A stretch of 50,738 nt of DNA, taken from assembly GCA_030689605.1 (NCBI GenBank), contig JAUYFT010000026.1, positions 1 to 50,738 of the forward strand, read 5' to 3'. Positions 1 to 50,738 of the stretch are shown here, one piece after another. A model generated the notes under the pieces. The model did not search any database and was not told the origin of the DNA. It saw only the letters and a list, made by a program, of their open reading frames with translations. How positions within the stretch are numbered: position 1 is the first letter of the stretch; each line of letters begins with the position of its first letter. Source of the DNA: a bacterium. Lineage in GTDB: Bacteria; Patescibacteriota; Patescibacteriia; PEXW01. The translations under genes were made by a program, and so were the position numbers.

Positions 1-1462
<1,462 letters not shown>

Positions 1463-1479
1463 TAGGTAGTACTCCGCGG

Positions 1480-4920
<3,441 letters not shown>

Positions 4921-5169
4921 ACATCACGGGTGATAAAGGAAGTGAAGTAAGGGATGCGCAAATTTGACAACCAGTACCGGGCGTGATCCAGTGCCCAGAA
5001 AAAATCACTATGCCATCAGCTGGACACAAAATTCCTCATTCCGTACGGAAGTACTGGAATGAGTTTGGTAACTCGTCCTACAACGAAACGTGATGCATGA
5101 TGTATGGCCTTGCCCCGATAGTGTCTGAGGGGCGCTCAATCTCCCCAAACATTGTGGGGAGGAGCTAGG

Positions 5170-5178
5170 TGTGGATAA
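5170..5178 (-). promoter_or_regulatory. Perfect DnaA-box 9-mer TTATCCACA (minus strand)
   Basis: Plus strand reads TGTGGATAA. It starts 4 nt downstream of the candidate -10. Confidence 0.6.
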
Positions 5179-5182
5179 AATG

Positions 5183-5211
5183 AACGTACAAGGAACCCCC
5201 GCCCCTGTCAA
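5183..5211 (-). promoter_or_regulatory. Candidate promoter in the rpoB upstream region, bracketed by two DnaA boxes
   Basis: Minus strand reads TTGACA (5211-5206), 17-nt spacer, TACGTT (5188-5183). Confidence 0.45.
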
Positions 5212-5221
5212 GCCTAGGGGG

Positions 5222-5230
5222 TGTGGATAA
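5222..5230 (-). promoter_or_regulatory. Perfect DnaA-box 9-mer TTATCCACA (minus strand)
   Basis: Plus strand reads TGTGGATAA. It lies exactly 10 nt upstream of the TTGACA at 5211-5206. Confidence 0.6.
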
Positions 5231-5269
5231 CTTCTGGTTCACAAAATACCCGCCCTTTGCGGCGCAACC

Positions 5270-6592
5270 TCACCGTTGCATTGTTGCCCAAACTTCTTTC
5301 AGGACTACACGGTCATCCCACGGTATAAGTTTTCCATTCGCAACGGCCATAACCTCTTCCCCGCCTTTACCCGTCAGGAGTAGCACATCACCCGCCTGCC
5401 CGAGCTGGAGGAGCTTTGCAATTGCCGCCCGCCGGTCGGTAATGCGGCTGATATTCGCTTTGCCTATTGCTTCGGCGGCCGTGGCAACGTCGGCAATTAT
5501 TTTCTCTGGATCCTCATCGTATGGGTCTTCATTCGTGACGACGACGACATCTGCATGTTCGGCAGCAAGTGCGCCCATCACGCTCCGCTTGGCATGGTCG
5601 CGCCCGCCGCCTTGCGCACCGAGTAACGTTAGGAGGCGCTTCGGTTCGAGTAATCGCACCGCAGCGTACGCCGCCTGCAGGCTCGCGGGTTCATGGCTGT
5701 AGTCGACGAAAACGCGGAACGGCGCGTTGAGTGCCACCTCTTCCATGCGACCAGGTACACCGGGGAAATTCGCCAGCGCAACAGCCGCACGGCTCCGATC
5801 GTAGCCCAGGCCATCCAGCACGGCGAGGGTGGCAAGCGCGTTCTGAACATTGAACGCGCCGAGCAACGGGACAACCCACTGTGCCCCTGCCACCTGGAAG
5901 GTACACTGCGCGGACGTGCAAGCCACCTGCTCTGCGCGCAATATTGCTAAACCCGGGACTGCTTTTACCGAACTGTCCGTTTGGGTGAAGCCTACATGCA
6001 CATCTGCAGCGTGACGGAGGAAAGAGAAAGCGTACGAATCATCAACATTCGCGGCGATGACGGTGGGAATTTTCTTTCCATTTAGGGTCTTCCGCCATGG
6101 CCGGTTTAGGCTGCTAAAAAGGCGCTCCTTCGCTTCGCGGTACATGCGGAAACTGCCGTGGCTCTCCACATGCTCGGGCGTAAGGTTTAGGAACACTGCC
6201 GCGTCGAACGCAATGCCAAGGTGGCGCCCTTGGGCTAACCCTTCAGAGGAAACTTCGAGGACGGTGACAGTGCACCCAGCCTTCACTGCACGCGCGAGGA
6301 AGTGTTGCAACTCGCCCCGGCCAGGCATGGTCAACTTGCTCCGGTTTGGCCAGGTCTTGCCGAGCATCCCCCACTGCACCGTGGATGAGAACGCGACGCG
6401 CTCGCCCAGTGCCGTAAGGCAGTGAGCCAGCATTGCGACGGTTGTGGACTTACCCTTCGTCCCGGTCACGCCAATAACCAGGAGCTTCCGCGCGGGCAAC
6501 CCAGCACGGAGTGCAGCCACACGCGCTTCGAGCACGTGGTATGTATTCACTACTCGCTTCGGAACGATTGCTCTAAGGAGGCGTTTGATCAT
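5270..6592 (-). CDS. Mur ligase family protein (MurE-like central and C-terminal domains, short N-terminus)
   Basis: Motifs seen: P-loop GVTGTKGKSTT, DYSHEP, and C-terminal LLGAQGGGRDHAKR...VVVTNEDPYDEDP. The ORF track starts at 6640. ATG 6592 (MIKRLL) forms an ATGA overlap with the stop of the upstream gene, so it is preferred. Confidence 0.8.
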   Translation of the reverse strand: MIKRLLRAIVPKRVVNTYHVLEARVAALRAGLPARKLLVIGVTGTKGKSTTVAMLAHCLTALGERVAFSSTVQWGMLGKTWPNRSKLTMPGRGELQHFLARAVKAGCTVTVLEVSSEGLAQGRHLGIAFDAAVFLNLTPEHVESHGSFRMYREAKERLFSSLNRPWRKTLNGKKIPTVIAANVDDSYAFSFLRHAADVHVGFTQTDSSVKAVPGLAILRAEQVACTSAQCTFQVAGAQWVVPLLGAFNVQNALATLAVLDGLGYDRSRAAVALANFPGVPGRMEEVALNAPFRVFVDYSHEPASLQAAYAAVRLLEPKRLLTLLGAQGGGRDHAKRSVMGALAAEHADVVVVTNEDPYDEDPEKIIADVATAAEAIGKANISRITDRRAAIAKLLQLGQAGDVLLLTGKGGEEVMAVANGKLIPWDDRVVLKEVWATMQR

Positions 6593-7197
6593 TGCATTTG
6601 CTTTCGACGTCGCACCCAGACGATGATGAGGATGAGGCAAACTGCGCCAATCGTGTTCAAGAGCATGTCGTTACCGGTGTCTAAGGCACTGCCAAGACGA
6701 TTGCTCCCGAAAATGACATCCTCGCCGTACTCTTCCAACTCGTACAGCGAGCCAATGGCCATGCTACCGAGGATACTCACGAAACCACGAAATTTCTGTC
6801 CCAGCTGGATGCGCTGAGCTTCGTGGAGGGCGGTGAATAGGTCGTAGAGAATTAACGCGACCACCGCGCCCCCCACGAGGTGCGCTACTTGGTCGTACCA
6901 GCTAAACGTCCCGTACAGTCGCAGGATGTCACCGAACGCATCTGTGCACTGGCTGATGAGCGTCGCGAAGAACGTCCACGCCCACAGGTTGCGCGCCCCG
7001 ACCTTCCGCAACCGCCAGGAAATTACTTCAAGTGCGCCCCAGGCCAAGCTCGCGGTCAGGATGAGGCCCAGCCAAGTGAACTCCAACGTCAGTGGCAAAA
7101 TCTTCGCCCAGCTTAAGACCTCAACGAAAATCCAAGCCCCAAAGGTAAAACGGGCGATCTTGAGCATAGTACTCGGGCGTTGCTCCATATTCAGCAC
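6589..7197 (-). CDS. Integral membrane protein, function unknown
   Basis: 202-aa ORF with several hydrophobic helices (FGAWIFVEVLSWAKILPL, LGLILTASLAWGALEVI, VGGAVVALILY, AVCLILIIVWV). It is translationally coupled to the Mur ligase gene. Confidence 0.55.
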   Translation of the reverse strand: MLNMEQRPSTMLKIARFTFGAWIFVEVLSWAKILPLTLEFTWLGLILTASLAWGALEVISWRLRKVGARNLWAWTFFATLISQCTDAFGDILRLYGTFSWYDQVAHLVGGAVVALILYDLFTALHEAQRIQLGQKFRGFVSILGSMAIGSLYELEEYGEDVIFGSNRLGSALDTGNDMLLNTIGAVCLILIIVWVRRRKQMQ

Positions 7198-7386
7198 GGT
7201 AGCAAAAAAAGAGCCAAGTCACGAATGTGAAATGGCTCAAGATATTGATGTAGCTAACGAATTAGCGATGTTGATGTTGTACGAGATCCAAATGGACTTT
7301 GTGACTACAGTGTAGCAGCCAAAACACCCCTTGGCAACTACCAAGTATGCAATTCTCCTACTATTTTCAAAACCTTGAAAAACAAC

Positions 7387-7395
7387 TGTGGATAA
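7387..7395 (-). promoter_or_regulatory. Perfect DnaA-box 9-mer TTATCCACA (minus strand)
   Basis: Plus strand reads TGTGGATAA, directly after the stop of the lipoprotein gene. Confidence 0.5.
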
Positions 7396-7797
7396 CTACT
7401 GGGCTCGCACGAAATTACCCTCGAGGTCGAGTTCAACAAAATGCTTGGCCGTACCGTTGAGGTAATTCTTGCACTGGTTGGCAGGTTCATCATCCACGAC
7501 CAGGCGGGGGTTATGCACCAGGTCAGCGACCCAACCGCTGGTGAGGTTTTCCGAAAGGCACGGGCCGTTCGCAATCTCTTCGCCCTGAACCTTGAACGCA
7601 TTGTAGAACTCTTTCGCACGGGCGGTGGCAAACTTTATTTCGGCGGCTTGCTTAATGGCAATATCTGTCACACCTGTGGCTTTGTTCACAATGGTGCCGG
7701 TATCAGTCTTTACCTCGCTGGCCGTGTTCGCAACCTTCTGCCCGAACGTGCAGGCGGAGAGAAAAAGTAATGGGATAATGATGAGAAATTTTTTCAT
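7396..7797 (-). CDS. Small lipoprotein, function unknown
   Basis: N-terminus MKKFLIIIPLLFLSAC carries a lipobox (L-S-A-C). The start lies 1 nt after the stop of the upstream gene. Confidence 0.6.
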   Translation of the reverse strand: MKKFLIIIPLLFLSACTFGQKVANTASEVKTDTGTIVNKATGVTDIAIKQAAEIKFATARAKEFYNAFKVQGEEIANGPCLSENLTSGWVADLVHNPRLVVDDEPANQCKNYLNGTAKHFVELDLEGNFVRAQ

Positions 7798-7798
7798 A

Positions 7799-9094
7799 CT
7801 ACTTGTACGTTACGCTGCGAGCTCCCGGCACAACCTCTACCCACGTGGTGCCGCGATTGAACTCAACTTGAGTTTGTGAGCCTTTTACATAGTATATCGT
7901 CCGGCTATTCTTGTCCTTCTTCCACCAGCGCAGTTGGATGGCTTTCCCGTCACGGTAGAGCGTGGCGTCGCCGCGGCCAATGAGCTTGAGCTCGATGCGA
8001 AGTTTACGATCCAGGATTTTTTCTTTGGGCACGCGCATGACCAGCACGTTGGCGGCACGGATCTGCTTGCCGGTATTGCGATCCGTCGCAAGGCGACCAC
8101 CGTTCTGCCGCTTGTACCGGTTGGACGCTCGATCGTACGTCCACACCACCCGGTAGGTCAGGCCATTGAAATCGATGGTGAGCTTCTTGCTGCTCGCACT
8201 CTTCGGTCGGTTCTTCAACGGCACGTCATTCTTGTAGACCCAACCGTCACTCGACTTCGCATTTATTGTGGTGAGCTTCTTCTCTTTTACTAGCTTATCC
8301 AGCTGCACCGCACTGGTGAACAGGCAGTGGACGCCGTAGCACTTCCGGGAATAGTACTTAGCTCCGACGTTCCGCAGGCCATCGTACGAACGCATCTTCA
8401 ACCGACCAATTTCCTGCAGCGCATCTTGGCTGCCGCCCGCGTGCAGGTAAATGGCGTCGTGCTCTTTCGCCCAGTCCACGTAGTAGGGGCGGGTAGACCG
8501 GACTGGCCCGAGAAGCTTGGGCTTGATTGCTTGCGGGAAAATTGCGAGAAAGCGTGTGACGCCACCCTCGGCCAGCGTCTCATACACAATGGACGCTTGA
8601 CTTAAGCCCGCCTGCGGCCGCGCGGCGAGCGTGTTCTCAATCATCACGCCGAACGGCAGTTGGTTCCACACTTTCGTCGGCACCATCATGCCGTCCACTT
8701 TGCGTCGCCACGTTGCAGGAACACTCACAGTCGTTGTCGTCAGGACGCTCTTAGCGGCACCTTTCACTACTTGGGTTGCAACAACGTGCGAGCCGACTTT
8801 CAAACTTTTCTTATACGTGTACGTAAACCAATTGGTCGTTGCTTTCTTACTAGTGGTTTTCTGCACCGCCGCGCCACCGACGAGTTTGCCGTCTATCCAC
8901 ACCAACACCGTGCTCTTTACAGCAGCTTTGCCGCTGATGATGAAAGGTTGGTCGAGAACATTGCCTCCATCCTTTGGAAAATAGATAAGCGCGCGATCAA
9001 TGGCTTGGGCGGCGTGCGTGCCAAATGCAAAAAGCCCGGCGCTTATTGCGACGGTAGCGATTGTAATGCGGAGCACCTGATTTTTAATTTTCAT
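7799..9094 (-). CDS. DUF3048-family secreted protein (YerB-like)
   Basis: Signal peptide MKIKNQVLRITIATVAISAGLFAFGTHAAQA. The central block VMIENTLAARPQAGLSQASIVYETLAEGGVTRFLAIF is typical of DUF3048. ATG 9094 is preferred over the ORF-track start 9124. Confidence 0.72.
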   Translation of the reverse strand: MKIKNQVLRITIATVAISAGLFAFGTHAAQAIDRALIYFPKDGGNVLDQPFIISGKAAVKSTVLVWIDGKLVGGAAVQKTTSKKATTNWFTYTYKKSLKVGSHVVATQVVKGAAKSVLTTTTVSVPATWRRKVDGMMVPTKVWNQLPFGVMIENTLAARPQAGLSQASIVYETLAEGGVTRFLAIFPQAIKPKLLGPVRSTRPYYVDWAKEHDAIYLHAGGSQDALQEIGRLKMRSYDGLRNVGAKYYSRKCYGVHCLFTSAVQLDKLVKEKKLTTINAKSSDGWVYKNDVPLKNRPKSASSKKLTIDFNGLTYRVVWTYDRASNRYKRQNGGRLATDRNTGKQIRAANVLVMRVPKEKILDRKLRIELKLIGRGDATLYRDGKAIQLRWWKKDKNSRTIYYVKGSQTQVEFNRGTTWVEVVPGARSVTYK

Positions 9095-9139
9095 TCTGCA
9101 ATGAGTATAGCAGAATACTACCATTTAGTCAATTCAGAA

Positions 9140-9511
9140 TTACTTCTTCAGCCGCCGTTCTACCCGACCAAGTGATGCTTTGATTTCTAAAATTTCCTTT
9201 TCGGCTTTCACGTTCACCTCATAATCTAATTGCTCGCGAATCTCGTTGCGCTTCGATTCCTGGTTTTGCGAAATGAGCACAAAGGTGGAAAGGAAAATCG
9301 CTTCCAACGATACCACCATGGTGAGGAAGTTGAATGGGTATGGGTCCCAGGCGAATTCCCCAGCGATGATGTTCAAGCCAATCCAGAGGATGAACAGAAC
9401 CGTGTGCCACCACACGAAACGCATGTTCCCGGTAAAGGAAGCGATGCGCTGGGCAATGTGATCACCAGTGGAGAGCTTGCTTTCAAAAACTTTCTTTGGA
9501 TGTTTGGGCAT
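9140..9511 (-). CDS. DUF1003-family membrane protein
   Basis: WDPYPFNFLTMVVSLEAIFLSTFVLISQNQESKRNEIREQLDYEVNVKAEKEI matches the DUF1003 core as I remember it. Confidence 0.68.
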   Translation of the reverse strand: MPKHPKKVFESKLSTGDHIAQRIASFTGNMRFVWWHTVLFILWIGLNIIAGEFAWDPYPFNFLTMVVSLEAIFLSTFVLISQNQESKRNEIREQLDYEVNVKAEKEILEIKASLGRVERRLKK

Positions 9512-9639
9512 AGTTTGTATCAGCAGTATACCCCAACCTCACGCCTTGTCACGACGCTTGGGGGGTAAAGTACTTTTCCCCTTTCAGTCCCGATTTTTCC
9601 GAAATCTCCGATTTCGTGAAAAATCGAGGATCCCGCACC

Positions 9640-10971
9640 CTATGTGGTGCGGGACTTCTTAGGTTTAAAGTAAATTTGCCCTTTTAGTTTTGCTGGTAGA
9701 TATTCCTGTTGGCCGGCGGCTGGCGAGTAGTCATGCGAGTACTTGTAGTCCTTGCCATAGTTCAAGTCTTGCATGAGGTCGGTTACGGCGTTGCGGAGAT
9801 GGAGCGGCACGGGTGCATTCATAGTGTCTTTTACGTCTTTCTTCGCTGCTAGTAAGCCGGTGTAGGCCGTGTTGTTTTTCGGGGCGAGCGCCAAGTAGAC
9901 CACGCCATGCGCCAAGCTGATCTGGCATTCAGGATAACCAATAAGCTTCACCGCATTGAATACGGCGACGGCGAGTTGCAGCGCTTGCGGATCAGCTAAG
10001 CCGATGTCTTCGGAGGCAAACACGACCATGCGTCGGGCAATGAACTCGGGGTCCTCCCCGGCTTCCACCATGCGGTTTAGCCAGTACAGCGCCCCATCAG
10101 GATTAGACCCGCGCATACTCTTGATAAAGGCCGAAATGACGTTGTAGTGCTCTTCCCCGTGCTTGTCGTACTGCAAAGCTTTGTGCTGGAGGGCGTCTTC
10201 CATGTCAGTTAGGCTGACATGCTTCACATCATCTGTGTCTTTGACCGCGGCTTTCACACCGATCTCCAAGGCGTTAAGAACGGTACGCGCGTCACCGTTA
10301 CCAGCACTCATCAGCAGATCCATCGCTTTAGCAGCAATCTTCACTTTCTCTCTCCCCAGGCCTACAACTTTGTCCGTTAGCGCCCGCTTCACAATCTTGC
10401 TAAGCTCGGGTACGCCCAAGCGCTTAAGCACGAAGATACGTGAGCGGGAGAGGAGTGGCGAAATAATTTCGAATGAAGGATTCTCCGTGGTCGCACCGAT
10501 GAGAACGACAGTTCCATTTTCGACGGCGGGAAGGAATGCGTCCTGCTGGGCTTTGTTCCACCGGTGGATTTCATCTACGAAAAGTACCGTGCGCTCGCCG
10601 TGGAACTTTCGCCGCTCGCCTGCCTGTTCCACCACCCGCCGCAGATCCGCAATCCCACTCGTCACCGCCGACATTTGCTCGTAGTGCGACTTGGTGAGGT
10701 TGGCAATGATGCGCGCCAGGGTGGTCTTGCCACTGCCCGGCGGCCCCCAGAAGATGATAGAGAAGAGTTCGTCGTTCTCAATCGCCTTGCGGAGTAACTT
10801 CCCTTCACCAATAATGTCCTCTTGCCCGACGTAGTCTTCCAGCTTCATAGGCCGCAGCCGGTCGGCGAGCGGCACGAAGCGGGCGACATCGTGACTGACG
10901 CGCTGGTCAAAGAGGTCGGGGGTAGTAGACCGTTTTGCCATAGGTAGGAGCATTGTACTCCTCGTGGGCAT
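9640..10971 (-). CDS. rarA: Replication-associated recombination protein A (AAA+ ATPase)
   Basis: Walker A GPPGSGKTT, Walker B VLFVDEIHRWNKAQQD, and MgsA C-terminal block HYNVISAFIKSMRGSNPDGALYWL. The start is ambiguous: ATG 10971, or ATG 10953, which is preceded by GAGGAG. Confidence 0.9.
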   Translation of the reverse strand: MPTRSTMLLPMAKRSTTPDLFDQRVSHDVARFVPLADRLRPMKLEDYVGQEDIIGEGKLLRKAIENDELFSIIFWGPPGSGKTTLARIIANLTKSHYEQMSAVTSGIADLRRVVEQAGERRKFHGERTVLFVDEIHRWNKAQQDAFLPAVENGTVVLIGATTENPSFEIISPLLSRSRIFVLKRLGVPELSKIVKRALTDKVVGLGREKVKIAAKAMDLLMSAGNGDARTVLNALEIGVKAAVKDTDDVKHVSLTDMEDALQHKALQYDKHGEEHYNVISAFIKSMRGSNPDGALYWLNRMVEAGEDPEFIARRMVVFASEDIGLADPQALQLAVAVFNAVKLIGYPECQISLAHGVVYLALAPKNNTAYTGLLAAKKDVKDTMNAPVPLHLRNAVTDLMQDLNYGKDYKYSHDYSPAAGQQEYLPAKLKGQIYFKPKKSRTT

Positions 10972-10991
10972 TTATAGCACCAAGTTGAGGC

Positions 10992-13034
10992 CTATATATT
11001 GATTATCCTATCTTCCCCATCCCAATCCCCGCTCGCCTGCGATTCCTGCACGTCCACACGTTCCACCAACTTCGACGGTATCTCGTCGAGGAAGCGTGAG
11101 GGCCGGGTGAGGATCATAGAGCCGGTGGGATTGATGACCAGCGGGTACGTGAGTGTGAGGTGAGTCTTGGCGCGCGTCACAGCGACGTAAAAGAGCCGCC
11201 GCTCTTCTTCTATACCGTTCGCCTCATCAACAGCACGGGCATTGGGGAAACCACCTTCCAGCAGTCGCGGCACGAACACTGCTTCCCACTCCAGGCCTTT
11301 CGCCTGGTGGATAGTTGAGAGCACAATGGAGTCAGTGTCTTCACCACTCATAGCCGCGCCGACACTGAACGCCTCTTGCAAGCTCACGTCCGTGAGAAAC
11401 GAATCGAGCGACGTGTACTTACCAGCGAAAAGTGCGAGCTGCTCCAAGTCTTGCAGACGTTCGTCCGCATCTTGGTACTGCGTACGCAGGTAGTCCACGT
11501 AGTCGCTCGTGGCCAGGATGCGAATGAGGTCTTGCGGGTGGAAGCTTGGCTCGGTTTTCTTTGGGTCGGTAACTGCCGCGGCGAGCAAGGTGCGCAAAAG
11601 CTTTTGAAAAATCTCGACGCCTCGGTTGCCACGCTTATCTGCGAACGAGACCAGGTCGGTGGATGCAAGCGACTTTACATCGACTATGCCAGTAAGCTTT
11701 TGAAAAAGATTCCCTGCCGTCTTCGGTCCCACGCCAACTTGCAAACCCAACGCCCGCAGCCATGCCACCTCATCCTGCGGATTGGCAATGAGTTTGAGGT
11801 GCGCCACAATATCCTTTATATGCGCGCGTTCGAAAAATCGTAAGCCACCCCGGACGATGTACGGAATGTCCCGCTGCGCCAGCTCGAATTCCAAGGCCTG
11901 CGTATGACTAATGGCGCGGACAAGAACGGCAATGTCCGCGAGCTTCAAGCCTTGCTCCTGCAGCTCAAGTACCCGCTGGCTAATGTATGTCGCTTCTTGG
12001 CCATCATCCCGGCACGGTACGACCGACGGTTTCTCCCCGCTCGGCCGGGCTGGGGCGAGCTCTTTGGGAAACTGCTCGATGTTGTTGGCAATGACCGCGT
12101 TCGCTACAGAAAGAATCTCTGGCGTGGACCGGTAGTTTGTTTGCAAACGAAATTTCTTCACGTCCTTAAAGTCTTTGGGGAATTGTAAAATATTCTGGAT
12201 CATTGCCCCGCGGAAGGCGTAGATACTTTGGGCGTCATCGCCGACGACCAAGAGATTGCCGTGACGGCTGGCTAAGTGACGCACCAAGTCACCCTGCAGG
12301 GAGTTCGTGTCTTGGAACTCATCCACGAGCACGTACTGAAACTGCTCTTGCAAGCGCTCGCAAACGTCCTGGTGCTCGGTGAGCAGGCGGAGCATGAGTT
12401 CGAGTAGGTCATCAAAGTCCACCAGGTTCTGCTTCTCTTTACGGGCGGCGTAGCGTTTGGCCACGGCCTGCACCTGCTCGGCCATGTGGCTGAAGTTCGG
12501 CAAGCGCTCGTGGACAACTTCAGATAAATCCCGTCGGGTATTACGCGAGAAAGAAATCATGTTCTGCAGAATGCCTGGCGCCGGGAAGCGCTTCTGCGTG
12601 GTATCGATGTCGAGGTCGGCGACGCACGCCGCAATGAGGCTGCGGCTGTCTTCCTGGTCGAGGATGGAGAAACTGGACGTGCGACCCACGCGGCTGGCGT
12701 ACTTGCGCAAAATGCGGTTGGCCACGTGGTGGAAAGTCCCACCCCAAATTGGTGTCGGGACGTTGCCGAGTAGCTCCTGCACGCGGGTGAGCATCTCTCG
12801 CGCCGCTTTGTTGGTGAAGGTAACGAGCAAAATTCGATCTGGCGGAACGCCGTGCTCCAGCAGCCACGCCACGCGGTAAACAATGGTGCGGGTTTTCCCC
12901 GAACCTGCGCCAGCGAGCACCAACACATGCCCGTCACCATTTTCCACAACTGCTAATTGCTCCGCGTTAAGCTCCTTGGCGTAATCTATCTTCAGGTCAG
13001 TAATGGGCTTCCGCTTCAGGACGTAGGTGGACAT
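10992..13034 (-). CDS. uvrD: UvrD/PcrA-type superfamily-1 DNA helicase
   Basis: Helicase motifs AGAGSGKT, VDEFQDTN, VGDDAQSIYAFRGA, TIHQAKGLEWEAVF and YVAVTRAK. Confidence 0.92.
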   Translation of the reverse strand: MSTYVLKRKPITDLKIDYAKELNAEQLAVVENGDGHVLVLAGAGSGKTRTIVYRVAWLLEHGVPPDRILLVTFTNKAAREMLTRVQELLGNVPTPIWGGTFHHVANRILRKYASRVGRTSSFSILDQEDSRSLIAACVADLDIDTTQKRFPAPGILQNMISFSRNTRRDLSEVVHERLPNFSHMAEQVQAVAKRYAARKEKQNLVDFDDLLELMLRLLTEHQDVCERLQEQFQYVLVDEFQDTNSLQGDLVRHLASRHGNLLVVGDDAQSIYAFRGAMIQNILQFPKDFKDVKKFRLQTNYRSTPEILSVANAVIANNIEQFPKELAPARPSGEKPSVVPCRDDGQEATYISQRVLELQEQGLKLADIAVLVRAISHTQALEFELAQRDIPYIVRGGLRFFERAHIKDIVAHLKLIANPQDEVAWLRALGLQVGVGPKTAGNLFQKLTGIVDVKSLASTDLVSFADKRGNRGVEIFQKLLRTLLAAAVTDPKKTEPSFHPQDLIRILATSDYVDYLRTQYQDADERLQDLEQLALFAGKYTSLDSFLTDVSLQEAFSVGAAMSGEDTDSIVLSTIHQAKGLEWEAVFVPRLLEGGFPNARAVDEANGIEEERRLFYVAVTRAKTHLTLTYPLVINPTGSMILTRPSRFLDEIPSKLVERVDVQESQASGDWDGEDRIINI

Positions 13035-13043
13035 GGTTTTCGC

Positions 13044-13072
13044 ATAGTACCTTCTTCAATATTTTCTGTCAT
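13044..13072 (-). promoter_or_regulatory. uvrD promoter (ATGACA-N17-TACTAT), 9 nt from the ATG
   Basis: Minus strand reads AGAATGACAGAAAATATTGAAGAAGGTACTATGCGAAAACCATG. Confidence 0.55.
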
Positions 13073-13237
13073 TCTGATGTTTTATAATTTTCATGAAACG
13101 CGCACGCTAGAGAGCGTGCGCTCGGTTATTGATAACGAGGCCGAGCGCAGGCCTCTGTGCCTCCCCTCCTGCCCGAGGAGGGGTGCCCGCAGGGCGGGGT
13201 GGTGGGAGCCGCGGGCAGAGACGCCCGCGCTTGAATA

Positions 13238-13801
13238 TCATTTCCGCAAGCTCAACTCATATCTTATCTCCTCAATGCGCTTGAGGTTGCGCTTGGCTTC
13301 GTCAAACTTCTGCCGCGCTTGGCCAGTGAGGTCGGCTTCGGCGAGGTGGCGCACGACGTCGCTGACGGTTGTGTAGATTTTTTCCACGTCCTTCAGCTTC
13401 CGCTCGGTGGCCTTAAGCACGGCGCGTCGTCCCAGTTCACCCGTGAAATCGGCGAGCGCGCCAATCTGCTGCTCGGGCGCCAGCTTCGGCTTTTTTGGAA
13501 ACGCAAGCTTCTTCCCGCGCGCAAACTCCACCACTAGCCATGCTTCACCGAATTCTTCCAATGCCGCCAAAAGATTACCGTCGTTGAGGAAACGAGAATT
13601 ATCTTTGAGCTTGCGCTGCAATTTCTCCAACTGCTCACCAGCTTGGACTACTAGTTTCTTTGCGCCGTGGTCGTCGTTGCGGTGCACGGCAAAAATGGCG
13701 AGCTTGGACTGCTGCAAGGCTTCGCGCGTCTGCCGAATGACTACTTCACGGACGCTACGTTGCTTCTGCAGGTCCTTGGTGATGCGGTGGAACAAGCTCA
13801 T
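13238..13801 (-). CDS. Translin-family protein
   Basis: IGALADFTGELGRRAV resembles the translin/TRAX GLADLTGELMR motif, and the protein is helical. ATG 13801 forms an ATGA overlap with the NUDIX stop, so it is preferred over 13867. Confidence 0.62.
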   Translation of the reverse strand: MSLFHRITKDLQKQRSVREVVIRQTREALQQSKLAIFAVHRNDDHGAKKLVVQAGEQLEKLQRKLKDNSRFLNDGNLLAALEEFGEAWLVVEFARGKKLAFPKKPKLAPEQQIGALADFTGELGRRAVLKATERKLKDVEKIYTTVSDVVRHLAEADLTGQARQKFDEAKRNLKRIEEIRYELSLRK

Positions 13802-14364
13802 GAACGTTTCTTGGTTAGCGCGAGGTGATTGAAGAAGAGCGCGAGTGCTGCGAGGGTGATGCCACACTGCACTTCGCCGTTGCGGAGCATCTGCCGCAAC
13901 TTCGAAAGTGGCACGTACGTGATATCTAAAATGCTCTCGTCACCTTCTTGGCGGGCTTTACTTATATTCGACGTATTCAAGTTAGTCGCGAGGAATGCGT
14001 ACGTGCACGTTTGCTCGTGGCCGGGTGCCGTGAAGTACGTGCCCAGCTTACGCCACTGTGCAGCGCGTATACCGGTCTCCTCGAATAACTCCCGCTTCGC
14101 GTTCGCCAAGTAGTTTGTCCCTTGCACCACGCCCGCGGGTATTTCGTAAATTGCTTGCCGAATGGCGTACCGGTACTGTCGGAGTAGGTAAATACCCCGC
14201 CCATCATAAGCCACAATGAAAACACCCGGCGATTTTTGCAGAAACGCGTAAATACTCTTCGCCCCGCCTGGCTGAATGACCGTATCCTCCTGAATGCTAA
14301 TCCAAGGGTTGCGGTAGGTAATTTTTGTCCGTAGCTGCGTCCACGGACCGTAGTGTTTGGGCAT
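13798..14364 (-). CDS. NUDIX hydrolase (ADP-ribose pyrophosphatase-like)
   Basis: Nudix box GVVQGTNYLANAKRELFEETGI. Confidence 0.85.
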   Translation of the reverse strand: MPKHYGPWTQLRTKITYRNPWISIQEDTVIQPGGAKSIYAFLQKSPGVFIVAYDGRGIYLLRQYRYAIRQAIYEIPAGVVQGTNYLANAKRELFEETGIRAAQWRKLGTYFTAPGHEQTCTYAFLATNLNTSNISKARQEGDESILDITYVPLSKLRQMLRNGEVQCGITLAALALFFNHLALTKKRS

Positions 14365-14366
14365 GG

Positions 14367-14657
14367 CTAGAACCAGCCCGACTTAACTTCTCGACCCTCC
14401 GTCTCCACTGTCCAACTCCCGTCACTTTCCCGCTTGAGCTTGAAGTTCATCCGCTTGCCTTCTACCGAGCCTTCGAAGTCCGCTTCGTGATGGCGCTTTG
14501 CATGTTCAAAGAGGACGTCGGCTTCACTATCATCCAACTGACGGAGCACGCGCAAGCCGTACTGGTCACCGTCAACGGTGTGGTTATGAATGGTGGGCAT
14601 AGGTTTTTCATAAAGACGAGACATGCTCACCATAGCGCTTATAGTCAACTTTGACAA
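14367..14657 (-). CDS. Small hypothetical protein
   Basis: This ORF abuts the NUDIX gene. The ORF-track start is TTG. ATG codons at 14633, 14624 or 14600 are equally possible. No motif recognised. Confidence 0.4.
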   Translation of the reverse strand: MSKLTISAMVSMSRLYEKPMPTIHNHTVDGDQYGLRVLRQLDDSEADVLFEHAKRHHEADFEGSVEGKRMNFKLKRESDGSWTVETEGREVKSGWF

Positions 14658-14679
14658 AAACGTTAATAAATGCTAAAAT
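14651..14679 (+). promoter_or_regulatory. Sigma-70-like promoter of the FG-GAP gene
   Basis: TTGACA (14651-56), 17-nt spacer, TAAAAT (14674-79). The ATG is at 14699. Confidence 0.6.
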
Positions 14680-14698
14680 GTTAATAATAAAAAGAAAT

Positions 14699-16579
14699 AT
14701 GAAACCATTTGCAATGCTTGCAGAAATTAAGACCCGAGAGAAAACCAACCAAAACCTACATACAGCTATTGGTATAACGGTTCTGGCGTTATTCAGCGGA
14801 CTTGCGGGCTTTGCGTTCTGGGTAATGAGCTCGGCTGACCAGCCGAGTGACTTTGGCGTTGCCAATGTGCAGGCCGCGGCGGTAGACGGGACTAACAGCG
14901 TTACGCTCGCGTGGACTGCGTCGGGTGACGACGGCGCTGCTGGCCAAGCTACCAGTTACGACATTCGATATTCGACCGCGACGCTCAATGATGCAGCCTG
15001 GGGTTTTGCCACCGCCGTTGCTGGCGAACCGACACCCAAAGCGGCGGGGCAAGCAGAATCGTTGCTCGTCTCTGGCCTGGCGCCGAACACCACCTACAAT
15101 TTCGGCATGAAAACTACTGACGATGCGGGCAACACATCCACGCTCTCGAATATTGCCACTAAAACTACAGCGGCGCTCTCTATCCCGAACTGCGTGGAAA
15201 ACTGGAGTTGCAATGCGTGGAGCACCTGCACGAGCAGTCAGCAAACGCGCACCTGCGCAGATCAAACCACCTGCGGGACGACCAGTAACCAACCGGCACT
15301 TACCCGGGCGTGCACGCTTAACGCGGATGGCACGACGAGCATTCCGAGTGGACGCTCGGTTGATGCAAATGACGTCGCCCCGAATACGGTGCTCACCAGC
15401 GCCCCCACAGACACGCTGGCCACTTCGCGTTTCAGCTTCACCTGGACTGGTGTAGATGACGTCACCGCCCCAGAGCGCTTGCAGTACAGCTACCGGTTGG
15501 ACACTCGCGCCTGGTCGGGCTGGACGCTTAACAACCAGGTGAGTATCCGCAACCTCACAAACGGCCGACACACGTTGGCCGTGCGTAGCCGCGACGCGTC
15601 GGGGAACGTGGATCCATCGCCCGCCAGTGCGACGTTTACGGTACGACTCCAATCCTTAATTGCCGTGGGCGTGGAACGCGGGGGCGATCCAAAAGTACGA
15701 ACCTACACGACTGCGGGTAAACTCATCAAAGATTTCCTGGCCTTTGAGCGGGGATTTCGAGGTGGCGTGCAGGTTGCCGTTGCCGACCTCGGCGATGACG
15801 GCAGCGGTGAAATTGTGGTCGCACCGGGGAGTGGCCGGCGGGGCGAGGTTCGCCTCTTCCGCCAGGATGGTTCCCGTATCAACAGCTTCCTCCCCTACGG
15901 CACGGCGTACCGCGATGGCGTGAACCTAACGGCGGCAGACGTGAACGGGGACGGCACAATGGAAATAATTACGGCCAAGCAGAAAGGGTCAGCCAACGTC
16001 CGCGTCTTCGGCTATCGCAGTGGCCGGTTCACGCAGGTGTACCGAGAGTTCAACGCCCAAGTGAACACAGGCGTCAGCTTGGCCGCTGGGGATTTGAACG
16101 GTGACGGCAAAGATGAAATTATAACCGGATCAATGGGGAGCGGTGTTTCAACCGTGCGTGTGTTCAACCTCCAAGGGACAACGCTACGCCAGCTTGCTTC
16201 CCGTACGAACGTTCTGCCCGCCGCGCGATCGGGCGTCTCGCTCGCCACTGGTGACCTTAACAACGACGGCAAGGATGAGCTCCTCATAGGACCTCGGGCG
16301 AACGCCACGCCAACCATTCGCATGCTTTCACTCACCAACCGCACGCTCAATCTGCAATCGAAAAGCCTGACTGCATACCGGACGGTGGAGCGCGCCGGCG
16401 TCCGGCTTTCTACGGCAGATATAAATTATGATGGGAAAGCTGACATACTCGCTAGCTACGGTGCGGTAGGCCAGCCCCGTATCACCGTCTTCAATGGAGG
16501 CACATACGCGAAGCTGAAAACCCTTGATACTTTCGCCACCCGCGACCGACTAATTTTGAACCACAGTAGCGGCACCTAG
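14699..16579 (+). CDS. Membrane-anchored surface protein: FN3-like domain, Cys-rich module, FG-GAP/VCBS repeats
   Basis: N-terminal TM helix AIGITVLALFSGLAGFAFWV. Five D-x-N/D-x-D-G repeats are present (DLGDDGSGEIVV, DVNGDGTMEIIT, DLNGDGKDEIIT, DLNNDGKDELLI, DINYDGKADILA). ATG 14699 is chosen because the ORF-track start 14651 is the TTG of a TTGACA promoter hexamer. Confidence 0.8.
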   Translation: MKPFAMLAEIKTREKTNQNLHTAIGITVLALFSGLAGFAFWVMSSADQPSDFGVANVQAAAVDGTNSVTLAWTASGDDGAAGQATSYDIRYSTATLNDAAWGFATAVAGEPTPKAAGQAESLLVSGLAPNTTYNFGMKTTDDAGNTSTLSNIATKTTAALSIPNCVENWSCNAWSTCTSSQQTRTCADQTTCGTTSNQPALTRACTLNADGTTSIPSGRSVDANDVAPNTVLTSAPTDTLATSRFSFTWTGVDDVTAPERLQYSYRLDTRAWSGWTLNNQVSIRNLTNGRHTLAVRSRDASGNVDPSPASATFTVRLQSLIAVGVERGGDPKVRTYTTAGKLIKDFLAFERGFRGGVQVAVADLGDDGSGEIVVAPGSGRRGEVRLFRQDGSRINSFLPYGTAYRDGVNLTAADVNGDGTMEIITAKQKGSANVRVFGYRSGRFTQVYREFNAQVNTGVSLAAGDLNGDGKDEIITGSMGSGVSTVRVFNLQGTTLRQLASRTNVLPAARSGVSLATGDLNNDGKDELLIGPRANATPTIRMLSLTNRTLNLQSKSLTAYRTVERAGVRLSTADINYDGKADILASYGAVGQPRITVFNGGTYAKLKTLDTFATRDRLILNHSSGT

Positions 16580-16606
16580 TATCGTCAATACGAAAACGAC
16601 CCTCCC

Positions 16607-16628
16607 CCCGCCACCGGGCGGGTTTTTT
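16607..16628 (+). terminator. Rho-independent terminator after the FG-GAP gene
   Basis: CCCGCC-ACCG-GGCGGG followed by TTTTTT. Confidence 0.8.
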
Positions 16629-16696
16629 CGTTTGACACCCTACACGCTACAGGCGTAAGGTGGAGGACTAAAACAGAAACCAAAAAAGGAGAGTAC

Positions 16697-17707
16697 ATGG
16701 ATACAAATTCATTGAAAATTATTTTTGGACCATCCTGCGCGCCGTCGCTACGGAAAAGCGTCATTTCGAAAATCAATTGGCTCGCCGACCGACAGCACTT
16801 CACCCACATACCCTGGCAAGACCACCGATTCGCCGATGGCGAATTCCTACCGCAGATTCTGGAGAATGTCCGAGGGAATGACGTATTCATCATCCAGCCA
16901 ACCAACCCACCCGAAGAGAACTTCAAGTACGTGAAGATGCTCGCCCAGGCGGCGGCATTAGCCTCCGCCAAAAGCGTTACGGTGGTTCTGCCCTACCATA
17001 GGGATCTGCGACAAGATCGGAAGGATCGTCCACGCGTAGCGGTGACGGCAAAACTCTCGCTCCGAGAGATTGAATGTTCCATGACGGCAGCATCGTCTCG
17101 GCATATCATGTTCTTCCACCCGCACTTCAGTCAGGTTATCGGCTTCGTTGACGTTACCTGCGATCTACTCTACCCAACGGCCATATTCTTCGAGTACATG
17201 CAACGGCAGTTCGGCGATCGTCTGAAGCACGTAGTGCCAGCTGGTGCCGATACCGGCGCGGCGGGTTTAGCAGCCCGGTACGCGAAGCTCATCAACACCG
17301 ATTCTTTCGCCGTGGGGTACAAGATTCGGGACAAGAACGATTCCGTAAGCTTCCGTGACATCATTGGAGATATCGACGGGAAAATCGTTGCCGTGGTCGA
17401 CGACATGATCGATACGGGTGGTACACTCTGCAAGTTCATCCAAAAAGCAAACGAAAAAGGCGCCCAGGAAATTTATGCGTTTGCCACGCACGCCATCCTG
17501 GCCGGAGATGCAATCAGCAAGCTGCAGGAAGTTGCAGCAAAAACCTGTTTGAAAAAAGTCATTCTCACAAACAGTATCAATAACGAGCAGCGAGACCTTA
17601 ATCACGACCTCTTCGAGGTGCTGGATTGCGGCCCGTTGATTGGCGAGGCCATCTGGCGCACGCACGTTGGCGGATCGATCTCCGAGATTGCTGGTGCCTT
17701 CGCGTAA
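16697..17707 (+). CDS. prs: Ribose-phosphate pyrophosphokinase
   Basis: PRPP-binding loop VAVVDDMIDTGGTL. Good SD (AAAGGAGAG) upstream of the ATG. Confidence 0.9.
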   Translation: MDTNSLKIIFGPSCAPSLRKSVISKINWLADRQHFTHIPWQDHRFADGEFLPQILENVRGNDVFIIQPTNPPEENFKYVKMLAQAAALASAKSVTVVLPYHRDLRQDRKDRPRVAVTAKLSLREIECSMTAASSRHIMFFHPHFSQVIGFVDVTCDLLYPTAIFFEYMQRQFGDRLKHVVPAGADTGAAGLAARYAKLINTDSFAVGYKIRDKNDSVSFRDIIGDIDGKIVAVVDDMIDTGGTLCKFIQKANEKGAQEIYAFATHAILAGDAISKLQEVAAKTCLKKVILTNSINNEQRDLNHDLFEVLDCGPLIGEAIWRTHVGGSISEIAGAFA

Positions 17708-17939
17708 ACAGACCGATATAGTAACTGTCCTGTATCTACAGCCCGACCCTTACACGGCCGGGCTTTACTTTTTCTCTGGGGTTCCCGACGGTGCGGCGCG
17801 CAGGAGCGAAGCGATGAGCACGCGCCGTTGGGGTAAAGCGAGGCTTTCCTGCCGTACGGCGGGAAAACGAACTGCCCCGAACCACTCGCTTCGCTCGGGT
17901 ACAGGGCATGCACCAAAAGTTCTCTTTAGAGATGGCGTG

Positions 17940-17994
17940 CCATGCACCCGAACAGCACCGGCCTATAGGACGGTGCGTCGTGAGTGGTGCATGG
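17940..17994 (-). other. Conserved tRNA 3'-trailer hairpin (tRNA-Arg copy) that pairs with the CCA end
   Basis: CCATGCACC (17940-48) pairs with GGTGCATGG (17986-94), and 17992-94 is the encoded CCA. It is homologous to 45170-45201. Confidence 0.7.
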
Positions 17995-18068
17995 TGCGCC
18001 CGGCAGGAGTTGAACCTGCGACCTTATGGACCGGAACCATACGCTCTATCCAGCTGAGCTACGGGCGC
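17992..18068 (-). tRNA. tRNA-Arg (anticodon CCG), CCA encoded
   Basis: The reverse complement GCGCCCGTAGCTCAGCTGGATAGAGCGTATGGTTCCGGTCCATAAGGTCGCAGGTTCAACTCCTGCCGGGCGCACCA folds as a cloverleaf. Anticodon loop is TTCCGGT. Confidence 0.9.
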
Positions 18069-18097
18069 GAAATATTGAATTGACGAATTACGTGCGC

Positions 18098-19543
18098 TTA
18101 GACGTTCGATGCTACTGTAGCAAACACTACTTTGGCCTTTTCCAGCAAGTCCGCTGCGGTCGGGCGATCCTTGGCATCGACGATGCAGCGGAATATCCCT
18201 GGCTCGGTTTTGGAAGCGCGGAACCACGCCCAGGCGTCATTCGTCACCCAGGCTTTCACGCCGCCGTCTTCACCGCCGGTCGTGACGACCCGTGCCCCAA
18301 TCTTCTGGTACGCCGCAATGAGCCCTAGCCGAACCGCTATCTGCTTTTCACCATCACACTGCATTTTTGTCGCGAGCGTCGTGTACGAGGGCAAACTCAA
18401 TAGCGCTTGATCCAGCGTCTGATTGGTTTGTACCAGGTACTTAAGGATGACGGCCAGCGCTTGCAGCCCATCCCGGCACTTGCCTGGTGCCACAATGCTG
18501 CCACCGCTAGAGCCCTCACCGCCGATAATACTGCCGCGCTCTTCCATACGCGCCACGACATTCGTCTCCCCGACCTCCACTTCCTCCACGACCGTGCCGT
18601 ACTGCTGGGCCACGGCTTGCACGATCTGGCTGGTGGCATCGTTGGTGATGATGGGCAAGTCCCGCACGTCGGGTCGGGTTTCGAGTATCGCTTTTGTGAC
18701 TAACCCCAGCACGTACTGGCCAGAAACCACGGGCGTCCCTTGTCGTCGCGCAAACTCACTTGCCAGTGGCAAGACAATTTCCATGCGGTCTGCGTCGCAA
18801 TCGAATGCGCAAGCAAACGCTAAACCTTCGTCGGTGAGTTTTTGAGCCAGTGGCGCTAGGGATTCGTACTTCGGCTCTATTGCCCGCCAGAAGCTCCCGG
18901 CTTGCTCGTGGTAGAAATCTGCCGGCAACGTGAGCTCATTGGCAAAAGAAATTGTCGGTTCGGCTCCGGCCCCACCATTGAAGTCAAATAGCACGCGGTC
19001 GTGGAACGCCTCGAGATCGAAGTGCGTAAGTCCGCTCGATTGCTGGATGTGCAAGAGGTACGCCGCCAAGGCTTCGCCCTGCCGATTATCCAGGCCAGTG
19101 GTGCGCGAAGTTTTCGTGGGCGGCTGCAAGGCATGGCTTTCGGCAATGACCTGTGCGGCATCGGCGACCGCGAGGACAGCGCCACTCGCCTGCAAAAACT
19201 TGAAGCCGTTATGCTCTACAGGATTGTGCGAAGCGGTAACGATAATCCCGCCGGCTGCGCCAAACGTTCGCACCGCGTGTTCGGTGGCTGGGGTAGAATG
19301 GATACCAACATCAATAATGTTCGTAATTCCGGCAGCGGCTAAACCTTCCAGCAAACCATGTTTGACGTACAGACGTGATGGCCGCGTATCCGTGCCAATG
19401 ACTATGCTGATGGGCGTACCGACATGACCATTTTGGCGCAACCAAGAACCGTACGCGTACCCGTAGCGCCGACAAACGTCATCGGTGAGGCTATCGCCCC
19501 AGACGCCGCGGATGCCCGAGAAAGACTCTACGAGCTTACTCAT
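18098..19543 (-). CDS. Phosphohexomutase (phosphomannomutase/phosphoglucomutase/GlmM family)
   Basis: Active-site TASHNP and Mg-binding FDCDADR. ATGA overlap with the upstream gene. Confidence 0.88.
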   Translation of the reverse strand: MSKLVESFSGIRGVWGDSLTDDVCRRYGYAYGSWLRQNGHVGTPISIVIGTDTRPSRLYVKHGLLEGLAAAGITNIIDVGIHSTPATEHAVRTFGAAGGIIVTASHNPVEHNGFKFLQASGAVLAVADAAQVIAESHALQPPTKTSRTTGLDNRQGEALAAYLLHIQQSSGLTHFDLEAFHDRVLFDFNGGAGAEPTISFANELTLPADFYHEQAGSFWRAIEPKYESLAPLAQKLTDEGLAFACAFDCDADRMEIVLPLASEFARRQGTPVVSGQYVLGLVTKAILETRPDVRDLPIITNDATSQIVQAVAQQYGTVVEEVEVGETNVVARMEERGSIIGGEGSSGGSIVAPGKCRDGLQALAVILKYLVQTNQTLDQALLSLPSYTTLATKMQCDGEKQIAVRLGLIAAYQKIGARVVTTGGEDGGVKAWVTNDAWAWFRASKTEPGIFRCIVDAKDRPTAADLLEKAKVVFATVASNV

Positions 19544-20313
19544 GCCTTTAGCCCTGCATCCGAGTCCCGCTCGGACGGGACGAGTGGTGCGGGGGCGCGA
19601 CTCTGTAGGAACCGGCTCACGGTGCCCACATCGTCGGGCGAGCCGAAGTCTTTCCAGTAATCTTGGATAGTCTGGATGCGCACCTTCCCCTGGCGGGAGA
19701 GTTCGGTCACGGCGTCCGTGAGGTAGTATTCATTCTTCGGTGGTGTGGGCTGCACGCGGTCGCAGGCACCAAAAATTTCGGGCGTGAAGACGAACAAGCC
19801 CGTGTTGATGAGCTTCGAACCGACATCGTGGTCGGGCTTCTCGATGATCTCCTGCAGCTTGCCCTCGACGTCGGGGATGAGCACGCCGTACTTCTGGTAG
19901 TCCTCCCGCGGCAGCGCGCCAACGTAGCAGTTGCCGTCATCGCGGTTCATGGCCTTCAGATCTCGAACCGAGTAGAGGTTATCACCATACAGCGCGAGGA
20001 AGGCATGCCCATTCGTGGCTTCCCGCGCCGCCATGACTGGGATCGCGGTACCATACTTGGCCTCACCCATCACGGCGAACTGGTTCACTAGAGTAATTGG
20101 GTGCGGGTAAGTCCTAACGAACTCCTCGATGTGCTGGCTCAAGTGCCCAACCACAACGACGATCTTCTCGTACCCGGCGGTGCGGAGATTTTCCAGGAGG
20201 TGCCACAAAAAAGGCTGCCCATTCACCTCGATCATGTGCTTGGGCTTGTCCTTGGCTAGCTCTTTCATGCGCGTGCCCTTGCCGGCCGCAGAAATAATGA
20301 CGGTTTTGATCAT
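19540..20313 (-). CDS. Sugar-phosphate nucleotidyltransferase
   Basis: N-terminal IISAAGKGTRMKEL (G-x-G-T-R) and a length typical of the NTP_transferase fold. Confidence 0.85.
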   Translation of the reverse strand: MIKTVIISAAGKGTRMKELAKDKPKHMIEVNGQPFLWHLLENLRTAGYEKIVVVVGHLSQHIEEFVRTYPHPITLVNQFAVMGEAKYGTAIPVMAAREATNGHAFLALYGDNLYSVRDLKAMNRDDGNCYVGALPREDYQKYGVLIPDVEGKLQEIIEKPDHDVGSKLINTGLFVFTPEIFGACDRVQPTPPKNEYYLTDAVTELSRQGKVRIQTIQDYWKDFGSPDDVGTVSRFLQSRAPAPLVPSERDSDAGLKA

Positions 20314-20621
20314 ACGCTCTTAGATTTCTGCTCATGCCGGGCAGCATCCGCACACGTCGAATCGAAAATGTGCTTCTCGACGGCATCTCCCCGTATGCTG
20401 TCATAACCGACTATTGCACCACCCCCATTTACCCGCAGCTTGGTTGATTCATCATCAGAATTCTTGAAAAACTTCTTCGGCACATTCGTGCTGAAGGTAT
20501 GCCCGCACTCCGTGCACTCTTTAACGAAAATCTTATGCTCGCCATCAAACTCCACGCGGAGGAACATGGGCTTCTCCACTTCAGGTGTTGGTTCGATACT
20601 ATCTGGTGATTCACCTTCCAT
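20310..20621 (-). CDS. Hypothetical protein
   Basis: 103-aa ORF with an ATGA overlap to the nucleotidyltransferase. It has a single CTEC pair and no recognisable family. Confidence 0.45.
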   Translation of the reverse strand: MEGESPDSIEPTPEVEKPMFLRVEFDGEHKIFVKECTECGHTFSTNVPKKFFKNSDDESTKLRVNGGGAIVGYDSIRGDAVEKHIFDSTCADAARHEQKSKSV

Positions 20622-20625
20622 ACTT

Positions 20626-21666
20626 TTAGAAAATACGTTGGAGAACTTTCACCAGCCTATACCAACCTCTACGGATAGGCAACTCATATGCATCGAGGTA
20701 CGAAACGGTCTGCCCGCCAAAGCCCAATTTGAACCGGGTAATCCCTGCCCAAGTGGCGCCGTGCTTGCTGGCGCGGCTTCGCTGCGGGGTTTGGATGCCG
20801 TAGAAATCGTACCAAGATTTCCAGGCGAGCCTGGCGTCGAGGATTTGCCGCCACTGCAGCAAATGCGGCGCCATGACGTTGCGGTAGGCGTTGCTCGAGG
20901 CGCCGTGCACGTACGTAGCAGTATCCCCAAAGTGCACAACAATGTTGGCGGCAATCGGTTGCTTCTCGAACATGGCCACGTACACACGCAGCACGTCGTC
21001 ACCTAAGTGCTCGCGCAAGCGGCGGTAGTACGTGCTGGCGTGACTCGTGAACTTATCGCGTGCTGCAGTTTGCTTATTGAGCAGGATGAATTGCTCCAGT
21101 GCAGCCACAACGCCACTACCCGTGGCCACATGTACGTACACGCCTCGTTTCTCGGCCAGGCGGATGTTGTACCGCGTCTTCTCATGCATGGCGGCCAGGA
21201 GCATAGCTTCATCCTGGTGCAGGTCCAGCATTTGCGTATCGAGCGGTTGGAACGCCTTGGCACGTTGTAATTTGAGCTCTACTTGAAACTGTTTGAAGAG
21301 CGATTCGTTGCACTGTTCGATTGCCGATTCGAGGTGGAAGAACAACGTGCCCCTAACTTTCGCTTCGCGTACCAGTGCGCGCAGGAGCAATCCCAGTACT
21401 TCCTGGTACTGCGGCACAGGCAAGTGCGCGTCCACAATGGGACCGCTGAATACCGAGAGCGTAGATTGCCCGAAACGCCACGGTTCATGGAGTGCTTGTA
21501 CCGCGCCAACAATTTCTGCGCCATAGACAACGACCAGACGGATGATGTCGGTGCCAACTTGGTGTTTAAACTTCCCCCACGCCCAACTCTGCTGGAACGA
21601 CGAACGGCGCTGGGCCGCAACGAATGCATCCCATGACTGCGCGTCGGTCCAGGGTTGTACCTGCAT
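20626..21666 (-). CDS. FemAB-family peptidoglycan interpeptide-bridge aminoacyltransferase
   Basis: SFQQSWAWGKFK near the N-terminus, plus overall length and composition, match the FemAB family as I recall it. Confidence 0.75.
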   Translation of the reverse strand: MQVQPWTDAQSWDAFVAAQRRSSFQQSWAWGKFKHQVGTDIIRLVVVYGAEIVGAVQALHEPWRFGQSTLSVFSGPIVDAHLPVPQYQEVLGLLLRALVREAKVRGTLFFHLESAIEQCNESLFKQFQVELKLQRAKAFQPLDTQMLDLHQDEAMLLAAMHEKTRYNIRLAEKRGVYVHVATGSGVVAALEQFILLNKQTAARDKFTSHASTYYRRLREHLGDDVLRVYVAMFEKQPIAANIVVHFGDTATYVHGASSNAYRNVMAPHLLQWRQILDARLAWKSWYDFYGIQTPQRSRASKHGATWAGITRFKLGFGGQTVSYLDAYELPIRRGWYRLVKVLQRIF

Positions 21667-21667
21667 A

Positions 21668-22234
21668 CTAGCTCGCCCGCAGCACCGCCTTTATGCGCTG
21701 CGCTGGGTCGGTAACGGTCGACGGAACTTTCGCCAGGGCTTTGTGCGCTTCAGCTGGCGTGTAGCCAAGCTGCTCAAGCGCGGCCACGACTTCATCGTCA
21801 CCGCCGTGGACACCCGTTGCGGCACCCTCGGCGGGCGCTTCGAGCTTGCCGTTGAGTTCGCGTACAATCCGCTCGGCAGTTTTTGCGCCAATACCCGAGA
21901 CTTTTGTCAGGATAGAAATTTCGCCAGCGTGCACCGCCCGCGTAATGTCGGCCACGGTTGCGCGGGAGAGCACGCCGAGTGCAGACTTCGGTCCTACGCC
22001 GTTCACCGTAAGGAGTAGGTCAAACATCTCCAGCTCCTGGATGGTCCGGAAGCCGTACAGCTCCTGCCCGTCTTCCCGCTGGTGGTGGTGGGTGAAGAGG
22101 TTACATTCTGCACCAATATCCAAACTCGCCAATGTCTGCGCGGTCGCAAAGACCCGGTAACCTACCCCGGCAACCTCAACAACGACGAACTTTAGACTGA
22201 CGCGCAGTACTTTCCCCTGGAGGTGTGCAATCAT
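21668..22234 (-). CDS. ruvA: Holliday junction branch-migration complex subunit RuvA
   Basis: MIAHLQGKV start, HhH repeats (LLTVNGVGPKSAL, KVSGIGAKTAERI), and a C-terminal domain LEQLGYTPAEAHKAL. Confidence 0.9.
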   Translation of the reverse strand: MIAHLQGKVLRVSLKFVVVEVAGVGYRVFATAQTLASLDIGAECNLFTHHHQREDGQELYGFRTIQELEMFDLLLTVNGVGPKSALGVLSRATVADITRAVHAGEISILTKVSGIGAKTAERIVRELNGKLEAPAEGAATGVHGGDDEVVAALEQLGYTPAEAHKALAKVPSTVTDPAQRIKAVLRAS

Positions 22235-22291
22235 GATAACCAGTATACCATCCTGCCAAAAGAAAAACCGACGTCTCGTATGAAACGTCGG

Positions 22292-22963
22292 TTACTTGAT
22301 GTGATTCGCCCCATTACGACGCATCCAGCGATAGAGAGCAATAAGTCCAAGCGGGATGAAGATGCAGTACATGATGATGTTTGCAATGTCCTTACCACAG
22401 AACATGTACAGCAAGGCAAAGCAGGTCACCTGGCAGATACCTCCCAAACAAAGATCTAGGAAGCCGCGCCAACCAAAACGAGGCCAGAGAATGCCGAGTA
22501 TTCCGCACCCAGCCTTTTGGCACTGCGGCTCAAGCCCCAACCAGAAGAACATGCGCGGCGTCGCAGGTTTGTTCCGGGCAATCTTACGCCCCCAATGGTA
22601 AGCTCGGTACGCCCAGTGCTTGACCCATCGCCACAGTGAGACCAACCACGCCACCCGCCGCTTTTTCTGCTGCGGGCGAATGTTCGGTACTAACTGTCGT
22701 TGACTAACGCGCAGTTGAACGAATACGGTTACTCCCCGGAAGATGGCAGTCTTCACAGCCATCCAAGCAACCGAATGGACAACTGGAATGAGAATACACA
22801 GCCACGGGGGGAAATCGTTGTTGAAGACGTACATGACCATCCACGCATCGGGAGAAATCAGGTACCCCAACGGGTTATCAAGGATGCTAAACACCTTCTT
22901 CCTCCTTTGTTTCAGGGTTTCGGTTTTAGTCACGTAGCGTATCAGAAAACGCAGGATTGTCAA
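22292..22963 (-). CDS. Membrane protein, function unknown
   Basis: Several hydrophobic helices. The ORF-track start is TTG, so the true start is uncertain. Confidence 0.5.
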   Translation of the reverse strand: MTILRFLIRYVTKTETLKQRRKKVFSILDNPLGYLISPDAWMVMYVFNNDFPPWLCILIPVVHSVAWMAVKTAIFRGVTVFVQLRVSQRQLVPNIRPQQKKRRVAWLVSLWRWVKHWAYRAYHWGRKIARNKPATPRMFFWLGLEPQCQKAGCGILGILWPRFGWRGFLDLCLGGICQVTCFALLYMFCGKDIANIIMYCIFIPLGLIALYRWMRRNGANHIK

Positions 22964-23049
22964 TGCTTAGGCATGCTATATTCTCCCTATGCAATTCAAG
23001 CTCCCCGAACCACTCGCTCTGCTCGGGTTTAGGGCAGGCCAGCCACACC

Positions 23050-25080
23050 ATGAAGTTTAAGCTGCATTCTCCATTTAAGCCGACCGGGGATCAACCCCAA
23101 GCCATTGCCAAGCTCACCAAGGGTGTGGAGCGGGGTTTGCGCGCCCAGACGTTGCTCGGTGTCACCGGCTCGGGCAAGACGTTTACCATGGCCAATGTCA
23201 TTGCCAATACTCAACGGCCGACGCTCGTCATCTCCCACAACAAGACCCTGGCCGCGCAGCTAGCCAGTGAGTTTGAAGAGTTCTTCCCCGACAACGCCGT
23301 GCACTACTTCGTCTCGTACTACGACTACTACCAGCCCGAGGCATACATTGCCAAGTCCGACACTTACATTGAGAAAGAAACGGACATTAATGAGGAAATT
23401 GACCGCCTGCGCCACGCTAGCACGCAGGCCGTGCTCTCGCGACGGGATGTGATTATTGTCGCTTCCGTTTCTTGCATCTACGGCCTCGGCTCCCCGGCCG
23501 AGTACCGCCGCGGCGTCATCACCTTAAAGAAGGGTCAGACCATGAAGCGCGCCGACCTCCTGAAACAACTCATCGCCATGAAGTTTGAACGCCGCACCTT
23601 GGACATCTGGCGTGGTGCTTTCCGCGTCCTCGGCGATGTACTAGAAATTTTCCCGACCGCGTCCGAGGACCGTATGCTCCGCATCCAGTTCTACGGCAAC
23701 GACATTGAAAAAATCGAGGAGCTTGACGCGCTCACGGGAAAAAATATTACCTTGCTGGAAAGCGTGGACATCTACCCGAACACGCAGTACGTCACTGACC
23801 CGAACGAGACCGAACGCGCGCTCAAGCAAATGGAGAAAGATTTGAAAGAGCGCGTCACCTTTTTCAAAGCCCACGACAAGCCCCTGGAAGCCGAGCGCAT
23901 TGAGCAGCGGACGCGCTTCGATTTGGAAATGATGCGCACCACCGGCTTTGCGCCAGGCATCGAGAACTACTCCCGCTACTTTGACGGCCGCCAGCCGGGC
24001 ACGCCGCCATACACGCTCATGGACTTCTTCCCGAAAGACTACCTGCTCATGATCGACGAGTCGCACATGACTATTCCGCAAATTGGGGGGATGTACGAAG
24101 GCGACAAGTCCCGCAAGCAAGCGCTGGTAAACTACGGCTTCCGCCTGCCCGCAGCGTTCGACAACCGACCCTTGAAGTTCGGTGAGTTCGAGGGCAAAAT
24201 CAACCAGATGGTGTTCACGTCTGCCACACCAGCGAAGTACGAGAAGGAGAAGAGCCAGAGTGTCGTGGAACAAGTCATCCGGCCCACGGGCTTGCTGGAC
24301 CCGGATATTGAAGTTAAGCCCACGAAAAACCAGGTGGACGACCTGGTGGAGCAAATCCGAAAACGGGTGGAAAAAGGCCAACGTGTGCTAGTGACGACAC
24401 TCACCAAGCGCATTGCCGAAGACCTGACCGACTACCTCAAAGACCTGGACATCAAAGTGCAGTACCTGCACTCGGATGTGGACACCTTCGACCGTTTGGA
24501 AATCCTGCGCAGTTTACGCACCGGGGAAATAGACGTTGTGATCGGCATTAACCTACTACGCGAAGGCTTGGATTTACCAGAAGTGTCCTTGGTTGCCATC
24601 CTCGACGCGGATAAAGAAGGTTTCTTGCGTTCGGACGTGGCGCTCATCCAAACCATGGGCCGCGGCGCCCGGCACGTGGAAGGCCAGGTAATCATGTACG
24701 CCGATCGCCGCACGGGCTCGATGGAACGGGCAATATCCGAAACCGCCCGCCGCCGCAAAATCCAAAAAGCCTACAACACCAAACACGGCATTACCCCAGC
24801 GGGCATTACTAAAGCTATCCGCGAATCGCGCTTGGCCGGCAAGCAGAAACCGCAAGACGAGAAGCCAATCATCGATCCAAAATCCATTCCCAAAGACGAA
24901 CTCCCACACATCCTGCACGACCTGGAGAATCAAATGGCCTTAGCCGCGGCAAACTTGGAGTTTGAACGCGCAGCCAACATCCGCGACCAGATTACTTTGC
25001 TCAAGGGCTACAAGCTTTACCCTGCATCGAATGGTGCAGGGCGCCAGCGAGGCTTCGGTAAAAGACGAAAGCGAGGGTAA
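23050..25080 (+). CDS. uvrB: Excinuclease ABC subunit B
   Basis: MKFKLHSPFKPTGDQPQAI, GVTGSGKT, IDESH, and the UVR motif LEFERAANIRDQI. ATG 23050 is preferred over the TTG at 22957. Confidence 0.97.
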   Translation: MKFKLHSPFKPTGDQPQAIAKLTKGVERGLRAQTLLGVTGSGKTFTMANVIANTQRPTLVISHNKTLAAQLASEFEEFFPDNAVHYFVSYYDYYQPEAYIAKSDTYIEKETDINEEIDRLRHASTQAVLSRRDVIIVASVSCIYGLGSPAEYRRGVITLKKGQTMKRADLLKQLIAMKFERRTLDIWRGAFRVLGDVLEIFPTASEDRMLRIQFYGNDIEKIEELDALTGKNITLLESVDIYPNTQYVTDPNETERALKQMEKDLKERVTFFKAHDKPLEAERIEQRTRFDLEMMRTTGFAPGIENYSRYFDGRQPGTPPYTLMDFFPKDYLLMIDESHMTIPQIGGMYEGDKSRKQALVNYGFRLPAAFDNRPLKFGEFEGKINQMVFTSATPAKYEKEKSQSVVEQVIRPTGLLDPDIEVKPTKNQVDDLVEQIRKRVEKGQRVLVTTLTKRIAEDLTDYLKDLDIKVQYLHSDVDTFDRLEILRSLRTGEIDVVIGINLLREGLDLPEVSLVAILDADKEGFLRSDVALIQTMGRGARHVEGQVIMYADRRTGSMERAISETARRRKIQKAYNTKHGITPAGITKAIRESRLAGKQKPQDEKPIIDPKSIPKDELPHILHDLENQMALAAANLEFERAANIRDQITLLKGYKLYPASNGAGRQRGFGKRRKRG

Positions 25081-25082
25081 AA

Positions 25083-25110
25083 AATCCGCCAGCGTGAGGG
25101 GTGGCGGATT
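25083..25110. terminator. Hairpin shared by convergent uvrB and the zinc-ribbon gene
   Basis: AATCCGCCA...TGGCGGATT. An A-run upstream gives a T-run on the minus strand. Confidence 0.65.
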
Positions 25111-25118
25111 GCTTGGGT

Positions 25119-25331
25119 TTAGGCACTAGGCCGGGATGGGACGTGGCAACGCTCTGCCTGCTTGTGCGCAGCGTGGCACGACTTGCACCGTTTCAGGTCA
25201 TCGACATAACCCTTTTCGGCAAAGTATGCTTGCGCTTCGGCCGTGAAGACGAACTCTTCATGGCAGTCAGTGCAAATGAGGATGCGTAACGCCCGGTCTA
25301 CTGCCTGGTGCGAAAGGACTTTCCTGTCCAT
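25119..25331 (-). CDS. Small zinc-ribbon protein (zf-trcl-like)
   Basis: CTDC...F.F...Q.YF..KGY...KRCKSC pattern. Confidence 0.55.
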   Translation of the reverse strand: MDRKVLSHQAVDRALRILICTDCHEEFVFTAEAQAYFAEKGYVDDLKRCKSCHAAHKQAERCHVPSRPSA

Positions 25332-25502
25332 GCGGACCTCCGTGTGGTAGTGGGATGATAGTGGGTAGGAACAATGTCACTCTCATTCTACACCTTTCGA
25401 CAAAAAGTCAGGAAGTCCTGTCAGGTGGGGTGGCTAGGGCTTGCATCGGTTGGTTACACATGGTAGCTTGTGCACACCTCAATCTAATTTTCGTATCCCT
25501 GT

Positions 25503-25763
25503 ATGCCTATCAAAGCCGCATCGGCCAAGCATGCCCGTCAATCTGTGAAGCGCACAATCGTGAACCGCGCTGTGAAGACCGAGCTCCGCGAGGCAATCAA
25601 GAAAGCTCGCAAGCTTATTGCCGCGAAAAAGCTGGATGAAGCCAAGGTTGCAGTGAGCGTTGCGGTGAAGCTCCTGGATAAAGCCGCCCGCAAGCGCACC
25701 ATGCCAAAGAACACCACGAGCCGAAAGAAGTCCCGCTTGATGCAGGCACTGGCCAAGGCATAG
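25503..25763 (+). CDS. rpsT: 30S ribosomal protein bS20
   Basis: MPIKAASAKHARQSVKRTIVNRAVKTELREAIKK is typical of S20. Confidence 0.9.
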   Translation: MPIKAASAKHARQSVKRTIVNRAVKTELREAIKKARKLIAAKKLDEAKVAVSVAVKLLDKAARKRTMPKNTTSRKKSRLMQALAKA

Positions 25764-25801
25764 TTACGAATTACGAATAGCAACCTACGAAATACGAATG
25801 G
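25764..25801. repeat. Left inverted-repeat arm of the GxxExxY cassette (4 x TACGAAW heptamers)
   Basis: TTACGAATTACGAAT (25764-25778) is the exact reverse complement of 26233-26247. TACGAATGG (25793-25801) is the exact reverse complement of 26202-26210. Confidence 0.85.
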
Positions 25802-26211
25802 ATCAGGAAGGACAAATTCGTAGGAAGGATTTAGTCCATGCAGACCTGAGCTACCGCGTCGTCGGTATTCTCTTTGAGGTATTCAATGAGCTTGGGTATG
25901 GACACCTGGAACGCGTGTACCAGCGAGCGATTGCCGAACTGATGCGAAAGCTTGACCTCCATTTCCAAGAGCAAGTACGCTATACCATACAACTTAAAAA
26001 TCGTCCGATTGCATCATATGTTCTTGATTTTCTCATTGAAGGGAAGGTTGTTCTAGAGTTAAAACGCGGTGCGCGGTATATGCGAAAAGACATCGAACAA
26101 GTGTACGCCTACCTACGAGCCAGTGACTTACAGTTAGGCATCCTCGCTACCTTCACATCGCAAGGAGTGGCATACAAACGCATTGTCAACATCGAGCATC
26201 CCCATTCGTAG
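25798..26211 (+). CDS. GxxExxY protein (PD-(D/E)XK nuclease-like, PDDEXK_3)
   Basis: Literal motif G-HL-E-RV-Y within LGYGHLERVYQ, followed by D...ELK (VLDFLIEGKVVLELK). Confidence 0.8.
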   Translation: MDQEGQIRRKDLVHADLSYRVVGILFEVFNELGYGHLERVYQRAIAELMRKLDLHFQEQVRYTIQLKNRPIASYVLDFLIEGKVVLELKRGARYMRKDIEQVYAYLRASDLQLGILATFTSQGVAYKRIVNIEHPHS

Positions 26212-26247
26212 TCATTCGTATATTCGTAACAGATTCGTAATTCGTAA
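26202..26247. repeat. Right inverted-repeat arm of the GxxExxY cassette (5 x ATTCGTA heptamers)
   Basis: ATTCGTA occurs at 26204, 26214, 26222, 26233 and 26240. It pairs with the left arm as described there. Confidence 0.85.
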
Positions 26248-26249
26248 TT

Positions 26250-27266
26250 TCACTTTACACAAACCTTAGCAATAAAGTGGACCAGGCCGAGTTCAGGATC
26301 GACCTTGCCGGTCTTCATGTCCACGTCCAACTGCGCCAGGTCTAAAAATAACTGGCGGATAGTGCCGGCGGGAAACTGCCGCACCGCCGCAATTGCCTTC
26401 TGCGCTACGTACGGGTGCAGGTCAGTCTCGGCGGCAATGCTCCCCGGTGCCAGCTTGCGATTCAAGCAATCTTCAACGACCAGCAGCATCCGCAGCTGCC
26501 GCGTGAGCATGGCGTGCAAGACGAGCGGGTGGACGCCCAGTTGGAGCTGACTTTGGAAGAGCCCAAGCGCAGCCGCGGCGTTGCGCGCCGAAAGCGCATC
26601 CGTGAAGTGGAATATATTGTCATCCAGCGGTGCCTTGCTCCACTCTCCGACGAGGACTTGCGTGATGGGCTTCCCGCCTGCCGAAGCAACGATCTGCGCC
26701 ACTACCCCGCTCATTGCCCACAGGTCTGGCCCGACATTCGTGGCAAGCTGCATCACAGCGGAAGGTTCAATGCTACCGCCGAGGCGCTTCACCTCGTTGC
26801 GAATCCAAGCTAGTAGTTGCGCCGCGGCGAGCGGTTCGAACACTTCAACCTTTGCATGCGCTGGCCAGGAAATTTTCGTCGGTGCAATCGCGGGCTTCTT
26901 GGCTTTTGATTTGCTCGGCTTTTTTGGTGCGGTTTTCTTCGGTGCGGCAGGTTTGCCGAGATCTTTGCTTTCCCAGGCAATCATCACGGTGTCTGGGAAT
27001 GCTTCCGCATCCAACCACGCATTAAACTGCTCACGGTCGGCCACCAAAGCCGTGGAGTAGAAGTCGTACAGAACCACGAGCCGCTTCTTGGCAAACATGC
27101 CCACCTGCGCCGCGCTCGCCCGGACTTTCGCTATTTCAAAGGGAGCCACAAATGAGGACACATTCGAGCCAGCAGTGTCGTACTTCTTCTTAAAGCCTTC
27201 GCGCAATACAACCAACCGTTTGCGGGAACTGTACGTATCTGCACCGTGGAGGATGAGGAGGTCCAT
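26250..27266 (-). CDS. holA: DNA polymerase III subunit delta
   Basis: The LILHGADTYS start and the length and helical C-terminal half are typical of HolA. This is the weakest of the replication calls. Confidence 0.7.
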   Translation of the reverse strand: MDLLILHGADTYSSRKRLVVLREGFKKKYDTAGSNVSSFVAPFEIAKVRASAAQVGMFAKKRLVVLYDFYSTALVADREQFNAWLDAEAFPDTVMIAWESKDLGKPAAPKKTAPKKPSKSKAKKPAIAPTKISWPAHAKVEVFEPLAAAQLLAWIRNEVKRLGGSIEPSAVMQLATNVGPDLWAMSGVVAQIVASAGGKPITQVLVGEWSKAPLDDNIFHFTDALSARNAAAALGLFQSQLQLGVHPLVLHAMLTRQLRMLLVVEDCLNRKLAPGSIAAETDLHPYVAQKAIAAVRQFPAGTIRQLFLDLAQLDVDMKTGKVDPELGLVHFIAKVCVK

Positions 27267-27454
27267 GGGGGCAGGATAGCCTTAGAGCTGTAGAGCCGTA
27301 AAGCCATCAGTAGGGGCAAAGCTTGCTTTGTCCAGGCTTCATCCAAACCCCAAGCGCGGGCGTCTCTGCCTGCGCGGGCACTGAAGGTTGACAAAAATTA
27401 CGATTATGAGAGGGTGATAATAATAACATGTACCTTAAAATATCGGAGTAACAA

Positions 27455-28048
27455 ATGCTAGAGAATGGATGGAAAATCGAAGTCTTTTTCAAGGATTATT
27501 CCGCGCCAGCAAGTTTTGAAATCCCGGATGAATACGTCATCGAAGTTAGGGAGCAAAACGAATTCCGTGAGATCAAATTTCGTGATGACGCTGGAAAAAT
27601 CAGACACTTCAGTACACTGACTGGGGAGCGATTACTCAAGATGGAACGAGCTATTGTGGCATTCTATAGTGACAAACAGCTTGAGATTTGCGCGATCACG
27701 ACTGCTGTAACATTACTTAATTGCAGCGACAACACCACCCTCGACACTCTTCGTTGCTACCGACGTCAATGGCTTGAATCATTTACACTAGGGCAATGCC
27801 TTTCCCGTTGGTATGACCGGTGGTCTCCGCCTGTCGCGCAGTGGCTTGCGACTAGTAAGTGGCAAGCACACTTCTTGCTCAAGGTATTTATTCAGCCTTG
27901 CGCCTGGATGGCCGCACAAGCGGAAATGTATCGGCTCTTTGCTTTGCCACTAAGAATAGTTGTTGCGTGCTGGTATGTAGCCGCATCTCTAACCGCAAAG
28001 CTGTTGTATTCCCTACGAAAGGTTGAACTATGTGGATATTACTTTTAG
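27455..28048 (+). CDS. Orphan hypothetical protein (cassette 1)
   Basis: 197-aa ORF, visibly AT-richer than its flanks. It has an SD-like GGAG 7 nt upstream and a hydrophobic, Trp/Cys-rich C-terminal half. No family recognised. Confidence 0.5.
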   Translation: MLENGWKIEVFFKDYSAPASFEIPDEYVIEVREQNEFREIKFRDDAGKIRHFSTLTGERLLKMERAIVAFYSDKQLEICAITTAVTLLNCSDNTTLDTLRCYRRQWLESFTLGQCLSRWYDRWSPPVAQWLATSKWQAHFLLKVFIQPCAWMAAQAEMYRLFALPLRIVVACWYVAASLTAKLLYSLRKVELCGYYF

Positions 28049-28229
28049 GCGAACCCCGCGGTTCGCCTTTTTTAATTGTCATTGCGAGGAGGCCAACAGG
28101 CCGACGCGGCAATCTCCCTACATGAGCAAGATTGCCGCACCCTCGCACGGCTCGGGCTCGCAATGACAATACAAAATGTTGAAGCGTTTACAGACGCGCA
28201 CCTTAGCAGGCAGAGACGCCTGCGCTTGG
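28048..28229 (+). repeat. Cassette 3' module copy 1 (terminator hairpin + nested palindrome + AGAGAC hairpin)
   Basis: Components in order:
- terminator GGCGAACC-CCGC-GGTTCGCC followed by T6
- outer stem TTGTCATTGCGAG (28076-88) / CTCGCAATGACAA (28157-69)
- inner stem GCGGCAATCT (28106-15) / AGATTGCCGC (28129-38)
Positions 28048-28176 match 28921-29049 with 2 substitutions by my alignment. Confidence 0.9.
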
Positions 28230-28403
28230 CCTAGGATAAGTATGCGGATGTCCGAAGGACAGGTGAGGGGGGTAAACAAGCATTGACAATGGGCTTACAT
28301 AGCGCTAGTGTGAAACATTCTTTGACAACCCCTGCCCACGGCAGGAAAACCAACAACCATCCAGACTCGGACGAGTCAAAGCGCGGACGCGCAGGAGGAA
28401 AAT

Positions 28404-28913
28404 ATGTACGGCAAGACTTCGAGAATATTGAAAGAAATGAAGGAGGAGCGACGAAAAGAAACAAAACTAGTTGCACAGAATTACAGGTTAGTAAACAAAG
28501 ATTTGCCATTCTTGTGGGCATGTTCACCATTTTGGAATCTCAGTCACATCGCTATTACAGTCCATGACGTCAAACCAGAAACCAAAACGTTTGATCTTCT
28601 AGCCAAACAACTCATGTTCACAAAAGAGCAATGTGGTACCCACTTTCAAGTGTGGGTATATATTGATTACCACCTAGACATGATACGAATCGCTCCTATT
28701 ACCCTTGAAGTGTCAACGCCCATATGGAAAAGTATAGTATCAATAGCTGATGAAAAAGGAAACCAATGGTATTCCATAACGCACTTCATCTTTGCCTGGG
28801 GCAAACAGGAAAGCGTCTGCCTTAAAAAAATGGAGGTTTACAGGGTTCATGATGACCGAAAAAGTCGTAATACTTTGGGCATTCTCAGAGACCGGTTATC
28901 CAGCCAACCTTAA
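28404..28913 (+). CDS. Orphan hypothetical protein (cassette 2)
   Basis: 169-aa ORF, AT-rich, with a strong SD (CAGGAGGAAAAT-ATG) and a TTGACA hexamer upstream (28283). No family recognised. Confidence 0.5.
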   Translation: MYGKTSRILKEMKEERRKETKLVAQNYRLVNKDLPFLWACSPFWNLSHIAITVHDVKPETKTFDLLAKQLMFTKEQCGTHFQVWVYIDYHLDMIRIAPITLEVSTPIWKSIVSIADEKGNQWYSITHFIFAWGKQESVCLKKMEVYRVHDDRKSRNTLGILRDRLSSQP

Positions 28914-28920
28914 TCGCATT

Positions 28921-29097
28921 GGCGAACCCCGCGGTTCGCCTTTTTTAATTGTCATTGCGGGGAGGCCAACAGGCCGACGCGGCAATCTCCCTGCATGAGC
29001 AAGATTGCCGCACCCTCGCACGGCTCGGGCTCGCAATGACAATACAAAAATGTTGGGGTGTTCCGCACGCGCACCTTAGAGAAGGTGCGCTTGGTCT
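28921..29097 (+). repeat. Cassette 3' module copy 2
   Basis: Same terminator and nested palindrome as 28048-28176, at an offset of 873 nt. It lacks the AGAGAC hairpin but re-converges on GCGCACCTTAG...GCGCTTGG. Confidence 0.9.
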
Positions 29098-29210
29098 ATT
29101 TATACATGCCGAGCGCATGCTCTCCCCGCCTGCCTCCCGCCCGCTGCGACGAGCGCAGCGAGTCGGGCGGGCCGCCTAATGCTTGACATTGGCGGGCGGG
29201 TAGCGTGCGC

Positions 29211-31976
29211 TCACCTAACGGCTTCCATCTCCCCCCAATTCTCCCCTACCTTCACATCGGCGATGAGTGGTGCGGCTAATTCGTACACACCTTCCATGGT
29301 TTGCTTCACGAATGAGGATACTTTGTTCACGTCTGCATTGGGCACTTCAAACACGAGTTCATCATGCACCGTCAATATCATCCGGGACTTTGGGCTAACC
29401 TTTGGTAAGCCTTTGTCGCACGCGATCATGGCGAGCTTGAGGATGTCCGCGGCCGTCCCCTGCACGGGCAGGTTCACGGCAATGCGTTCGGCTTGGCTGC
29501 GGATCTGGCCGTTGGAGGAGTTGATCTCGGGTAGATTACGGCGGCGGCCGAACAATGTTTCCACGTAGCCGCGCTTCCGGGCTTGCTCTTTGGTTTCCTC
29601 CAAGAACTTCGCCACCTTTGGCCGGCTCGCAAAGTAGCGGTCAATGAAGTCCTGCGCTTTTTCGCGGCTAATTTTCTTACGACTTGCAAGGCCATACGCA
29701 CCCATACCGTAGAGCACACCAAAGTTTACCTCTTTGGCCGCGCTGCGCTGGTCTTTCGTCACTTGGTCAATGGGAATGCTGAAGATGTCCGCGGCTGTGG
29801 CTTGGTGGATGTCGGCGCCGTGCTTGAACGCGTCAATCATCTTCTGTTCTTTTGCTAAGCTGGCCACCACACGCAATTCAATTTGCGAGTAGTCCACGGA
29901 GACGAGCTGATACCCTTTCTCGGCAATAAAAGCTTTGCGAATTTCCCGACCCAGCTCCGTGCGGATAGGGATATTCTGCAAGTTTGGATTGTTACTGGAG
30001 AGCCGTCCGGTAGCGGCCACGGTCTGGTTGAAGTCCGTGTGTACCCGGCCGGTCTGCTTCTGCACCAGCTCGGGTAACGTCTCGATGTACGTGGAGAGAA
30101 GCTTGGTGAGCTCGCGATACTCCATAATCGCGTCGATGATTGGGTGCTTGCCTTGCAACTTCTCCAACTCATCCACGGCCGTGGAAATGCCGGTCTTGGT
30201 CTTCTTCAGTCCCTCCCTTGAGAGCTTGAGTGTAGTAAAGAGCACTTCTTTGAGCTGCAGCGGGGATTTAATGTTGAACTCCGATTTTGCGTAGCCATGA
30301 ATCTGCTTTTCGAGTTTCTTGATTGTCGCACTTATAGTTTTACTTAGCGCAGCTAGAAACTTCGAATCAATTTTTACCCCTGCGAGCTCAATTTTCTCCA
30401 ACACGGAAATAAGTGGCATTTCAATGTCATCAAACAGCTTCTGCAATTTCAGCGATTGGAGCTGCGGACTGAACTGCTTCACCAAGCGGTAGGTGTAGTC
30501 CGCATCTTCCCCCGAGTACTCGGCAATTTTCTCCACGGCCACCTCTTCCATTGTTACTTGATCCTTGCCCTTCTTGCCAATCAGGTCTTCAATGGGAATC
30601 ATTTGATGGCCGAACTCATTGAACGCCAGTGCATTCAAACTATGCGCCCGTGAACCAGAGTTCAAGAGGTAGCTGGCAATCATGCTGTCGAACGCCAAGG
30701 GTTGCACGTCAATCCCAGACAATGTCAGCACTTCGGCGTCGTACTTGCAGTTGTGACCCCACTTACCGACCTTAGGATTCTCGAGAATTCCTTTCAGCTC
30801 CTTAAGCCAGGCAGCATGACCCTTGGTGACAACGTAGTACGCCTCCCCAGCTTTCCAGGAGAAGCTAATTCCCAGTAGCTTCGCGTCGTACGGATTCAAG
30901 CTGGTCGTCTCGGTGTCGAAGACGAAGGCCTTTTGCTTCTGAAGTTCATCGAAAAAAGTTTTAAAGGCTCTCTCGTCATTCACCAACGTGTACGTATGCT
31001 TCGAAACTTTTTCACCGAAGAGCGACTGCCGGATTACACCCACCTCTCCCTCTTTCGAAGAGGGAGATTCGAGAGGGAGTGCATTCTGGGATAACAGCGG
31101 TATCTTCGCTACCAAACTCTTAAAACCCCACTTCACGAACAATTCGTGCAGCTTTGCCGCGTCGGCACTGTGCACCTTGGCTGCGTCGATGTTAAACGGC
31201 AACGGCACGTCGAGCTTTATTGTCGCCAATTTTTTGCTCATGTATGCGTTATCCTTCTCCTGCATGAGCTTCTCTAGCAACTTCGCCGAGATATTCTTGG
31301 CTTTTTGGGGTGTGTGCTCCAGCACGCGGTACATCTCCTCAATGGTGTGGAACTGCTGGATGAGGTCGGTCGCGGTTTTCTCCCCCACGCCTTTCACGCC
31401 CGGGATGTTGTCCGACGGGTCGCCGCGCAGCGCTTTGTAGTCAATGATGTCCTCGGGACCAAACCCATAGCGCGCCTCCACATCTTTCGGTGTGTACAGC
31501 ACCGTATCGTTCAAACCTTTGCGCAAACTGTAGACCGACACCTGCTTCGAAACGAGCTGCATGGTATCCATATCGCCAGTGAGGATGACCACATGTGCCT
31601 TATCTTTTGCTAAGCGATGGGAGAGTGTACCAATAACATCATCAGCCTCCACGCCGTCAGCCTCCACAACCGGGAAGCCAAACGCCGCCACCAAATCGTG
31701 CGCCAGGGGAATTTGATCGTAGAGCTCTTGCGCGGCCTTCACGCGCGTGGCTTTGTACTGGTCGTAGATGTCGTCGCGGAACGTCGGGCCTTTCATGTCA
31801 AAGGCGACCGCGACGTGCGTGGGCTTGATGTCCTTGAGCGCCTTGAGCAACGCTGTGGCAAAACCGTACACGGCATTCACCATGGTGCCATCTTTGGCCG
31901 TCAGCGGCGGCAGGGCGTGGAAGCTGCGGTGGATAATGGCGTTCCCGTCTACAAGCAGAACTTTGGGGGCAGGCAT
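29211..31976 (-). CDS. polA: DNA polymerase I (5'-nuclease, 3'-5' exonuclease and polymerase domains)
   Basis: VLLVDGNAIIHRSFHA, FVFDTETTSL, motif A VSVDYSQIELRV, motif B RSAAKEVNFGVLYGM, motif C LTVHDELVFE. ATG 31976 is preferred over the TTG at 31997. Confidence 0.95.
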   Translation of the reverse strand: MPAPKVLLVDGNAIIHRSFHALPPLTAKDGTMVNAVYGFATALLKALKDIKPTHVAVAFDMKGPTFRDDIYDQYKATRVKAAQELYDQIPLAHDLVAAFGFPVVEADGVEADDVIGTLSHRLAKDKAHVVILTGDMDTMQLVSKQVSVYSLRKGLNDTVLYTPKDVEARYGFGPEDIIDYKALRGDPSDNIPGVKGVGEKTATDLIQQFHTIEEMYRVLEHTPQKAKNISAKLLEKLMQEKDNAYMSKKLATIKLDVPLPFNIDAAKVHSADAAKLHELFVKWGFKSLVAKIPLLSQNALPLESPSSKEGEVGVIRQSLFGEKVSKHTYTLVNDERAFKTFFDELQKQKAFVFDTETTSLNPYDAKLLGISFSWKAGEAYYVVTKGHAAWLKELKGILENPKVGKWGHNCKYDAEVLTLSGIDVQPLAFDSMIASYLLNSGSRAHSLNALAFNEFGHQMIPIEDLIGKKGKDQVTMEEVAVEKIAEYSGEDADYTYRLVKQFSPQLQSLKLQKLFDDIEMPLISVLEKIELAGVKIDSKFLAALSKTISATIKKLEKQIHGYAKSEFNIKSPLQLKEVLFTTLKLSREGLKKTKTGISTAVDELEKLQGKHPIIDAIMEYRELTKLLSTYIETLPELVQKQTGRVHTDFNQTVAATGRLSSNNPNLQNIPIRTELGREIRKAFIAEKGYQLVSVDYSQIELRVVASLAKEQKMIDAFKHGADIHQATAADIFSIPIDQVTKDQRSAAKEVNFGVLYGMGAYGLASRKKISREKAQDFIDRYFASRPKVAKFLEETKEQARKRGYVETLFGRRRNLPEINSSNGQIRSQAERIAVNLPVQGTAADILKLAMIACDKGLPKVSPKSRMILTVHDELVFEVPNADVNKVSSFVKQTMEGVYELAAPLIADVKVGENWGEMEAVR

Positions 31977-31982
31977 AGGTAC

Positions 31983-32011
31983 AGAGTAGCGCCTCAATTA
32001 TCTTCTGTCAT
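31983..32011 (-). promoter_or_regulatory. polA promoter (ATGACA-N17-TACTCT), 6 nt from the ATG
   Basis: Minus strand reads AGAATGACAGAAGATAATTGAGGCGCTACTCTGTACCTATG. Confidence 0.55.
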
Positions 32012-32050
32012 TCTAAAAAGACACCTACCAAAAAGAGTGCGCGGGAACGG

Positions 32051-32157
32051 GAGATATATTATTGTCATCCCGGGGTAATCCGAGGGATCTCGCATTTCCT
32101 GAATATTATAAATACGAGATTTCTCCCCCTCGGTGAGCTCGGGGTCGAAATGACAAA
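32051..32157. repeat. ~105-nt imperfect palindromic (REP/MITE-like) element
   Basis: The ends are ATTGTCAT...ATGACAA. Internal arms GAGGGATCTCG and CGAGATTTCTCCCCCTC pair imperfectly. The terminal TTGTCAT/ATGACAA is the same as in the cassette modules at 28076 and 28949. Confidence 0.6.
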
Positions 32158-32168
32158 AAAATTTATAC

Positions 32169-32465
32169 TCATTCAATCTCCTCTGCCAAATCAAGCCATT
32201 TTGGATTAAGCTCGGTAATCAATTTTGTCTTCTTTGACCGTCGCCACTTCTTCAATTCTTTCTCTCGATCAATCGCAGCGCCAATGTCATTAGTTTCTTC
32301 ATAGTAGACAAGCTTGGTGCACTTATACTTCTTGGTAAAACCCTTTGCTAAACCGTGCTTGTGTTCGTAAACACGATGCACCAAGCTATTAGTCACACCA
32401 ATGTAAATCACGCCGGTTGTGCTGGCCATGATATACACAAAGTAACGATGCTTTTGCATTCTCAT
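32169..32465 (-). CDS. GIY-YIG nuclease-family protein (UPF0213-like)
   Basis: YFVYIMASTTGVIYIGVTNSLVHRVYEHKHG...YYEE...AIDREKELKKW. The ATG lies 2 nt after the metzincin stop. Confidence 0.8.
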   Translation of the reverse strand: MRMQKHRYFVYIMASTTGVIYIGVTNSLVHRVYEHKHGLAKGFTKKYKCTKLVYYEETNDIGAAIDREKELKKWRRSKKTKLITELNPKWLDLAEEIE

Positions 32466-32467
32466 TG

Positions 32468-33223
32468 CTACTTTACTTTCTGGAATGCAGCAATCTGCGC
32501 GAGCTCTTCCGGGCAGTACTGCGTCGGGACAATCTGCGGCGCCCACGACGTTGAGACTGGTTGCTCAACCACGGCGGCCATAATGCAGGAAGGTTCATCC
32601 AAGTGGTCCAAGCCAACTTGGTGGCCGAACTCGTGCAGGATGGTGGACGTCACCAGTGCGGCCTGGGCGTTCGACTCTGGTGTTAGCTCTTGGATACTTG
32701 CCATGAATACAACAATGCCATGCTCGCGGACCGAACTGCCAACCTGAGTTGGAGAAACTGCATCTTTGGTAAGCACAAAAATGTCCACCGGGGTCTGGAT
32801 GGAATCCATTTTGGATGCTTGCCCCGCGAGTCTTCGGAAGTCCTTACTCGTGTAGGTTTCTTTCGTTGATGTGAGTTGGAGCGGCGTTCCGATATCAAAC
32901 CCGCCACTGCCGAGGAGTTTCACCATTTCTGGTAGCGCCGCCTCGATGCTCCCGTTGGGAATTACCACTGCAGGATCGAGAAATATTCGCACCGGAAAAC
33001 CCTCGGAGCGTGCTGGGTGGAGGTAATCACTGCGGCCGTCTCCTGCTTGGTGCAAACCCAAGGCCCACCGAATAAGCGGACGCTCTGCTGCTCGCGCCCG
33101 CCAGTGTGTGTTGAACCAGGTATCCTGCTGCCCGTTATTCGCCTGGTAGCGCAAGAACGAGAAGCTGAATGCAAAAAAAATGACAACTAGGAGAACGACA
33201 GTAATAGAACGTTGGTGCTGCAT
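32468..33223 (-). CDS. Membrane-anchored zinc metalloprotease (metzincin-type HExxHxxGxxH)
   Basis: HEFGHQVGLDH motif and N-terminal TM helix ITVVLLVVIFFAFSFSF. Confidence 0.75.
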   Translation of the reverse strand: MQHQRSITVVLLVVIFFAFSFSFLRYQANNGQQDTWFNTHWRARAAERPLIRWALGLHQAGDGRSDYLHPARSEGFPVRIFLDPAVVIPNGSIEAALPEMVKLLGSGGFDIGTPLQLTSTKETYTSKDFRRLAGQASKMDSIQTPVDIFVLTKDAVSPTQVGSSVREHGIVVFMASIQELTPESNAQAALVTSTILHEFGHQVGLDHLDEPSCIMAAVVEQPVSTSWAPQIVPTQYCPEELAQIAAFQKVK

Positions 33224-33239
33224 ACCTTCAGTCTACCAT

Positions 33240-34118
33240 TCACTTACCGTGGAACACGACGTCTATGTAGCTGGTCGTGGAGGTTTCCGCGAGGTTCCCC
33301 GTGAGTTCGGCACCATTCGTATGGTCAACAAGGGTCTGCGCATTGGCACCCCGCAGCTGCGCGAAGGCCATTGCAATTGCCAGGCTCATCGGTGAATCGG
33401 CTGGGATGCCTCGCAGCGCATTGGGACTTGCCTGGGCGAGTGCGGCAAGCGAGATGGCGTCATCCGCCTTTGTGGCCTCAAGATTTTTGTAGTGCGAGAA
33501 ATCGACGCTTGCCACGACCAGGTCATGCTGCCCGAGTGTTCGGTTGAGAAACTCGGCCATGCGCAGCGCGGCGGCCGTGTCAAAATTACTCTGCACCGTC
33601 AGTAGGACGAACTGCACGTGCGGGAACTGCCGCTGGAGGAACGGCAGCGGGGTAAGGACGCTGTGCTCTTCAGCAATAAGTAACTCATCGGCACGCACGT
33701 CTGGTTCGGCCACCAGGGCATCCACGATGCTGTGCGGCGGAGCATAGCGTTGGCCTTGCCACATCCACGTCGTTCGGCTTGTCGTGAAGCGGGTAACGCC
33801 ACGGTTCGGGTGGTCTGGCCCGACAATGACAATCGTCTGCGGCCGGGCATCCCGCGCTGCGCCAATGACCCGCCCCATCAGGTTTGCGGCCACGAGGTGG
33901 TGAGATATGACGAAACTCGCCACCTTTGGAACAGGCACAACCGCTTGCCCACGAAGGAATGCCCCTTTGACAACAGTGGGTGTAATAATTTCCAAGGGCG
34001 CTGCGTGCAGTGCTGGTGCCTGACGAGGTGCAGCAAAGTTGCCAACGATGGCAAGTGCCAACGCGGCAGCCCCAATGCTTACCAGCGAATACTTACTTAA
34101 TCTCCAGGCTTTGCGCAC
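33240..34118 (-). CDS. Memo1/AmmeMemoRadiSam-B-like protein
   Basis: ISHHLVAAN...IVIVGPDHPNRG...VASVDFSHY matches the Memo-family His and Asp ligand pattern. GTG start overlaps the A2M 3' end by 26 nt. Confidence 0.62.
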   Translation of the reverse strand: MRKAWRLSKYSLVSIGAAALALAIVGNFAAPRQAPALHAAPLEIITPTVVKGAFLRGQAVVPVPKVASFVISHHLVAANLMGRVIGAARDARPQTIVIVGPDHPNRGVTRFTTSRTTWMWQGQRYAPPHSIVDALVAEPDVRADELLIAEEHSVLTPLPFLQRQFPHVQFVLLTVQSNFDTAAALRMAEFLNRTLGQHDLVVASVDFSHYKNLEATKADDAISLAALAQASPNALRGIPADSPMSLAIAMAFAQLRGANAQTLVDHTNGAELTGNLAETSTTSYIDVVFHGK

Positions 34119-37100
34119 CGCTGTAGTTCACCAGGTCACGGCTACTCTGCCCTTGGATGAGCGTGGGCTCGGCCGCATACCCGCCGGGCGTGAACACGCG
34201 CGCGTAGTAGTGGATTGCTCGGCTACCATCGCTCCAGAACGTTACCCGTTGGCCATCCACATCGATGGGGTACTCGACGTAATTATCGCCGATGCCATGA
34301 GACCATGGGTTAGAGACGAGCACGAAGCCGGATGGTAGTTCGTCAACGATGTAGAACTGGCGATCGGTGACGTCTTTGTTAACCTTCGGCGTAATGTCGA
34401 CGCGGATGAGGTCACCTTGCTCGAAGCTGGTCTTTGAGGACTTCATGTTCTGGTACGAACGCGTGATGCCTAGCCGCGTATCAACCTTCGCGGTGCGGAT
34501 GTCAACCGGGGCGAACGTACTCGTCACGATGCCTATGGGGCCTTGCACCGCCGTGACGCGGAAATTCTTCAACTCGTCAGTGGTCAGCGATACGGTTTTC
34601 GTTTCGCCGTTCTTGAGCTCCAGGCTTGATGCTTTGCCACTCAAGTCATACGTGAGGGAAACCGCTTGGTCATCAAGGAGCGGCACAGCGGCGCGCATGG
34701 CCAGGCTCCGCTCCAGGTTCGTCACTGCTTCTTTGGGGAAGTTGGTCTCGAGGTAGCGCGCAATCCCCTGGCGCTGCGGGAGTTTCAACCCTTCGGCCAG
34801 GATGCTAAACCGGGCGGTATTGATGGTGACGCTATCACCGGCACCCAAGCTAAGCTTCGCGAATGGCGTTTCGACGGTGCCGTACTTCTGCCACAGTGCC
34901 GCGGCAATAGCAATGGCTTTATCGTTGCTGCCCAGCGCCAAGTACGCCAGCCCAGCCGTGAGTTGGTCATGTGCGTCGATATCTGGCTGCTGCAAAAAGC
35001 TGTCGAGATCGGCGAGCACGGGCTTACCCAGGTTTGCCAGGCCGAGCAGAGCCAAACCCTGTTGGCCGAGCGATGCACTCTTCTGCTCCAGCTTGGCCGT
35101 TAAGTACCGAGCCAGCGCGCCGCTATCGAAGAGGTCGCCGCGGGCAGCCGCGTACGCGCTTGTGGTCAGATCCGAGCTGCTATACGTCACTTGGCTAATA
35201 CCGCCATCTTCCTGCTGGAAAGCGCTAGGAACGAATGACGTAGTTGCTTGGGCTTCAACCTTCAAGTCGTTCAATAGGTCAACGGCGATGCGACTGCCTA
35301 GGTACCGCTCCACGCGCTTGCCGTATGACCACTGAAGCGCTTGCAGCACCTGCACCACGCGCCCACGACCGGCATCGCTGAAGGTCAGGCTCGTGCGCCC
35401 GGGGCCAGCCGGCACAATGGTCTGGCCAACACTGGCATCCAAGTACGCGCTCTCGGCTTTCGTCACCCGTGAGCTTAGCACCTGCACTGTCCGGACGAGG
35501 ATGTCTTTATCATTACCGCGCTGCACGGTGAGTCGAATTTCCTGGGGGCCAACTGTTAGCTTCGGTAATATGAACGCCTGGCTGGTGAACGCTTTCCCTG
35601 CCCGCGTCTGGACCTTGCCAATACCGGGCGTTTCCAGCGTAAACTGCACGTCATCGGCCAAGGTCAAACCCGAGCCGTACGCATTGGCAATGACTTTCGG
35701 TGTATCGGCCAACACGTACTCTCCCGCAAGGGCGAGTGTGCCGAAAATTGATTTCGTCACCGGGATGCTCACCGTGGTGTTCCCGGCTTTCAAATCCTTG
35801 GTCACAGCCTGCGCCGTTACCTGCCAAGAGGTGAGGTTGTCGGGCACGGTGAACGTTACGGATGCATTGCCGTCACGATCTGTCTCGACGTTCTGGAACA
35901 GCACGGCATCTTTGAAAATCTTTCGGGGTTGGCCACCGCCGCCGCCGCCTTCCGCACCACTGTTCAGCTTCAGCGTGTCGTGGCTGACGTACGTCAGCAC
36001 CAAACCTGATGGCACGTTCGTGTACAGCGACTGGAGCGGGGTTGGCGAATTCTCCGTCTGGATAGCGACGATCGCCGCATCAATTGCACTCAGGTTCACC
36101 ATAGCCTGCACGGGCTTACCCTTCACATCGGTAACGTGCACATTGGCTTTCACCACATCACCTGGGCCGTAGCTTTTCTGCTCGGGGGTGACTGCAATGA
36201 TGAGCGCGCGGTCTGCGATGTCGACATTGAGACTCACCTCACCCACAAGCTGGAACGTCGAGCCGTCGAAGTACGCGCCAGCGAAAGAGATATTTGGCGC
36301 GTCTTCATTGGTCACGGTGTACGGGAATACCGAAGCGTCCTTCACGGTAACCTCCTGGATCCCATTCTGAAGTTTGAGGAAGAGGAAAGGTCCTTTCCCC
36401 GCAATAGACTGGTTACCTTTACTGATGCGAATGTCAGTGGATGCGCCAACCTTGTACGTCGTCGCGGGTCCATTCTCGGTACCATCCTGCTCGCTCGTCG
36501 ATATGGTGTAGCCCGAGCCGCTGTAAGCCCAGCGGTAACCATCACGGTATAACCAAAGCGAGCGCGTCGCTGGCCGACCTTGGCTGTCCTTTACCGAGAA
36601 CTTCACCGTGTATGTGTTCCCGGGGAGGGTAAACGCCTTCATGAACTTGCCCTGGCTATCCGTTACGCCCGTGAACTGCTCACGCTTCTCCTCGGTGACG
36701 TTGTAAGTGTATGTATCGACGACCTTCTTCTCAATGAAATCATATTGCTGGCCGTTCTTGGTCTTATGCACGACCTGCTCGTACACCGTGCCCGTAACCG
36801 GCGCGTTCGGCACGACGTCGCCGGTGAGCTGCGCCTCCCAGTAGTTCATGGGGGTTACCTTGCCCAGGTCAACGGTGCGCAAGGTGAAAGCTGCGGTGGC
36901 AGCTGTGCCGGTGAACGAACCTTCGGGGTCGTAGGTCACGCCACTCGGGAAACCAATGATGTCTGTATCTGCAGCAATATTGCCTTCCGCCGCATTCGTC
37001 GGGAAGAAGCTCCGGTGGATAGATTCGGTGCGGGAGGCGTCCGTTGCGGTAATGGTTTCCGTCACGGTCGCACGGCCCTGCCCATTCGTTGTCGTCTTAC

Positions 37101-39042
37101 TAGTCTCCTGCACACCAGACTGACCGTACCCGTCGTACCCCAAGGCAATATTCGGGGCGGGGGTGCCGTCGAAGAACTGCGTGCGAATGCTGTAGGTCAC
37201 CTTCTCGCCGTTGTAGCCCGCGAGCTTGTCGGGATTGACGAGGATCTGGTACGCCGGCTTCGTGAACGTTTGCACCTCAAAGGATTGCGTGCGGATGGTG
37301 TTGCTGCTCCCATCCCGCAATGACAGCGTGTAGCTCCCGGGCTTCAACTGCTTCAGTGTAAGCGAAGCTTTGTACGATCCGTACGAGTCAGTCGTCACGG
37401 TCTGCGTCTGGAGCGGCAGGTAGTTGCCGTTGCCATCCACGACATTCCATGACCACACCACTAACGTTAGATTGAGTGGGACAATATCCTTCGCCGTTCT
37501 CATGCGAGCCACCCCCCAAATGTTCAAGGTGTCATCAGGCCGGTAGAGTGACCGGTCAGTCGAAAGGTAAGACCAGTAATCTGGATTTGTGCCGCCCCCA
37601 CCACCCATCCCGTTATAGCCGTAGTAGGCACCCAAGGTGAGAGGCACAACGAGTGAGCGACCATCTTTTGCGGTAATCGTGTAATAATCACGGCTCGTGG
37701 CTGTCGCATTATCGGCATTGAACTGTGCGGGGGTTTTGAGGCGAGCCACCCCGTCGGCGTCAACCGTCGCGGTAATGGTGCCATCCACGCTAGTGACCGT
37801 AGCATCGGTTAGCGACTGCTTCGTCGAAAGGTCTTTCACCCAGAGCACGGCTTCGGTCTTCGTGGCGTACAGCGCGGCACCAATGTCACTCACGACCATC
37901 ACCGACTGCAAGTGCTGCTTCCCACCGACTACCATATCAATGAGGTAGTACCCCGTGTCGAAGCCTGATGGCAAACGCACGAGCGCCTGGGACTCGTGCT
38001 TCTCGAAGGTGGGCTTGAACTGCCCGACGTTCCGCAGACCCGTGACGTTCACCAGCATCCGCTCGCGGGCGGCGTACGCCCACTGCGGCAACACATCGAA
38101 CGGCTGTAGCCGGTTGATGAGCTCCTTGGCATCAGCGAATGCGTAGACGGTAATTGCCGCGCCGCTGAAGTCGCCGCCGCTATACCCCGCATCAATGACG
38201 GGTGCCTCCTTCGGCCGCACGGCGTGGAAAGCAGGATCGAATGAACCGTAGTAGCTGTACCCCGCTACCTCGCCCGTGTTCGACGTTTCGAATTGGAAAG
38301 TGAAATCTGTTACCAGCGTCACATCAGAATCCGTTGCCTGCAGTCCCTTCTTTATCGTCACGGTGTAGACGGTCGCAGGCTGGAGCCTTTCCTGGGGAAC
38401 GAATACGGTGACGCGGCCGTGCTGCTCAAACCGACCTTCCGTGGCAGGCAGGATAGTGAACGATGATTCTGGCTGCACGAGCTTGTCCGTGGTGAAGGTA
38501 ACTTCAATACCGGTATCTAAGGGGACGCCTGTGGCCTTATCACGCGGGAGCGTACCGTCGACAGCCAGCGTCTGCTTGGCTTGCACGGCCCAACTGAACG
38601 TCTGCTTCTCTGGGCCGGCATCGCCTTGGACGGTTGCGCCGAGTGCAATTTTGTACACGGCCGCGGCGGTCAGCGGCGCGGTTGGGGTAATGGTGAACTC
38701 ATTGTTCCCCTGCTCCGCCACGGCGAACGCAACCTTCGGGGTAAAGGAGAGCGACGCTTCAATATCTTTCTTCGCAATTGCAGTCGCGGCCTTCAGGGTG
38801 AATGCCGTGGACGGATCGACGCCGAGCCGGTCGCTCTTCGTTGGCGTGAAGGTAAATTGCTTCTGACTATCGTCTTTCGGAATGATTACCTTATCGAACG
38901 ATGTCCCGCCCGTCGTCGGGTTAGCGCTGCGCCAACGCAGGTAGCCAAACGTCCCGCCAACAGCAACGAGTACAACGGCAACGCCGATAACCCACCACTG
39001 CTTACGGGCGGGTGACAATTGGAAGAGTGCCATAGAGGGCAC
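34093..39042 (-). CDS. Alpha-2-macroglobulin-family giant surface protein (no thioester)
   Basis: 1649 aa with an N-terminal TM anchor. The block FQNVETDRDGNASVTFTVPDNLTSWQVTAQAV is the characteristic A2M PD-x-L-T-x-W block. No cysteine occurs anywhere, so no CxEQ thioester is present. The start is GTG 39042 or ATG 39033. Confidence 0.78.
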   Translation of the reverse strand: MPSMALFQLSPARKQWWVIGVAVVLVAVGGTFGYLRWRSANPTTGGTSFDKVIIPKDDSQKQFTFTPTKSDRLGVDPSTAFTLKAATAIAKKDIEASLSFTPKVAFAVAEQGNNEFTITPTAPLTAAAVYKIALGATVQGDAGPEKQTFSWAVQAKQTLAVDGTLPRDKATGVPLDTGIEVTFTTDKLVQPESSFTILPATEGRFEQHGRVTVFVPQERLQPATVYTVTIKKGLQATDSDVTLVTDFTFQFETSNTGEVAGYSYYGSFDPAFHAVRPKEAPVIDAGYSGGDFSGAAITVYAFADAKELINRLQPFDVLPQWAYAARERMLVNVTGLRNVGQFKPTFEKHESQALVRLPSGFDTGYYLIDMVVGGKQHLQSVMVVSDIGAALYATKTEAVLWVKDLSTKQSLTDATVTSVDGTITATVDADGVARLKTPAQFNADNATATSRDYYTITAKDGRSLVVPLTLGAYYGYNGMGGGGGTNPDYWSYLSTDRSLYRPDDTLNIWGVARMRTAKDIVPLNLTLVVWSWNVVDGNGNYLPLQTQTVTTDSYGSYKASLTLKQLKPGSYTLSLRDGSSNTIRTQSFEVQTFTKPAYQILVNPDKLAGYNGEKVTYSIRTQFFDGTPAPNIALGYDGYGQSGVQETSKTTTNGQGRATVTETITATDASRTESIHRSFFPTNAAEGNIAADTDIIGFPSGVTYDPEGSFTGTAATAAFTLRTVDLGKVTPMNYWEAQLTGDVVPNAPVTGTVYEQVVHKTKNGQQYDFIEKKVVDTYTYNVTEEKREQFTGVTDSQGKFMKAFTLPGNTYTVKFSVKDSQGRPATRSLWLYRDGYRWAYSGSGYTISTSEQDGTENGPATTYKVGASTDIRISKGNQSIAGKGPFLFLKLQNGIQEVTVKDASVFPYTVTNEDAPNISFAGAYFDGSTFQLVGEVSLNVDIADRALIIAVTPEQKSYGPGDVVKANVHVTDVKGKPVQAMVNLSAIDAAIVAIQTENSPTPLQSLYTNVPSGLVLTYVSHDTLKLNSGAEGGGGGGQPRKIFKDAVLFQNVETDRDGNASVTFTVPDNLTSWQVTAQAVTKDLKAGNTTVSIPVTKSIFGTLALAGEYVLADTPKVIANAYGSGLTLADDVQFTLETPGIGKVQTRAGKAFTSQAFILPKLTVGPQEIRLTVQRGNDKDILVRTVQVLSSRVTKAESAYLDASVGQTIVPAGPGRTSLTFSDAGRGRVVQVLQALQWSYGKRVERYLGSRIAVDLLNDLKVEAQATTSFVPSAFQQEDGGISQVTYSSSDLTTSAYAAARGDLFDSGALARYLTAKLEQKSASLGQQGLALLGLANLGKPVLADLDSFLQQPDIDAHDQLTAGLAYLALGSNDKAIAIAAALWQKYGTVETPFAKLSLGAGDSVTINTARFSILAEGLKLPQRQGIARYLETNFPKEAVTNLERSLAMRAAVPLLDDQAVSLTYDLSGKASSLELKNGETKTVSLTTDELKNFRVTAVQGPIGIVTSTFAPVDIRTAKVDTRLGITRSYQNMKSSKTSFEQGDLIRVDITPKVNKDVTDRQFYIVDELPSGFVLVSNPWSHGIGDNYVEYPIDVDGQRVTFWSDGSRAIHYYARVFTPGGYAAEPTLIQGQSSRDLVNYSGAQSLEIK

Positions 39043-39059
39043 GCGTTAAAAATGGAAGA

Positions 39060-39473
39060 TTACGTAAGGGGAACGGTTTTCACCACCGTATCAATCACCT
39101 TCTGAATGCTGGTGTGGGTCTTCACGTAGAAGCACTGCATACCCAGCTCCTCGCACTTCTGCATAACCACGCTGCTCTCCACGTTCGAAAGGATGATGAC
39201 TGGAATACTGAACAAGGACTTGTTGGCGCGAAGGCGCTCTAGGAACTGCAAACCGTTCTGTTTCGGCAAACCCAAATCCAGGATAATAGCGGCTGGCTTT
39301 ATGGACTGGGCAGTGGTTATGCCCGCAATGCCATCGTGGGCAACCGCAACAGTGTATCCCCGATCCTCGAGGGTTTCACGCAAGGCAGCAACGACCGAAA
39401 GCTCATCTTCAATAACGAGAATAGTAGGGGGGGTCTTCCGGGCGTTAGTTTGAGGTTTGCCTGCAAGTGCCAT
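39060..39473 (-). CDS. Single-domain response regulator (CheY-like receiver)
   Basis: ILVIEDE...AIILDLGLPKQNG...PVIILSN...YVKTH. ATG 39473 is chosen because the ORF-track N-terminal extension overlaps the upstream gene and is Arg/Pro/Cys-rich junk. Confidence 0.8.
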   Translation of the reverse strand: MALAGKPQTNARKTPPTILVIEDELSVVAALRETLEDRGYTVAVAHDGIAGITTAQSIKPAAIILDLGLPKQNGLQFLERLRANKSLFSIPVIILSNVESSVVMQKCEELGMQCFYVKTHTSIQKVIDTVVKTVPLT

Positions 39474-39480
39474 ACCCACA

Positions 39481-41424
39481 CTATACGGCATCTTTGCCCG
39501 GGCGGGAACCCAACTTCGTCCGACGCCGGTGCCACACCTCGTACCCTGCCCACACGACCACAGCCCCACCGGCAATAACTGCCCACGCCCAGGTGGGGAA
39601 CGACGTGGCTGCCGGCGCGGCCGACGTTTGCTTGTTTGATGCTTGCACGGCTGGCTGCACCACCACGGCATCGCCAGCAACCTGCCCACTCGGCACTGCG
39701 GTCGCTGCTTGGACATCAGCTCCGTACGTCCCATCAGCGTGGCGGCGAACGACTATGCCCCGCGTGGTCGTTGCGTACGTCACTGTGCTCATGCTCTTCC
39801 CATCAGGGTCGAGGAGAACAATGGTGCCCCCAGCATTGCGCAAGGCAAAGTTAAGATCCTCGCTGGTCAACCGTCGCGTCGCCCCGGCGTTCAAAATACC
39901 CTCAAGCTTCTGTGCCTTCTTGCCAGATTGCAGCAACCATCCTGCCAAATCTATCGAAGTTTTCCCCGTATTCGCAATCTCCACCCACTCGTCTTCGCCT
40001 TCCGCAGGATTTGGGACAAGGCTACTTATGATTACGAGCGTGCTCCGTTGAAAGTCCTTCACGGAGAAAATTACTTTATCTGTACTAAATTTGCCCTTCG
40101 AATCTGTCGCGGTAAGCGTAACTATAATACTGCCGGCTTTAATGAACGTGTGCTTCACGCTCGTGCCGGTGGCTGAACCCCCATCGCTGAAGCTCCACCG
40201 GAATTCCAAGTCATCGCCGTCTGGATCTGACGAGTCCGCGGCCGAAAGCGTGGCCGTCTCGCGGATGCGCAGGCTCGTCTCCACGTCCCGGATGGCGGCA
40301 ATGGGCGCGTGGTTCGGGTCGAGGTACTCGTTCGCACTACCCGACGTGAGCTTACCGGTCCACACCCAGGCGCCTTTGACGAGCGAGTAGCTCTGCGCTT
40401 CAGGTGCTGATCCCTGCCACAGTACCGTCGACGTTACCACGCCGTCTGCTGCGGTAAGTGTCACCGACTCACCGCCGGTATTGTTGAGCGCAATGCCAGA
40501 TTCGCCGCGCTTCACCACAAACCAGCCCCCCGGCACGATTATTCCTTTCGGGATGGTGTAGCTGGTCTTCGAGGTATCAGCGAGCTTCCAGTTCGTCAGG
40601 TCAACCGGGATGTCACCGGTGTTCACGAGCTCAATGAACTCTGCGGTCGTGTCTGGACCTTTGGGATCAGGCAGGATTTCGGAAAGCATGACGGTGTGCG
40701 GCACGGGTTGTGTAATGATAGGCACAGTCGGGGTTGGGGTGACCGTAGGAGAAGTTGCCGGTTGATTCGTATTCGTTGCTTTGGGAGCTGGTGCTGCGGC
40801 AGTGATGAATTCCAATTCTGACGTGCTGGCTTGTGGGTCAGGAACATCTCGGCTCACGAAGTCTGCGTCGTTGTGGTCGGTGTCTTCGCCGTTCCCACGA
40901 AACACATCGGCGCCACCGTCGACCAAATCAACAAGAGTAGAGGAAGAAAGAGCCTTCCGCTCAATACTCTTTGCACTACCCGGGGTGAGTGCCACCGCAC
41001 CTTCAAAGTGTGTCACCTTGCCCCAACCAACCAGGTCGACAATCCCGGCAGAACTGACGAGCTCCAGGCTATTGTCTGGTGACAGTGAGTTCGTAGTGCT
41101 ATACCGAGCATCCGGCACGATGACACCCGTATACCCAGTCGGGTGCGCGATAAGCATGTAGCCATGAGCCGCAATGGTCAACGCCTCTATACTATCCACG
41201 AGTGGGTACGTGGCGCCGCTCACCGTGCGCTTTACTAGCTGCCAACCTGTTATGTCCACTGGCGAATCTGTCGGGTTGTAAAGCTCGACAAATTCATCAG
41301 TACTAAAGCCGCTTGGCCCGCTTATTTTTATTTCGCTTATTACCACGTGCGTCGCCGGCGCAGCGTGGACCAATCGTACAAAAAACAAGAATGGAACAAT
41401 GAGGAATAAATATTTTATTCGCAT
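39481..41424 (-). CDS. Secreted, C-terminally anchored protein with three lamin-tail domains and a PKD domain
   Basis: Signal peptide MRIKYLFLIVPFLFFVRLVHA. LTD signatures are ISEI...DEFVELYNP...ITGWQL, SEILPDP...AEFIELVN...LTNWKL and DEWVEIANT...LAGWLL. PKD-like DPDGDDLEFRWSFSDG. C-terminal TM helix WAWAVIAGGAVVVWAGY followed by RRR. Confidence 0.8.
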   Translation of the reverse strand: MRIKYLFLIVPFLFFVRLVHAAPATHVVISEIKISGPSGFSTDEFVELYNPTDSPVDITGWQLVKRTVSGATYPLVDSIEALTIAAHGYMLIAHPTGYTGVIVPDARYSTTNSLSPDNSLELVSSAGIVDLVGWGKVTHFEGAVALTPGSAKSIERKALSSSTLVDLVDGGADVFRGNGEDTDHNDADFVSRDVPDPQASTSELEFITAAAPAPKATNTNQPATSPTVTPTPTVPIITQPVPHTVMLSEILPDPKGPDTTAEFIELVNTGDIPVDLTNWKLADTSKTSYTIPKGIIVPGGWFVVKRGESGIALNNTGGESVTLTAADGVVTSTVLWQGSAPEAQSYSLVKGAWVWTGKLTSGSANEYLDPNHAPIAAIRDVETSLRIRETATLSAADSSDPDGDDLEFRWSFSDGGSATGTSVKHTFIKAGSIIVTLTATDSKGKFSTDKVIFSVKDFQRSTLVIISSLVPNPAEGEDEWVEIANTGKTSIDLAGWLLQSGKKAQKLEGILNAGATRRLTSEDLNFALRNAGGTIVLLDPDGKSMSTVTYATTTRGIVVRRHADGTYGADVQAATAVPSGQVAGDAVVVQPAVQASNKQTSAAPAATSFPTWAWAVIAGGAVVVWAGYEVWHRRRTKLGSRPGKDAV

Positions 41425-41651
41425 ACAACATCAGTGATAATGACGGAAATTGTTGTGGGTGGGTGGACGACCAGCGAACATACGTCGCCCCGCCGACGGC
41501 CCAGGATGGCTCGGGCGAGCGGCGCTGAAGCGCTCACCTCTTTGCGGCTCGGGTCACTGGTGCCCGGCACAATACGGAATGACCGTACCGTACCATTCAA
41601 ACGAACCGTGACTTTGGAACCAATATCGATTTGTGATGATGTTTCTTCCAC
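41415..41651 (-). CDS. GreA/GreB C-terminal-domain-like small protein (start uncertain)
   Basis: IGSKVTVRLNGTVRSFRIVPGTSDPSRKEVSASAPLARAILGRRRGDV resembles the GreA C-terminal domain. Only the part downstream of ssb is credible, and GTG 41651 is a guess. Confidence 0.4.
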   Translation of the reverse strand: MEETSSQIDIGSKVTVRLNGTVRSFRIVPGTSDPSRKEVSASAPLARAILGRRRGDVCSLVVHPPTTISVIITDVVCE

Positions 41652-41734
41652 TTGCGCCCCAGCACCAACCGCTGCTGCACGCTGATGCCGGGCGAACAAG
41701 AGGACGAATTGTAAATGATGATCTATGTCGAAAA

Positions 41735-42115
41735 CTACGCGGCAGTCGCCGTCTCGGCGGCTACAGCTTCGGGCTTCGCGCCTTTCCGGGCGGAACCCAG
41801 CATGATGAGCTGATTCACAACCACTTCGGTACGCTCGTGCTTCTGCTTGAGACGGTCTTCCCATTTACGATTCGTCAGCCGGCCTTCCACGTAGAGACGG
41901 TCGCCCTTGCGGACGTACTTCTCCACGACGTCAGCTAAATGCCCCCACGCCACGACGGGGTGGAACTCGACACTCTCCTTAAGCGCTTTGCTCTTTGCAT
42001 CCCGCCACACCGCGTTAGTCGCGATGCTAAAGGATGCCACCTTCTTCCCCGCGGCAGTTTTCACCTCCGGGTCGTGGGTCAGGTTACCCATCAACGTTGC
42101 TCGATTGAGATTCAT
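41735..42115 (-). CDS. ssb: Single-stranded DNA-binding protein
   Basis: MNLNRATLMGNLTHDPEVKT...VEFHPVVAWG...GDRLYVEGRL OB-fold pattern. Strong SD GGAGGTG. Confidence 0.9.
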   Translation of the reverse strand: MNLNRATLMGNLTHDPEVKTAAGKKVASFSIATNAVWRDAKSKALKESVEFHPVVAWGHLADVVEKYVRKGDRLYVEGRLTNRKWEDRLKQKHERTEVVVNQLIMLGSARKGAKPEAVAAETATAA

Positions 42116-42309
42116 ATTTATTCACCTCCCTTCAATATTGAGTGCGAAAATACTGGGGTAAAATGGGGGGCTTGACGCCCCACCCCGAACAGACGCATAC
42201 TTCTGGCTGGATACGATTATCCCGCTTAGCGGGATGTCTGTCCGGACAAAATCGCCGAGCACGGGGGTGTCTCCTTTCCAAGGCCCCGGTGTTCGGTTTT
42301 GGATTGGAG

Positions 42310-42849
42310 TTATATTTTCAAATTAATGGACTCTAGTAATTTTTGAATATTTGGAGAAAAGTATGGTTTTGCGGAATATACCAATTGTGGAACAATGCCA
42401 ACTTGCATCATGCGAGTACCAACTTGAAAAAATAATTCTGTCTCGAAAAGACCAGGGCTATCTGCAGTGCTGAGCATCCAAAAAGTATTCTTCCCGAGAC
42501 TGACCTCTTTCGGACTCCGCGTGAGCTCTGCTTCTCCTGCGGCATTCTTCGCCCAGGTCAGCGCTGTCGCTGCGTTCGGATTATCCCAAAATCGAATAGT
42601 AACATCAGGATATGCCTCGGCACTCGGTCGGAAAAGGATGCTCTGCACCTTCTGTGGGTCAACATTCGGGAATCCTGCTGGATCGCTCTCAACAACCCAC
42701 TTCGAAGAGTAGGTGAACTGCATTGCTGAACCAAAAGTCGAAGTCGATGGAACGACCTTGGCAGCGCGTATGCGTTGCAACCCAATACCAAGCACTACGA
42801 GTACGCAGAAGGTAGTGACGATAATGTATACGAACTTCTTAGAAATCAT
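42310..42849 (-). CDS. Membrane-anchored hypothetical protein
   Basis: MISKKFVYIIVTTFCVLVVLGIG anchor followed by a soluble domain, AT-richer than the backbone. ATG 42849 is preferred. Confidence 0.5.
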   Translation of the reverse strand: MISKKFVYIIVTTFCVLVVLGIGLQRIRAAKVVPSTSTFGSAMQFTYSSKWVVESDPAGFPNVDPQKVQSILFRPSAEAYPDVTIRFWDNPNAATALTWAKNAAGEAELTRSPKEVSLGKNTFWMLSTADSPGLFETELFFQVGTRMMQVGIVPQLVYSAKPYFSPNIQKLLESINLKI

Positions 42850-42929
42850 TGTACCAATAGTATAGTTGGGAGAAAGTTGAATAGGGAAGGTAGGGAGCAA
42901 AGAATGCTCCCTACCTATTTGAAGTGAGG

Positions 42930-43628
42930 TTAGAGAACTTCATACACGGAGAATTGCTTCACCTTTGTGTAAAAAGTTGACCACGACATCCAGTGGGTAC
43001 CAACCATGTTGGATCCAACAAAGTTGCAATCCAAGAACGTTATCCCCCCAGCATCAGACACATAGATGAAGGCAGTGTGGGGGTTGTAGTTCCCGGCGTA
43101 CCACATCTGCATTATCTGGCCCTGCTTCAGTGCCGAGTAGACGACGGACTGATTCTGAAGAGTCAGTCGGACATTCGAACTTGGACAGAATGCATAACCA
43201 TCGGCTTTTGGACAGATAGTCGGCATCGATGTCGATGGTAGCGTCACACATCCAGATGCAGCTTCAACAATATGCCGCGCCCAAGTTTTACAATTATACG
43301 GAACGCACATTCGATTCTCACTCAGAGCTTTCGAAATGATAATCTGGTTGCGCGTTGTCTGCGACATGGCATGCCACCCTGAAGCACTGTATGCCGCTGC
43401 CGGGGAGAGTGCATTCCTCTCATTTTCCTGATACATTTCTGCAGACACCTCCACGGTGTCACGGTAGAATACCTGAGAGCTATCTACCTTAACGGTGTTG
43501 TCGGTCGGGGTTACCGCCGACGTGATCGGGTTGGAGGACTTCTCCTCCGAGCAACCAACGATGAAGTTGGCCGCGAAGATGCTGACCATGAGGGCCAGCG
43601 TGAGAACGAGGATCTTACTCGTTTTCAT
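42930..43628 (-). CDS. Lipoprotein with a possible papain-fold (NlpC/P60- or CHAP-like) cysteine peptidase domain
   Basis: Lipobox FIVGC. The spacing NCKTWARH ... HTAFIY ... DCNF is compatible with a Cys-His hydrolase. The family assignment is tentative. Confidence 0.5.
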   Translation of the reverse strand: MKTSKILVLTLALMVSIFAANFIVGCSEEKSSNPITSAVTPTDNTVKVDSSQVFYRDTVEVSAEMYQENERNALSPAAAYSASGWHAMSQTTRNQIIISKALSENRMCVPYNCKTWARHIVEAASGCVTLPSTSMPTICPKADGYAFCPSSNVRLTLQNQSVVYSALKQGQIMQMWYAGNYNPHTAFIYVSDAGGITFLDCNFVGSNMVGTHWMSWSTFYTKVKQFSVYEVL

Positions 43629-43805
43629 GTTGTTCTCATTTCTGCAAGCCCTCACGGCTTGCGGGTTGTTGTGTTAGTACAAATACTGTTGTAATTTCCT
43701 CGATTCACGGTTCGAGACACCGTTTGGGGTCGACGAGCCCTGGGTCGTCTTGGTTCACCTCACTCCTTTTCAAGGTACAGTCTGGAACTGTGGTTAATGC
43801 TTTGT

Positions 43806-43854
43806 GAGGTGGCCAACGGTCTTTCCAAGACGTCCACTGGCTACCTCGTTTTTT
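43806..43854 (+). terminator. Intrinsic-terminator-like hairpin plus T6 with no upstream plus-strand gene
   Basis: GAGGTGGCCA (43806-15) pairs with TGGCTACCTC (43838-47), including one G.T pair, with inner pairing as well. TTTTTT follows at 43849-54. Confidence 0.6.
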
Positions 43855-43910
43855 GTGTCATCTGTAGGCTAGCACGAATAATTCCTGTTTTTTGCCGAGT
43901 TATCCACGAC

Positions 43911-43940
43911 AAAACAGCGCCGTCGCGACGGCGCTGTTTT
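43911..43940. terminator. Perfect palindrome flanked by A4/T4 (bidirectional terminator-like)
   Basis: AAAACAGCGCCGTCGCGACGGCGCTGTTTT. Confidence 0.65.
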
Positions 43941-44049
43941 GCAGAAACCCAATGAATGCAAGCTATTTCAACGGTGGCTGTTTTTAGCACCTTTTCCAGG
44001 AGTGCAATATGTATGTGGCCTTATGCACAGTTATCTACAAACGGCGCTA

Positions 44050-44077
44050 TTGACAAAAAGCGTATTTGCCCTATTAT
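44050..44077 (+). promoter_or_regulatory. Sigma-70-like promoter of the first pilin-like gene
   Basis: TTGACA (44050-55), 16-nt spacer, TATTAT (44072-77). TTATGCACA and TTATCTACA boxes lie immediately upstream (44021-39). Confidence 0.55.
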
Positions 44078-44123
44078 GTTTAGTTCTCTACACTAGAGCC
44101 ATAGTAATTACCTTACAAAACTT

Positions 44124-44492
44124 ATGAAAAATTTTACCCAACGCATCATTTCACTCGGTGCCCTCGCTAGCCTCCTGCTTCCTGCCGTCACGCACGCGGC
44201 CGTTACCATTGAGAACATCGGGGGTAGCCTGGGTCTTGGCAACGCCGACCTGAAGACCACGGTGATGAACATCATCACCTTCGTCCTCGGCCTCCTCGGC
44301 CTTATTGCCGTGGTGATGATGCTGTACGGCGGCTTCACCTGGATGACCGCGGGTGGCAACGAGGATAAAGTCGACACGGCGAAGAAAATTATTTCTTCGG
44401 CTGCGGTCGGGCTGGTCATCATTCTCATATCCTGGGCCATCGTCACCTTCGTCGTCGGTTCTACGCGGAACGTCACGGGTTCGGGTTTGTAA
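44124..44492 (+). CDS. T4SS-pilin-like (TrbC/VirB2-like) small membrane protein, copy 1
   Basis: Signal peptide followed by two hydrophobic helices around LYGGFTWMTAGGNEDKVDTAKK. This pattern matches the CPR pilin family as I recall it. Confidence 0.68.
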   Translation: MKNFTQRIISLGALASLLLPAVTHAAVTIENIGGSLGLGNADLKTTVMNIITFVLGLLGLIAVVMMLYGGFTWMTAGGNEDKVDTAKKIISSAAVGLVIILISWAIVTFVVGSTRNVTGSGL

Positions 44493-44618
44493 GCCTATGT
44501 GGATCATTCTGTAGCAACCAATGAGGAAATTTTTGGTTTGACGGACAGGAAGAACCTGGTAGAGTAAAAGCGTGTTCACTTCGAAATGAAACTCCATGAA
44601 CAGAAGGGGGGTGGATGT

Positions 44619-44978
44619 ATGAAACTCAATCGCAAACTCATCGCTGGTGCAGCGTCAATCGCGACGCTCGTTATCCCGGCAATCGCCTCTGCTGCGGTTA
44701 CAATCGAGAACGTCGGTGGCTCCCTAGGCCTCGGCTCGGCTGACCTCAAGCAGACCGTCCTTAACATTATCACCTTCGTGCTCGGTCTCCTCGGCCTCAT
44801 CGCCGTCATCATGATCCTGTACGGTGGCTTTATCTGGCTCACCGCGGGTGGCAACGAAGACAAAGTCGACCAAGCCAAGAAGATCATCTCGGCTGCGGCC
44901 GTCGGTCTCGTCGTCATTCTGGTCTCCTGGGCCATCGTCAACTTCGTCATTGGTTCCACTCGGAACGTAACGACCTAG
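44619..44978 (+). CDS. T4SS-pilin-like small membrane protein, copy 2 (tandem paralog)
   Basis: Roughly three quarters or more identical to copy 1 by eye over the mature part. ATG 44619 is preceded by AAGGGGGG. Confidence 0.68.
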   Translation: MKLNRKLIAGAASIATLVIPAIASAAVTIENVGGSLGLGSADLKQTVLNIITFVLGLLGLIAVIMILYGGFIWLTAGGNEDKVDQAKKIISAAAVGLVVILVSWAIVNFVIGSTRNVTT

Positions 44979-45000
44979 TTTCCTTTTCCTGAGAAACTCA

Positions 45001-45036
45001 CCCAGCCCCGCGCGTGCGGGGCTGGTTTTGTTTTTT
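45001..45036 (+). terminator. Rho-independent terminator
   Basis: CCAGCCCCGC-GCGT-GCGGGGCTGG followed by TTTTGTTTTTT. Confidence 0.85.
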
Positions 45037-45169
45037 ATGAATGGGATCCCCGCGAAGTTGGCGGGAACAGCCTGCCCTGAACCAGTCGACCATTGGTCTC
45101 CGATTCAGGGCATGAACCACTTCTCTGACACTCACTTGCTTACGAGTATTGACGAATTTTTCTGGCTCG

Positions 45170-45201
45170 CCATGAACCCGAACGAAGTGAGTGGTTCATG
45201 G
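45170..45201 (-). other. Conserved tRNA 3'-trailer hairpin (tRNA-Leu copy)
   Basis: CCATGAACC (45170-78) pairs with GGTTCATGG (45193-201). Flanking blocks GCCATGNACCCGAAC and GTGAGTGGTNCATGGTGC are shared with the Arg copy. Confidence 0.7.
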
Positions 45202-45283
45202 TGCCCAGGAGAGGACTCGAACCTCCACGCCTTGCGGCACGAGGTCCTAAACCTCGCGTGTATACCAATTTCACCACCTGGGC
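45199..45283 (-). tRNA. tRNA-Leu (anticodon UAG), long variable arm, CCA encoded
   Basis: Reverse complement is GCCCAGGTGGTGAAATTGGTATACACGCGAGGTTTAGGACCTCGTGCCGCAAGGCGTGGAGGTTCGAGTCCTCTCCTGGGCACCA. Anticodon loop is TTTAGGA. Confidence 0.9.
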
Positions 45284-45289
45284 TTAAAT

Positions 45290-45544
45290 TTATATATTTT
45301 GTAAAGTGAACTTCAACATTGCCCGTAACGTATATTTCCCCTTGCTGGATTTTAAATACCTTTCTCTTTTTTCGGCGTCTAACTTATTGTTAAAGGCCTC
45401 GTAAAAAATCAGCTTCACCGGCAATCTATTTTTCGTAAATGGACTCTTCCCTTTCTTGTGTTCAGCAAGCCTCCTTTTCAAGTCCAAGGTCATGCCACAG
45501 TAAAGCTGTTTGTTTGATAATTGTAAGATGTAAATATAATGCAT
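45290..45544 (-). CDS. GIY-YIG nuclease-family protein
   Basis: MHYIYILQLSNKQLYCGMTLDLKRRLAEHKKGK...EKRERYLK, strongly AT-rich. ATG 45544 is preferred because the ORF-track GTG start lies in tRNA-derived sequence. Confidence 0.75.
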   Translation of the reverse strand: MHYIYILQLSNKQLYCGMTLDLKRRLAEHKKGKSPFTKNRLPVKLIFYEAFNNKLDAEKRERYLKSSKGKYTLRAMLKFTLQNI

Positions 45545-45549
45545 ATTTT

Positions 45550-45631
45550 GCGCGTATACCACCCAGCACCACTAAAGGGTGCTGGGTAGCCATGAACCTT
45601 TAGTGGTTCATGGCAATTTCACCACCTGGGC
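45550..45631 (-). pseudogene. tRNA-Leu 5' fragment (about positions 1-30) interrupted by a 52-nt double hairpin
   Basis: 45614-45631 is identical to 45266-45283 (tRNA positions 1-18). 45550-45561 (GCGCGTATACCA) matches 45255-45267 apart from a 2-nt indel. The insert spans 45562-45613. Confidence 0.75.
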
Positions 45632-45661
45632 ATAGCCCTAGCCTACCCACCCCGCCTCCTC

Positions 45662-45690
45662 TTGACAAGGGAAAGCCAGGTCGGTATACT
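45662..45690 (+). promoter_or_regulatory. Near-consensus sigma-70 promoter upstream of the 23S rRNA
   Basis: TTGACA (45662-67), 17-nt spacer, TATACT (45685-90). Confidence 0.65.
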
Positions 45691-46727
45691 CCCTCTCGCT
45701 AGTTACGGAGGTTTCTTCTCTGACCCCGCACCCTGCATGTGTAACTCTATCCTTAATTCCGAAGGCCAAGGCGGCTAACACACGTCCCTATTTTTGGAAC
45801 CGGTGTCGTCCCGCCCCAAGCCGCGGGATTTTTGTTTCCCAGCAGAGGCCGTCCTGAGCGTAAGTCGAAGGATCCCTCTGGCGAGAAGCCCACAGCAGCT
45901 CGAACGTTACCAACTGCATAGTGCACGAACATGAATGTATAAGAAAGGTAACGAATAAGCATAAGTAAGTTAGTCTCGGAAATTTCCACACGGTAAGCTG
46001 CAGCCGCAGCGAAGCGTGTCGGACCGTTTCTGGAGACGGGTGACGACCGGTCCGCGCTCAACGTTGATGCGCGCGTGCCATGGTCGCCGCACAAGGGCGT
46101 ACGGTGGATGCCTTGGTACAATATGGCGATGAAGGACGTCGCAGCCTGCGAAAAGCTCCGGGGAGGTGGCAAGCAACCTTTGATCCGGAGATATCCGAAT
46201 GGGGAAACCCTCTACACGGAATGGTGTAGAACGCTATCCTGAATACATAGGGGTAGTGAGCGAACCTGGGGAATTGAAACATCTTAGTACCCAGAGGAAG
46301 AGAAAAAAATGCTGCAGTTATTTGAACAGTGCATCAGCAATGGTGCGCGGTTCATATTCCTGTGGTTATTCCCTGAGTAGTGGCGAGCGAAACGGGAACA
46401 GCTAAAATTTTCGTAGTGTACCCAGCCGCAAGGTTGGGAGAGACGCGTAAGCGGCTGCTACGGAGACGTTGCGAGATGATGTTATCAGAGCTTACGACTC
46501 TGAGGTAGGGACCACGCGGAGTGGTTCTCGGTGTGCCTGCGCAAGCGGGTACAGTGAGAATTATTTCGTTGCGCGTAGTCGAACCGCCTGGAACGGCGGG
46601 CCAAAGACGGTGATAGCCCGGTAGGCGAAACGCGCGAAGCTCTACGACATTTTTCTCGAGTACCGTGGGACACGTGAAATCCTATGGGAACCCGGGACGA
46701 CTACCGTCCCAAAGCTAAATACATATT

Positions 46728-46775
<48 letters not shown>

Positions 46776-48197
46776 GGAAGGGGGATGAAATAGTCTCTGA
46801 AACCGTATGCTTACAAACAGTCGTAGCCCCGCCTCGGCGGGGTCACGGCGTGCCTATTGAAGAATGAACCAACGAGTTTGTTCAGCGGAGTGGGCTAAGG
46901 CCGAGAAGGCCGGAGCCATAGTGAAAGCGAGCGTGTCAAAAGCGCGTACTATAGTTTGAAATGTATTCCGCCGCAAGGCGGACTGCATCTCTTTCTATAA
47001 ACATTCCGTTGACAAGACCCGAAGCCGGGTGATCTACCCATGACCAGGTTGAATCCCGCCGAAAGGCGGGAGGAGGACCGAACCCGTGAGCTGTGCAAAA
47101 CTCTGGGATGAGTTGTGGGTAGCGGAGAAATTCCAATCGAACTCGGCGATAGCTGGTTCTCCTCGAAATAGCTTTAGGGCTAGCGTGGCGTGTTTCCCTG
47201 CGGGGGTAGAGCGACTGAATGGACGTTGATGGCGAAAGCCTACAACGACCAACCAAACTCCGAATACCGCAGGATCTAACGCTGCAGTCAGTCCGTGAGG
47301 TCCAAGCTTCACTGGACGAGAGGGGAAGAACCCATGACCTCCATCTAAGGTCCCGAAGTGGCCGCTCAGTGGTAAAGGTGGTGGGGCGATTGAGACAACG
47401 AGGAGGTTGGCTTAGAAGCAGCCATCCTTTAAAGAAAGCGTAATAGCTCACTCGTCAAATTGCCCTGCGCCGAAAATGTATCGGGGCTCAAGCGGCCCAC
47501 CGAAGTTGAGGATGCCTCGTCGCAAGACGGGGCGTGGTAGAGGAGCGTTCCCAGCAGCGACGAAGCGAGCGTGGAAACTCTCGTGGAGCGCTGGGAAGTG
47601 CGAATGTTGGTATAAGTAACAGAAATGCGGGTGAGAACCCCGCACACCGAAAGTCTAAGGTTTCCTGGGCAACGAAAATCGTCCCAGGGTGAGTCGGTCC
47701 TAAGTCGAGGCCGAAAGGCGTAGATGATGGAGAGCAGGTTAATATTCCTGCACCACGTGATGATTATCCTGACGAGGACACATTTGTGAATTACGCACGG
47801 GATTCGGTTATGCCCGTCCCGCAAGGGGCAGTGGAAGCCGCAAGGTAACCGCAACGCGTATGCAGCAGGTGTCGAGAAAAGTCGTCAGGTTACGTCGTAC
47901 CGTGTCCGTACCGGAAACCGACACAGGTGGACTAGTGTCAACGCACTAAGGTGAACGAGAGAACCCTGGTTTAGGAACTCGGCAAAAAAGCGGCCGTACC
48001 TTCGGTATATGGCCTGCCCCGCCTCTGGCGGGGCTGCAACTAATGATATCAAGTGACTGTTTACCAAAAACACAGGTCCCTGCAAAGCCGAAAGGCAACG
48101 TATAGGGGCTGATGCCTGGCCAGTGTCAGAACGTTAAGGGGAGAGGTGCAAGCCTTGATCCGAAGCGCTGACGAACGCCGGCGATAACTATAATCGT

Positions 48198-48961
48198 TAA
48201 CGACGCTACCGCCACTCATGAAATGGGTGGCAAAAAAGTCAGGGCGATTGTAAAATTCGACTATATGCTGGAATAGCTGTCCCCTCACAGGGGTGAAGTA
48301 TCGTGTGCTACCGAGTAGGTAACAATGCACACGTGCAGCCAATCAGCAGGAAAGACTCCCTAGAATATGCCAAATACCGTGAAAGCAATCCTGACTTCCT
48401 TTCGGGGAAAACGGGAGTTGCTCCACTACTATATTGCGGGACTCGTGGATGGTGAAGGCAGTTTCAGTGTGGCGGTTATCCGCCATCCTTCTCAAACATT
48501 TGGCTGGATGATTAATCCATGCTTCCAAGTGTACCAACACGAAGCACACCGTGAAATTCTTGAACTTTGCCAGTGGGTATTTAAAACCGGCAGCATCTAC
48601 CGCAAGTCTGGGACTAACCATGTTCTGAACTTCAGTATTGATGCTCGCCGCAATCTCTTGGAGAAGGTTATCCCCTTCTTCGACCGGTACCCGCTCATCG
48701 TAAAGCGCGATGCCTATAAATCGTTCCGCACGATTACGAAAGCCATGGAACAAGGCGAGCATCAAACCCGCGAGGGTTTCTGCCGCTTGGTAACGCTGGC
48801 TTTCACGATGAACCAGCAAGGCAAAGGGCGAAAGCATACCCTCGAGTACATCCTCGAGTCGGTAAAAAGTGCTCATGGAGAATCCTCAGAGACTTTACGT
48901 CGAACCCCGCAGGGGCGGGGATGATAAAGTCCACGACCGTAGCGATACGGGTTAGAAAAAG
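48198..48961 (+). mobile_element. Group-I-like intron in 23S at E. coli position ~1923/1924 (H69 3' strand)
   Basis: Exon 1 ends AACTATAATCGT and exon 2 starts CCTAAGGTAGCGAAATTCC. Joining them restores H69 (GGCGA/TCGTC). Exon 1 ends in U and the insert ends in G. AGG-GCGATT (48241-49) can pair with exon 2 CCT (P10) and exon 1 AATCGT (P1, with a U.G pair). Confidence 0.72.
48367..48924 (+). CDS. LAGLIDADG homing endonuclease (single-motif type)
   Basis: YIAGLVDGEGSF motif. It is 185 aa and lies wholly inside the 23S insertion. Confidence 0.88.
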   Translation: MPNTVKAILTSFRGKRELLHYYIAGLVDGEGSFSVAVIRHPSQTFGWMINPCFQVYQHEAHREILELCQWVFKTGSIYRKSGTNHVLNFSIDARRNLLEKVIPFFDRYPLIVKRDAYKSFRTITKAMEQGEHQTREGFCRLVTLAFTMNQQGKGRKHTLEYILESVKSAHGESSETLRRTPQGRG

Positions 48962-49017
<56 letters not shown>

Positions 49018-49528
49018 AACTTGATAACTGTCTCAACCAGGGACTCGGTGAAATTACAAGACGAGTAAAGATGCTCGTTACCCGCAATTAGACGAAAAGA
49101 CCCCATGAAGCTTTACTGTAGTTTGGCATTGTTGACGGGTGTGTGCTGCTGAGAATACGTGGGAGACTTTGAAGTTCTACCTCTGGGTAGGATGGAGTCA
49201 CCAGTGAAATACCACGCTGTGCTCGCACGTCATCTAACGGCATCCCGTTATCCGGGATCCGGACAGTGCCTGATGGGCAGTTTAACTGGGGCGGTTGCCT
49301 CCTAAACGGTAACGGAGGCGTTTACAAAGGTTGGCTACGCACGAATGGAAACCGTGCGCGTCGGGCAAACCCACAAGCCAGCTTGACTGCAAGACCTACA
49401 AGTCGCGCAGCACCGAAAGGTGAAGTTAGTGATCCGACGATCCATTGTAGGATGGTCGAAGCTCAACGGATAAAAGTTACTCTGGGGATAACAGGCTGAT
49501 CGGGTCCAAGAGTCCACATCGACGACCC

Positions 49529-49587
<59 letters not shown>

Positions 49588-49615
49588 TGGCTGTTCGCCA
49601 ATTAAAGCGGTACGT

Positions 49616-49652
<37 letters not shown>

Positions 49653-50084
49653 CTATCTATTGCGGGCGCAGATATTTGCGAAGACTCTTCCCTAGTACGA
49701 GAGGACCGGGAAGGACGAACCTCTGGTGGATGGGTTGTTGTACCAACAGCATTGCCCAGTAGCTACGTTCGGTACGGATAAACGCTGAAAGCATATAAGC
49801 GTGAAGCCGCCTTCTAGATTAGATATCGTTATGAGCTCCCCGGGAGACTACCGGGTTGATAGGCTCTACGTGTAAGACCCGTAAGGGTTTGAGCGGAGGA
49901 GTACTAATCGAGCCAGCGGCAACCATGGGACGCGCTTTCGCAGACCCGGCGAGCAATCGCTGGGCTATCGGAGAGCGTGCACCACAGTCACCCGTTTCCA
50001 AAAGCGGTTCGTAACCTGTACCATTTCCGGTGCAGGGTAAACCTTTCACTTATACATATGTCATTGAAATTTCCCGCCCTCTTT

Positions 50085-50575
50085 AGAAATCTGAAGGGAA
50101 GGCGGGATCCCGCCTCTCGGCGGGATAAACGACGACCGGGCACCGAACTGGTGCTCGCCCTCGTCCTCACTGCCGCGGCCATTGGGCTGGTGCTCTTGCT
50201 GAGCCCCGCCTCCATAGCCGGCGCGCGCTAGAAGCGTTGTAGAACCCTGGTGATTTCCCGCCATCCTTTACAAAATGTACAGGTGGCCCCGCCTTGGCGG
50301 GGCTCCACGGCGGGACAAACGACTGGGTCACACCCGATCCCCCGCCTGCCTCGCCATAGCGAGTTCCTGCCCGCCGTAGTACGGCGTACGCAGGCGGGCG
50401 GCGGGCAGGCATTCCTTGCCCCGCACCTTACAATCATTATTGCAGTCTAGAGTTTCCGGTGCCCCAAACGACTAGGTCACACCCGATCCCATTCCGAACT
50501 CGGAAGTTTCCGCCAGAGGCGGACCCGCCTTTGGCGGGAAGCCGATGAATACCAGCACAATTCTCTAAAAAAGCA
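50085..50575 (+). repeat. Three degenerate 5S-rRNA-like units (A ~50085-50250, B ~50296-50466, C ~50455-50575)
   Basis: The AAACGAC anchor occurs at 50127, 50317 and 50466, with AAGCGAC at 50614 in the true 5S. 50475-50508 is identical to 50623-50656 (34 nt). Unit B keeps GGGTCACACCCGATCCC and a 3' AGAGTTTCCGGTGCCCC but has a foreign GC-rich hairpin core. Confidence 0.65.
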
Positions 50576-50602
50576 TAATGACAATTCATTCGATTCAATG
50601 TT

Positions 50603-50710
50603 CTGGGTGTCTCAAGCGACGGGGTCACACCCGATCCCATTCCGAACTCGGAAGTTAAGCCCGTCCGCGCTGATGGTACTCCTTTCGGGGGAGAGTAGGC
50701 CGGTGCCCAG
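50603..50710 (+). rRNA. rrf: 5S rRNA
   Basis: The sequence CTGGGTGTCTCAAGCGACGGGGTCACACCCGATCCCATTCCGAACTCGGAAGTTAAGCCCGTCCGCGCTGATGGTACTCC...GAGAGTAGGCCGGTGCCCAG aligns with bacterial 5S. Helix I closes with G.U pairs. It is flanked by a perfect 14-bp inverted repeat. Confidence 0.88.
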
Positions 50711-50738
50711 TACATTGAATCGAATATAGCGCTGATGG

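Follow-up and report, generated by a model that had tools for sequence, protein, structure and literature searches.

What is a hairpin doing when its stem begins with the last three bases of a tRNA gene? The question is raised by the window, by which is meant the whole stretch of 50,738 nucleotides analysed here, in which the genes for tRNA-Arg(ccg) and tRNA-Leu(tag) each run directly into such a structure. A preliminary description of this DNA offered two roles, namely a 3'-processing or CCA-masking RNA element, and a small palindromic mobile element that targets CCA/TGG. The analysis set out below makes it most likely that the hairpins are wandering DNA and not a built-in tRNA-processing signal.

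Both tRNA genes lie on the minus strand. The gene for tRNA-Arg(ccg), whose CCA is encoded, occupies 17992-18068 (-) and was identified by ARAGORN and by the Rfam tRNA model (67.4 bits); tRNA-Leu(tag), at 45199-45283 (-), was identified by the same two means. Fused to the Arg gene is a CCA-type hairpin, hp1, at 17940-17994 (-) with the stem CCATGCACC...GGTGCATGG, a long variant that carries an extra apical hairpin. The hp1 of the Leu gene is a short variant at 45170-45201 (-) with the stem CCATGAACC...GGTTCATGG. Both stems end on the right in TGG, which is complementary to the tRNA CCA, and stem bases 1-3, read in tRNA sense, are the CCA of the tRNA itself. In that sense the CCA of the Arg gene is followed by TGCACC ACTCAC...GTTCGG GTGCATGG CACGCCA, and the CCA of the Leu gene by TGAACC ACTCAC TTCG TTCGG GTTCATGG CGAGCCA. 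Each trailer thus ends in a tail with a second CCA: CACGCCA(T) at 17932-17939 (-) behind Arg, which on the complementary strand forms a tag GGCGTG located 5' of the palindrome, and CGAGCCA(G) at 45162-45169 (-) behind Leu. What had been described for the two copies is borne out: they share the encoded CCA, their flanks GCCATGNACCCGAAC and GTGAGTGGTNCATGGTGC are conserved, the Arg copy has an additional internal hairpin, and a single compensatory difference (C:G in Arg vs A:T in Leu) separates their stems. The Arg hairpin folds with -29.4 kcal/mol (z = -3.0), and the z-score of the Leu hairpin is -2.4. The 9-mer CCATGNACC occurs 10 times in the window vs 1.46 expected, and none of 100 shuffles contained 10 or more occurrences.

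Neither hairpin is followed by a T-run, on which the sequence and a terminator scan agree, and the scan found no intrinsic terminator at either (the U-run is absent after both); a classical intrinsic terminator is rejected on these grounds. A terminator of the classical kind lies near the Leu locus, at 45002-45035 (+). At the gathering threshold Rfam 15 returned matches to tRNA, 23S, and 5S alone, and a permissive Rfam scan of 17700-18000 gave nothing relevant. The hairpins match no known Rfam 15 family.

The hairpins, here called type A, have relatives throughout the genome under study (G000; 644 kb in 33 contigs, 83% complete). A covariance model, R1, was built from an alignment (A1) of 20 cleanly aligning copies from this genome. 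It matches the Arg hp1 at 17932-17994 (-) with E = 3.5e-12 and the Leu hp1 at 45162-45201 (-) with E = 9.5e-14, and it also detects an inverted partner, hp2, at each locus. At the Arg locus hp2 (CCCCGAACC...GGGTACAGGG) spans 17875-17916 (+), with an R1 match at 17875-17914 (+) and E = 1.5e-8, and the hp1 arm recurs a third time after it, as CATGCACC. Arg hp1 and hp2 form a REPIN-like inverted pair. At the Leu locus hp2 (CCCTGAACC...GATTCAGGG) spans 45075-45118 (+), matches R1 with E = 1.1e-8, and folds with -28.8 kcal/mol (z = -4.7). The sequence CATGAACC after it is a half copy, and the half copy that had been noted near the Leu hairpin is present (45110-45120). Whole inverted-pair units reach z = -5.3 and -5.8, the former being the Arg unit at 17870-17994, which folds with -60.7 kcal/mol.

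Other copies and other repeats accompany these pairs. A different repeat, type D (GTTCGTTTT...GGGAACCCC; 17778-17872 (-)), shows many matches of query positions 655-723 and is chained straight onto the ...GGGGCA end of hp2 at the Arg locus; in relatives type D occupies tRNA trailers and begins immediately 3' of the CCA in many tRNAs. A minimal inverted pair of short hairpins lies at 45559-45613 (-) and reads CCATGAACC-ACTAAA-GGTTCATGG, CTA, CCCAGCACC-CTTTAGT-GGTGCTGGG. It contains the short third copy at 45590-45613 that had already been seen, and it sits in the D-loop of a tRNA-Leu 5' relic, where it heads a GIY-YIG cassette. Solitary copies are found between two minus-strand genes at 19544-19594 (-) (E = 3.6e-8) and in a divergent intergenic region at 23003-23042 (+) (E = 1e-9), and a short, weak copy is found at 25012-25041 (-) (E = 0.003).

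Over the whole genome under study, R1 finds about 33 copies. In the taxonomic family, each of the 11 other genomes (11/11) holds 2-40 copies; matches occur in 5 of 29 other families of the class; and a congener, G003, whose whole genome was compared, gives 43 matches. The related records are Patescibacteria MAGs from groundwater (Hainich). A pattern search of G000 recovered type-A copies away from tRNAs with other stems, namely CCCTGAACC/GGTTCAGGG, CCGTGAACC/..CACGG, and CCCTGTACC/GGTACAGGG. Copies are mostly intergenic and about two thirds of them lie away from tRNAs; the solitary ones between co-directional genes are oriented in sense in 18 cases and in antisense in 10.

Pairing in the stem is upheld by compensatory changes. 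Covariation had been claimed from one base pair of two copies; the family as a whole shows far more of it. Among the 20 copies of G000, 96% of cells are paired and compensatory changes occur at 6 of 12 pairs, of which the innermost three (11/46, 14/43, and 15/42) played no part in the selection of copies. The 43 copies of G003 show compensatory changes at 7 of 12 pairs, with 93% of cells paired. The consensus anatomy in tRNA sense is a 9-bp stem CCNTGNACC, a bulged A, and one pair (C-G or G-C), followed inward by a conserved 2x2 internal loop in which TC lies opposite TC, two pairs (GC or AT), a variable tip of 4-30 nt that often contains a further stem, the returning arm, and the tail CARGCC. 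Seen from the complementary strand, the element is a tag GGCYYG, the stem, a tandem G·A loop, and often a GCGAAGC mini-hairpin. At tRNA ends the usual unit consists of hp1, C[AG][AG]GCCA, a non-conserved spacer of 11-60 nt, GGTNCATG, and the inverted hp2, and in almost every case read the N of GGTNCATG agrees with the hp1 stem variant of the same locus. Such inverted doublets occur in nearly all tRNA-fused copies and at tmRNA loci. A second hairpin family, type B (CCAGCC TTCGCTC...GAGCTTCG GCTGG CAAGCCA), likewise starts with CCA and ends in GCCA, and is found on three further tRNAs of G000.

The fusion to tRNA ends is not confined to Arg and Leu: absence from other tRNA trailers had been named as the refuting outcome, and the opposite was found. 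When the trailers of all 27 tRNAs of G000 were extracted, type A was found fused to five (Arg-ccg, Leu-tag, Lys-ttt, Gly-gcc, and Thr-ggt); in G003 it is fused to 8 of 44, which include Ser-cga, Leu-cag, Arg-gcg, Val-tac, Arg-cct, and two tRNA-Ala. The overlap with the CCA is exactly 3 nt, in a single orientation, in 13/13 fused copies of the two genomes. In one subfamily (CCA...TGG...CCA) stem bases 1-3 coincide with the CCA of a tRNA or tmRNA. The tail C[AG][AG]GCCA, with its second CCA, follows 16 of 21 CCA-type copies, whereas a matching triplet follows only 5 of 47 non-CCA copies, no more than after shuffling. Since the second CCA is frequent only with CCA-type copies, it characterises the tRNA-end subfamily and should not be taken for a target duplication of general occurrence; for the non-CCA copies, duplication of a 3-bp target as a rule is rejected at this shuffle-level frequency. 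No common left-flank sequence was seen at the non-tRNA copies.

The CCA fusion is exact yet not conserved among relatives. For example, the trailers of Leu-cag and Arg-cct carry type B in G000 and type A in G003, those of Gly-gcc and Thr-ggt carry type A in G000 and type D in G003, and that of Lys-ttt carries type A in G000 and nothing in G003. The long variant stands behind a different tRNA in each of four genomes: Arg-ccg in G000, Arg-tcg in G001, Gln-ttg in G007, and Arg-gcg in G006. At the orthologous tRNA-Arg(ccg), no fewer than five trailer arrangements are seen among relatives: a type-A pair then type D, type D alone, a terminator then an element with a tRNA 3' relic, another element combination, and, in three relatives, no element. 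Behind tRNA-Leu(tag) relatives have type D or nothing. The tmRNA position is an old one. An inverted pair lies behind tmRNA in G001, G003, G006, and G007, followed by a small GIY-YIG gene and infC, and also, without the GIY-YIG gene, in G032, a genome of another family, so that this position is shared by two genera and one other family. Its age could alternatively indicate a function.

Copies are gained, lost, and exchanged between species. Insertion events were inferred from species-level comparisons; same-species strains with clean empty sites were not found, an exact-match protein look-up retrieved no record, and the nearest metagenome relative of a neighbouring protein is 86% identical. 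In a conserved operon leader, comparison of G001 with G004 reveals a 47-nt insertion that consists of the hairpin only, between the near-identical flanks GTGTAGC and GTGTG, and four other congeners have a full type-A copy at this site. The start of an HMA-domain (metal-binding) gene is uninterrupted in G005, G004, and G001 (MATCDLSLKGMHCASC). In G000 and G006 it is cut after ...GGCATGCAC by the hairpin, which is followed by a spacer of about 35 nt and a new, divergent start MSKTTELSLRGMHCASC. A hairpin also lies between a relic and a rebuilt copy of tRNA-Leu in the window, of tRNA-Lys (C14), of tRNA-Asp in G003, and of tRNA-Pro(ggg) in both genomes. These insertion polymorphisms, together with the multi-copy family, the different tRNAs occupied in sister species, and the copies off tRNAs and inside gene fragments, support the earlier suggestion of a small palindromic mobile element.

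A further instance of exchange involves G009, a genome of another genus. G000 and G009 share, at 94% identity over 434 nt, a block with the 5' relic of tRNA-Leu, the two short hairpins, the GIY-YIG gene, and the complete tRNA-Leu; the tRNA-Leu(tag) gene itself is 100% identical. The two sequences begin to match at tRNA position +1 and part exactly at the CCA, beyond which G009 has type D and G000 the type-A pair. The first stem of the cassette is CCGTGAACC/GGTTCACGG in G009 vs CCATGAACC/GGTTCATGG in G000, a compensatory difference, and the trailer hairpin, at a distance of 400 nt, has the same stem as the G000 version. That the cassette stem agrees with the nearby trailer stem in G000, unlike in G009, suggests copy-to-copy exchange within a genome.

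The two strands of the element are not equivalent. The conserved unpaired bases are TC/TC in tRNA sense and 5'-GA-3'/5'-GA-3' on the complementary strand, where they make a tandem sheared G·A motif with G-C closing pairs. The frequent short tip is GCGAAGC on that strand, and GCGAAGC is a very stable DNA mini-hairpin. Stem mismatches read in tRNA sense are C·A in 33 cases vs G·T in 7, and the C·A mismatches would be G·T wobbles in the complementary strand. This bias is equal in copies that lie in sense (20 vs 5) and in antisense (11 vs 2) to local transcription, so it tracks the orientation of the element and not the transcript; wobbles that follow the direction of transcription are rejected for this reason. 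Finally, a comparison of predicted folds favours the complementary strand: under RNA parameters it is the more stable one in 59 of 68 copies (mean difference -3.8 kcal/mol), and under DNA parameters in 47 of 68, counts that, like the mismatch counts and the p-values of this asymmetry, are overstated because the copies are mutually related. Despite this kinship, the four lines of evidence agree on the complementary strand. In the case of hp1, that strand is the template strand of the tRNA gene and not the pre-tRNA. It therefore appears that the complementary strand would be the one that folds, as single-stranded DNA.

These observations bear directly on the reading in which the hairpin is an element of the tRNA trailer RNA that pairs with the CCA in the transcript and guides or protects 3' maturation, or ends the transcript. 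The exact fusion in tRNA-sense orientation in 13/13 copies is what such an element would show, type B (CCAGCC...GGCTGG CAAGCCA) likewise pairs with the CCA on three more tRNAs, and the tmRNA position is kept across genera. In addition, RNase Z above the curated cut-off was not found in 5 genomes, so tRNA 3' maturation in this lineage must take another route; a homologue of the CCA-adding enzyme is present in the family. However, the hairpin is missing from the orthologous tRNA-Arg(ccg) and tRNA-Leu(tag) of relatives, about two thirds of copies are off tRNAs, with 18 in sense and 10 in antisense to flanking genes, and no U-run follows the hairpin. Pairing of the CCA is not general either: its mean probability is 0.58 vs 0.44 with shuffled flanks in G000 and 0.55 vs 0.46 in G003, and about a third of tRNAs fall below 0.3, so general CCA masking in all pre-tRNAs is not seen. 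In the tRNA-sense strand the internal loop would be weak U·C/C·U, and fused copies carry C·A mismatches, not G·U. The 3'-processing or CCA-masking role proposed earlier is thus improbable, since the same tRNAs go without the hairpin in relatives, masking is not general, and both the conserved unpaired bases and the mismatches point to the complement of the pre-tRNA as the strand that folds better.

The main rival to spread by the elements themselves gives the hairpins a passive part, either as the termini or attachment modules of very small cassettes that integrate or home and restore the gene end they displace, some with a GIY-YIG nuclease, or as microhomology joints that patch imported DNA. 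We regard it as unlikely, although it accounts for the hairpin lying exactly between relic and rebuilt copy at five places (the four tRNAs and the HMA-domain gene), for the inverted pair that heads the GIY-YIG gene behind tmRNA in four genomes, and for the GIY-YIG/tRNA-Leu block shared between genera, with its edges at tRNA +1 and CCA. Most copies have no adjoining relic (a duplication test was positive in about 6 of 68), the tRNA-Leu trailer pair falls outside the transferred block, and the insertion in G001 is a hairpin alone. Of 74 small GIY-YIG genes, only 6 have a copy within 400 nt, and four of these six are one orthologous tmRNA locus; this does not support the nuclease as a general partner and speaks against the cassette reading too. 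Host functions of several kinds have been proposed for classical REPs, and the copies could similarly be binding sites of a chromosomal protein, transcription insulators, or stabilisers of mRNA 3' ends that are kept by selection and not by transposition. Their intergenic location, the modest sense excess between co-directional genes (18 vs 10), the conservation of unpaired bases, and the age of some positions fit this idea; the rapid turnover of occupied sites among congeners, the variation in copy number from 2 to 40 within one genus, and the copies within gene relics and a coding sequence do not, and it seems the least probable of the three.

Membership in a REP/REPIN-like family of palindromic DNA repeats, belonging to a Patescibacteria lineage, is on balance the probable identity of the hairpins. 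Proteobacterial REP, BIME, and REPIN elements, surveyed by Di Nocera et al. 2013 (PMC3733652), bear an unpaired GTAG or CGTC tag, and some REP superfamilies of the CGTC type have no known transposase (PMC3733652). Like them, the elements described here are imperfect palindromes of 30-55 nt in tens of mostly extragenic copies, with an unpaired tag at one end and compensatory stem changes, and like REPINs they frequently form inverted dimers able to fold into a larger hairpin. Unlike them, they have the family tag GGCYYG (CARGCC on the other strand), with neither GTAG nor CGTC present, a conserved tandem-G·A internal loop, and a subfamily fused base-exactly to the CCA of tRNA and tmRNA; they flank no RAYT gene, and three genomes with 24-40 copies each lack RAYT-like genes; and they belong to a Patescibacteria lineage whose genome measures about 0.8 Mb. 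New relative to REP/REPIN are the tag GGCYYG and the habit of docking at CCA ends. A literature search found no description of such elements in Patescibacteria.

Other small elements offer partial parallels. Miniature elements derived from IS200/IS605 have two subterminal hairpins in the same orientation and insert 3' of a fixed tetra- or pentanucleotide. The repeats resemble IS200/IS605 ends and PATEs in that the hairpins apparently act on one DNA strand, that hairpin-flanking bases pair with the junction (TGG with CCA), and that insertion occurs beside a short fixed sequence with no general target duplication. They differ in that the two hairpins of a unit are inverted, that no TnpA or TnpB gene is found between these or next to them, and that the non-tRNA copies have no fixed target sequence. 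Correia (CREE) and ERIC elements, other bacterial MITEs, and the GC-cluster or double-hairpin elements of fungal mitochondria are likewise small, protein-less, inverted-repeat hairpins in spacers, some near tRNA genes. In contrast to these, the present elements show no TA or other target duplication outside the CCA subfamily, and each terminal repeat is itself a hairpin. TIR-type MITEs combine terminal inverted repeats with a target-site duplication of fixed length; the unit described here has inverted ends, the CCA recurs after 16/21 CCA-type copies, and a matching triplet follows 5/47 others, no more often than in shuffled sequence. We know of no description of CCA-end docking for Correia, ERIC, other MITEs, or the fungal mitochondrial elements.

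How such elements move can be outlined in part. Spread or exchange at the DNA level, dependent on the hairpin and catalysed in trans, is in our view the most likely mechanism, and a reasonably probable one. By this mechanism a hairpin-recognising enzyme supplied in trans would spread or recombine the elements. The 3' ends of tRNA and tmRNA genes would be favoured because the terminal CCA doubles as the CCN with which the stem of the element starts, and because insertion there may be harmless. Any effect on the tRNA transcript would be a by-product. Y1 (RAYT-like) genes (PF01797) occur in 8 of 12 genomes and are absent from G003, G006, and G001, which hold 40, 31, and 24 repeat copies. None of the three Y1 genes of G000 is flanked by a type-A copy, and one of them (C28) is flanked by classical GTAG-tagged palindromes. 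A RAYT as the driver is rejected, because three copy-rich genomes have no Y1 gene and the Y1 genes of G000 are not flanked by the repeats. Among the Y1 and small GIY-YIG genes examined, none is a candidate for the mobilising enzyme.

A more far-reaching proposal, which we offer tentatively as plausible but not as probable, is that these hairpins form a hitherto undescribed, protein-less class of elements in Patescibacteria that recognises the 3'-CCA boundary of tRNA and tmRNA genes. The TGG of the element would pair with the CCA on single-stranded DNA, and the element would be moved by a non-RAYT enzyme, possibly a structure-specific nuclease or recombinase. Together with types B and D, this class would turn tRNA ends into the chief site of turnover in these reduced genomes.

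Patescibacteria have very small genomes that are thought to be poor in repeated DNA. Unexpectedly, in this lineage the spacers behind tRNA genes are filled with tiny structured repeats of several families, which pass between species. The repeats can be taken for conserved trailer RNAs of tRNAs, the relics and chimeric tRNAs that go with them can mislead tRNA annotation, and metagenome assemblies are probably broken by them at tRNA loci. If the docking at CCA is a real targeting mechanism, it would give mobile DNA a new means of reaching a safe site, and it would point to a hairpin-specific enzyme.

The 3' ends of tRNA genes in the source genome of the window (G000) carry a second hairpin family, type B, in addition to type A, the REP/REPIN-like palindromic repeat of which a subfamily is fused to the CCA end of tRNA and tmRNA genes. 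Type B has the sequence form CCAGCC TTCGCTC...GAGCTTCG GCTGG CAAGCCA, and its CCA-fused copies lie on three contigs (G000:C7:7064-7110, C10:11902-11950, and C15:11900-11946), where the CCA of tRNA-Arg(cct), tRNA-Leu(cag), and tRNA-Leu(caa) is joined to the hairpin. Since a TC/GC internal-loop motif and a CAAGCCA tail are found in both types, type B is probably a distant relative of type A. Another repeat sited at tRNA CCA ends, type D, is a structured element of ~95-150 nt (GCTCGTTTCG...CGAAGCCTCGCT...GGGGACCCC) found on the minus strand of the window at 17778-17872 and in many tRNA trailers of the congener G003. In at least 10 tRNAs of G003, type D starts immediately 3' of the CCA; alternatively, a hairpin of type A or type B precedes it, and type D then begins where that hairpin ends in ...GGCA/GCCA. 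These starting points indicate that type D and type-A/B elements are chained.

CCA is encoded in nearly all tRNA genes of five family genomes (G000, G003, G006, G007, and G008). A homologue of the CCA-adding enzyme was found in all five, and no RNase Z scored above the curated cut-off in any of them.

An intact tRNA-Pro(ggg), whose leader and trailer form an inverted repeat, sits within a disrupted copy of the same tRNA, and this arrangement is kept in both species (G000:C4:8330-8640; G003:C2:112600-112960). The disrupted outer copy has a hairpin in the anticodon loop of its 5' half and an inverted hairpin close to the T-arm of its 3' half. A tRNA-Lys relic module (G000:C14:9113-9257; locus L002 of the relative G006) opens with the tRNA-Lys T-arm in antisense orientation and closes with the final 25 nt of the tRNA in sense orientation, CCA included; comparable modules with tRNA-Arg relics occur in another relative, G004, and in one metagenome contig. 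ARAGORN missed a tRNA-Lys(ctt)-like gene (G000:C25:2590-2665, minus strand), downstream of which lies a type-A hairpin. Because the 5' acceptor strand of this gene resembles a tRNA-Arg acceptor strand and fails to pair with the gene's 3' end, the gene may encode a chimeric tRNA or be a pseudo-tRNA. Three members of the Ile-Val-Phe-Pro tRNA cluster (G000:C2:2780-4000), namely Pro(tgg), Phe, and Ile(gat), each have a leader complementary to the trailer of the same gene, CCA included (for example, cctcacctctgg ... CCAgaggtgagg); a stem thus encloses each of the three.

A hairpin insertion displaced the initial 12 codons of an HMA-domain (copA-like) gene (G000:C15:2620-2760), leaving a divergent rebuilt start in their place; the gene is uninterrupted in three congeners. 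The 23S rRNA match in the window (46081-49927) spans 3847 nt versus 2925 nt for the model, and therefore the gene contains ~900 nt of insertions. A 175-aa gene resembling RAYT, the Y1 (HUH) transposase linked to REP elements, has an HxH and a C-terminal Y motif (G000:C28:28700-29700) and is flanked by GTAG-tagged palindromes (GGAGTAGAGACTTTAGTCTCT); the arrangement resembles a classical REPtron, here in a member of the Patescibacteria.

The block comprising tRNA-Leu(tag) and the adjacent small GIY-YIG nuclease gene (window 45199-45640) is 94% identical to its counterpart in G009, a genome of another genus in the same family (G009:C4:4700-5132), with 100% identity over the tRNA gene proper; elsewhere in the family, within or outside the genus, the best tRNA-Leu matches reach only ~80-83%. 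This pattern of identity indicates a recent lateral transfer of the entire interrupted tRNA-Leu gene.

Follow-up and report, generated by a model that had tools for sequence, protein, structure and literature searches.

A variable holA-polA spacer in Patescibacteria as a probable gene-turnover site built of mosaic palindromes

Introduction

Minimal mobile elements have been described as pairs of conserved flanking genes that enclose different whole-gene cassettes (Saunders and Snyder, 2002, via PMC3898611) and, according to the available text of the citing paper, exchange these cassettes solely by homologous recombination in the flanks (PMC3898611). A second system of relevance here is the CGTC class of REPs, whose CGTC tag often reads TGTC and which the available text of its description gives as an 8-9-bp stem starting with AT, a 4-5-nt loop and a CCA tail (PMC3733652). 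That text reports these repeats to be without transposase association (Di Nocera, De Gregorio and Rocco, 2013, PMC3733652) and places in the class Neisseria dRS3, which it equates with CGTC-1 elements, together with Rickettsia RPE-4 and RPE-6 (PMC3733652). As background it also states that REP-type hairpins stabilise upstream mRNA (PMC3733652) and that REPs serve as IS insertion targets (Tobes and Pareja, 2006, cited in PMC3733652).

Here we analyze the spacer between holA and polA in a patescibacterial contig, in which two small genes are each followed by nearly the same structured segment, composed of a terminator-like hairpin (T) and a TGTC-tagged palindrome (PAL). We propose, with a probability of about 0.62, that the spacer is a minimal-mobile-element-like gene-turnover hotspot built of mosaic palindromes.

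Results

The window, which is the whole stretch of DNA analyzed (50,738 nt), represents its source genome by one 50.7-kb contig. A sequence-only reading had described two plus-strand ORFs lying between minus-strand holA and polA, visibly AT-richer than their surroundings, in a stretch with no recombinase; ORF calls and Pfam searches uphold this layout (Table 1), GC content is 0.46 in ORF1 and 0.41 in ORF2 versus 0.55 in the window, and a Pfam scan finds no recombinase among the 27 window ORFs, nor is there one in the called genes of 12 related loci. Homologues of holA in Patescibacteria are 58-87% identical. The window also carries inserted PD-(D/E)XK and GIY-YIG nuclease genes.

Table 1. Features of the holA-polA spacer and its surroundings, in window positions
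Feature	Position	Strand	Description
holA (DNA polymerase III delta)	26250-27266	-	PF21694, E = 9e-28; left conserved flank of the variable spacer
Left arm of split hairpin	27350-27373		CCAAGCGCGGGCGTCTCTGCC...; 23/24 complementary to 28206-28229
ORF1 upstream block	27388-27454	+	TTGACA, TGATAAT-like box, GGAG Shine-Dalgarno; almost unchanged across three species
ORF1	27455-28048	+	197 aa, lineage-restricted protein; GC 0.46
T copy 1	28048-28073	+	GGCGAACC-CCGC-GGTTCGCC + T6; terminator scan; orthologous copy after ORF1 in L001 and L009
PAL copy 1	28076-28169		94 nt, TGTC-tagged, CGTC/TGTC-REP-dimer class; fold z = -6.3; absent here in L001 and L009
Diverged tail of duplicated segment	28170-28205		Copy of 29043-29079; alignment with indels
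Right arm of split IR hairpin	28206-28229		In L253 likewise followed by an ORF2-type leader
ORF2-family 5' leader	28318-28403	+	TTCTTTGACAA, hairpin 28331-28345, A/C-rich stretch, predicted three-way junction 28360-28396
ORF2	28404-28913	+	169 aa; sparsely sampled family; GC 0.41
T copy 2	28921-28946	+	With T6; terminator scan
PAL copy 2	28949-29042		2 substitutions vs copy 1
Small GC hairpin	29069-29090		GCGCACCTT-agag-AAGGTGCGC; polA side; kept in L001
Long IR-type hairpin	29119-29213		Inverted-repeat search; right arm overlaps polA stop codon; kept in L001
polA	29211-31997	-	DNA_pol_A, E = 4e-157, plus exonuclease domains; right conserved flank
Third TGTC-tagged palindrome	32062-32156		Other subtype; just downstream of GIY-YIG gene
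GIY-YIG gene	32169-32546	-	Pfam scan

Comparison with eight related genomes, whose holA is 64-87% identical to the window's, reveals a spacer whose content ranges from 119 nt without a gene to several unrelated genes. The polA-holA gap is gene-free at 119 nt in L254 and measures 207 nt in L255; L001 carries ORF1 and ORF59, L252 a PRTase-like ORF of 252 aa together with iPGM, L253 a remnant of the ORF2 leader, ORF63 and an opposite-strand gene of 163 aa, and L256 a single gene of 176 aa. Two loci in which only the holA side is visible hold ORFs of 189 and 88 aa (L257) and an ORF2-like gene (L131). Zero to three unrelated genes, some of them on the opposite strand, thus lie between holA and polA in the window, L001 and L252-L256, as in minimal mobile elements, and the spacer genes are compositionally atypical, with GC3 of 0.42-0.49 versus 0.61-0.75 in core genes. 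The claim that this is no ordinary operon holds, and the presence/absence polymorphism that the sequence-only reading proposed to look for in related genomes is found: the spacer is a site of gene turnover whose contents differ across the eight relatives. The polA side is marked by palindromes as well, and the counterpart of the long hairpin at 29119-29213 in L254 is a compact IR hairpin abutting polA.

By sequence comparison, ORF1 is a real gene, conserved, lineage-specific and under purifying selection. Its orthologues, 83% and 77% identical, occupy the same site adjoining holA in L001 and L009, for three species in total, and dN/dS across the three is 0.23-0.30, a coding signal. Residues 79-139 resemble a CFI-box-CTERM segment below threshold (NF041770, E about 1e-9; all three orthologues score 35-37 bits, the cut-off being 40); a full-text literature search on "CFI-box" returned nothing. 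From its near-invariance and its motifs we infer that the block upstream of ORF1 is a promoter. The sequence-only reading had given each ORF its own TTGACA hexamer and Shine-Dalgarno sequence, and both are present, the hexamers at 27388, 28284 and 28323, but canonical -35/-10 pairs are at chance level in a consensus promoter scan (2 found versus 2.5 expected).

The only close match to ORF2 is ORF2 itself. An exhaustive HMMER search recovered two remote homologues, P0006 and P0007 (E about 2e-4), which share with it the motif QN.R..NKDFPFLWA.S.FW, and the P0006 gene likewise adjoins holA; a 933-aa match, P0005, was discarded as a low-complexity repeat protein. The 5' leader, kept in L131 and L130 with 12 pairs 100% paired and 3 compensatory changes, is more strongly conserved than the protein, for which identity is about 27%. 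In the predicted fold, a UCC in the junction pairs with the GGA of the Shine-Dalgarno sequence, and the junction also bears two hairpins with tetraloops containing GGA. The leader has no Rfam match, and further copies were found neither by a covariance model in 239 kb (the window plus selected loci) nor in IMG/VR. The ORF2 family is rare and has its own structured 5' leader. Paralogy of ORF1 and ORF2 was considered and rejected, no similarity having been found, and PDB-sequence profile searches for the spacer ORFs gave nothing meaningful. Judged from their sequences, the two "cassettes" are small genes that are unrelated to each other and expressed separately.

T is a strong intrinsic-terminator-like hairpin whose repeats are confined to this locus. 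It comprises a 20-nt hairpin with stems of 8-9 pairs, 6 of them G-C, followed by T6, and begins 0 nt past the ORF1 stop and 7 nt past the ORF2 stop, within the 0-8 nt noted from the sequence alone; a GC-rich stem-loop and a T-run downstream of a stop are the sequence criterion for an intrinsic (Rho-independent) terminator. T is absent from the remaining window, and across 162 kb of the clade full and partial copies are confined to the holA-polA spacer, where, counting the window and its relatives, T follows at least five unrelated ORFs. Its 8-bp stem is identical even between genomes that share no more than 64% holA identity. A scan with GGCGAACCNNNNGGTTCGCCTTT located the stem in at least 120 unrelated metagenome contigs as well; the matches listed are generic terminators, mostly bidirectional, and no contig listed carries a homologue of a gene from this locus.

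The two T-PAL modules had been aligned as 129-nt near-identical segments, and this alignment is accurate: 28048-28176 and 28921-29049, offset by 873 nt, share 98% identity, and their 129 positions include 2 mismatches, 28087A/28960G within the outer stem and 28120A/28993G within the inner loop. The repeat extends further than claimed, because the exact 13-mer ACGCGCACCTTAG (at 28194 and 29067) and TGCGCTTGG (at 28221 and 29086) recur beyond the 129 nt, so that similarity continues with indels to about 28229/29094, weaker over the roughly 55 nt past PAL. The 40 nt upstream of the two copies are unrelated (15/40 matches). The idea of a shared structured 3' module survives for T, which follows unrelated ORFs, but T and PAL are two separable units, given that L001 and L009 have ORF1-T without PAL.

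PAL, with ends TTGTCATTGCGAG ... CTCGCAATGACAA, folds as the nested palindrome that had been proposed, both as DNA and as RNA of either strand (z = -5.8 to -6.8). Its 11-13-bp stems form between the two halves, each of which self-pairs over ATTGC/GCAAT only (5 bp) around 10-18 nt. An Rfam search of 27250-29250 returned none at gathering threshold and chance-level matches only (E >= 0.88), and a full-text literature search on the stem sequence returned unrelated primer sequences only. Searching with the pattern GTCATTGCGRG-N45-75-CTCGCAATGAC, we recovered family members in at least 120 genome stretches in GTDB, where about 2 would be expected by chance on our own estimate, and in at least 120 viral contigs in IMG/VR. 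The genome matches listed come from Alpha-, Gamma- and Deltaproteobacteria, Bacteroidota, Chloroflexi, Planctomycetota, Cyanobacteria and Patescibacteria. The position before the pattern is C in 65% and T in 30%, and the position after it G in 67% and A in 29%, giving a CGTC/TGTC tag; the commonest tail is GCAATCCAG (40 of 103 elements, and 48 with CCAT and CCAA), the window copies having GCAATCTCC. Only 13% of elements lie deep in long ORFs, versus 59% of random positions, and no neighbour protein recurs among the genome and viral matches listed. PAL is, as its distribution suggests, a non-autonomous REP/MITE-like interspersed element spread over many phyla and viral contigs. The proposed tie between the module and variable ORFs fails for PAL, whose family is interspersed, mostly intergenic and without a recurrent partner gene, the first of the outcomes that the sequence-only reading had named as refuting it.

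Within the clade, tagged palindromes are scarce, with 3 in the 50.7 kb of the window, 1 in 20 kb of L001 and 0 in six other loci, which leaves PAL no more than a possible abundant REP in the source genome. L001 lacks the third palindrome of the window and the GIY-YIG gene beside it. GIY-YIG genes are associated with such palindromes; as a mobilising partner of the PAL-A subtype they were rejected, with 0 of 120 listed genome loci carrying one and only 1 of 120 listed viral loci having one within 1 kb.

Inverted arms bracket the ORF1 cassette, as the sequence-only reading had seen; they are 24 nt long and 23/24 complementary. The arms adjoin each other in L253 and L254, where they make up a single compact hairpin, and the alignment to the window breaks exactly between them; from these two relatives it follows that a palindrome has been split around the ORF1 cassette. 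A 21-nt arm motif also occurs at 13141 and 13214, for 4 copies in the window versus 0.02 expected.

Discussion

We favor the interpretation of the spacer as a gene-turnover hotspot resembling a minimal mobile element and built of mosaic palindromes. Genes may be gained and lost through homologous recombination in the conserved flanks, by analogy with Neisseria, and also via the short palindromic repeats or breaks induced by hairpins, with no dedicated recombinase involved. The ORF1 cassette would have inserted into the center of a pre-existing palindromic hairpin, and the near-identity of the two T-PAL segments and their ~55-nt tail may reflect a recent local segmental duplication, gene conversion or a repeat-mediated (Campbell-type) insertion; a dedicated cassette recombination site would not be behind it. 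Insulation of convergent and tandem transcription units is a further possible role of the palindromes. Separate insertion of one PAL beside two identical T hairpins would equally yield near-identical modules.

We consider it unlikely that PAL is an active MITE-like element which prefers the A/T-rich stretch past terminators and landed here twice independently. Such transposition would account for an empty site in L001 and L009 that falls exactly at the PAL boundary, where the window flanks TTTTTTAA and TAC, when joined, give the L001 sequence TTTTTTAATAC. It would also account for the different palindrome that L009, L253 and L255 carry at this position behind T, where other relatives have a different palindrome or nothing, for the other PAL subtype (TTGTCATCCTGA...TCAGAATGACAA) at the position of copy 2 in L001, and for a family that is interspersed and reaches viral contigs. 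Two independent landings do not explain why the copies remain similar for about 55 nt past PAL, with an exact 13-mer at the same offset. The family, moreover, shows no target duplication (flanking 2-4-nt direct repeats are at or below chance among 266 elements, and 5-nt repeats occur in 2), no transposase family that recurs near the members listed, and few copies in the clade.

Less likely still, in our judgment, is a role of T and PAL as RNA, in which a structured 3' UTR or sRNA would stabilise or regulate the ORF1 and ORF2 transcripts and plus-strand selection would have led to the G.U pair. The fold is very stable (z = -6.5), one stem substitution is indeed G.U on the plus strand, and REP-type hairpins stabilise upstream mRNA, as the available text of PMC3733652 gives as background. 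Yet the minus strand folds equally well, no Rfam family matches, the ORF1 orthologues lack PAL, and PAL is downstream of a strong hairpin with T6 and would be transcribed only by read-through; because PAL sits directly past the T-run, transcripts stopping at T would exclude it. The argument that the outer-stem change is tolerated only as G.U, made from the sequence alone, concerns one substitution only, and across the family the arms vary semi-independently with non-wobble mismatches such as A.A, T.T and A.C.

The conservation of the ORF2 leader and the identical T stem suggest a sequence-specific role of the flanks that our best explanation leaves unaccounted for. In a further reading, the spacer would be a dedicated gene-capture site of Patescibacteria, recombinase-independent or served by a novel enzyme, with T (and the leader, for one family) as sequence-specific joints for the exchange of unrelated small genes and PAL co-opted there; we regard this as improbable, but if true it would represent an attC-like principle that needs no integron.

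An integron-like or other site-specific cassette array, with T and/or PAL as attC-like sites and a recombinase encoded outside the window, is very improbable. The same T after at least five unrelated ORFs, arranged head to tail at a single locus of several genomes, is what such an array would produce, and in the ORF2 family conservation is higher in the flanks than in the coding sequence. Neither the window nor the 12 related loci encode an integrase or recombinase, however, and PAL ends in YGTCAT...ATGACR rather than RYYYAAC...GTTRRRY and occurs throughout many phyla, mostly between genes and without any tie to cassettes. T, for its part, is only 20 nt plus a T-run, with a stem found in the at least 120 unrelated metagenome contigs, while the ORFs have their own conserved upstream regions and some spacer genes are on the opposite strand. 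The attC-like site suggested by the sequence-only reading finds no support in these observations, and the cassette interpretation is weakened further by ORF1 being fixed at one place in three species.

That ORF1 and ORF2 are orphan effector or immunity genes of a toxin-antitoxin, immunity or defence islet, as that reading also offered, is hardly credible: they are small, AT-rich, lineage-restricted ORFs at a variable site in a window with PD-(D/E)XK and GIY-YIG genes, but neither matches Pfam, PADLOC or PHROGs, the one signal in ORF1 is the CFI-box-CTERM-like segment, pairing is inconsistent (ORF1 with ORF59 in L001, ORF2-like genes alone), and the structure models are poor (pLDDT 41 for ORF1 from a 3-sequence alignment and 47 for ORF2 from a single sequence).

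Our findings on the spacer do not overturn current understanding. They offer a concrete case in which palindromes mark a turnover hotspot of small orphan genes between two essential replication genes, and would widen the described range of CGTC/TGTC-tagged REP dimers, adding Patescibacteria with their reduced genomes, further phyla and viral contigs. For annotation, PAL explains recurrent spurious ORFs with translations such as ...SLRGGQQADAAIS...LAMT. As leads for further work we point to the locus-only terminator hairpin, the gene cassette in the center of a palindrome and the predicted Shine-Dalgarno-sequestering leader before a rare protein family.

Among known systems, integron attC arrays resemble the spacer in their unrelated head-to-tail ORFs, each with an imperfect palindrome after it, and differ from it in that the spacer has no IntI and no R/L boxes (RYYYAAC...GTTRRRY) and its ORFs carry their own upstream signals; PAL itself, unlike attC, is not cassette-specific and is missing from orthologous ORF1 loci. 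PAL shares with MITEs and REPINs its short, non-coding make-up, inverted arms, long hairpin, interspersed distribution and presence/absence at orthologous sites, but has no target-site duplication and no GTAG tag, and neither a RAYT nor another transposase occurs in the window or the PAL loci listed.

Likened on its published text description, as far as that text is available, the CGTC/TGTC class is one that PAL fits as tagged REP dimers (PMC3733652). Both have a YGTC tag at the two outer ends (tTGTCATT...AATGACAa in the window) and AT as the first two stem bases, both form inverted dimers with tags outward and one long stem-loop (compare the R. conorii dimers in the supplement), and both are interspersed, mostly extragenic, present in several phyla and without transposase. 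In contrast to the described elements, a PAL half self-pairs over ~5 bp with a long internal segment rather than as an 8-9-bp stem with a 4-5-nt loop, and Patescibacteria, Chloroflexi, Planctomycetota and Cyanobacteria, like viral contigs, are outside the list in the available text of that paper (PMC3733652). For the CCA tail the picture is mixed, in that the consensus of the PAL family has an inner ...AATCCAG tail and the window copies have no CCA. The ORF1 cassette recalls the IS-in-REP insertions cited there, since DNA has inserted inside a palindrome, with the difference that the insert is a small gene, a terminator and a second palindrome, not an IS.

Compared with the minimal mobile elements of Neisseria, as the available text presents them (PMC3898611), our comparison spans species or genera of uncultured Patescibacteria rather than strains, and a terminator hairpin specific to the locus recurs after the cassettes. 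The spacer nonetheless shares with these elements, and with neisserial intergenic mosaic elements, a setting within arrays of short palindromic repeats (dRS3 in Neisseria), and, like a BIME, it brings together palindromic units of several types as a mosaic within a single intergenic region.

Results

Everything that a sequence-only reading had described between holA and polA, namely the flanks, ORFs, repeat, hairpins and inverted arms, is present in the window (see the feature table). The two plus-strand genes, ORF1 (197 aa) and ORF2 (169 aa), carry the locus tags Q8O51_02700 and Q8O51_02705 in the NCBI MAG contig. The copies of the direct repeat, offset by 873 nt, share 98% identity and differ at 28087A/28960G and 28120A/28993G, which bears out the 129-nt repeat with two substitutions; its true extent is greater, however, as similarity of lower identity runs on past 129 nt (exact 13-mer at 28194/29067; TGCGCTTGG at 28221/29086). 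Each copy has two parts: T, a 20-nt terminator-like hairpin (GGCGAACC-CCGC-GGTTCGCC plus T6; 2 matches in a terminator scan, with no further copy in the rest of the window), and PAL, a TGTC-tagged palindrome that folds much better than shuffled sequences, whichever strand is taken and whether as RNA or DNA. We infer that the two T+PAL modules derive from a recent local duplication or gene conversion; the main alternative, independent insertion of PAL at both modules, is weakened by the similarity running past the element.

Features of the holA-polA region, with related and neighboring features
Feature	Position	Strand	Remark
PD-(D/E)XK (PDDEXK_3) gene	25798-26211		between S20 and holA; absent in L001
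holA	26250-27266	-	Pfam match
IR arms	27350-27373 / 28206-28229		23/24 complementary
ORF1	27455-28048	+	between holA and polA
Direct repeat	28048-28176 / 28921-29049
PAL copies 1, 2	28076-28169, 28949-29042		nested palindrome, 94 nt each
ORF2-family 5' leader	28318-28403; L131 1541-1645; L130 6106-6156
ORF2	28404-28913	+	between holA and polA
polA	29211-31997	-	Pfam match
GIY-YIG gene + third TGTC-tagged palindrome	32062-32546		between polA and peptidase gene; absent in L001
Second GIY-YIG-like ORF	45293-45571	-

Comparison with its orthologues (83% and 77% identity) shows that ORF1 is a real gene. Where DNA was at hand, the orthologues occupy the same position, divergent from holA; dN/dS is 0.23-0.30 with most variation at the third codon position, in agreement with the coding signal expected of it, and the 80 nt 5' of the gene are almost invariant across three species. 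NCBIfam NF041770 (CFI-box-CTERM) matches ORF1 (residues 79-139) and both orthologues with E ~1e-9 and scores of 35-37 bits, short of the curated threshold (40 bits); a literature search by that domain name found no mention of it. Neither ORF1 nor ORF2 matched Pfam, PADLOC or PHROGs, and their predicted structures were too poor in quality for use.

ORF2 belongs to a rare family: no close relative was found among 5.8 billion proteins, and an exhaustive HMMER search returned two proteins (E ~2e-4; 26-28% identity) that have the motif QN.R..NKDFPFLWA.S.FW in common with it. One, P0006, is also divergent from a holA, which is 64% identical to the window's; where the contig ends, ...GGCGAACC comes after the P0006 stop codon. 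The ~85 nt 5' of ORF2 are conserved with the P0006 locus (L131) and partly with that of the second homologue, P0007 (L130). The 3' part of this leader is predicted to fold as a three-way junction, in which UCC pairs with, and sequesters, the Shine-Dalgarno GGA, and which also has two short hairpins whose tetraloops contain GGA. Each of the 12 pairs is kept in 3/3 sequences, and three of the pairs show compensatory changes, a pattern suggestive of a real structure; CsrA-type or other translational control through it is speculation. No additional copy was recovered with a covariance model in 239 kb of the window and selected loci, and Rfam gave no match. P0007 (L130, 6001-11392) has the same leader in another context: a cupredoxin gene is its neighbor, and a Phage_CRI replication-initiator gene lies ~4 kb away. 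This setting hints that mobile DNA can carry the family.

Across a clade within Patescibacteria, sampled through holA homologues of 58-87% identity, the holA-polA spacer proves variable in the loci compared. The anticipated variability of its contents was thus found, but ORF1 is kept at the same place in the loci bearing its orthologues.

The holA-polA spacer in related loci
Locus	holA identity	Spacer contents
L252	87%	252-aa phosphoribosyltransferase-like ORF + T, then iPGM
L255	85%	207 nt, no gene; diverged T + CCCTCC-type palindrome
L253	84%	intact IR hairpin; ORF2-type leader remnant + T; 62-aa ORF (ORF63) + T; 163-aa gene, other strand; partial T
L001	84%	ORF1-T, then 59-aa ORF (ORF59), T', palindrome of another subtype
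L254	80%	119 nt, no gene
L256	73%	176-aa gene, other strand
L131	64%	ORF2-like gene (holA side only; contig ends)
L257	64%	189-aa + 88-aa ORFs (holA side only; polA not reached)

A similar leader (CATTCA...TTTGGTCAACC...GGCGCAAAGAAGG) precedes each of the two unrelated ORFs in series beside holA in L257 (1-1143, reverse strand; 189 aa and >=88 aa), forming a common module at the genes' 5' end. Adjoining spacers vary too, two nuclease-type genes of the window being missing from L001, and GC3 is 0.42-0.49 in the four extra genes (ORF1, ORF2, PD-(D/E)XK, GIY-YIG) versus 0.61-0.75 in core genes.

Elsewhere in the window, the 23S rRNA gene (46081-49927) exceeds the Rfam model by ~920 nt and contains a LAGLIDADG endonuclease ORF (48367-48921), features that point to an intron encoding a homing endonuclease. 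Within 50309-50711, three 51-nt segments similar to the 5' portion of 5S rRNA recur at a spacing of 148-149 nt (50309, 50458 and 50606), only the last inside the full 5S gene (50603-50711). A 300-nt direct repeat (44164-44463/44659-44958; 74% identity) overlaps ORFs on both strands, and the adjacent minus-strand ORFs 44151-44597 and 44576-44959 may be paralogous.

The shared 3' module is, on this comparative evidence, a composite of separable parts. PAL is missing after ORF1-T in both L001 and L009, the loci with ORF1 orthologues, and the window flanks TTTTTTAA and TAC, when joined, equal the L001 sequence TTTTTTAATAC; behind other T copies lies a palindrome of a different subtype (L001), an element of the CCCTCC type (L009, L253, L255) or nothing. 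As PAL is located past a strong terminator and these orthologous loci lack it, a role for it as 3'-UTR RNA is unlikely. T homology covers only the hairpin and T-run, plus a gcaaa ahead of them in some copies; all T copies in 162 kb of clade DNA fall within the holA-polA spacer, where they follow at least five unrelated ORFs, and the T stem is common among terminators of unrelated metagenome contigs.

The inverted arms reported around the ORF1 cassette were confirmed, although their 21-nt motif recurs at 13141 and 13214, as an inverted pair following a hairpin (GCGCACGCT-agag-AGCGTGCGC) in intergenic 13100-13235; the same layout lies downstream of polA (29069-29213). In L253 and L254 the arms are adjacent and form a single hairpin, which in L254 abuts polA. 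The alignment of the window with L253 and L254 extends from the start of holA across the left arm and breaks exactly at the palindrome center, beyond which the window and L001 continue into the ORF1 upstream block and L253 and L254 into the right arm. The right arm is followed by an ORF2-type leader in L253, as it is in the window. Because the arms are adjacent in these relatives and the alignment breaks at the center, ~830 nt (ORF1, T, PAL and tail) would have been inserted into the center of a pre-existing palindrome.

PAL itself belongs, as judged from its distribution, to an interspersed palindrome family. The pattern GTCATTGCGRG-N45-75-CTCGCAATGAC occurs in at least 120 GTDB genome stretches (one genome per species; chance expectation ~2 by our own estimate), with hosts among the matches listed in Alpha-, Gamma- and Deltaproteobacteria, Bacteroidota, Chloroflexi, Planctomycetota, Cyanobacteria and Patescibacteria. 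A GTCATTGCGAG...CTCGCAATGAC palindrome is found in at least 120 IMG/VR viral contigs (L259-L378), at up to three copies per 8-12 kb, with capsid-like and other recurring ORFs close by (called by reading translations); viral contigs are a possible route of spread across phyla. All matches listed, like the window copies, have an outer stem, a variable side hairpin and an inner stem (CGAAGCAATC.../...GATTGCTTCG or a GYGGCAATC variant). The arms vary semi-independently, about a quarter of listed elements mixing arm types with non-wobble mismatches. Among the matches listed, position -1 is C (65%) or T (30%) and +1 is G (67%) or A (29%), neither target duplication nor a recurrent neighboring protein family was seen, and the share located deep within long ORFs is 13%, versus 59% for random positions. 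Rfam gave no match for PAL.

Discussion

The holA-polA finding is genuine and shows more structure than a chance repeat would, but its parts are of known kinds. Gene turnover would proceed by recombination through conserved flanks and short repeats, by analogy with minimal mobile elements. The integron/attC-like cassette system first listed as a candidate is unlikely, as no recombinase was found among the ORFs of the window or the called genes of related loci, neither PAL nor T ends in RYYYAAC/GTTRRRY boxes, and the palindrome is interspersed across phyla. The locus-specific T, the structured ORF2 leader, and ORF2-family flanks conserved better than the coding sequence are residual oddities, and because of them we retain a small probability of a genuinely new capture mechanism.

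Di Nocera et al. (2013; PMC3733652) describe CGTC/TGTC-tagged palindromic repeats, among which they place the dRS3 repeats of Neisseria and the RPE elements of Rickettsia. According to that paper, most are inverted dimers, five phyla contain them and they show no transposase association. Against that account, PAL half-units self-pair over only 5 bp and the window copies have no CCA tail, but the properties of the PAL family otherwise match. PAL is a further element of this tagged-REP class, located at a hotspot of the minimal-mobile-element type.

Follow-up and report, generated by a model that had tools for sequence, protein, structure and literature searches.

In a 50,738-nucleotide stretch of DNA from a Patescibacteria (CPR) bacterium, the whole of which is referred to below as the window, a gene for a small GIY-YIG nuclease lies on the minus strand between an intact tRNA-Leu gene and a second, hairpin-interrupted copy of the 5' part of the same tRNA. 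This arrangement raises the question of how a nuclease gene came to be placed inside a tRNA gene while a complete tRNA gene was retained. All six elements that a first-pass annotation of the locus had described were recovered on the minus strand in the same positions, and we analyzed them together with related loci (L numbers).

Architecture of the tRNA-Leu locus and its empty allele

The intact tRNA-Leu(UAG) gene extends over positions 45199..45283 (minus strand, as for all features given below); it was confirmed with ARAGORN and the Rfam tRNA model (55.9 bits) and has the same sequence as its counterpart in the empty allele described below. The leader, or 5' relic (45614..45631), proved to be identical to tRNA-Leu nt 1-18, as had been claimed, and occupies the position of the tRNA start in the empty allele. 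Repeat analysis recovered a direct repeat (D1) of 21 nt at 95% identity with a spacing of 348 nt, and the arithmetic expectation of an 18-nt exact direct repeat arising by chance within 900 nt is ~6e-6. A 52-nt insert consisting of two hairpins (45613..45562) separates the relic from a short tRNA-like bit (45550..45561, TGGTATACGCGC; repeat D4). This post-insert fragment of the tRNA is indeed present, with one mismatch to the tRNA itself (TGGTATACACGC); it corresponds to raw tRNA nt 17-28 (nt ~19-30 in the first-pass annotation), so that TG flanks the insert on both sides. A GCGC variant of the bit is common to the window, L001 and L002, and the bit is drifted or shortened in L005, L173 and L174. 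The GIY-YIG nuclease gene (45290..45544, ATG at 45544 and stop at 45290) ends 6 nt ahead of tRNA nt +1.

A putative promoter of the original tRNA gene (45640..45668) now stands ahead of relic, cassette and tRNA. It is composed of a -35 element TTGTCA (45668-45663), a 17-nt spacer and a -10 element TAGGCT (45645-45640) located 8 nt before tRNA nt +1, a layout that is kept in the empty allele L170 (TTGTCA-17-TAGTCT) as well as in L001 and L002 (TTGTCA-17-TAGTTT). We infer promoter function here, since the -10 element is too weak for a consensus scan. Between relic and intact tRNA, the promoter/terminator scan detected neither a promoter nor a terminator on the minus strand, and Rfam searches of the whole window at the gathering threshold and of 44900-46100 at E up to 10 returned only tRNA, 23S and 5S, the leader matching no Rfam family in the latter search.

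An empty site, for which a comparison with related genomes had been suggested, was found in L170 and L171, two close relatives from independent samples in which promoter, tRNA-Leu(UAG) and pilin neighbor agree with those of the window and both the hairpins and the nuclease gene are absent (pilin 97% and upstream spacer 92% identical to the window). In blastn, L170 3558-3645 corresponds to window 45199-45286 and L170 3625-4157 to window 45614-46156, and the upstream flank of the window (..gggctat|GCCC) aligns with that of L170 (..ggactat|GCCC). The extra 348 bp relative to L170 occupy 45266..45613, which can equally be written as 45284-45631 because of the 18-nt repeat. At this one site, the window, L001 and L002 are filled and L170 and L171 are empty. 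As judged from these alignments, a 348-bp cassette is inserted in the D-loop of the tRNA-Leu gene, and an intact tRNA is rebuilt behind it. The empty loci back the proposal, made at first pass, that the locus results from insertion into a tRNA gene, with a 5' relic and an intact tRNA as the outcome, and what we found among related genomes is not an ancestral arrangement devoid of empty sites. The insertion point itself, formerly assigned to the junction of D-arm and anticodon stem, is better placed in the D-loop (G18/G19), where the hairpins start, because the hairpin pair belongs to the cassette and is not a later arrival (see below). The empty allele could in principle have arisen by deletion between the 18-nt repeats instead of representing the pre-insertion state. 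Two further loci (L168 and L169) with a 100% identical pilin were set aside as uninformative, as they carry a different AbiE locus behind the pilin, and the tRNA is absent.

The hairpin pair and the encoded nuclease

Hairpin 1 (45589..45614; inverted repeat I8, 10 bp) is formed by G-CCATGAACC, the loop ACTAAA and GGTTCATGG-C, and hairpin 2 (45561..45587; inverted repeat I9, 10 bp) by (T)A-CCCAGCACC, the loop CTTTAGT and GGTGCTGGG-T(G). The two-hairpin fold is the minimum-energy structure of the insert, reaching -22.8 kcal/mol as DNA on either strand (z = -8.0 and -7.3 for the two strands, 0/200 shuffles being equally good), and RNA folding of the entire leader yields z = -4.6. In a comparison of 11 sequences, the ten pairs of hairpin 1 are always paired (10/10), with 6 of them changed on both sides, and 98% of the cells of hairpin 2 are paired, with 5 pairs changed on both sides; compensatory changes affect 11 stem pairs over both hairpins, and 0/500 shuffles reach such pairing and covariation.

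The loops of the two hairpins are reverse complements of each other. The complementarity of the loops noticed at first pass is real (ACCACTAAAGG / CCTTTAGTGGT; repeat I2), but extends over 11 nt and not 10; across the family, 7.0 of 10 loop positions are complementary, compared to 3.8 in shuffled loops. The refolding into an alternative structure that had been deduced from it is unsupported, as the loop-loop helix shows no covariation. We likewise rejected kissing or refolding of an RNA through the loops, given that double changes do not occur in the loop-loop helix and departures from complementarity are simply unpaired. Since both strands fold equally well, and G:T and A:C stem mismatches are equally frequent (7 vs 8, a test for RNA structure), the data are consistent with the hairpins acting as DNA and not as RNA.

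The double hairpin had further been regarded as an independent miniature element that landed in the relic at a later stage. This does not agree with its distribution: the pair travels with the GIY-YIG gene in relatives of 65-95% protein identity, its stems covary, and distant homologues have analogous pairs in other tRNA loops, 8-45 nt ahead of their ATG. The relic ends ~5-12 nt past the hairpins in every loop class, and a search for a hairpin pair inside an otherwise complete tRNA found none, in-silico removal of the pair recovering only CCA-end cases. One relative without hairpins (L177) also lacks nt 14-28, and the absence of its hairpins looks like a deletion. Short direct repeats of 2 nt (TG, CG or AA) flank the hairpin pairs.

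The encoded protein of 84 aa matches the Pfam GIY-YIG family (PF01541) with 57.2 bits (cut-off 22.6, E = 2e-15), the domain spanning residues 1-70. The ATG at 45544 was used as start codon, the GTG at 45562 given by the ORF finder not being a conserved start. Exact-protein look-up found neither the 90-aa nor the 84-aa product on record, and relatives of the protein were therefore used for comparison. In a 52-sequence family alignment, Y15, G17, R25, H29, E49 and E61 are invariant, and Y5 is conserved in at least 90% of the sequences. The best sequence and fold matches are bacterial UPF0213 proteins (YhbQ; BH0048, PDB 1zg2; EF2693, PDB 1ywl) and Slx1, the invariant residues of the family being kept: the family profile matches 1zg2 (4e-13) and 1ywl (3e-12), the AlphaFold model (pLDDT 96.9) forms one compact domain, and Foldseek ranks 1zg2 and 1ywl first, followed by Slx1 (7cq3, 6seh, 4xlg), all above I-TevI. 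The protein is a stand-alone GIY-YIG catalytic domain of the UPF0213 family with a Slx1-like fold. Slx1 is a eukaryotic structure-specific endonuclease which carries a RING domain and requires Slx4. For UPF0213/YhbQ-type GIY-YIG proteins, structures have been available since 2005; our literature searching found neither an established function of bacterial UPF0213 nor a link to tRNA-gene insertions.

The ORF has a GC content of 35.7%, compared to 55.0% for the window, and codon changes between copies are predominantly synonymous (15 synonymous vs 4 non-synonymous, and 36 vs 11). Taken together, the synonymous excess, the invariant residues and the high-confidence model matching UPF0213/Slx1 folds indicate that the GIY-YIG gene is maintained, the codon counts speaking for purifying selection.

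Relatives of the cassette and their link to tRNA genes

In relatives with 65-95% protein identity, a tRNA-Leu gene (UAG or UAA) is immediately preceded by relic, hairpin pair, bit and ORF. A wider survey, suggested by the first-pass annotation, confirmed that other copies of the GIY-YIG gene adjoin tRNA genes: among 179 homologues, drawn from the best 80 of >500 matches per scan, 57 have a same-strand tRNA start <=60 nt downstream, where ~0.2 would be expected by our estimate from tRNA density, and in 32 of these 57 the first 14 nt of the downstream tRNA are repeated upstream of the ORF. For distant homologues, equivalent hairpin pairs stand upstream of the gene in the D-loop, the anticodon loop or the T-loop of many tRNAs or at their CCA end, these insertion-site classes having been assigned partly by eye.

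The duplicate begins exactly at +1 in many different tRNAs, and the ORF stop is located 0-8 nt from tRNA +1 across loci. In 7/8 D-loop-clade loci, relic nt 1-18 are those of the local tRNA, though the tRNA sequence varies among these loci; a relic that departs from the adjacent tRNA is found in L002/L003, L177, L009, L089 and L036, the L002 relic being of a GCCCAGG type that is still used by its relatives. One tRNA cluster may hold several copies (L082, L160, L173), relics are stacked in L010, and extra single hairpins occur in other relic loops (L012, L044, L090, L122). Mirror-image cases, in which the segment from the loop to the 3' end is duplicated, are found in L173 and L076, and SpoU methylase genes adjoin the cassette in L004, L174 and L176. 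A search of 2.9 million viral contigs gave only 1 weak match (27% identity), so that phages are no evident vehicle. Going by this distribution, the cassette is a member of a widespread family of tRNA-gene invaders; full-text literature searching found no published description of the arrangement.

Mode of spread and relation to known systems

We consider it probable that the locus harbors a selfish cassette of the homing-endonuclease type that colonizes the single tRNA-Leu(UAG) gene of this bacterium. Such a cassette would comprise the GC-rich inverted-repeat hairpin pair, a short fossil of the tRNA D-arm and the AT-rich gene for the 84-aa Slx1/UPF0213-type nuclease, seated after tRNA nt 18 in the D-loop, with the promoter-proximal 18 nt now a dead relic. 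A complete tRNA gene is preserved because nt 1-18 are present once more at the distal end of the insert, where they run on into nt 19-85. To go by the sequence, the old tRNA promoter would produce one RNA containing relic, hairpins, nuclease mRNA and tRNA, and the tRNA would be freed from this joint transcript by normal end-processing. The cassette may spread in the manner of free-standing homing endonuclease genes: a break in a tRNA gene that lacks it would be repaired from a cassette-bearing copy, with tRNA parts 1-18 and 19-85 as homology arms, which would account for the similarity to L001 spanning relic +1 to the tRNA 3' end. The hairpin pair displays an identical loop motif once per DNA strand and is most likely a DNA structure bound or cut by the nuclease. 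No DNA-binding domain for long-site specificity was found in the 84 aa, which hold the catalytic domain only, in contrast to the known GIY-YIG homing enzymes. The D-loop of the relic is interrupted and the intact tRNA behind the cassette retains the uninterrupted sequence; the usual self-immunity of homing is not evident, because the intact tRNA still carries the presumed target. Moreover, simple homing fails to explain jointly why the relic is that of the local tRNA in most D-loop-clade loci and mismatched elsewhere.

Comparison of the window with L001 bears on how the arrangement is inherited. The unit 45631-45199 is 94% identical between the two (tRNA 85/85), the 23S rRNA 85-88% and the pilin from the L001 contig 68%, and the similarity around the unit starts exactly at relic +1 and stops at the CCA. 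Being more alike than rRNA and pilin, bounded by relic +1 and CCA, and carrying an ORF of foreign GC, the cassette evidently moves between genomes, and complete tRNA genes seem to be transported with it between distantly related CPR lineages. An ancestral and immobile arrangement, inherited vertically, lost in L170/L171 via the 18-nt repeats and with older tRNA fossils as mismatched relics, would draw on the exact L170 sequence that deletion between direct repeats would yield, on the broad synteny of the window, L001 and L002 (23S, then unit, then pilins) and on the retained relic type of L002. It is nonetheless improbable, as the ORF differs at 20/255 positions between window and L001, against 12-15% for 23S rRNA and 32% for the pilin, which is incompatible with vertical descent at host rates, and has its AT-rich composition in a 55% GC genome. 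Part of the same evidence makes it most unlikely that the locus is a tRNA operon in the service of the host, with a GIY-YIG protein acting on tRNA or tRNA genes (processing, repair or quality control) and the leader as regulatory 5' UTR: presence and absence differ among close relatives, the GC is foreign, the cassette is more alike between genomes than rRNA, relics are decayed or stacked, some copies lack the ORF, the stems show no RNA-type G:U bias, and the leader has no Rfam match. What such a reading would explain is the very tight link of the gene family to tRNA genes, the purifying selection on the ORF and the position of the leader at the 5' end of the putative transcript; reported fusions of Slx1-like GIY-YIG domains to tRNA-type methyltransferases (PMC1564403) and the neighboring SpoU methylase genes also point this way.

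The remaining alternatives concern the insertion event. Two separate events, a GIY-YIG element entering after ~nt 28 with duplication of nt 1-28 and an unrelated double hairpin later entering the D-loop of the dead copy, would be in line with the resumption of the relic to ~nt 28 beyond the hairpins, and the extra single hairpins and ORF-less hairpin elements suggest that hairpins are able to insert alone. We regard this as very unlikely, since the pair is present and covarying in relatives of the window's cassette, keeps its distance from relic end and ATG in every loop class, unlike independent hits, and was not found in a complete tRNA. Transposition guided by DNA structure and accompanied by a long target duplication, in which the relic would be a fresh target-site duplication for each insertion and not a homology arm, is a more serious rival, though on balance we consider it unlikely. 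Here, the Slx1-like nuclease would cut each strand of an extruded DNA cloverleaf of the tRNA gene once, in a loop and at the base of the acceptor stem, respectively, and fill-in after insertion of the cassette (hairpins, bit and ORF) would duplicate tRNA nt 1..x. The exact start of the duplicate at +1 in many tRNAs, the short distance of the ORF stop from +1, the identity of relic and local tRNA in 7/8 D-loop-clade loci, a bit that drifts as if carried along, insertion sites in single-stranded parts of the cloverleaf, the mirror-image duplications, the 2-nt repeats around the hairpin pairs and a fold nearest to the structure-specific Slx1 all speak for it. However, neither a transposase nor a ligase function is encoded, the cassette has no recognizable right end, the mismatched relics (L002, L177, L009, L089, L036) would require a second event, CCA-end copies show short repeats only, and we know of no precedent for target duplications of 18-57 bp. 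It is doubtful, though conceivable, that UPF0213/Slx1-like mini-nucleases more generally power unrecognized structure-guided mobile elements, which would recognize hairpins or the tRNA cloverleaf, cut at the loop and the acceptor-stem base and insert with 18-57-bp duplications. If true, this would provide a function for UPF0213, an account of the non-intron GIY-YIG insertions in CPR rRNA genes and a mode of transposition or homing that spares an essential tRNA.

The homing-type cassette may be compared to phage genes such as T4 segB, which lies in a tRNA gene cluster (PMC2330249): both are GIY-YIG nuclease genes among or inside tRNA genes without an intron ribozyme, and free-standing GIY-YIG homing genes of this kind are, like the cassette, presence/absence polymorphic and spread with flanking sequence. 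SegB-type enzymes, however, have ~200 aa or more with DNA-binding domains and reside in phages, whereas the cassette encodes a bare 84-aa catalytic domain of the Slx1/UPF0213 branch, is hosted by the chromosomes of CPR and other bacteria and, unlike segB, has a conserved double hairpin and sits inside a tRNA gene beside a duplicated tRNA 5' part. Insertion sequences with GIY-YIG ORFs that are neither group I nor group II introns have been described at the tops or bases of stem-loops in CPR rRNA genes (PMC11270868), sharing with the cassette the host group and the non-intron GIY-YIG ORF in a structural RNA gene; that study deals with rRNA genes only, tRNA not figuring in its main text, and neither a hairpin pair nor a regenerating duplication is reported in it. 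Group I/II introns or an IStron were rejected for the present locus, with no intron or ribozyme family in 44900-46100 at E up to 10 and only 87 nt before and 6 nt after the ORF.

tRNA genes are well known as landing sites for integrase-type islands and prophages, which resemble the cassette in targeting a tRNA gene, in keeping its function by partial duplication and in leaving a tRNA fragment as direct repeat. Those islands are kilobases in size, encode a tyrosine or serine recombinase and duplicate the tRNA 3' part, whereas the cassette duplicates the 5' part (nt 1-18), measures 348 bp, is co-oriented with the tRNA and is apparently transcribed from its promoter. A tRNA-targeting integrative element was rejected, since there is no recombinase, the GIY-YIG gene is the only ORF in the 348-bp insert, and the duplicate is nt 1-18. 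The invader described here is far smaller, with ~350 bp, one 84-aa nuclease and one double hairpin, and would enter the tRNA gene at its loops, the gene being kept alive by a 5' and not a 3' duplication. It also gives UPF0213 a concrete context, as a bacterial Slx1 relative tied to a defined DNA structure; should the nuclease be structure-specific for hairpin or cloverleaf DNA, it could serve as a very small new reagent. For annotation, the 5' tRNA fragments and tRNA-like leaders left by the cassette will mislead gene-finding programs and surveys of tRNA fragments.

REPIN/RAYT systems, and likewise the double-hairpin elements or GC clusters of mitochondria, are multicopy, GC-rich palindromic doublets with or without a nuclease gene, and they undergo compensatory change; shortness, GC-richness, many copies and conserved hairpins are shared with the cassette. 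RAYTs belong to the HUH transposases and REPINs lack tRNA specificity; the mitochondrial elements have no dedicated nuclease gene and no specificity for tRNA loops. A REPIN/RAYT assignment was rejected as the associated gene encodes a GIY-YIG protein and not an HUH (IS200/IS605-like) transposase. A classical MITE or IS transposon was also discarded: hairpins are confined to the left end, the insert closes on the right with the stop codon of the ORF, 6 nt short of the tRNA, and the flanking repeat has 18 nt.

The window additionally holds tRNA-associated hairpin elements without an ORF. One of these (45052..45201; inverted repeats I3, I11 and I12) begins at the CCA end of the tRNA-Leu, is absent from L170/L171 and L001, and aligns over its full length with GIY-YIG gene leaders in L058, L147, L145 and L126. 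A further ORF-less copy of this CCA-end element (17870..17994, minus strand) is located behind tRNA-Arg(CCG) (17992-18068).

Insertion into a tRNA-Leu gene

On the minus strand, an exact copy of tRNA-Leu nucleotides 1–18 (hereafter the relic, 45631-45614) is followed by a 52-nt insert made of two 10-bp hairpins (45613-45562), a short tRNA-like piece, TGGTATACGCGC, corresponding to tRNA nucleotides 17–28 with one mismatch (45561-45550), an AAAAT spacer (45549-45545), a GIY-YIG ORF of 84 codons (45544-45290, stop included), a 6-nt spacer (45289-45284) and the complete tRNA-Leu(UAG) (45283-45199). Every item of this arrangement listed in the first-pass annotation was recovered at its minus-strand position, and the complementarity it claimed for the hairpin loops is exact, the apical 11 nt of hairpins 1 and 2 being perfect reverse complements. 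The locus is bordered by a divergent 23S rRNA gene on one side and two T4SS-type pilin genes on the other, and the GC content of the ORF is 35.7%, compared to 55.0% for the window. The names attached to homologues indicate a Patescibacteria/CPR bacterium as host.

Using the neighbouring pilin gene, we found two loci from different samples, L170 and L171, in which the pilin is 97% and the upstream spacer 92% identical to the window. Both read ...TTGTCA-17-TAGTCT-ttaggactat|GCCCAGGTGGTGAAATTGGTATACACGC...CACCA, with promoter and tRNA-Leu as in the window and no extra sequence separating them; the empty site that the first-pass annotation had suggested seeking in related genomes is present in both. 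Relative to these loci, the window contains 348 extra bases flanked by an 18-nt repeat, and the original tRNA-start position beside the promoter is now taken by the relic. This 348-bp segment is an insertion into the tRNA-Leu gene. Filled sites are found in independent assemblies (the window and the related loci L001, L002 and L003), which excludes an assembly artefact.

A nuclease and hairpin cassette specific for tRNA loops

Protein-profile scans of genome and metagenome collections (best 80 of more than 500 matches each) yielded at least 160 more loci. The first-pass annotation had proposed checking whether other copies of the ORF are tRNA-adjacent: a same-strand tRNA gene (Leu, Ser, Gln, Tyr, Arg, Asn, Glu, Lys, Ala or Gly) begins no more than 60 nt past the ORF in 57 of the 179 protein matches listed, and in 32 of these 57 the first 14 nt of the tRNA are repeated upstream of the ORF. 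Among these matches, the upstream copy runs from nucleotide +1 to a loop, receives the hairpin pair there, continues for about 5–12 nt and ends, the ATG following 8–45 nt after the hairpins. The D-loop, anticodon loop and T-loop all serve as such sites (classes assigned partly by eye), and many other homologues listed lie behind a complete tRNA, with hairpins beginning at the CCA end. A hairpin pair interrupting an otherwise complete tRNA was not found among the loci listed. One tRNA cluster can hold several cassettes, relics are stacked in L010, and ORF-less copies occur in L010, in L173 and as the CCA-end elements of the window itself. The hosts listed span many CPR classes and, by MAG label, Omnitrophota, Planctomycetota, Verrucomicrobiota, Nitrospirae, Lentisphaerae, Cloacimonadaceae and others. 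Taken together, the cassette family is specific for tRNA loops.

The cassette is conserved: all relatives at 65–95% protein identity (L001, L002/3, L004-6, L007, L008, L173 and L174-6) share the order relic, hairpin 1, hairpin 2, tRNA-like piece, ORF and tRNA-Leu, the latter being UAG or UAA. Either DNA strand reaches its minimum energy in the two-hairpin fold (z about -8). Across 11 aligned hairpin pairs, the stems are 100% and 98% paired, pairing is lost when the partners are slid, and both sides have changed in 11 of the 20 stem pairs, a value matched by none of 500 shuffles; the loops are conserved in sequence without covariation. Among the matches listed, complementary loops are the general rule: the best 10-nt loop window has 7.0 complementary positions, versus 3.8 in shuffled loops, and at least 8 of 10 positions are complementary in 50% of pairs, versus 0.3%. 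The simplest reading of these sequences is a two-fold symmetric pair of hairpins presenting one loop motif once per DNA strand, rather than an RNA kissing complex of the loops, for which covariation gives no support. Stem mismatches across the family, 7 of G:T and 8 of A:C type, give no sign that a single RNA strand is under selection.

Two adjoining hairpins, CGATTTTTC...GAAAAATCG and TCCCGCACC-ctatgtg-GTGCGGGA, are also found at 9591-9655 (plus strand), in the gap after a 443-aa gene (9640-10971). The second is similar to hairpin 2 in the cassette of L008; together they may represent a lone hairpin pair or simply a terminator.

The ORF product (Pfam GIY-YIG, E = 2e-15) is an 84-aa, single-domain nuclease, with no DNA-binding domain. 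Its family profile matches the UPF0213 proteins BH0048 and EF2693, and its AlphaFold model (pLDDT 96.9) fits these best, followed by Slx1 and the I-TevI catalytic domain. Across the family alignment, the hallmark Tyr, Tyr-x-Gly, Arg, His and Glu residues never vary, and between copies synonymous codon changes predominate over non-synonymous ones (15 to 4 and 36 to 11); the nuclease gene is therefore kept functional, intact and under selection. As Slx1 cleaves branched DNA and stem-loops in a structure-specific manner, the hairpin pair beside the ORF, or the tRNA gene itself with its cloverleaf-forming sequence, is the obvious candidate substrate. Slx1-like GIY-YIG domains have been described fused to TrmH (Gm18) and COG4123 methyltransferases (PMC1564403), and in one lineage a SpoU/TrmH-type methylase gene lies directly upstream of a D-loop-class cassette (L004 2304-2756; L174 1949-2413; L176 942-1406). 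The nuclease family may be functionally linked to tRNA loops.

Horizontal movement and its possible mechanism

The cassette moves horizontally. Identity of the 23S rRNA to that of the window is 85–88% in L001 and similar in L002, and the pilins on the same contigs are 68% and 70% identical, whereas the unit 45631-45199 is 94% identical in L001 and 80% in L002. The ORF differs at 20 of 255 nt in L001 and is 77% identical in L002; the tRNA is identical (85/85) in the former and clearly different in the latter. Similarity between L001 and the window starts exactly at relic +1 and ends at CCA. Because an AT-rich coding gene is far more similar than the rRNA, and because the much closer L170 has the empty allele, these comparisons argue for recent horizontal acquisition.

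The putative tRNA promoter (-35 at 45668-45663, -10 at 45645-45640) is conserved in L170, L001 and L002, and a minus-strand scan found no promoter or terminator between relic and tRNA. Judging from the sequence, this old promoter would transcribe relic, hairpins, ORF and tRNA together, and the usual end-processing enzymes would then release the tRNA. In the most likely scheme, the nuclease would break cassette-free tRNA genes, the hairpin pair probably acting as the docking or cleavage structure, and the break would be repaired from a cassette-bearing copy with tRNA nucleotides 1–18 and 19–85 as arms, which would explain the exact limits of similarity to L001.

Several observations do not sit well with this scheme. 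In every case the duplicate starts at tRNA +1, with the ORF stop 0–8 nt away, and the tRNA-like piece behind the hairpins is carried along, drifting between loci. Plain homing predicts a clash between the donor 5' part and the recipient 3' part, and a cassette bringing its own relic predicts foreign relics everywhere; yet among the closest relatives with hairpins in the D-loop, relic nucleotides 1–18 equal the local tRNA in seven of eight loci, although these tRNAs differ from each other. A long staggered cut, at the loop and at the acceptor-stem base, would explain both the +1 boundary and the local relics, but needs later events for L002/3, L177, L009, L089 and L036, where the relic is unlike the adjoining tRNA, and to our knowledge such a cut is without precedent. 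Duplications running from the T-loop to the 3' end in L173 and L076 are mirror images of that in the window, so the phenomenon is symmetric.

In L173 (1434-2145), a complete tRNA-Gly(UCC) is followed by a 23-nt flank, a hairpin pair, a 3' relic and a GIY-YIG ORF, with an ORF-less repeat of the same unit in between; the relic extends from the T-loop to the end and has a CCA not encoded by the gene itself. L076 (1110-1500) and L145 (1300-1500) form a close pair: in L145, tRNA-Ala is directly followed by a CCA-end element and GIY gene, and L076 carries an additional 147 nt that include a terminator-like hairpin, then an 18-nt tRNA 3'-end repeat (ATCCGGTACGGTCCACCA), its loop-to-3'-end duplication mirroring the 5' duplication of the window.

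Related systems and other elements of the locus

The cassette is best classed among selfish nuclease cassettes. It comes nearest to three kinds: GIY-YIG homing endonuclease genes of the free-standing type such as T4 SegB, which sits within a tRNA cluster (PMC2330249); islands with integrases in tRNA genes; and the non-intron GIY-YIG insertions described from CPR rRNA genes (PMC11270868), possibly an instance of this phenomenon in a different RNA gene. Each lacks the full combination of a bare Slx1-like domain, conserved double hairpin, tRNA-loop insertion and regenerating 5' duplication. No published description of the hairpin/GIY-YIG/tRNA arrangement was found in the literature searched, and a novel mechanism is a genuine possibility.

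Behind each of the window's two tRNAs, Leu-UAG and Arg-CCG, an ORF-less hairpin element of about 130–150 nt begins at the CCA (45052-45201 and 17870-17994, minus strand). The element consists of CCATGNACC-ACTCAC...GGGTNCATGG followed by xGCCA, a spacer and GCCCTGNACC...GGTNCNGGGC, and it aligns end to end with the GIY-YIG gene leaders of L058, L147, L145 and L126; the copy behind tRNA-Leu is missing from L170/L171 and L001. A third repeat family behind tRNA genes (...AAGCCTCGCTTnACCCCAA...GTGCTC.TCGCTTCGCTC...TTGGGG) occurs after the tRNA-Arg element (17780-17850, minus strand), in L170 (3440-3520, minus strand) and in L001 (about 5190-5300).

In L168/L169 (3393-6393), the pilin is 100% identical to that of the window and, behind it, an HTH gene and AbiEii/AbiEi pair replace tRNA-Leu, cassette and 23S gene; similarity to the window runs out near 45033, slightly short of the CCA-end element, whose inner edge is at 45052. 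In L001, a 1.8-kb segment with class II tRNA-synthetase-like and methyltransferase genes lies between 23S gene and cassette, flanked by two copies of a ~45-nt promoter segment (2800-2848 and 4642-4690; ACTATTGTCAAGAG..GATTAAAAGATAG).

The 23S rRNA gene of the window, over 3847 nt of which the 2925-position Rfam model aligns, contains a 764-nt insertion (48198-48961), absent from L001 and L002, whose ORF (48367-48924, plus strand) encodes a LAGLIDADG endonuclease (PF00961, E = 3.6e-18). Facing this gene is a strong sigma-70-type promoter, TTGACA-17-TATACT (11/12 matches; 45662-45690, plus strand), whose -35 overlaps the opposite-strand -35 (TTGTCA) of the tRNA/cassette transcript, a compact divergent pair that is kept in L170.

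Follow-up and report, generated by a model that had tools for sequence, protein, structure and literature searches.

The RPE of Rickettsia are short palindromic repeats of a reduced genome, about 100-150 nt long and restricted to Rickettsia, which are tolerated in frame within protein genes and occur in RNA genes as well. The REP/REPIN-RAYT systems comprise dispersed GC-rich hairpins, often arranged as doublets; REPs are extragenic and, to our knowledge, do not leave gene remnants behind. The RtT/TLR repeats of enterobacterial tRNA operons are spacer repeats of stable-RNA operons and include a piece of the adjacent RNA gene, in which they resemble the locus described here, but RtT units carry 3'-end fragments, with neither inserted hairpins nor a nested intact gene. 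Double-hairpin elements are present in the mitochondrial DNA of Allomyces and other fungi. GC clusters of yeast mitochondrial DNA are described as GC-rich palindromic mobile elements (PMC4478555; PMC7218506). Such clusters and double hairpins are comparable to ours in their length of about 30-50 nt and in their location in intergenic DNA and rRNA genes; the difference is that they are organellar, sit in tolerant variable regions of rRNA and come without replacement copies or nested genes. In CPR bacteria, two studies of rRNA insertions and introns deal with elements of at least 100 bp within one copy of the 16S or 23S gene (PMC11270868; PMC9297842), and a survey of 645 5S genes reported no insertions (PMC11270868). 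The 5S gene of these bacteria is treated as single-copy, vertically inherited and insertion-free, and a limited literature search turned up no published account of hairpin-bearing bacterial 5S remnants.

The same organisms, and the same operon, are concerned here. The window is a stretch of 50,738 nt (contig JAUYFT010000026.1 of GenBank assembly GCA_030689605.1, Patescibacteriota), in which all parts of the spacer and of the 5S region described below lie on the forward strand. Its spacer between the 23S and 5S genes measures 675 nt (49928-50602), compared to 109-502 nt in relatives, in agreement with a first-pass annotation, which had estimated about 670 nt and had described an array of three degenerate 5S-like units (A, B and C) anchored on AAACGAC at 50127, 50317 and 50466; the sequence indeed reads AAACGAC at these three positions. 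The spacer contains one small membrane-peptide gene and the 5' portions of two older 5S genes, which are broken by hairpins. We hold with moderate confidence that it consists of remnants of successive 5S genes, which RPE/REP-like hairpins disrupted and which gave way to intact copies that are divergent and probably imported, and that these remnants are not working RNAs. The segments between the 5S copies (97-150 nt) contain chance frames only and no other ORF. An ORF scan found neither a tyrosine nor a serine integrase gene in them, and an integrase inside the array, as in an island with att duplication, is therefore rejected. No other Rfam family has a convincing match in the spacer (Acido-Lenti-1, Guanidine-I, mir-1909 and GRIK4 appear at chance-level E-values of 0.15-6), and RtT (RF00391) has no match there.

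The 23S-proximal part of the spacer (49928-50057) begins after the last nucleotide of the 23S gene at 49927 and contains a conserved motif, CACCCGTTTCCAAAAGCGGTT, at 49989-50009; positions 57-94 of the spacer query have matches at the same place in four related genomes (G003, G004, G007 and G009). Next comes an open frame of 57 codons (50058-50231; MSLK[FPALFRNLKGRRDPASRRD]KRRPGTELVLALVLTAAAIGLVLLLSPASIAGAR, followed by a stop), which encodes a conserved peptide of single-pass membrane type. Orthologous ORFs occupy the same spacer position in the same four genomes, and a similar ORF occurs at locus L082. The DNA is 67% identical to that of G009, with the peptide pattern L.L.LT..AI..VLL.SP..I being kept, and a Pfam search with the peptides returned nothing at cut-off. 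After codon 4, the frame carries an in-frame insert of 54-57 nt, the hairpin element HP2 (50070-50126, TTTCCCGCC..GGCGGGA TCCCGCCtctcGGCGGGA; DNA fold z-score -3.6), which is not present in the orthologous ORFs of the relatives and which leaves the frame open in an RPE-like manner. This ORF takes the place of unit A, which had been presented as a more eroded 5S copy. At about 50127-50250, the covariance model gave nothing at E<=10 and blastn-short nothing at E<=0.05, and the AAACGAC motif encodes K-R-R of the conserved peptide. A 5S relic is thereby ruled out: unit A is a protein-coding gene and is not derived from 5S.

Unit B lies directly 3' of the small ORF, and in G003 and G004 the small ORF is likewise followed by a single 5S gene. 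The unit starts at 50232, upstream of where it had been placed at first: its leader (AAGCGTTGTAGAAC) and 5S nt 1-10 (CCTGGTGATT) form a first part (50232-50255), as identified by the spliced match to G004, ahead of a 60-nt branched hairpin that resembles HP2 (50256-50315; fold z-score -4.2). This hairpin is inserted at 5S nt 10^11, its ends repeat those of HP2 (repeat families D4 and D5), and the empty site is seen in the 5S gene of G004. Three further loci (L077, L079 and L091) have hairpins after TCTGGTGATT, at approximately the same 5S position. The second part of the unit, 5S nt 11-36 (CAAACGACTGGGTCACACCCGATCCC, 50316-50341), is recovered both by blastn and by the spliced match and is followed, at about nt 36, by an HP3 insert (50342-50409), in which a 33-nt hairpin is nested in the basic 35-nt HP3 (CCGCCTGCCTCGCCATAGCGAGTTC..GGCGGGCAGG). 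HP3 is found at the same 5S position in G009 (91% identity), and repeat search and folding both recover the GC-rich hairpin CCTGCCCGCC/GGCGGGCAGG that had been noticed within the unit. What remains is CATTCC (50410-50415), in which ATTCC corresponds to 5S nt 37-41; the HP3 boundary is ambiguous by one base, hence the initial C is possibly nt 36. The equivalent residual piece in G007 and G009 reads CATCCC.

When both inserts (50256-50315 and 50342-50409) are taken out, 54/54 positions of unit B are identical to the leader and 5S nt 1-39 of G004, the same-genus genome that served as reference for the spliced comparison, although this number is not overwhelming for an rRNA gene; the intact gene of the window has only 78% identity to G004 over that span. 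On the strength of this match, unit B is judged to be the native, syntenic 5S gene of the genus, now broken by two hairpins and cut off after nt 41. Its 5S origin is thus supported by the spliced alignment and by blastn (22 nt, 95%, E 4e-5), but not by the Rfam model, which gives no match at E<=10. The 5S-like 3' end that had been assigned to the unit, AGAGTTTCCGGTGCCCC, turned out to be the leader and the 5' strand of helix I of unit C, and leader and helix I of this type also occur in functional 5S genes of G009 and G010.

Unit C is preceded by the left end of what would be a second-generation insert (50416-50441), which is composed of TTG, an HP4-type arm (CCCCGCACC) and an AT-rich spacer and is 87% identical to the corresponding segment of G009. 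An inverted counterpart of the arm (GGTGCGGGG / TGCGGG) lies on the far side of the inner 5S in G007 and G009, and the same arms, TCCCGCACC/GGTGCGGGA, also bracket an intact tRNA-Pro gene on contig C2 of this genome. The leader of unit C (GCAGTCTAGAGTT, 50442-50454) is of the type of functional 5S genes in genera g2 and g3. In the 5S part (nt 1-54, 50455-50508), nt 1-20 are of the g2/g3 type and nt 21-54 are identical to the intact gene, which confirms the perfect 34-mer that had been seen to be shared with it (50475-50508 = 50623-50656; blastn-short E 1e-14). Leader and nt 1-54 together are 90% identical to G009 and 87% to G010, and 46/54 nucleotides agree with the resident 5S gene. Unit C looks foreign, in that its leader and helix I are of a kind that characterises other genera within the family. 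A 30-nt double hairpin had been reported straight after GGAAGTT, and is there: HP1 (TCCGCCagaGGCGGA CCCGCCtttGGCGGG, 50509-50538; DNA fold z-score -4.6) is inserted at 5S nt 54^55, and the following nt 55-60 (AAGCCG, 50539-50544) are the last stretch with 5S similarity.

The AT-rich spacer that separates unit C from the intact 5S gene (50545-50587) has no notable ORF and no Rfam match. The intact gene with its leader and trailer extends over 50588-50725; the 5S itself (50603-50711), which had been recognised as the true copy 3' of the array, matches the Rfam 5S model over its full length with 81.5 bits, and the leader (ATTCGATTCAATGT, 50588-50602) and trailer (50712-50725) clamp it by a stem of 14-20 bp, as indicated by inverted repeat and fold. 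Run unit by unit, the same model bears out the claimed 5S likeness only in part: unit C reaches 28.9 bits (model positions 25-54, E 1e-3), which is below the gathering score of 38 bits, and A and B give no match at E<=10. Units B and C are 5S fragments with respect to RF00001, as neither has a full-length match of at least 38 bits, and only the 5' strand of helix I of either unit lies inside the window; the 3' strands may be past the contig end. The model also misses most 5S fragments in relatives, which were therefore searched for by blastn and pattern scans.

Each of the three 5S copies has a leader and a helix-I type of its own. The 5' end type of the intact gene (<=3 mismatches) is found in 6 genomes of other families and in 0/11 of its own family, and its helices I and II differ from those of all family members by compensated changes; 5S sequences are short, and the likeness to other families could be convergence. 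A purely local origin would require none of the copies to be imported: the 5S gene would have been duplicated in tandem in place, and redundant upstream copies would have been colonised by hairpins and eroded by deletion, with differences between the copies due to divergence and gene conversion and without any coupling between hairpins and duplication. Several observations fit this scenario. A 51-nt repeat family recurs at 50309, 50458 and 50606 with a near-equal spacing of 149 and 148 nt, the central 34 nt of unit C and the intact gene are identical, and G009 has two identical 120-nt units. Moreover, the fragments at L081 and L096 are perfect copies arranged locally in tandem, which share their leader with the intact gene and differ in number between the two loci (2 vs 3), so local duplication certainly contributes in some lineages. 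For the present locus, we nevertheless consider it improbable, if far from negligible, as the whole explanation. The leaders of the three copies are unrelated, and the broken unit B has zero changes relative to G004, whereas the selected intact gene has about 20 differences, some of them in compensated pairs, and a 14-bp clamp that is new; duplication followed by decay would predict the opposite. An independent case of the same pattern is G243 (Falkowbacteria), in which a fragment tagged by HP1 agrees at 54/54 positions with the only 5S gene of the sister species G141 and has the same leader, while the intact 5S of G243 differs from this fragment by compensated changes in helix III. Also, the block of HP3, CATyCC, TTGCCCCGCAC, spacer and leader is identical at 113/127 positions (89%) between this genome (G000) and G009, a member of another genus, at the same 5S site, yet the ORF adjoining it is only 67% identical between the two. 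Finally, the site of HP1 and the break beyond it are recurrent: HP1 is found at AGTT^AAGC, the same 5S position 54^55, in 12 loci, AAGC follows it in 11/11 loci with an upstream fragment, and in the eight loci that were compared at single-base level the likeness to the resident 5S ends 4-6 nt past HP1. A shared leader, with units that are each other's closest relatives, is found only in L081 and L096 and not here. The initial suggestion of decaying 5S duplicates is thus correct in spirit for units B and C, but the locus is not a simple tandem array, because there are three leader and helix-I types, unit B is native by its 54/54 match to G004, and the intact copy is divergent.

Replacement of successive 5S genes, which we prefer, could have proceeded in generations. 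In each of these, a 5S gene that bears a hairpin would be broken or become redundant, and a replacement gene equipped with a processing stem of its own would come to lie within it or just 3' of it; the hairpin may have come before the replacement or after it. The source of the replacement would probably be imported DNA, taken up by recombination via the conserved 5S flanks or captured beside the hairpin. At the locus described here, unit B is interrupted after nt 41 by a block starting at the arm CCCCGCACC, and this block contains the second 5S, unit C, which for its part bears HP1 at nt 54^55, ends at nt 60 and is succeeded by the third, intact 5S. Only cells with one intact copy would survive selection, so that exactly one intact gene would be left and the older pieces would stay as remnants. 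The + strand has no terminator-like site between 23S and 5S, which makes co-transcription plausible; the whole spacer is probably transcribed with both genes, and the clamp of the intact gene would direct maturation while the remnants are discarded.

The complete form of such an arrangement is present in relatives, where an older 5S is split into 5' and 3' pieces with an intact 5S between them. The outer 5S of G007 can be rebuilt from 4 pieces and is then 107/109 identical to the inner one, the outer 5S of L095 can be rebuilt from 3 pieces and has its own compensated helix I, and L082 is nested as well. Remnants of 3' parts are found downstream in G007, G009, L082, L095 and L069. The window stops 27 nt past the intact 5S, so that the predicted 3' remnants of units C and B are out of view, and their only hint is the 10-nt GCGCTGATGG at 50729-50738, which equals nt 65-74 of the intact 5S (50667-50676; repeat family D8). 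By analogy with the relatives, a 3' remnant located downstream probably starts with GCGCTGATGG. If the nesting is as assumed, the trailer would be followed by the rest of unit C (GCGCTGATGG...GGTGCCGGG, then ACTCTAGACTGC), a GGTGCGGGG-like arm and the rest of unit B (CGAACTCGGAAGTTAAGCCAGTCAGTGC..., then GTTCTACAACGCTT). A search of the other 32 contigs for a continuation of the array (trailer complements, 5S 3' parts and contig ends) yielded nothing.

A contig that ends inside a 5S repeat, in a metagenome-assembled genome of 33 contigs, raises the question of an assembly artefact, in which the conserved 5S core would have led to a chimera or a false join between reads of several co-occurring populations. 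The three copies do resemble 5S types of different lineages, and an assembled 5S is missing in 6/12 genomes of the family. A chimeric join via the shared core would, however, produce one hybrid 5S rather than fragments that end in hairpins, and the junctions are located at the hairpin elements, outside the shared cores of 34-51 nt. Equivalent arrays are found in at least 12 independent loci, and one array is near-identical in five separate data sets: the Nomurabacteria array, which is present in a GenBank MAG and in four separate metagenome contigs. We therefore regard an artefact as very improbable and as the least likely of the explanations considered.

The units could also be functional as co-transcribed RNAs derived from 5S, e.g., helix III-loop C decoys for uL5/uL18 or processing scaffolds for the intact 5S. 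The helix III-loop C hairpin is intact in unit C, the 5' part of unit B shows no change from a functional ortholog, the units and the rRNA genes have no terminator between them, and the layout is recurrent in many lineages. Against this, the retained segments vary by locus (L079 and L091 keep only nt 40-54, G007 keeps the 3' part instead), the close relatives G003, G004 and G010 manage without any unit, and a second 5S match occurs in only about 10/171 genomes of the class that have a 5S match. The same hairpin repeats also sit in ORFs and tRNA remnants. On balance, a function of the units seems very unlikely.

The hairpins themselves are not confined to the units. They are members of at least four families (HP1-HP4) of small GC-rich hairpins that are scattered in the genome, with HP1 occurring throughout the class. 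The sites include ORFs, in which the hairpins lie in frame, tRNA-gene copies and 5S copies. HP1 has 6 strict copies plus variants in the 644 kb of this genome and is found in 58/151 genomes of the class, compared to 0 for a reversed-pattern control. Five further copies of HP2 (C2:15477, C10:8460, C17:10059, C18:9825 and C33:2139) and two of the basic HP3 (C28:26361 and C18:6496) are present in this genome, and basic HP3 also occurs in G005, G006 and G009. The likeness to RPE rests on HP2, which is in frame in the small ORF, and on the 30-nt HP1, which in related genomes lies within stop-free frames of 450-930 codons (L032, L034, L046, L048 and L057); an HP1 copy in a protein gene of this genome (C2:19391) is located in a hypervariable linker, so that its comparison with five same-genus genomes is not clean. 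Compared by description, HP1-HP4 differ from RPE in being 30-60 nt long and very GC-rich, in their recurrent 5S sites and in occurring together with copies of the host RNA gene that are partial or nested. This layout of 5' gene fragment, hairpin(s) and intact gene is shared by the 5S array and a tRNA-Leu gene in the window, and is found in the same genome at tRNA-Pro (twice) and tRNA-Tyr genes.

HP1 resembles REP/REPIN sequences in consisting of many dispersed short GC-rich palindromes, and three genes for RAYT-like Y1_Tnp proteins, in which HUH and Tyr motifs are present, make candidates for moving the hairpins. Most copies of HP1 and HP2 have a T or TT directly in front of them, similar to the short targets at which the IS200/IS605 family inserts. 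In contrast to the extragenic REPs, however, the HP copies are located inside the small ORF, long stop-free frames and tRNA and 5S copies, they have no GTAG motif, and none of HP1-HP4 lies within 400 nt of a Y1-transposase ORF (0/3); the gene on C28 is flanked by unrelated AT-rich GTAG hairpins. A nuclease inside the array was considered as well and is rejected, as no GIY-YIG ORF is found in 49928-50602; the only matches in the genome are C12:45335, C12:32229 and C10:6504. A bolder possibility, which we put forward tentatively and think doubtful, is that the inner blocks are a self-complementing mobile cassette, which invades essential single-copy RNA genes at conserved, hairpin-marked sites, carries a working copy together with its processing stem and thereby lets the host survive, and spreads between genera via conserved flanks or a trans-acting hairpin-specific enzyme. 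If this were true, 5S alleles would be replaced serially and horizontally, and Russian-doll nests of genes (5S here, tRNAs elsewhere) would result.

Taken with the relatives, these loci show, on the reading preferred here, a 5S gene that is repeatedly struck by tiny hairpins and replaced; all that is left of the native gene is a tagged stump, and the working copy is a divergent one. Interrupted copies of this kind escape detection because the copy that scores is a separate, intact one, and this matters for annotation, since standard model searches do not see copies that are nested or fragmentary. There are consequences, too, for phylogenetic work with rRNA genes as markers, and assembly may suffer, given that the contig breaks at the repeat; the 5S genes missing in the family may be ordinary dropout of rRNA operons in MAGs. 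The loci also bear on the tolerance of mobile DNA in essential RNA genes of reduced genomes, and the recurrent 54^55 site could serve as a concrete substrate in a search for the enzyme that mobilises them. As a separate observation, the 23S gene of the window also contains insertions, with a length of 3847 nt against a model of 2925 positions.

The 23S gene (46081-49927, forward strand, Rfam match) is followed on the same strand by only one full-length 5S gene (50603-50711, Rfam match, 81.5 bits), in a CPR/Patescibacteria MAG of 644 kb in 33 contigs with a G+C content of 55%. At 109 nt, this 5S is of the short Parcubacteria type (PMC9297842). The 23S-5S spacer measures 675 nt from the Rfam gene ends, which bears out the length of about 670 nt given in the first-pass annotation, and spans 109-502 nt in the relatives compared (five of the same family and G025, from another family in the class). 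A repeat search revealed a 20-nt inverted repeat that clamps the intact 5S, as well as a 51-nt repeat family with copies at 50309, 50458 and 50606 (spacings of 149 and 148 nt). Three 5S-like units, A, B and C, had been placed in the spacer; their coordinates, and a perfect 34-mer shared by unit C and the true 5S, were correct by sequence check and blastn. In a permissive Rfam scan of 49900-50738, a second 5S match appeared at 50479-50508 only (model positions 25-54, 28.9 bits, E 1e-3), i.e., the covariance model matches part of unit C and neither unit A nor unit B; no Rfam family matched any of the hairpins in this interval. The spacer feature is real and beyond chance. The 23S itself spans 3847 nt against a model of 2925 positions, a surplus of about 900 nt; upstream of it 16S is absent, and a tRNA-Leu gene (45199-45283, opposite strand) lies between. 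Contigs C12 (the window's contig) and C32 probably adjoin each other in the genome, their nucleotides 1-21 being reverse-complementary.

Unit A, described earlier as an eroded 5S copy, is instead a conserved small ORF and no 5S relic. The ORF runs in frame +1 from ATG at 50058 to TAG at 50231 (forward strand) and encodes MSLKFPALFRNLKGRRDPASRRDKRRPGTELVLALVLTAAAIGLVLLLSPASIAGAR-stop. Its ortholog in G004, a genome of the same genus, lies in the corresponding part of the 23S-5S spacer (MKKQRRPGAELVLALVLTAAAIALVLLVSPSSIIAAQ-stop), and G003 (same genus), G007 and G009 (same family) have their own versions at this position. Across these five genomes the ORFs comprise 37-57 codons and specify a single-pass membrane-type peptide; a similar ORF occurs in L082, a locus of an unrelated Patescibacteria MAG. 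Compared with G009, DNA identity is just 67% and the peptide pattern is retained, which argues that the ORF is a coding sequence, and the peptides matched no Pfam family. The AAACGAC motif at 50127 codes for K-R-R of this ORF, and the CCCGCC/GGCGGG hairpins just 5' of it (50070-50126) constitute a frame-preserving insert (HP2, 54-57 nt) that is missing in the orthologs.

Judged by comparison with relatives, unit B is the native 5S, interrupted at two places. The small ORF of G003 and G004 is directly followed by a leader, AAGCGTTGTAGAAC, and a single 5S. In the window, this leader and 5S nt 1-10 occupy 50232-50255 and are followed, all on the forward strand, by a branched hairpin of 60 nt (50256-50315), 5S nt 11-36 (50316-50341, by sequence comparison), the 68-nt hairpin block HP3 (50342-50409) and CATTCC, the last five bases of which are 5S nt 37-41. 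Without the two inserts, unit B is identical to G004 at 54/54 positions, whereas the intact gene and its leader reach only 78% identity over the same span. The 5S origin claimed for unit B is thereby upheld; its supposed 3' end is not. Downstream of CATTCC follow TTG, CCCCGCACC, an AT-rich spacer and GCAGTCTAGAGTT-TCCGGTGCCCCAAACGAC, which is the leader and 5S 5' end of functional genes in G009 and G010 (same family), and what was taken for the end of unit B is thus the start of unit C. Sequence comparison follows unit C (forward strand) up to 5S nt 54 at 50508, directly after which comes HP1, a 30-nt double hairpin (50509-50538, forward strand), and then AAGCCG (5S nt 55-60), where 5S similarity stops. 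The last bases of the window, GCGCTGATGG, repeat 5S nt 65-74, so that a 3' remnant probably begins there, 27 nt past the 5S being the window's end. This remnant probably broke the assembly, in which no continuation of the array beyond the contig end was found.

The hairpins are insertions, as filled and empty sites between orthologs demonstrate, and they are dispersed repeats. HP1 has further copies in the genome at C2:2736, C2:19391, C5:10177, C8:13539 and C11:11988 and variants at C7:386 and C11:6473; HP2, another small GC-rich family, has five additional copies, and HP3 recurs at C28:26361 and C18:6496 as well as in three other genomes (G005, G006 and G009). A strict HP1 pattern was found in 58/151 genomes of the class (reversed control, 0). 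In other genomes HP1 often lies within stop-free frames of 450-930 codons, and 5/30 sampled copies were within ~100 nt of a tRNA gene. Fold z-scores against shuffles were -3.6 to -4.6 for HP1, HP2 and the 60-nt insert, and weaker for HP3 (-2.2). The behaviour of the hairpins resembles that of Rickettsia palindromic elements, of REP/REPIN elements and of mitochondrial GC clusters/double-hairpin elements; to our knowledge, nested or replaced host genes have not been reported for any of these. The genome contains three RAYT-like ORFs of the Y1 transposase type and three GIY-YIG matches, none of them linked to the hairpins. The Y1 (HUH) ORFs, ~175-181 aa each in a 0.64-Mb genome, lie at C17:12912-13457 (+), C28:28911-29438 (+) and C33 (Pfam match 6338-6508, -); AT-rich GGAGTAGAGACTTTAGTCTCT hairpins border the C28 gene in a GTAG-plus-hairpin arrangement like that of classical REPs. 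The HP2 copies (C2:15477, C10:8460, C17:10059, C18:9825, C33:2139) have direct repeats of ATTCGTAATTCGTA(TA) on both flanks, as does HP1 at C11:11996, a conserved intergenic module. G141, sister species of the Falkowbacteria MAG G243, has a tandem array of three identical HP1 copies spaced exactly 68 nt apart (C3:44956-45119).

Nesting of 5S inside 5S exists in relatives. The outer 5S of G007, with matched leader and trailer, is split by insertion at three points into four pieces, the inserts being a hairpin, a block CCCCGCACC...GGTGCGGGG holding a whole inner 5S, and HP1 between 5S nt 54 and 55 (54^55); rejoined, it is identical to the inner 5S at 107/109 positions. Loci L095 and L082 are nested as well, with a compensated helix I particular to each outer and each inner gene. 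G009 carries two identical 120-nt units (5S nt 1-36, HP3, CATCCC, TTGCCCCGCAC, spacer and leader), 3' of which lie an intact 5S and a diverged 3' remnant; in another comparison genome, G216, a downstream 3' remnant carries a further hairpin. A search pattern that runs from 5S loop C into the beginning of HP1 recovered the junction AGTT^HP1^AAGC in GenBank MAGs labelled Buchananbacteria, Nomurabacteria, Parcubacteria and Falkowbacteria, two labelled Patescibacteria, an Ignavibacteriae-labelled contig and several metagenome contigs, amounting to 12 loci with the window and G007. The HP1-tagged fragment is upstream of an intact gene in 11/12, and base-by-base comparison at eight loci puts the end of its 5S similarity 4-6 nt past the hairpin. 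Five independent assemblies contain the Nomurabacteria array in near-identical form, which argues against the phenomenon in general being an artefact. Three further loci (L077, L079, L091) have hairpins after TCTGGTGATT, at about the 5S position of the window's 60-nt insert. A survey of rRNA insertions in CPR bacteria found 0/645 5S genes with an insertion (PMC11270868), which implies that interrupted 5S copies have escaped notice.

In two independent cases, unit B and a fragment in G243, the broken copy is by its sequence the native one: the G243 fragment matches the only 5S of G141 at 54/54 positions and shares its leader, and the intact 5S of G243 shows compensated helix III changes relative to the fragment. 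Moreover, the insert block at the same 5S site is 113/127 identical between the window and G009, which belong to different genera, and the intact gene's 5' end type was present in six genomes from outside its family and in 0/11 from within it; both observations favour import. We consider hairpin-tagged remnants of replaced 5S genes the best account of the spacer, and a somewhat probable one. It is limited by the shortness of the sequences compared and by the window ending ahead of the predicted 3' remnants. Its main rival, a purely local duplication followed by decay, appears rather improbable: perfect units in varying copy number at loci L081 and L096 speak for it, and point to local unequal crossing-over also taking place, but the functional gene has changed at ~20 positions and the pseudogene at none, the reverse of what duplication and decay predicts and a further argument for import, and the broken copies equal G004 and G141. 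The decaying 5S duplicates initially proposed thus survive in part, as 5S remnants in units B and C, without unit A and probably without simple duplication as their origin. Under replacement, a 5S with its own processing stem would have come to lie within, or immediately 3' of, a gene that bore a hairpin. Foreign rRNA-operon DNA may have been taken up and recombined through conserved flanks, which would explain the chimeric unit C (nt 1-20 foreign-looking, nt 21-54 resident-looking); alternatively, the gene may have been captured at a break beside a hairpin. Since 23S and 5S are not separated by any terminator-like site in the window, the remnants are probably part of the transcript and discarded during maturation.

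The same layout is found at tRNA genes of this genome, with hairpin-interrupted partial copies of tRNA-Pro(tgg), tRNA-Pro(ggg) and tRNA-Tyr. At C2:2560-3000 (-), an intact tRNA-Pro has on its 5' side a 5' fragment of tRNA-Pro, a hairpin and the arm TCCCGCACCA, and on its 3' side the arm in inverted form (GTGGTGCGGGA), HP1 and the rest of an older tRNA-Pro body with another hairpin in its T loop; the arms bracket the intact gene inside the D loop of the older copy. An identical 5' module (CGGGGTGTGGCGCAGTT, CCCCGCC..GGCGGGG and TAAAGTCCGCGCG) is present at the second tRNA-Pro locus, C4:8350-8700 (-). At C18:18450-18900 (-), tRNA-Tyr is followed by hairpin-interrupted copies, and the window's tRNA-Leu has a GIY-YIG version of the layout.

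Related arrangements were observed elsewhere. The Ignavibacteriae-labelled contig RPQN01000255 (2200-2420; L084/L099) has a canonical 117-nt 5S beside 23S and, ~1.1 kb downstream, a second 5S-like copy, Parcubacteria-like in sequence, in which HP1 occupies 54^55 and an additional TCCCGCC hairpin is present; this copy may be a transferred remnant, or the contig may be mis-binned. On the 3' side of the 5S in G004 (L013, 1607-1730), the trailer and T-run (TGCAACGCTTTTTT) are duplicated around a nested hairpin (CCCCGCAAACG../TCCCGCC..GGCGGGA), a hairpin-plus-flank duplication. In G243 (L066, 700-900), the 5S 3' end and terminator (GACATTGCCAGTTTAACAAAAAGAACT) recur ~170 nt further downstream, past two GCCCTGAGC..GAAGGG hairpins.
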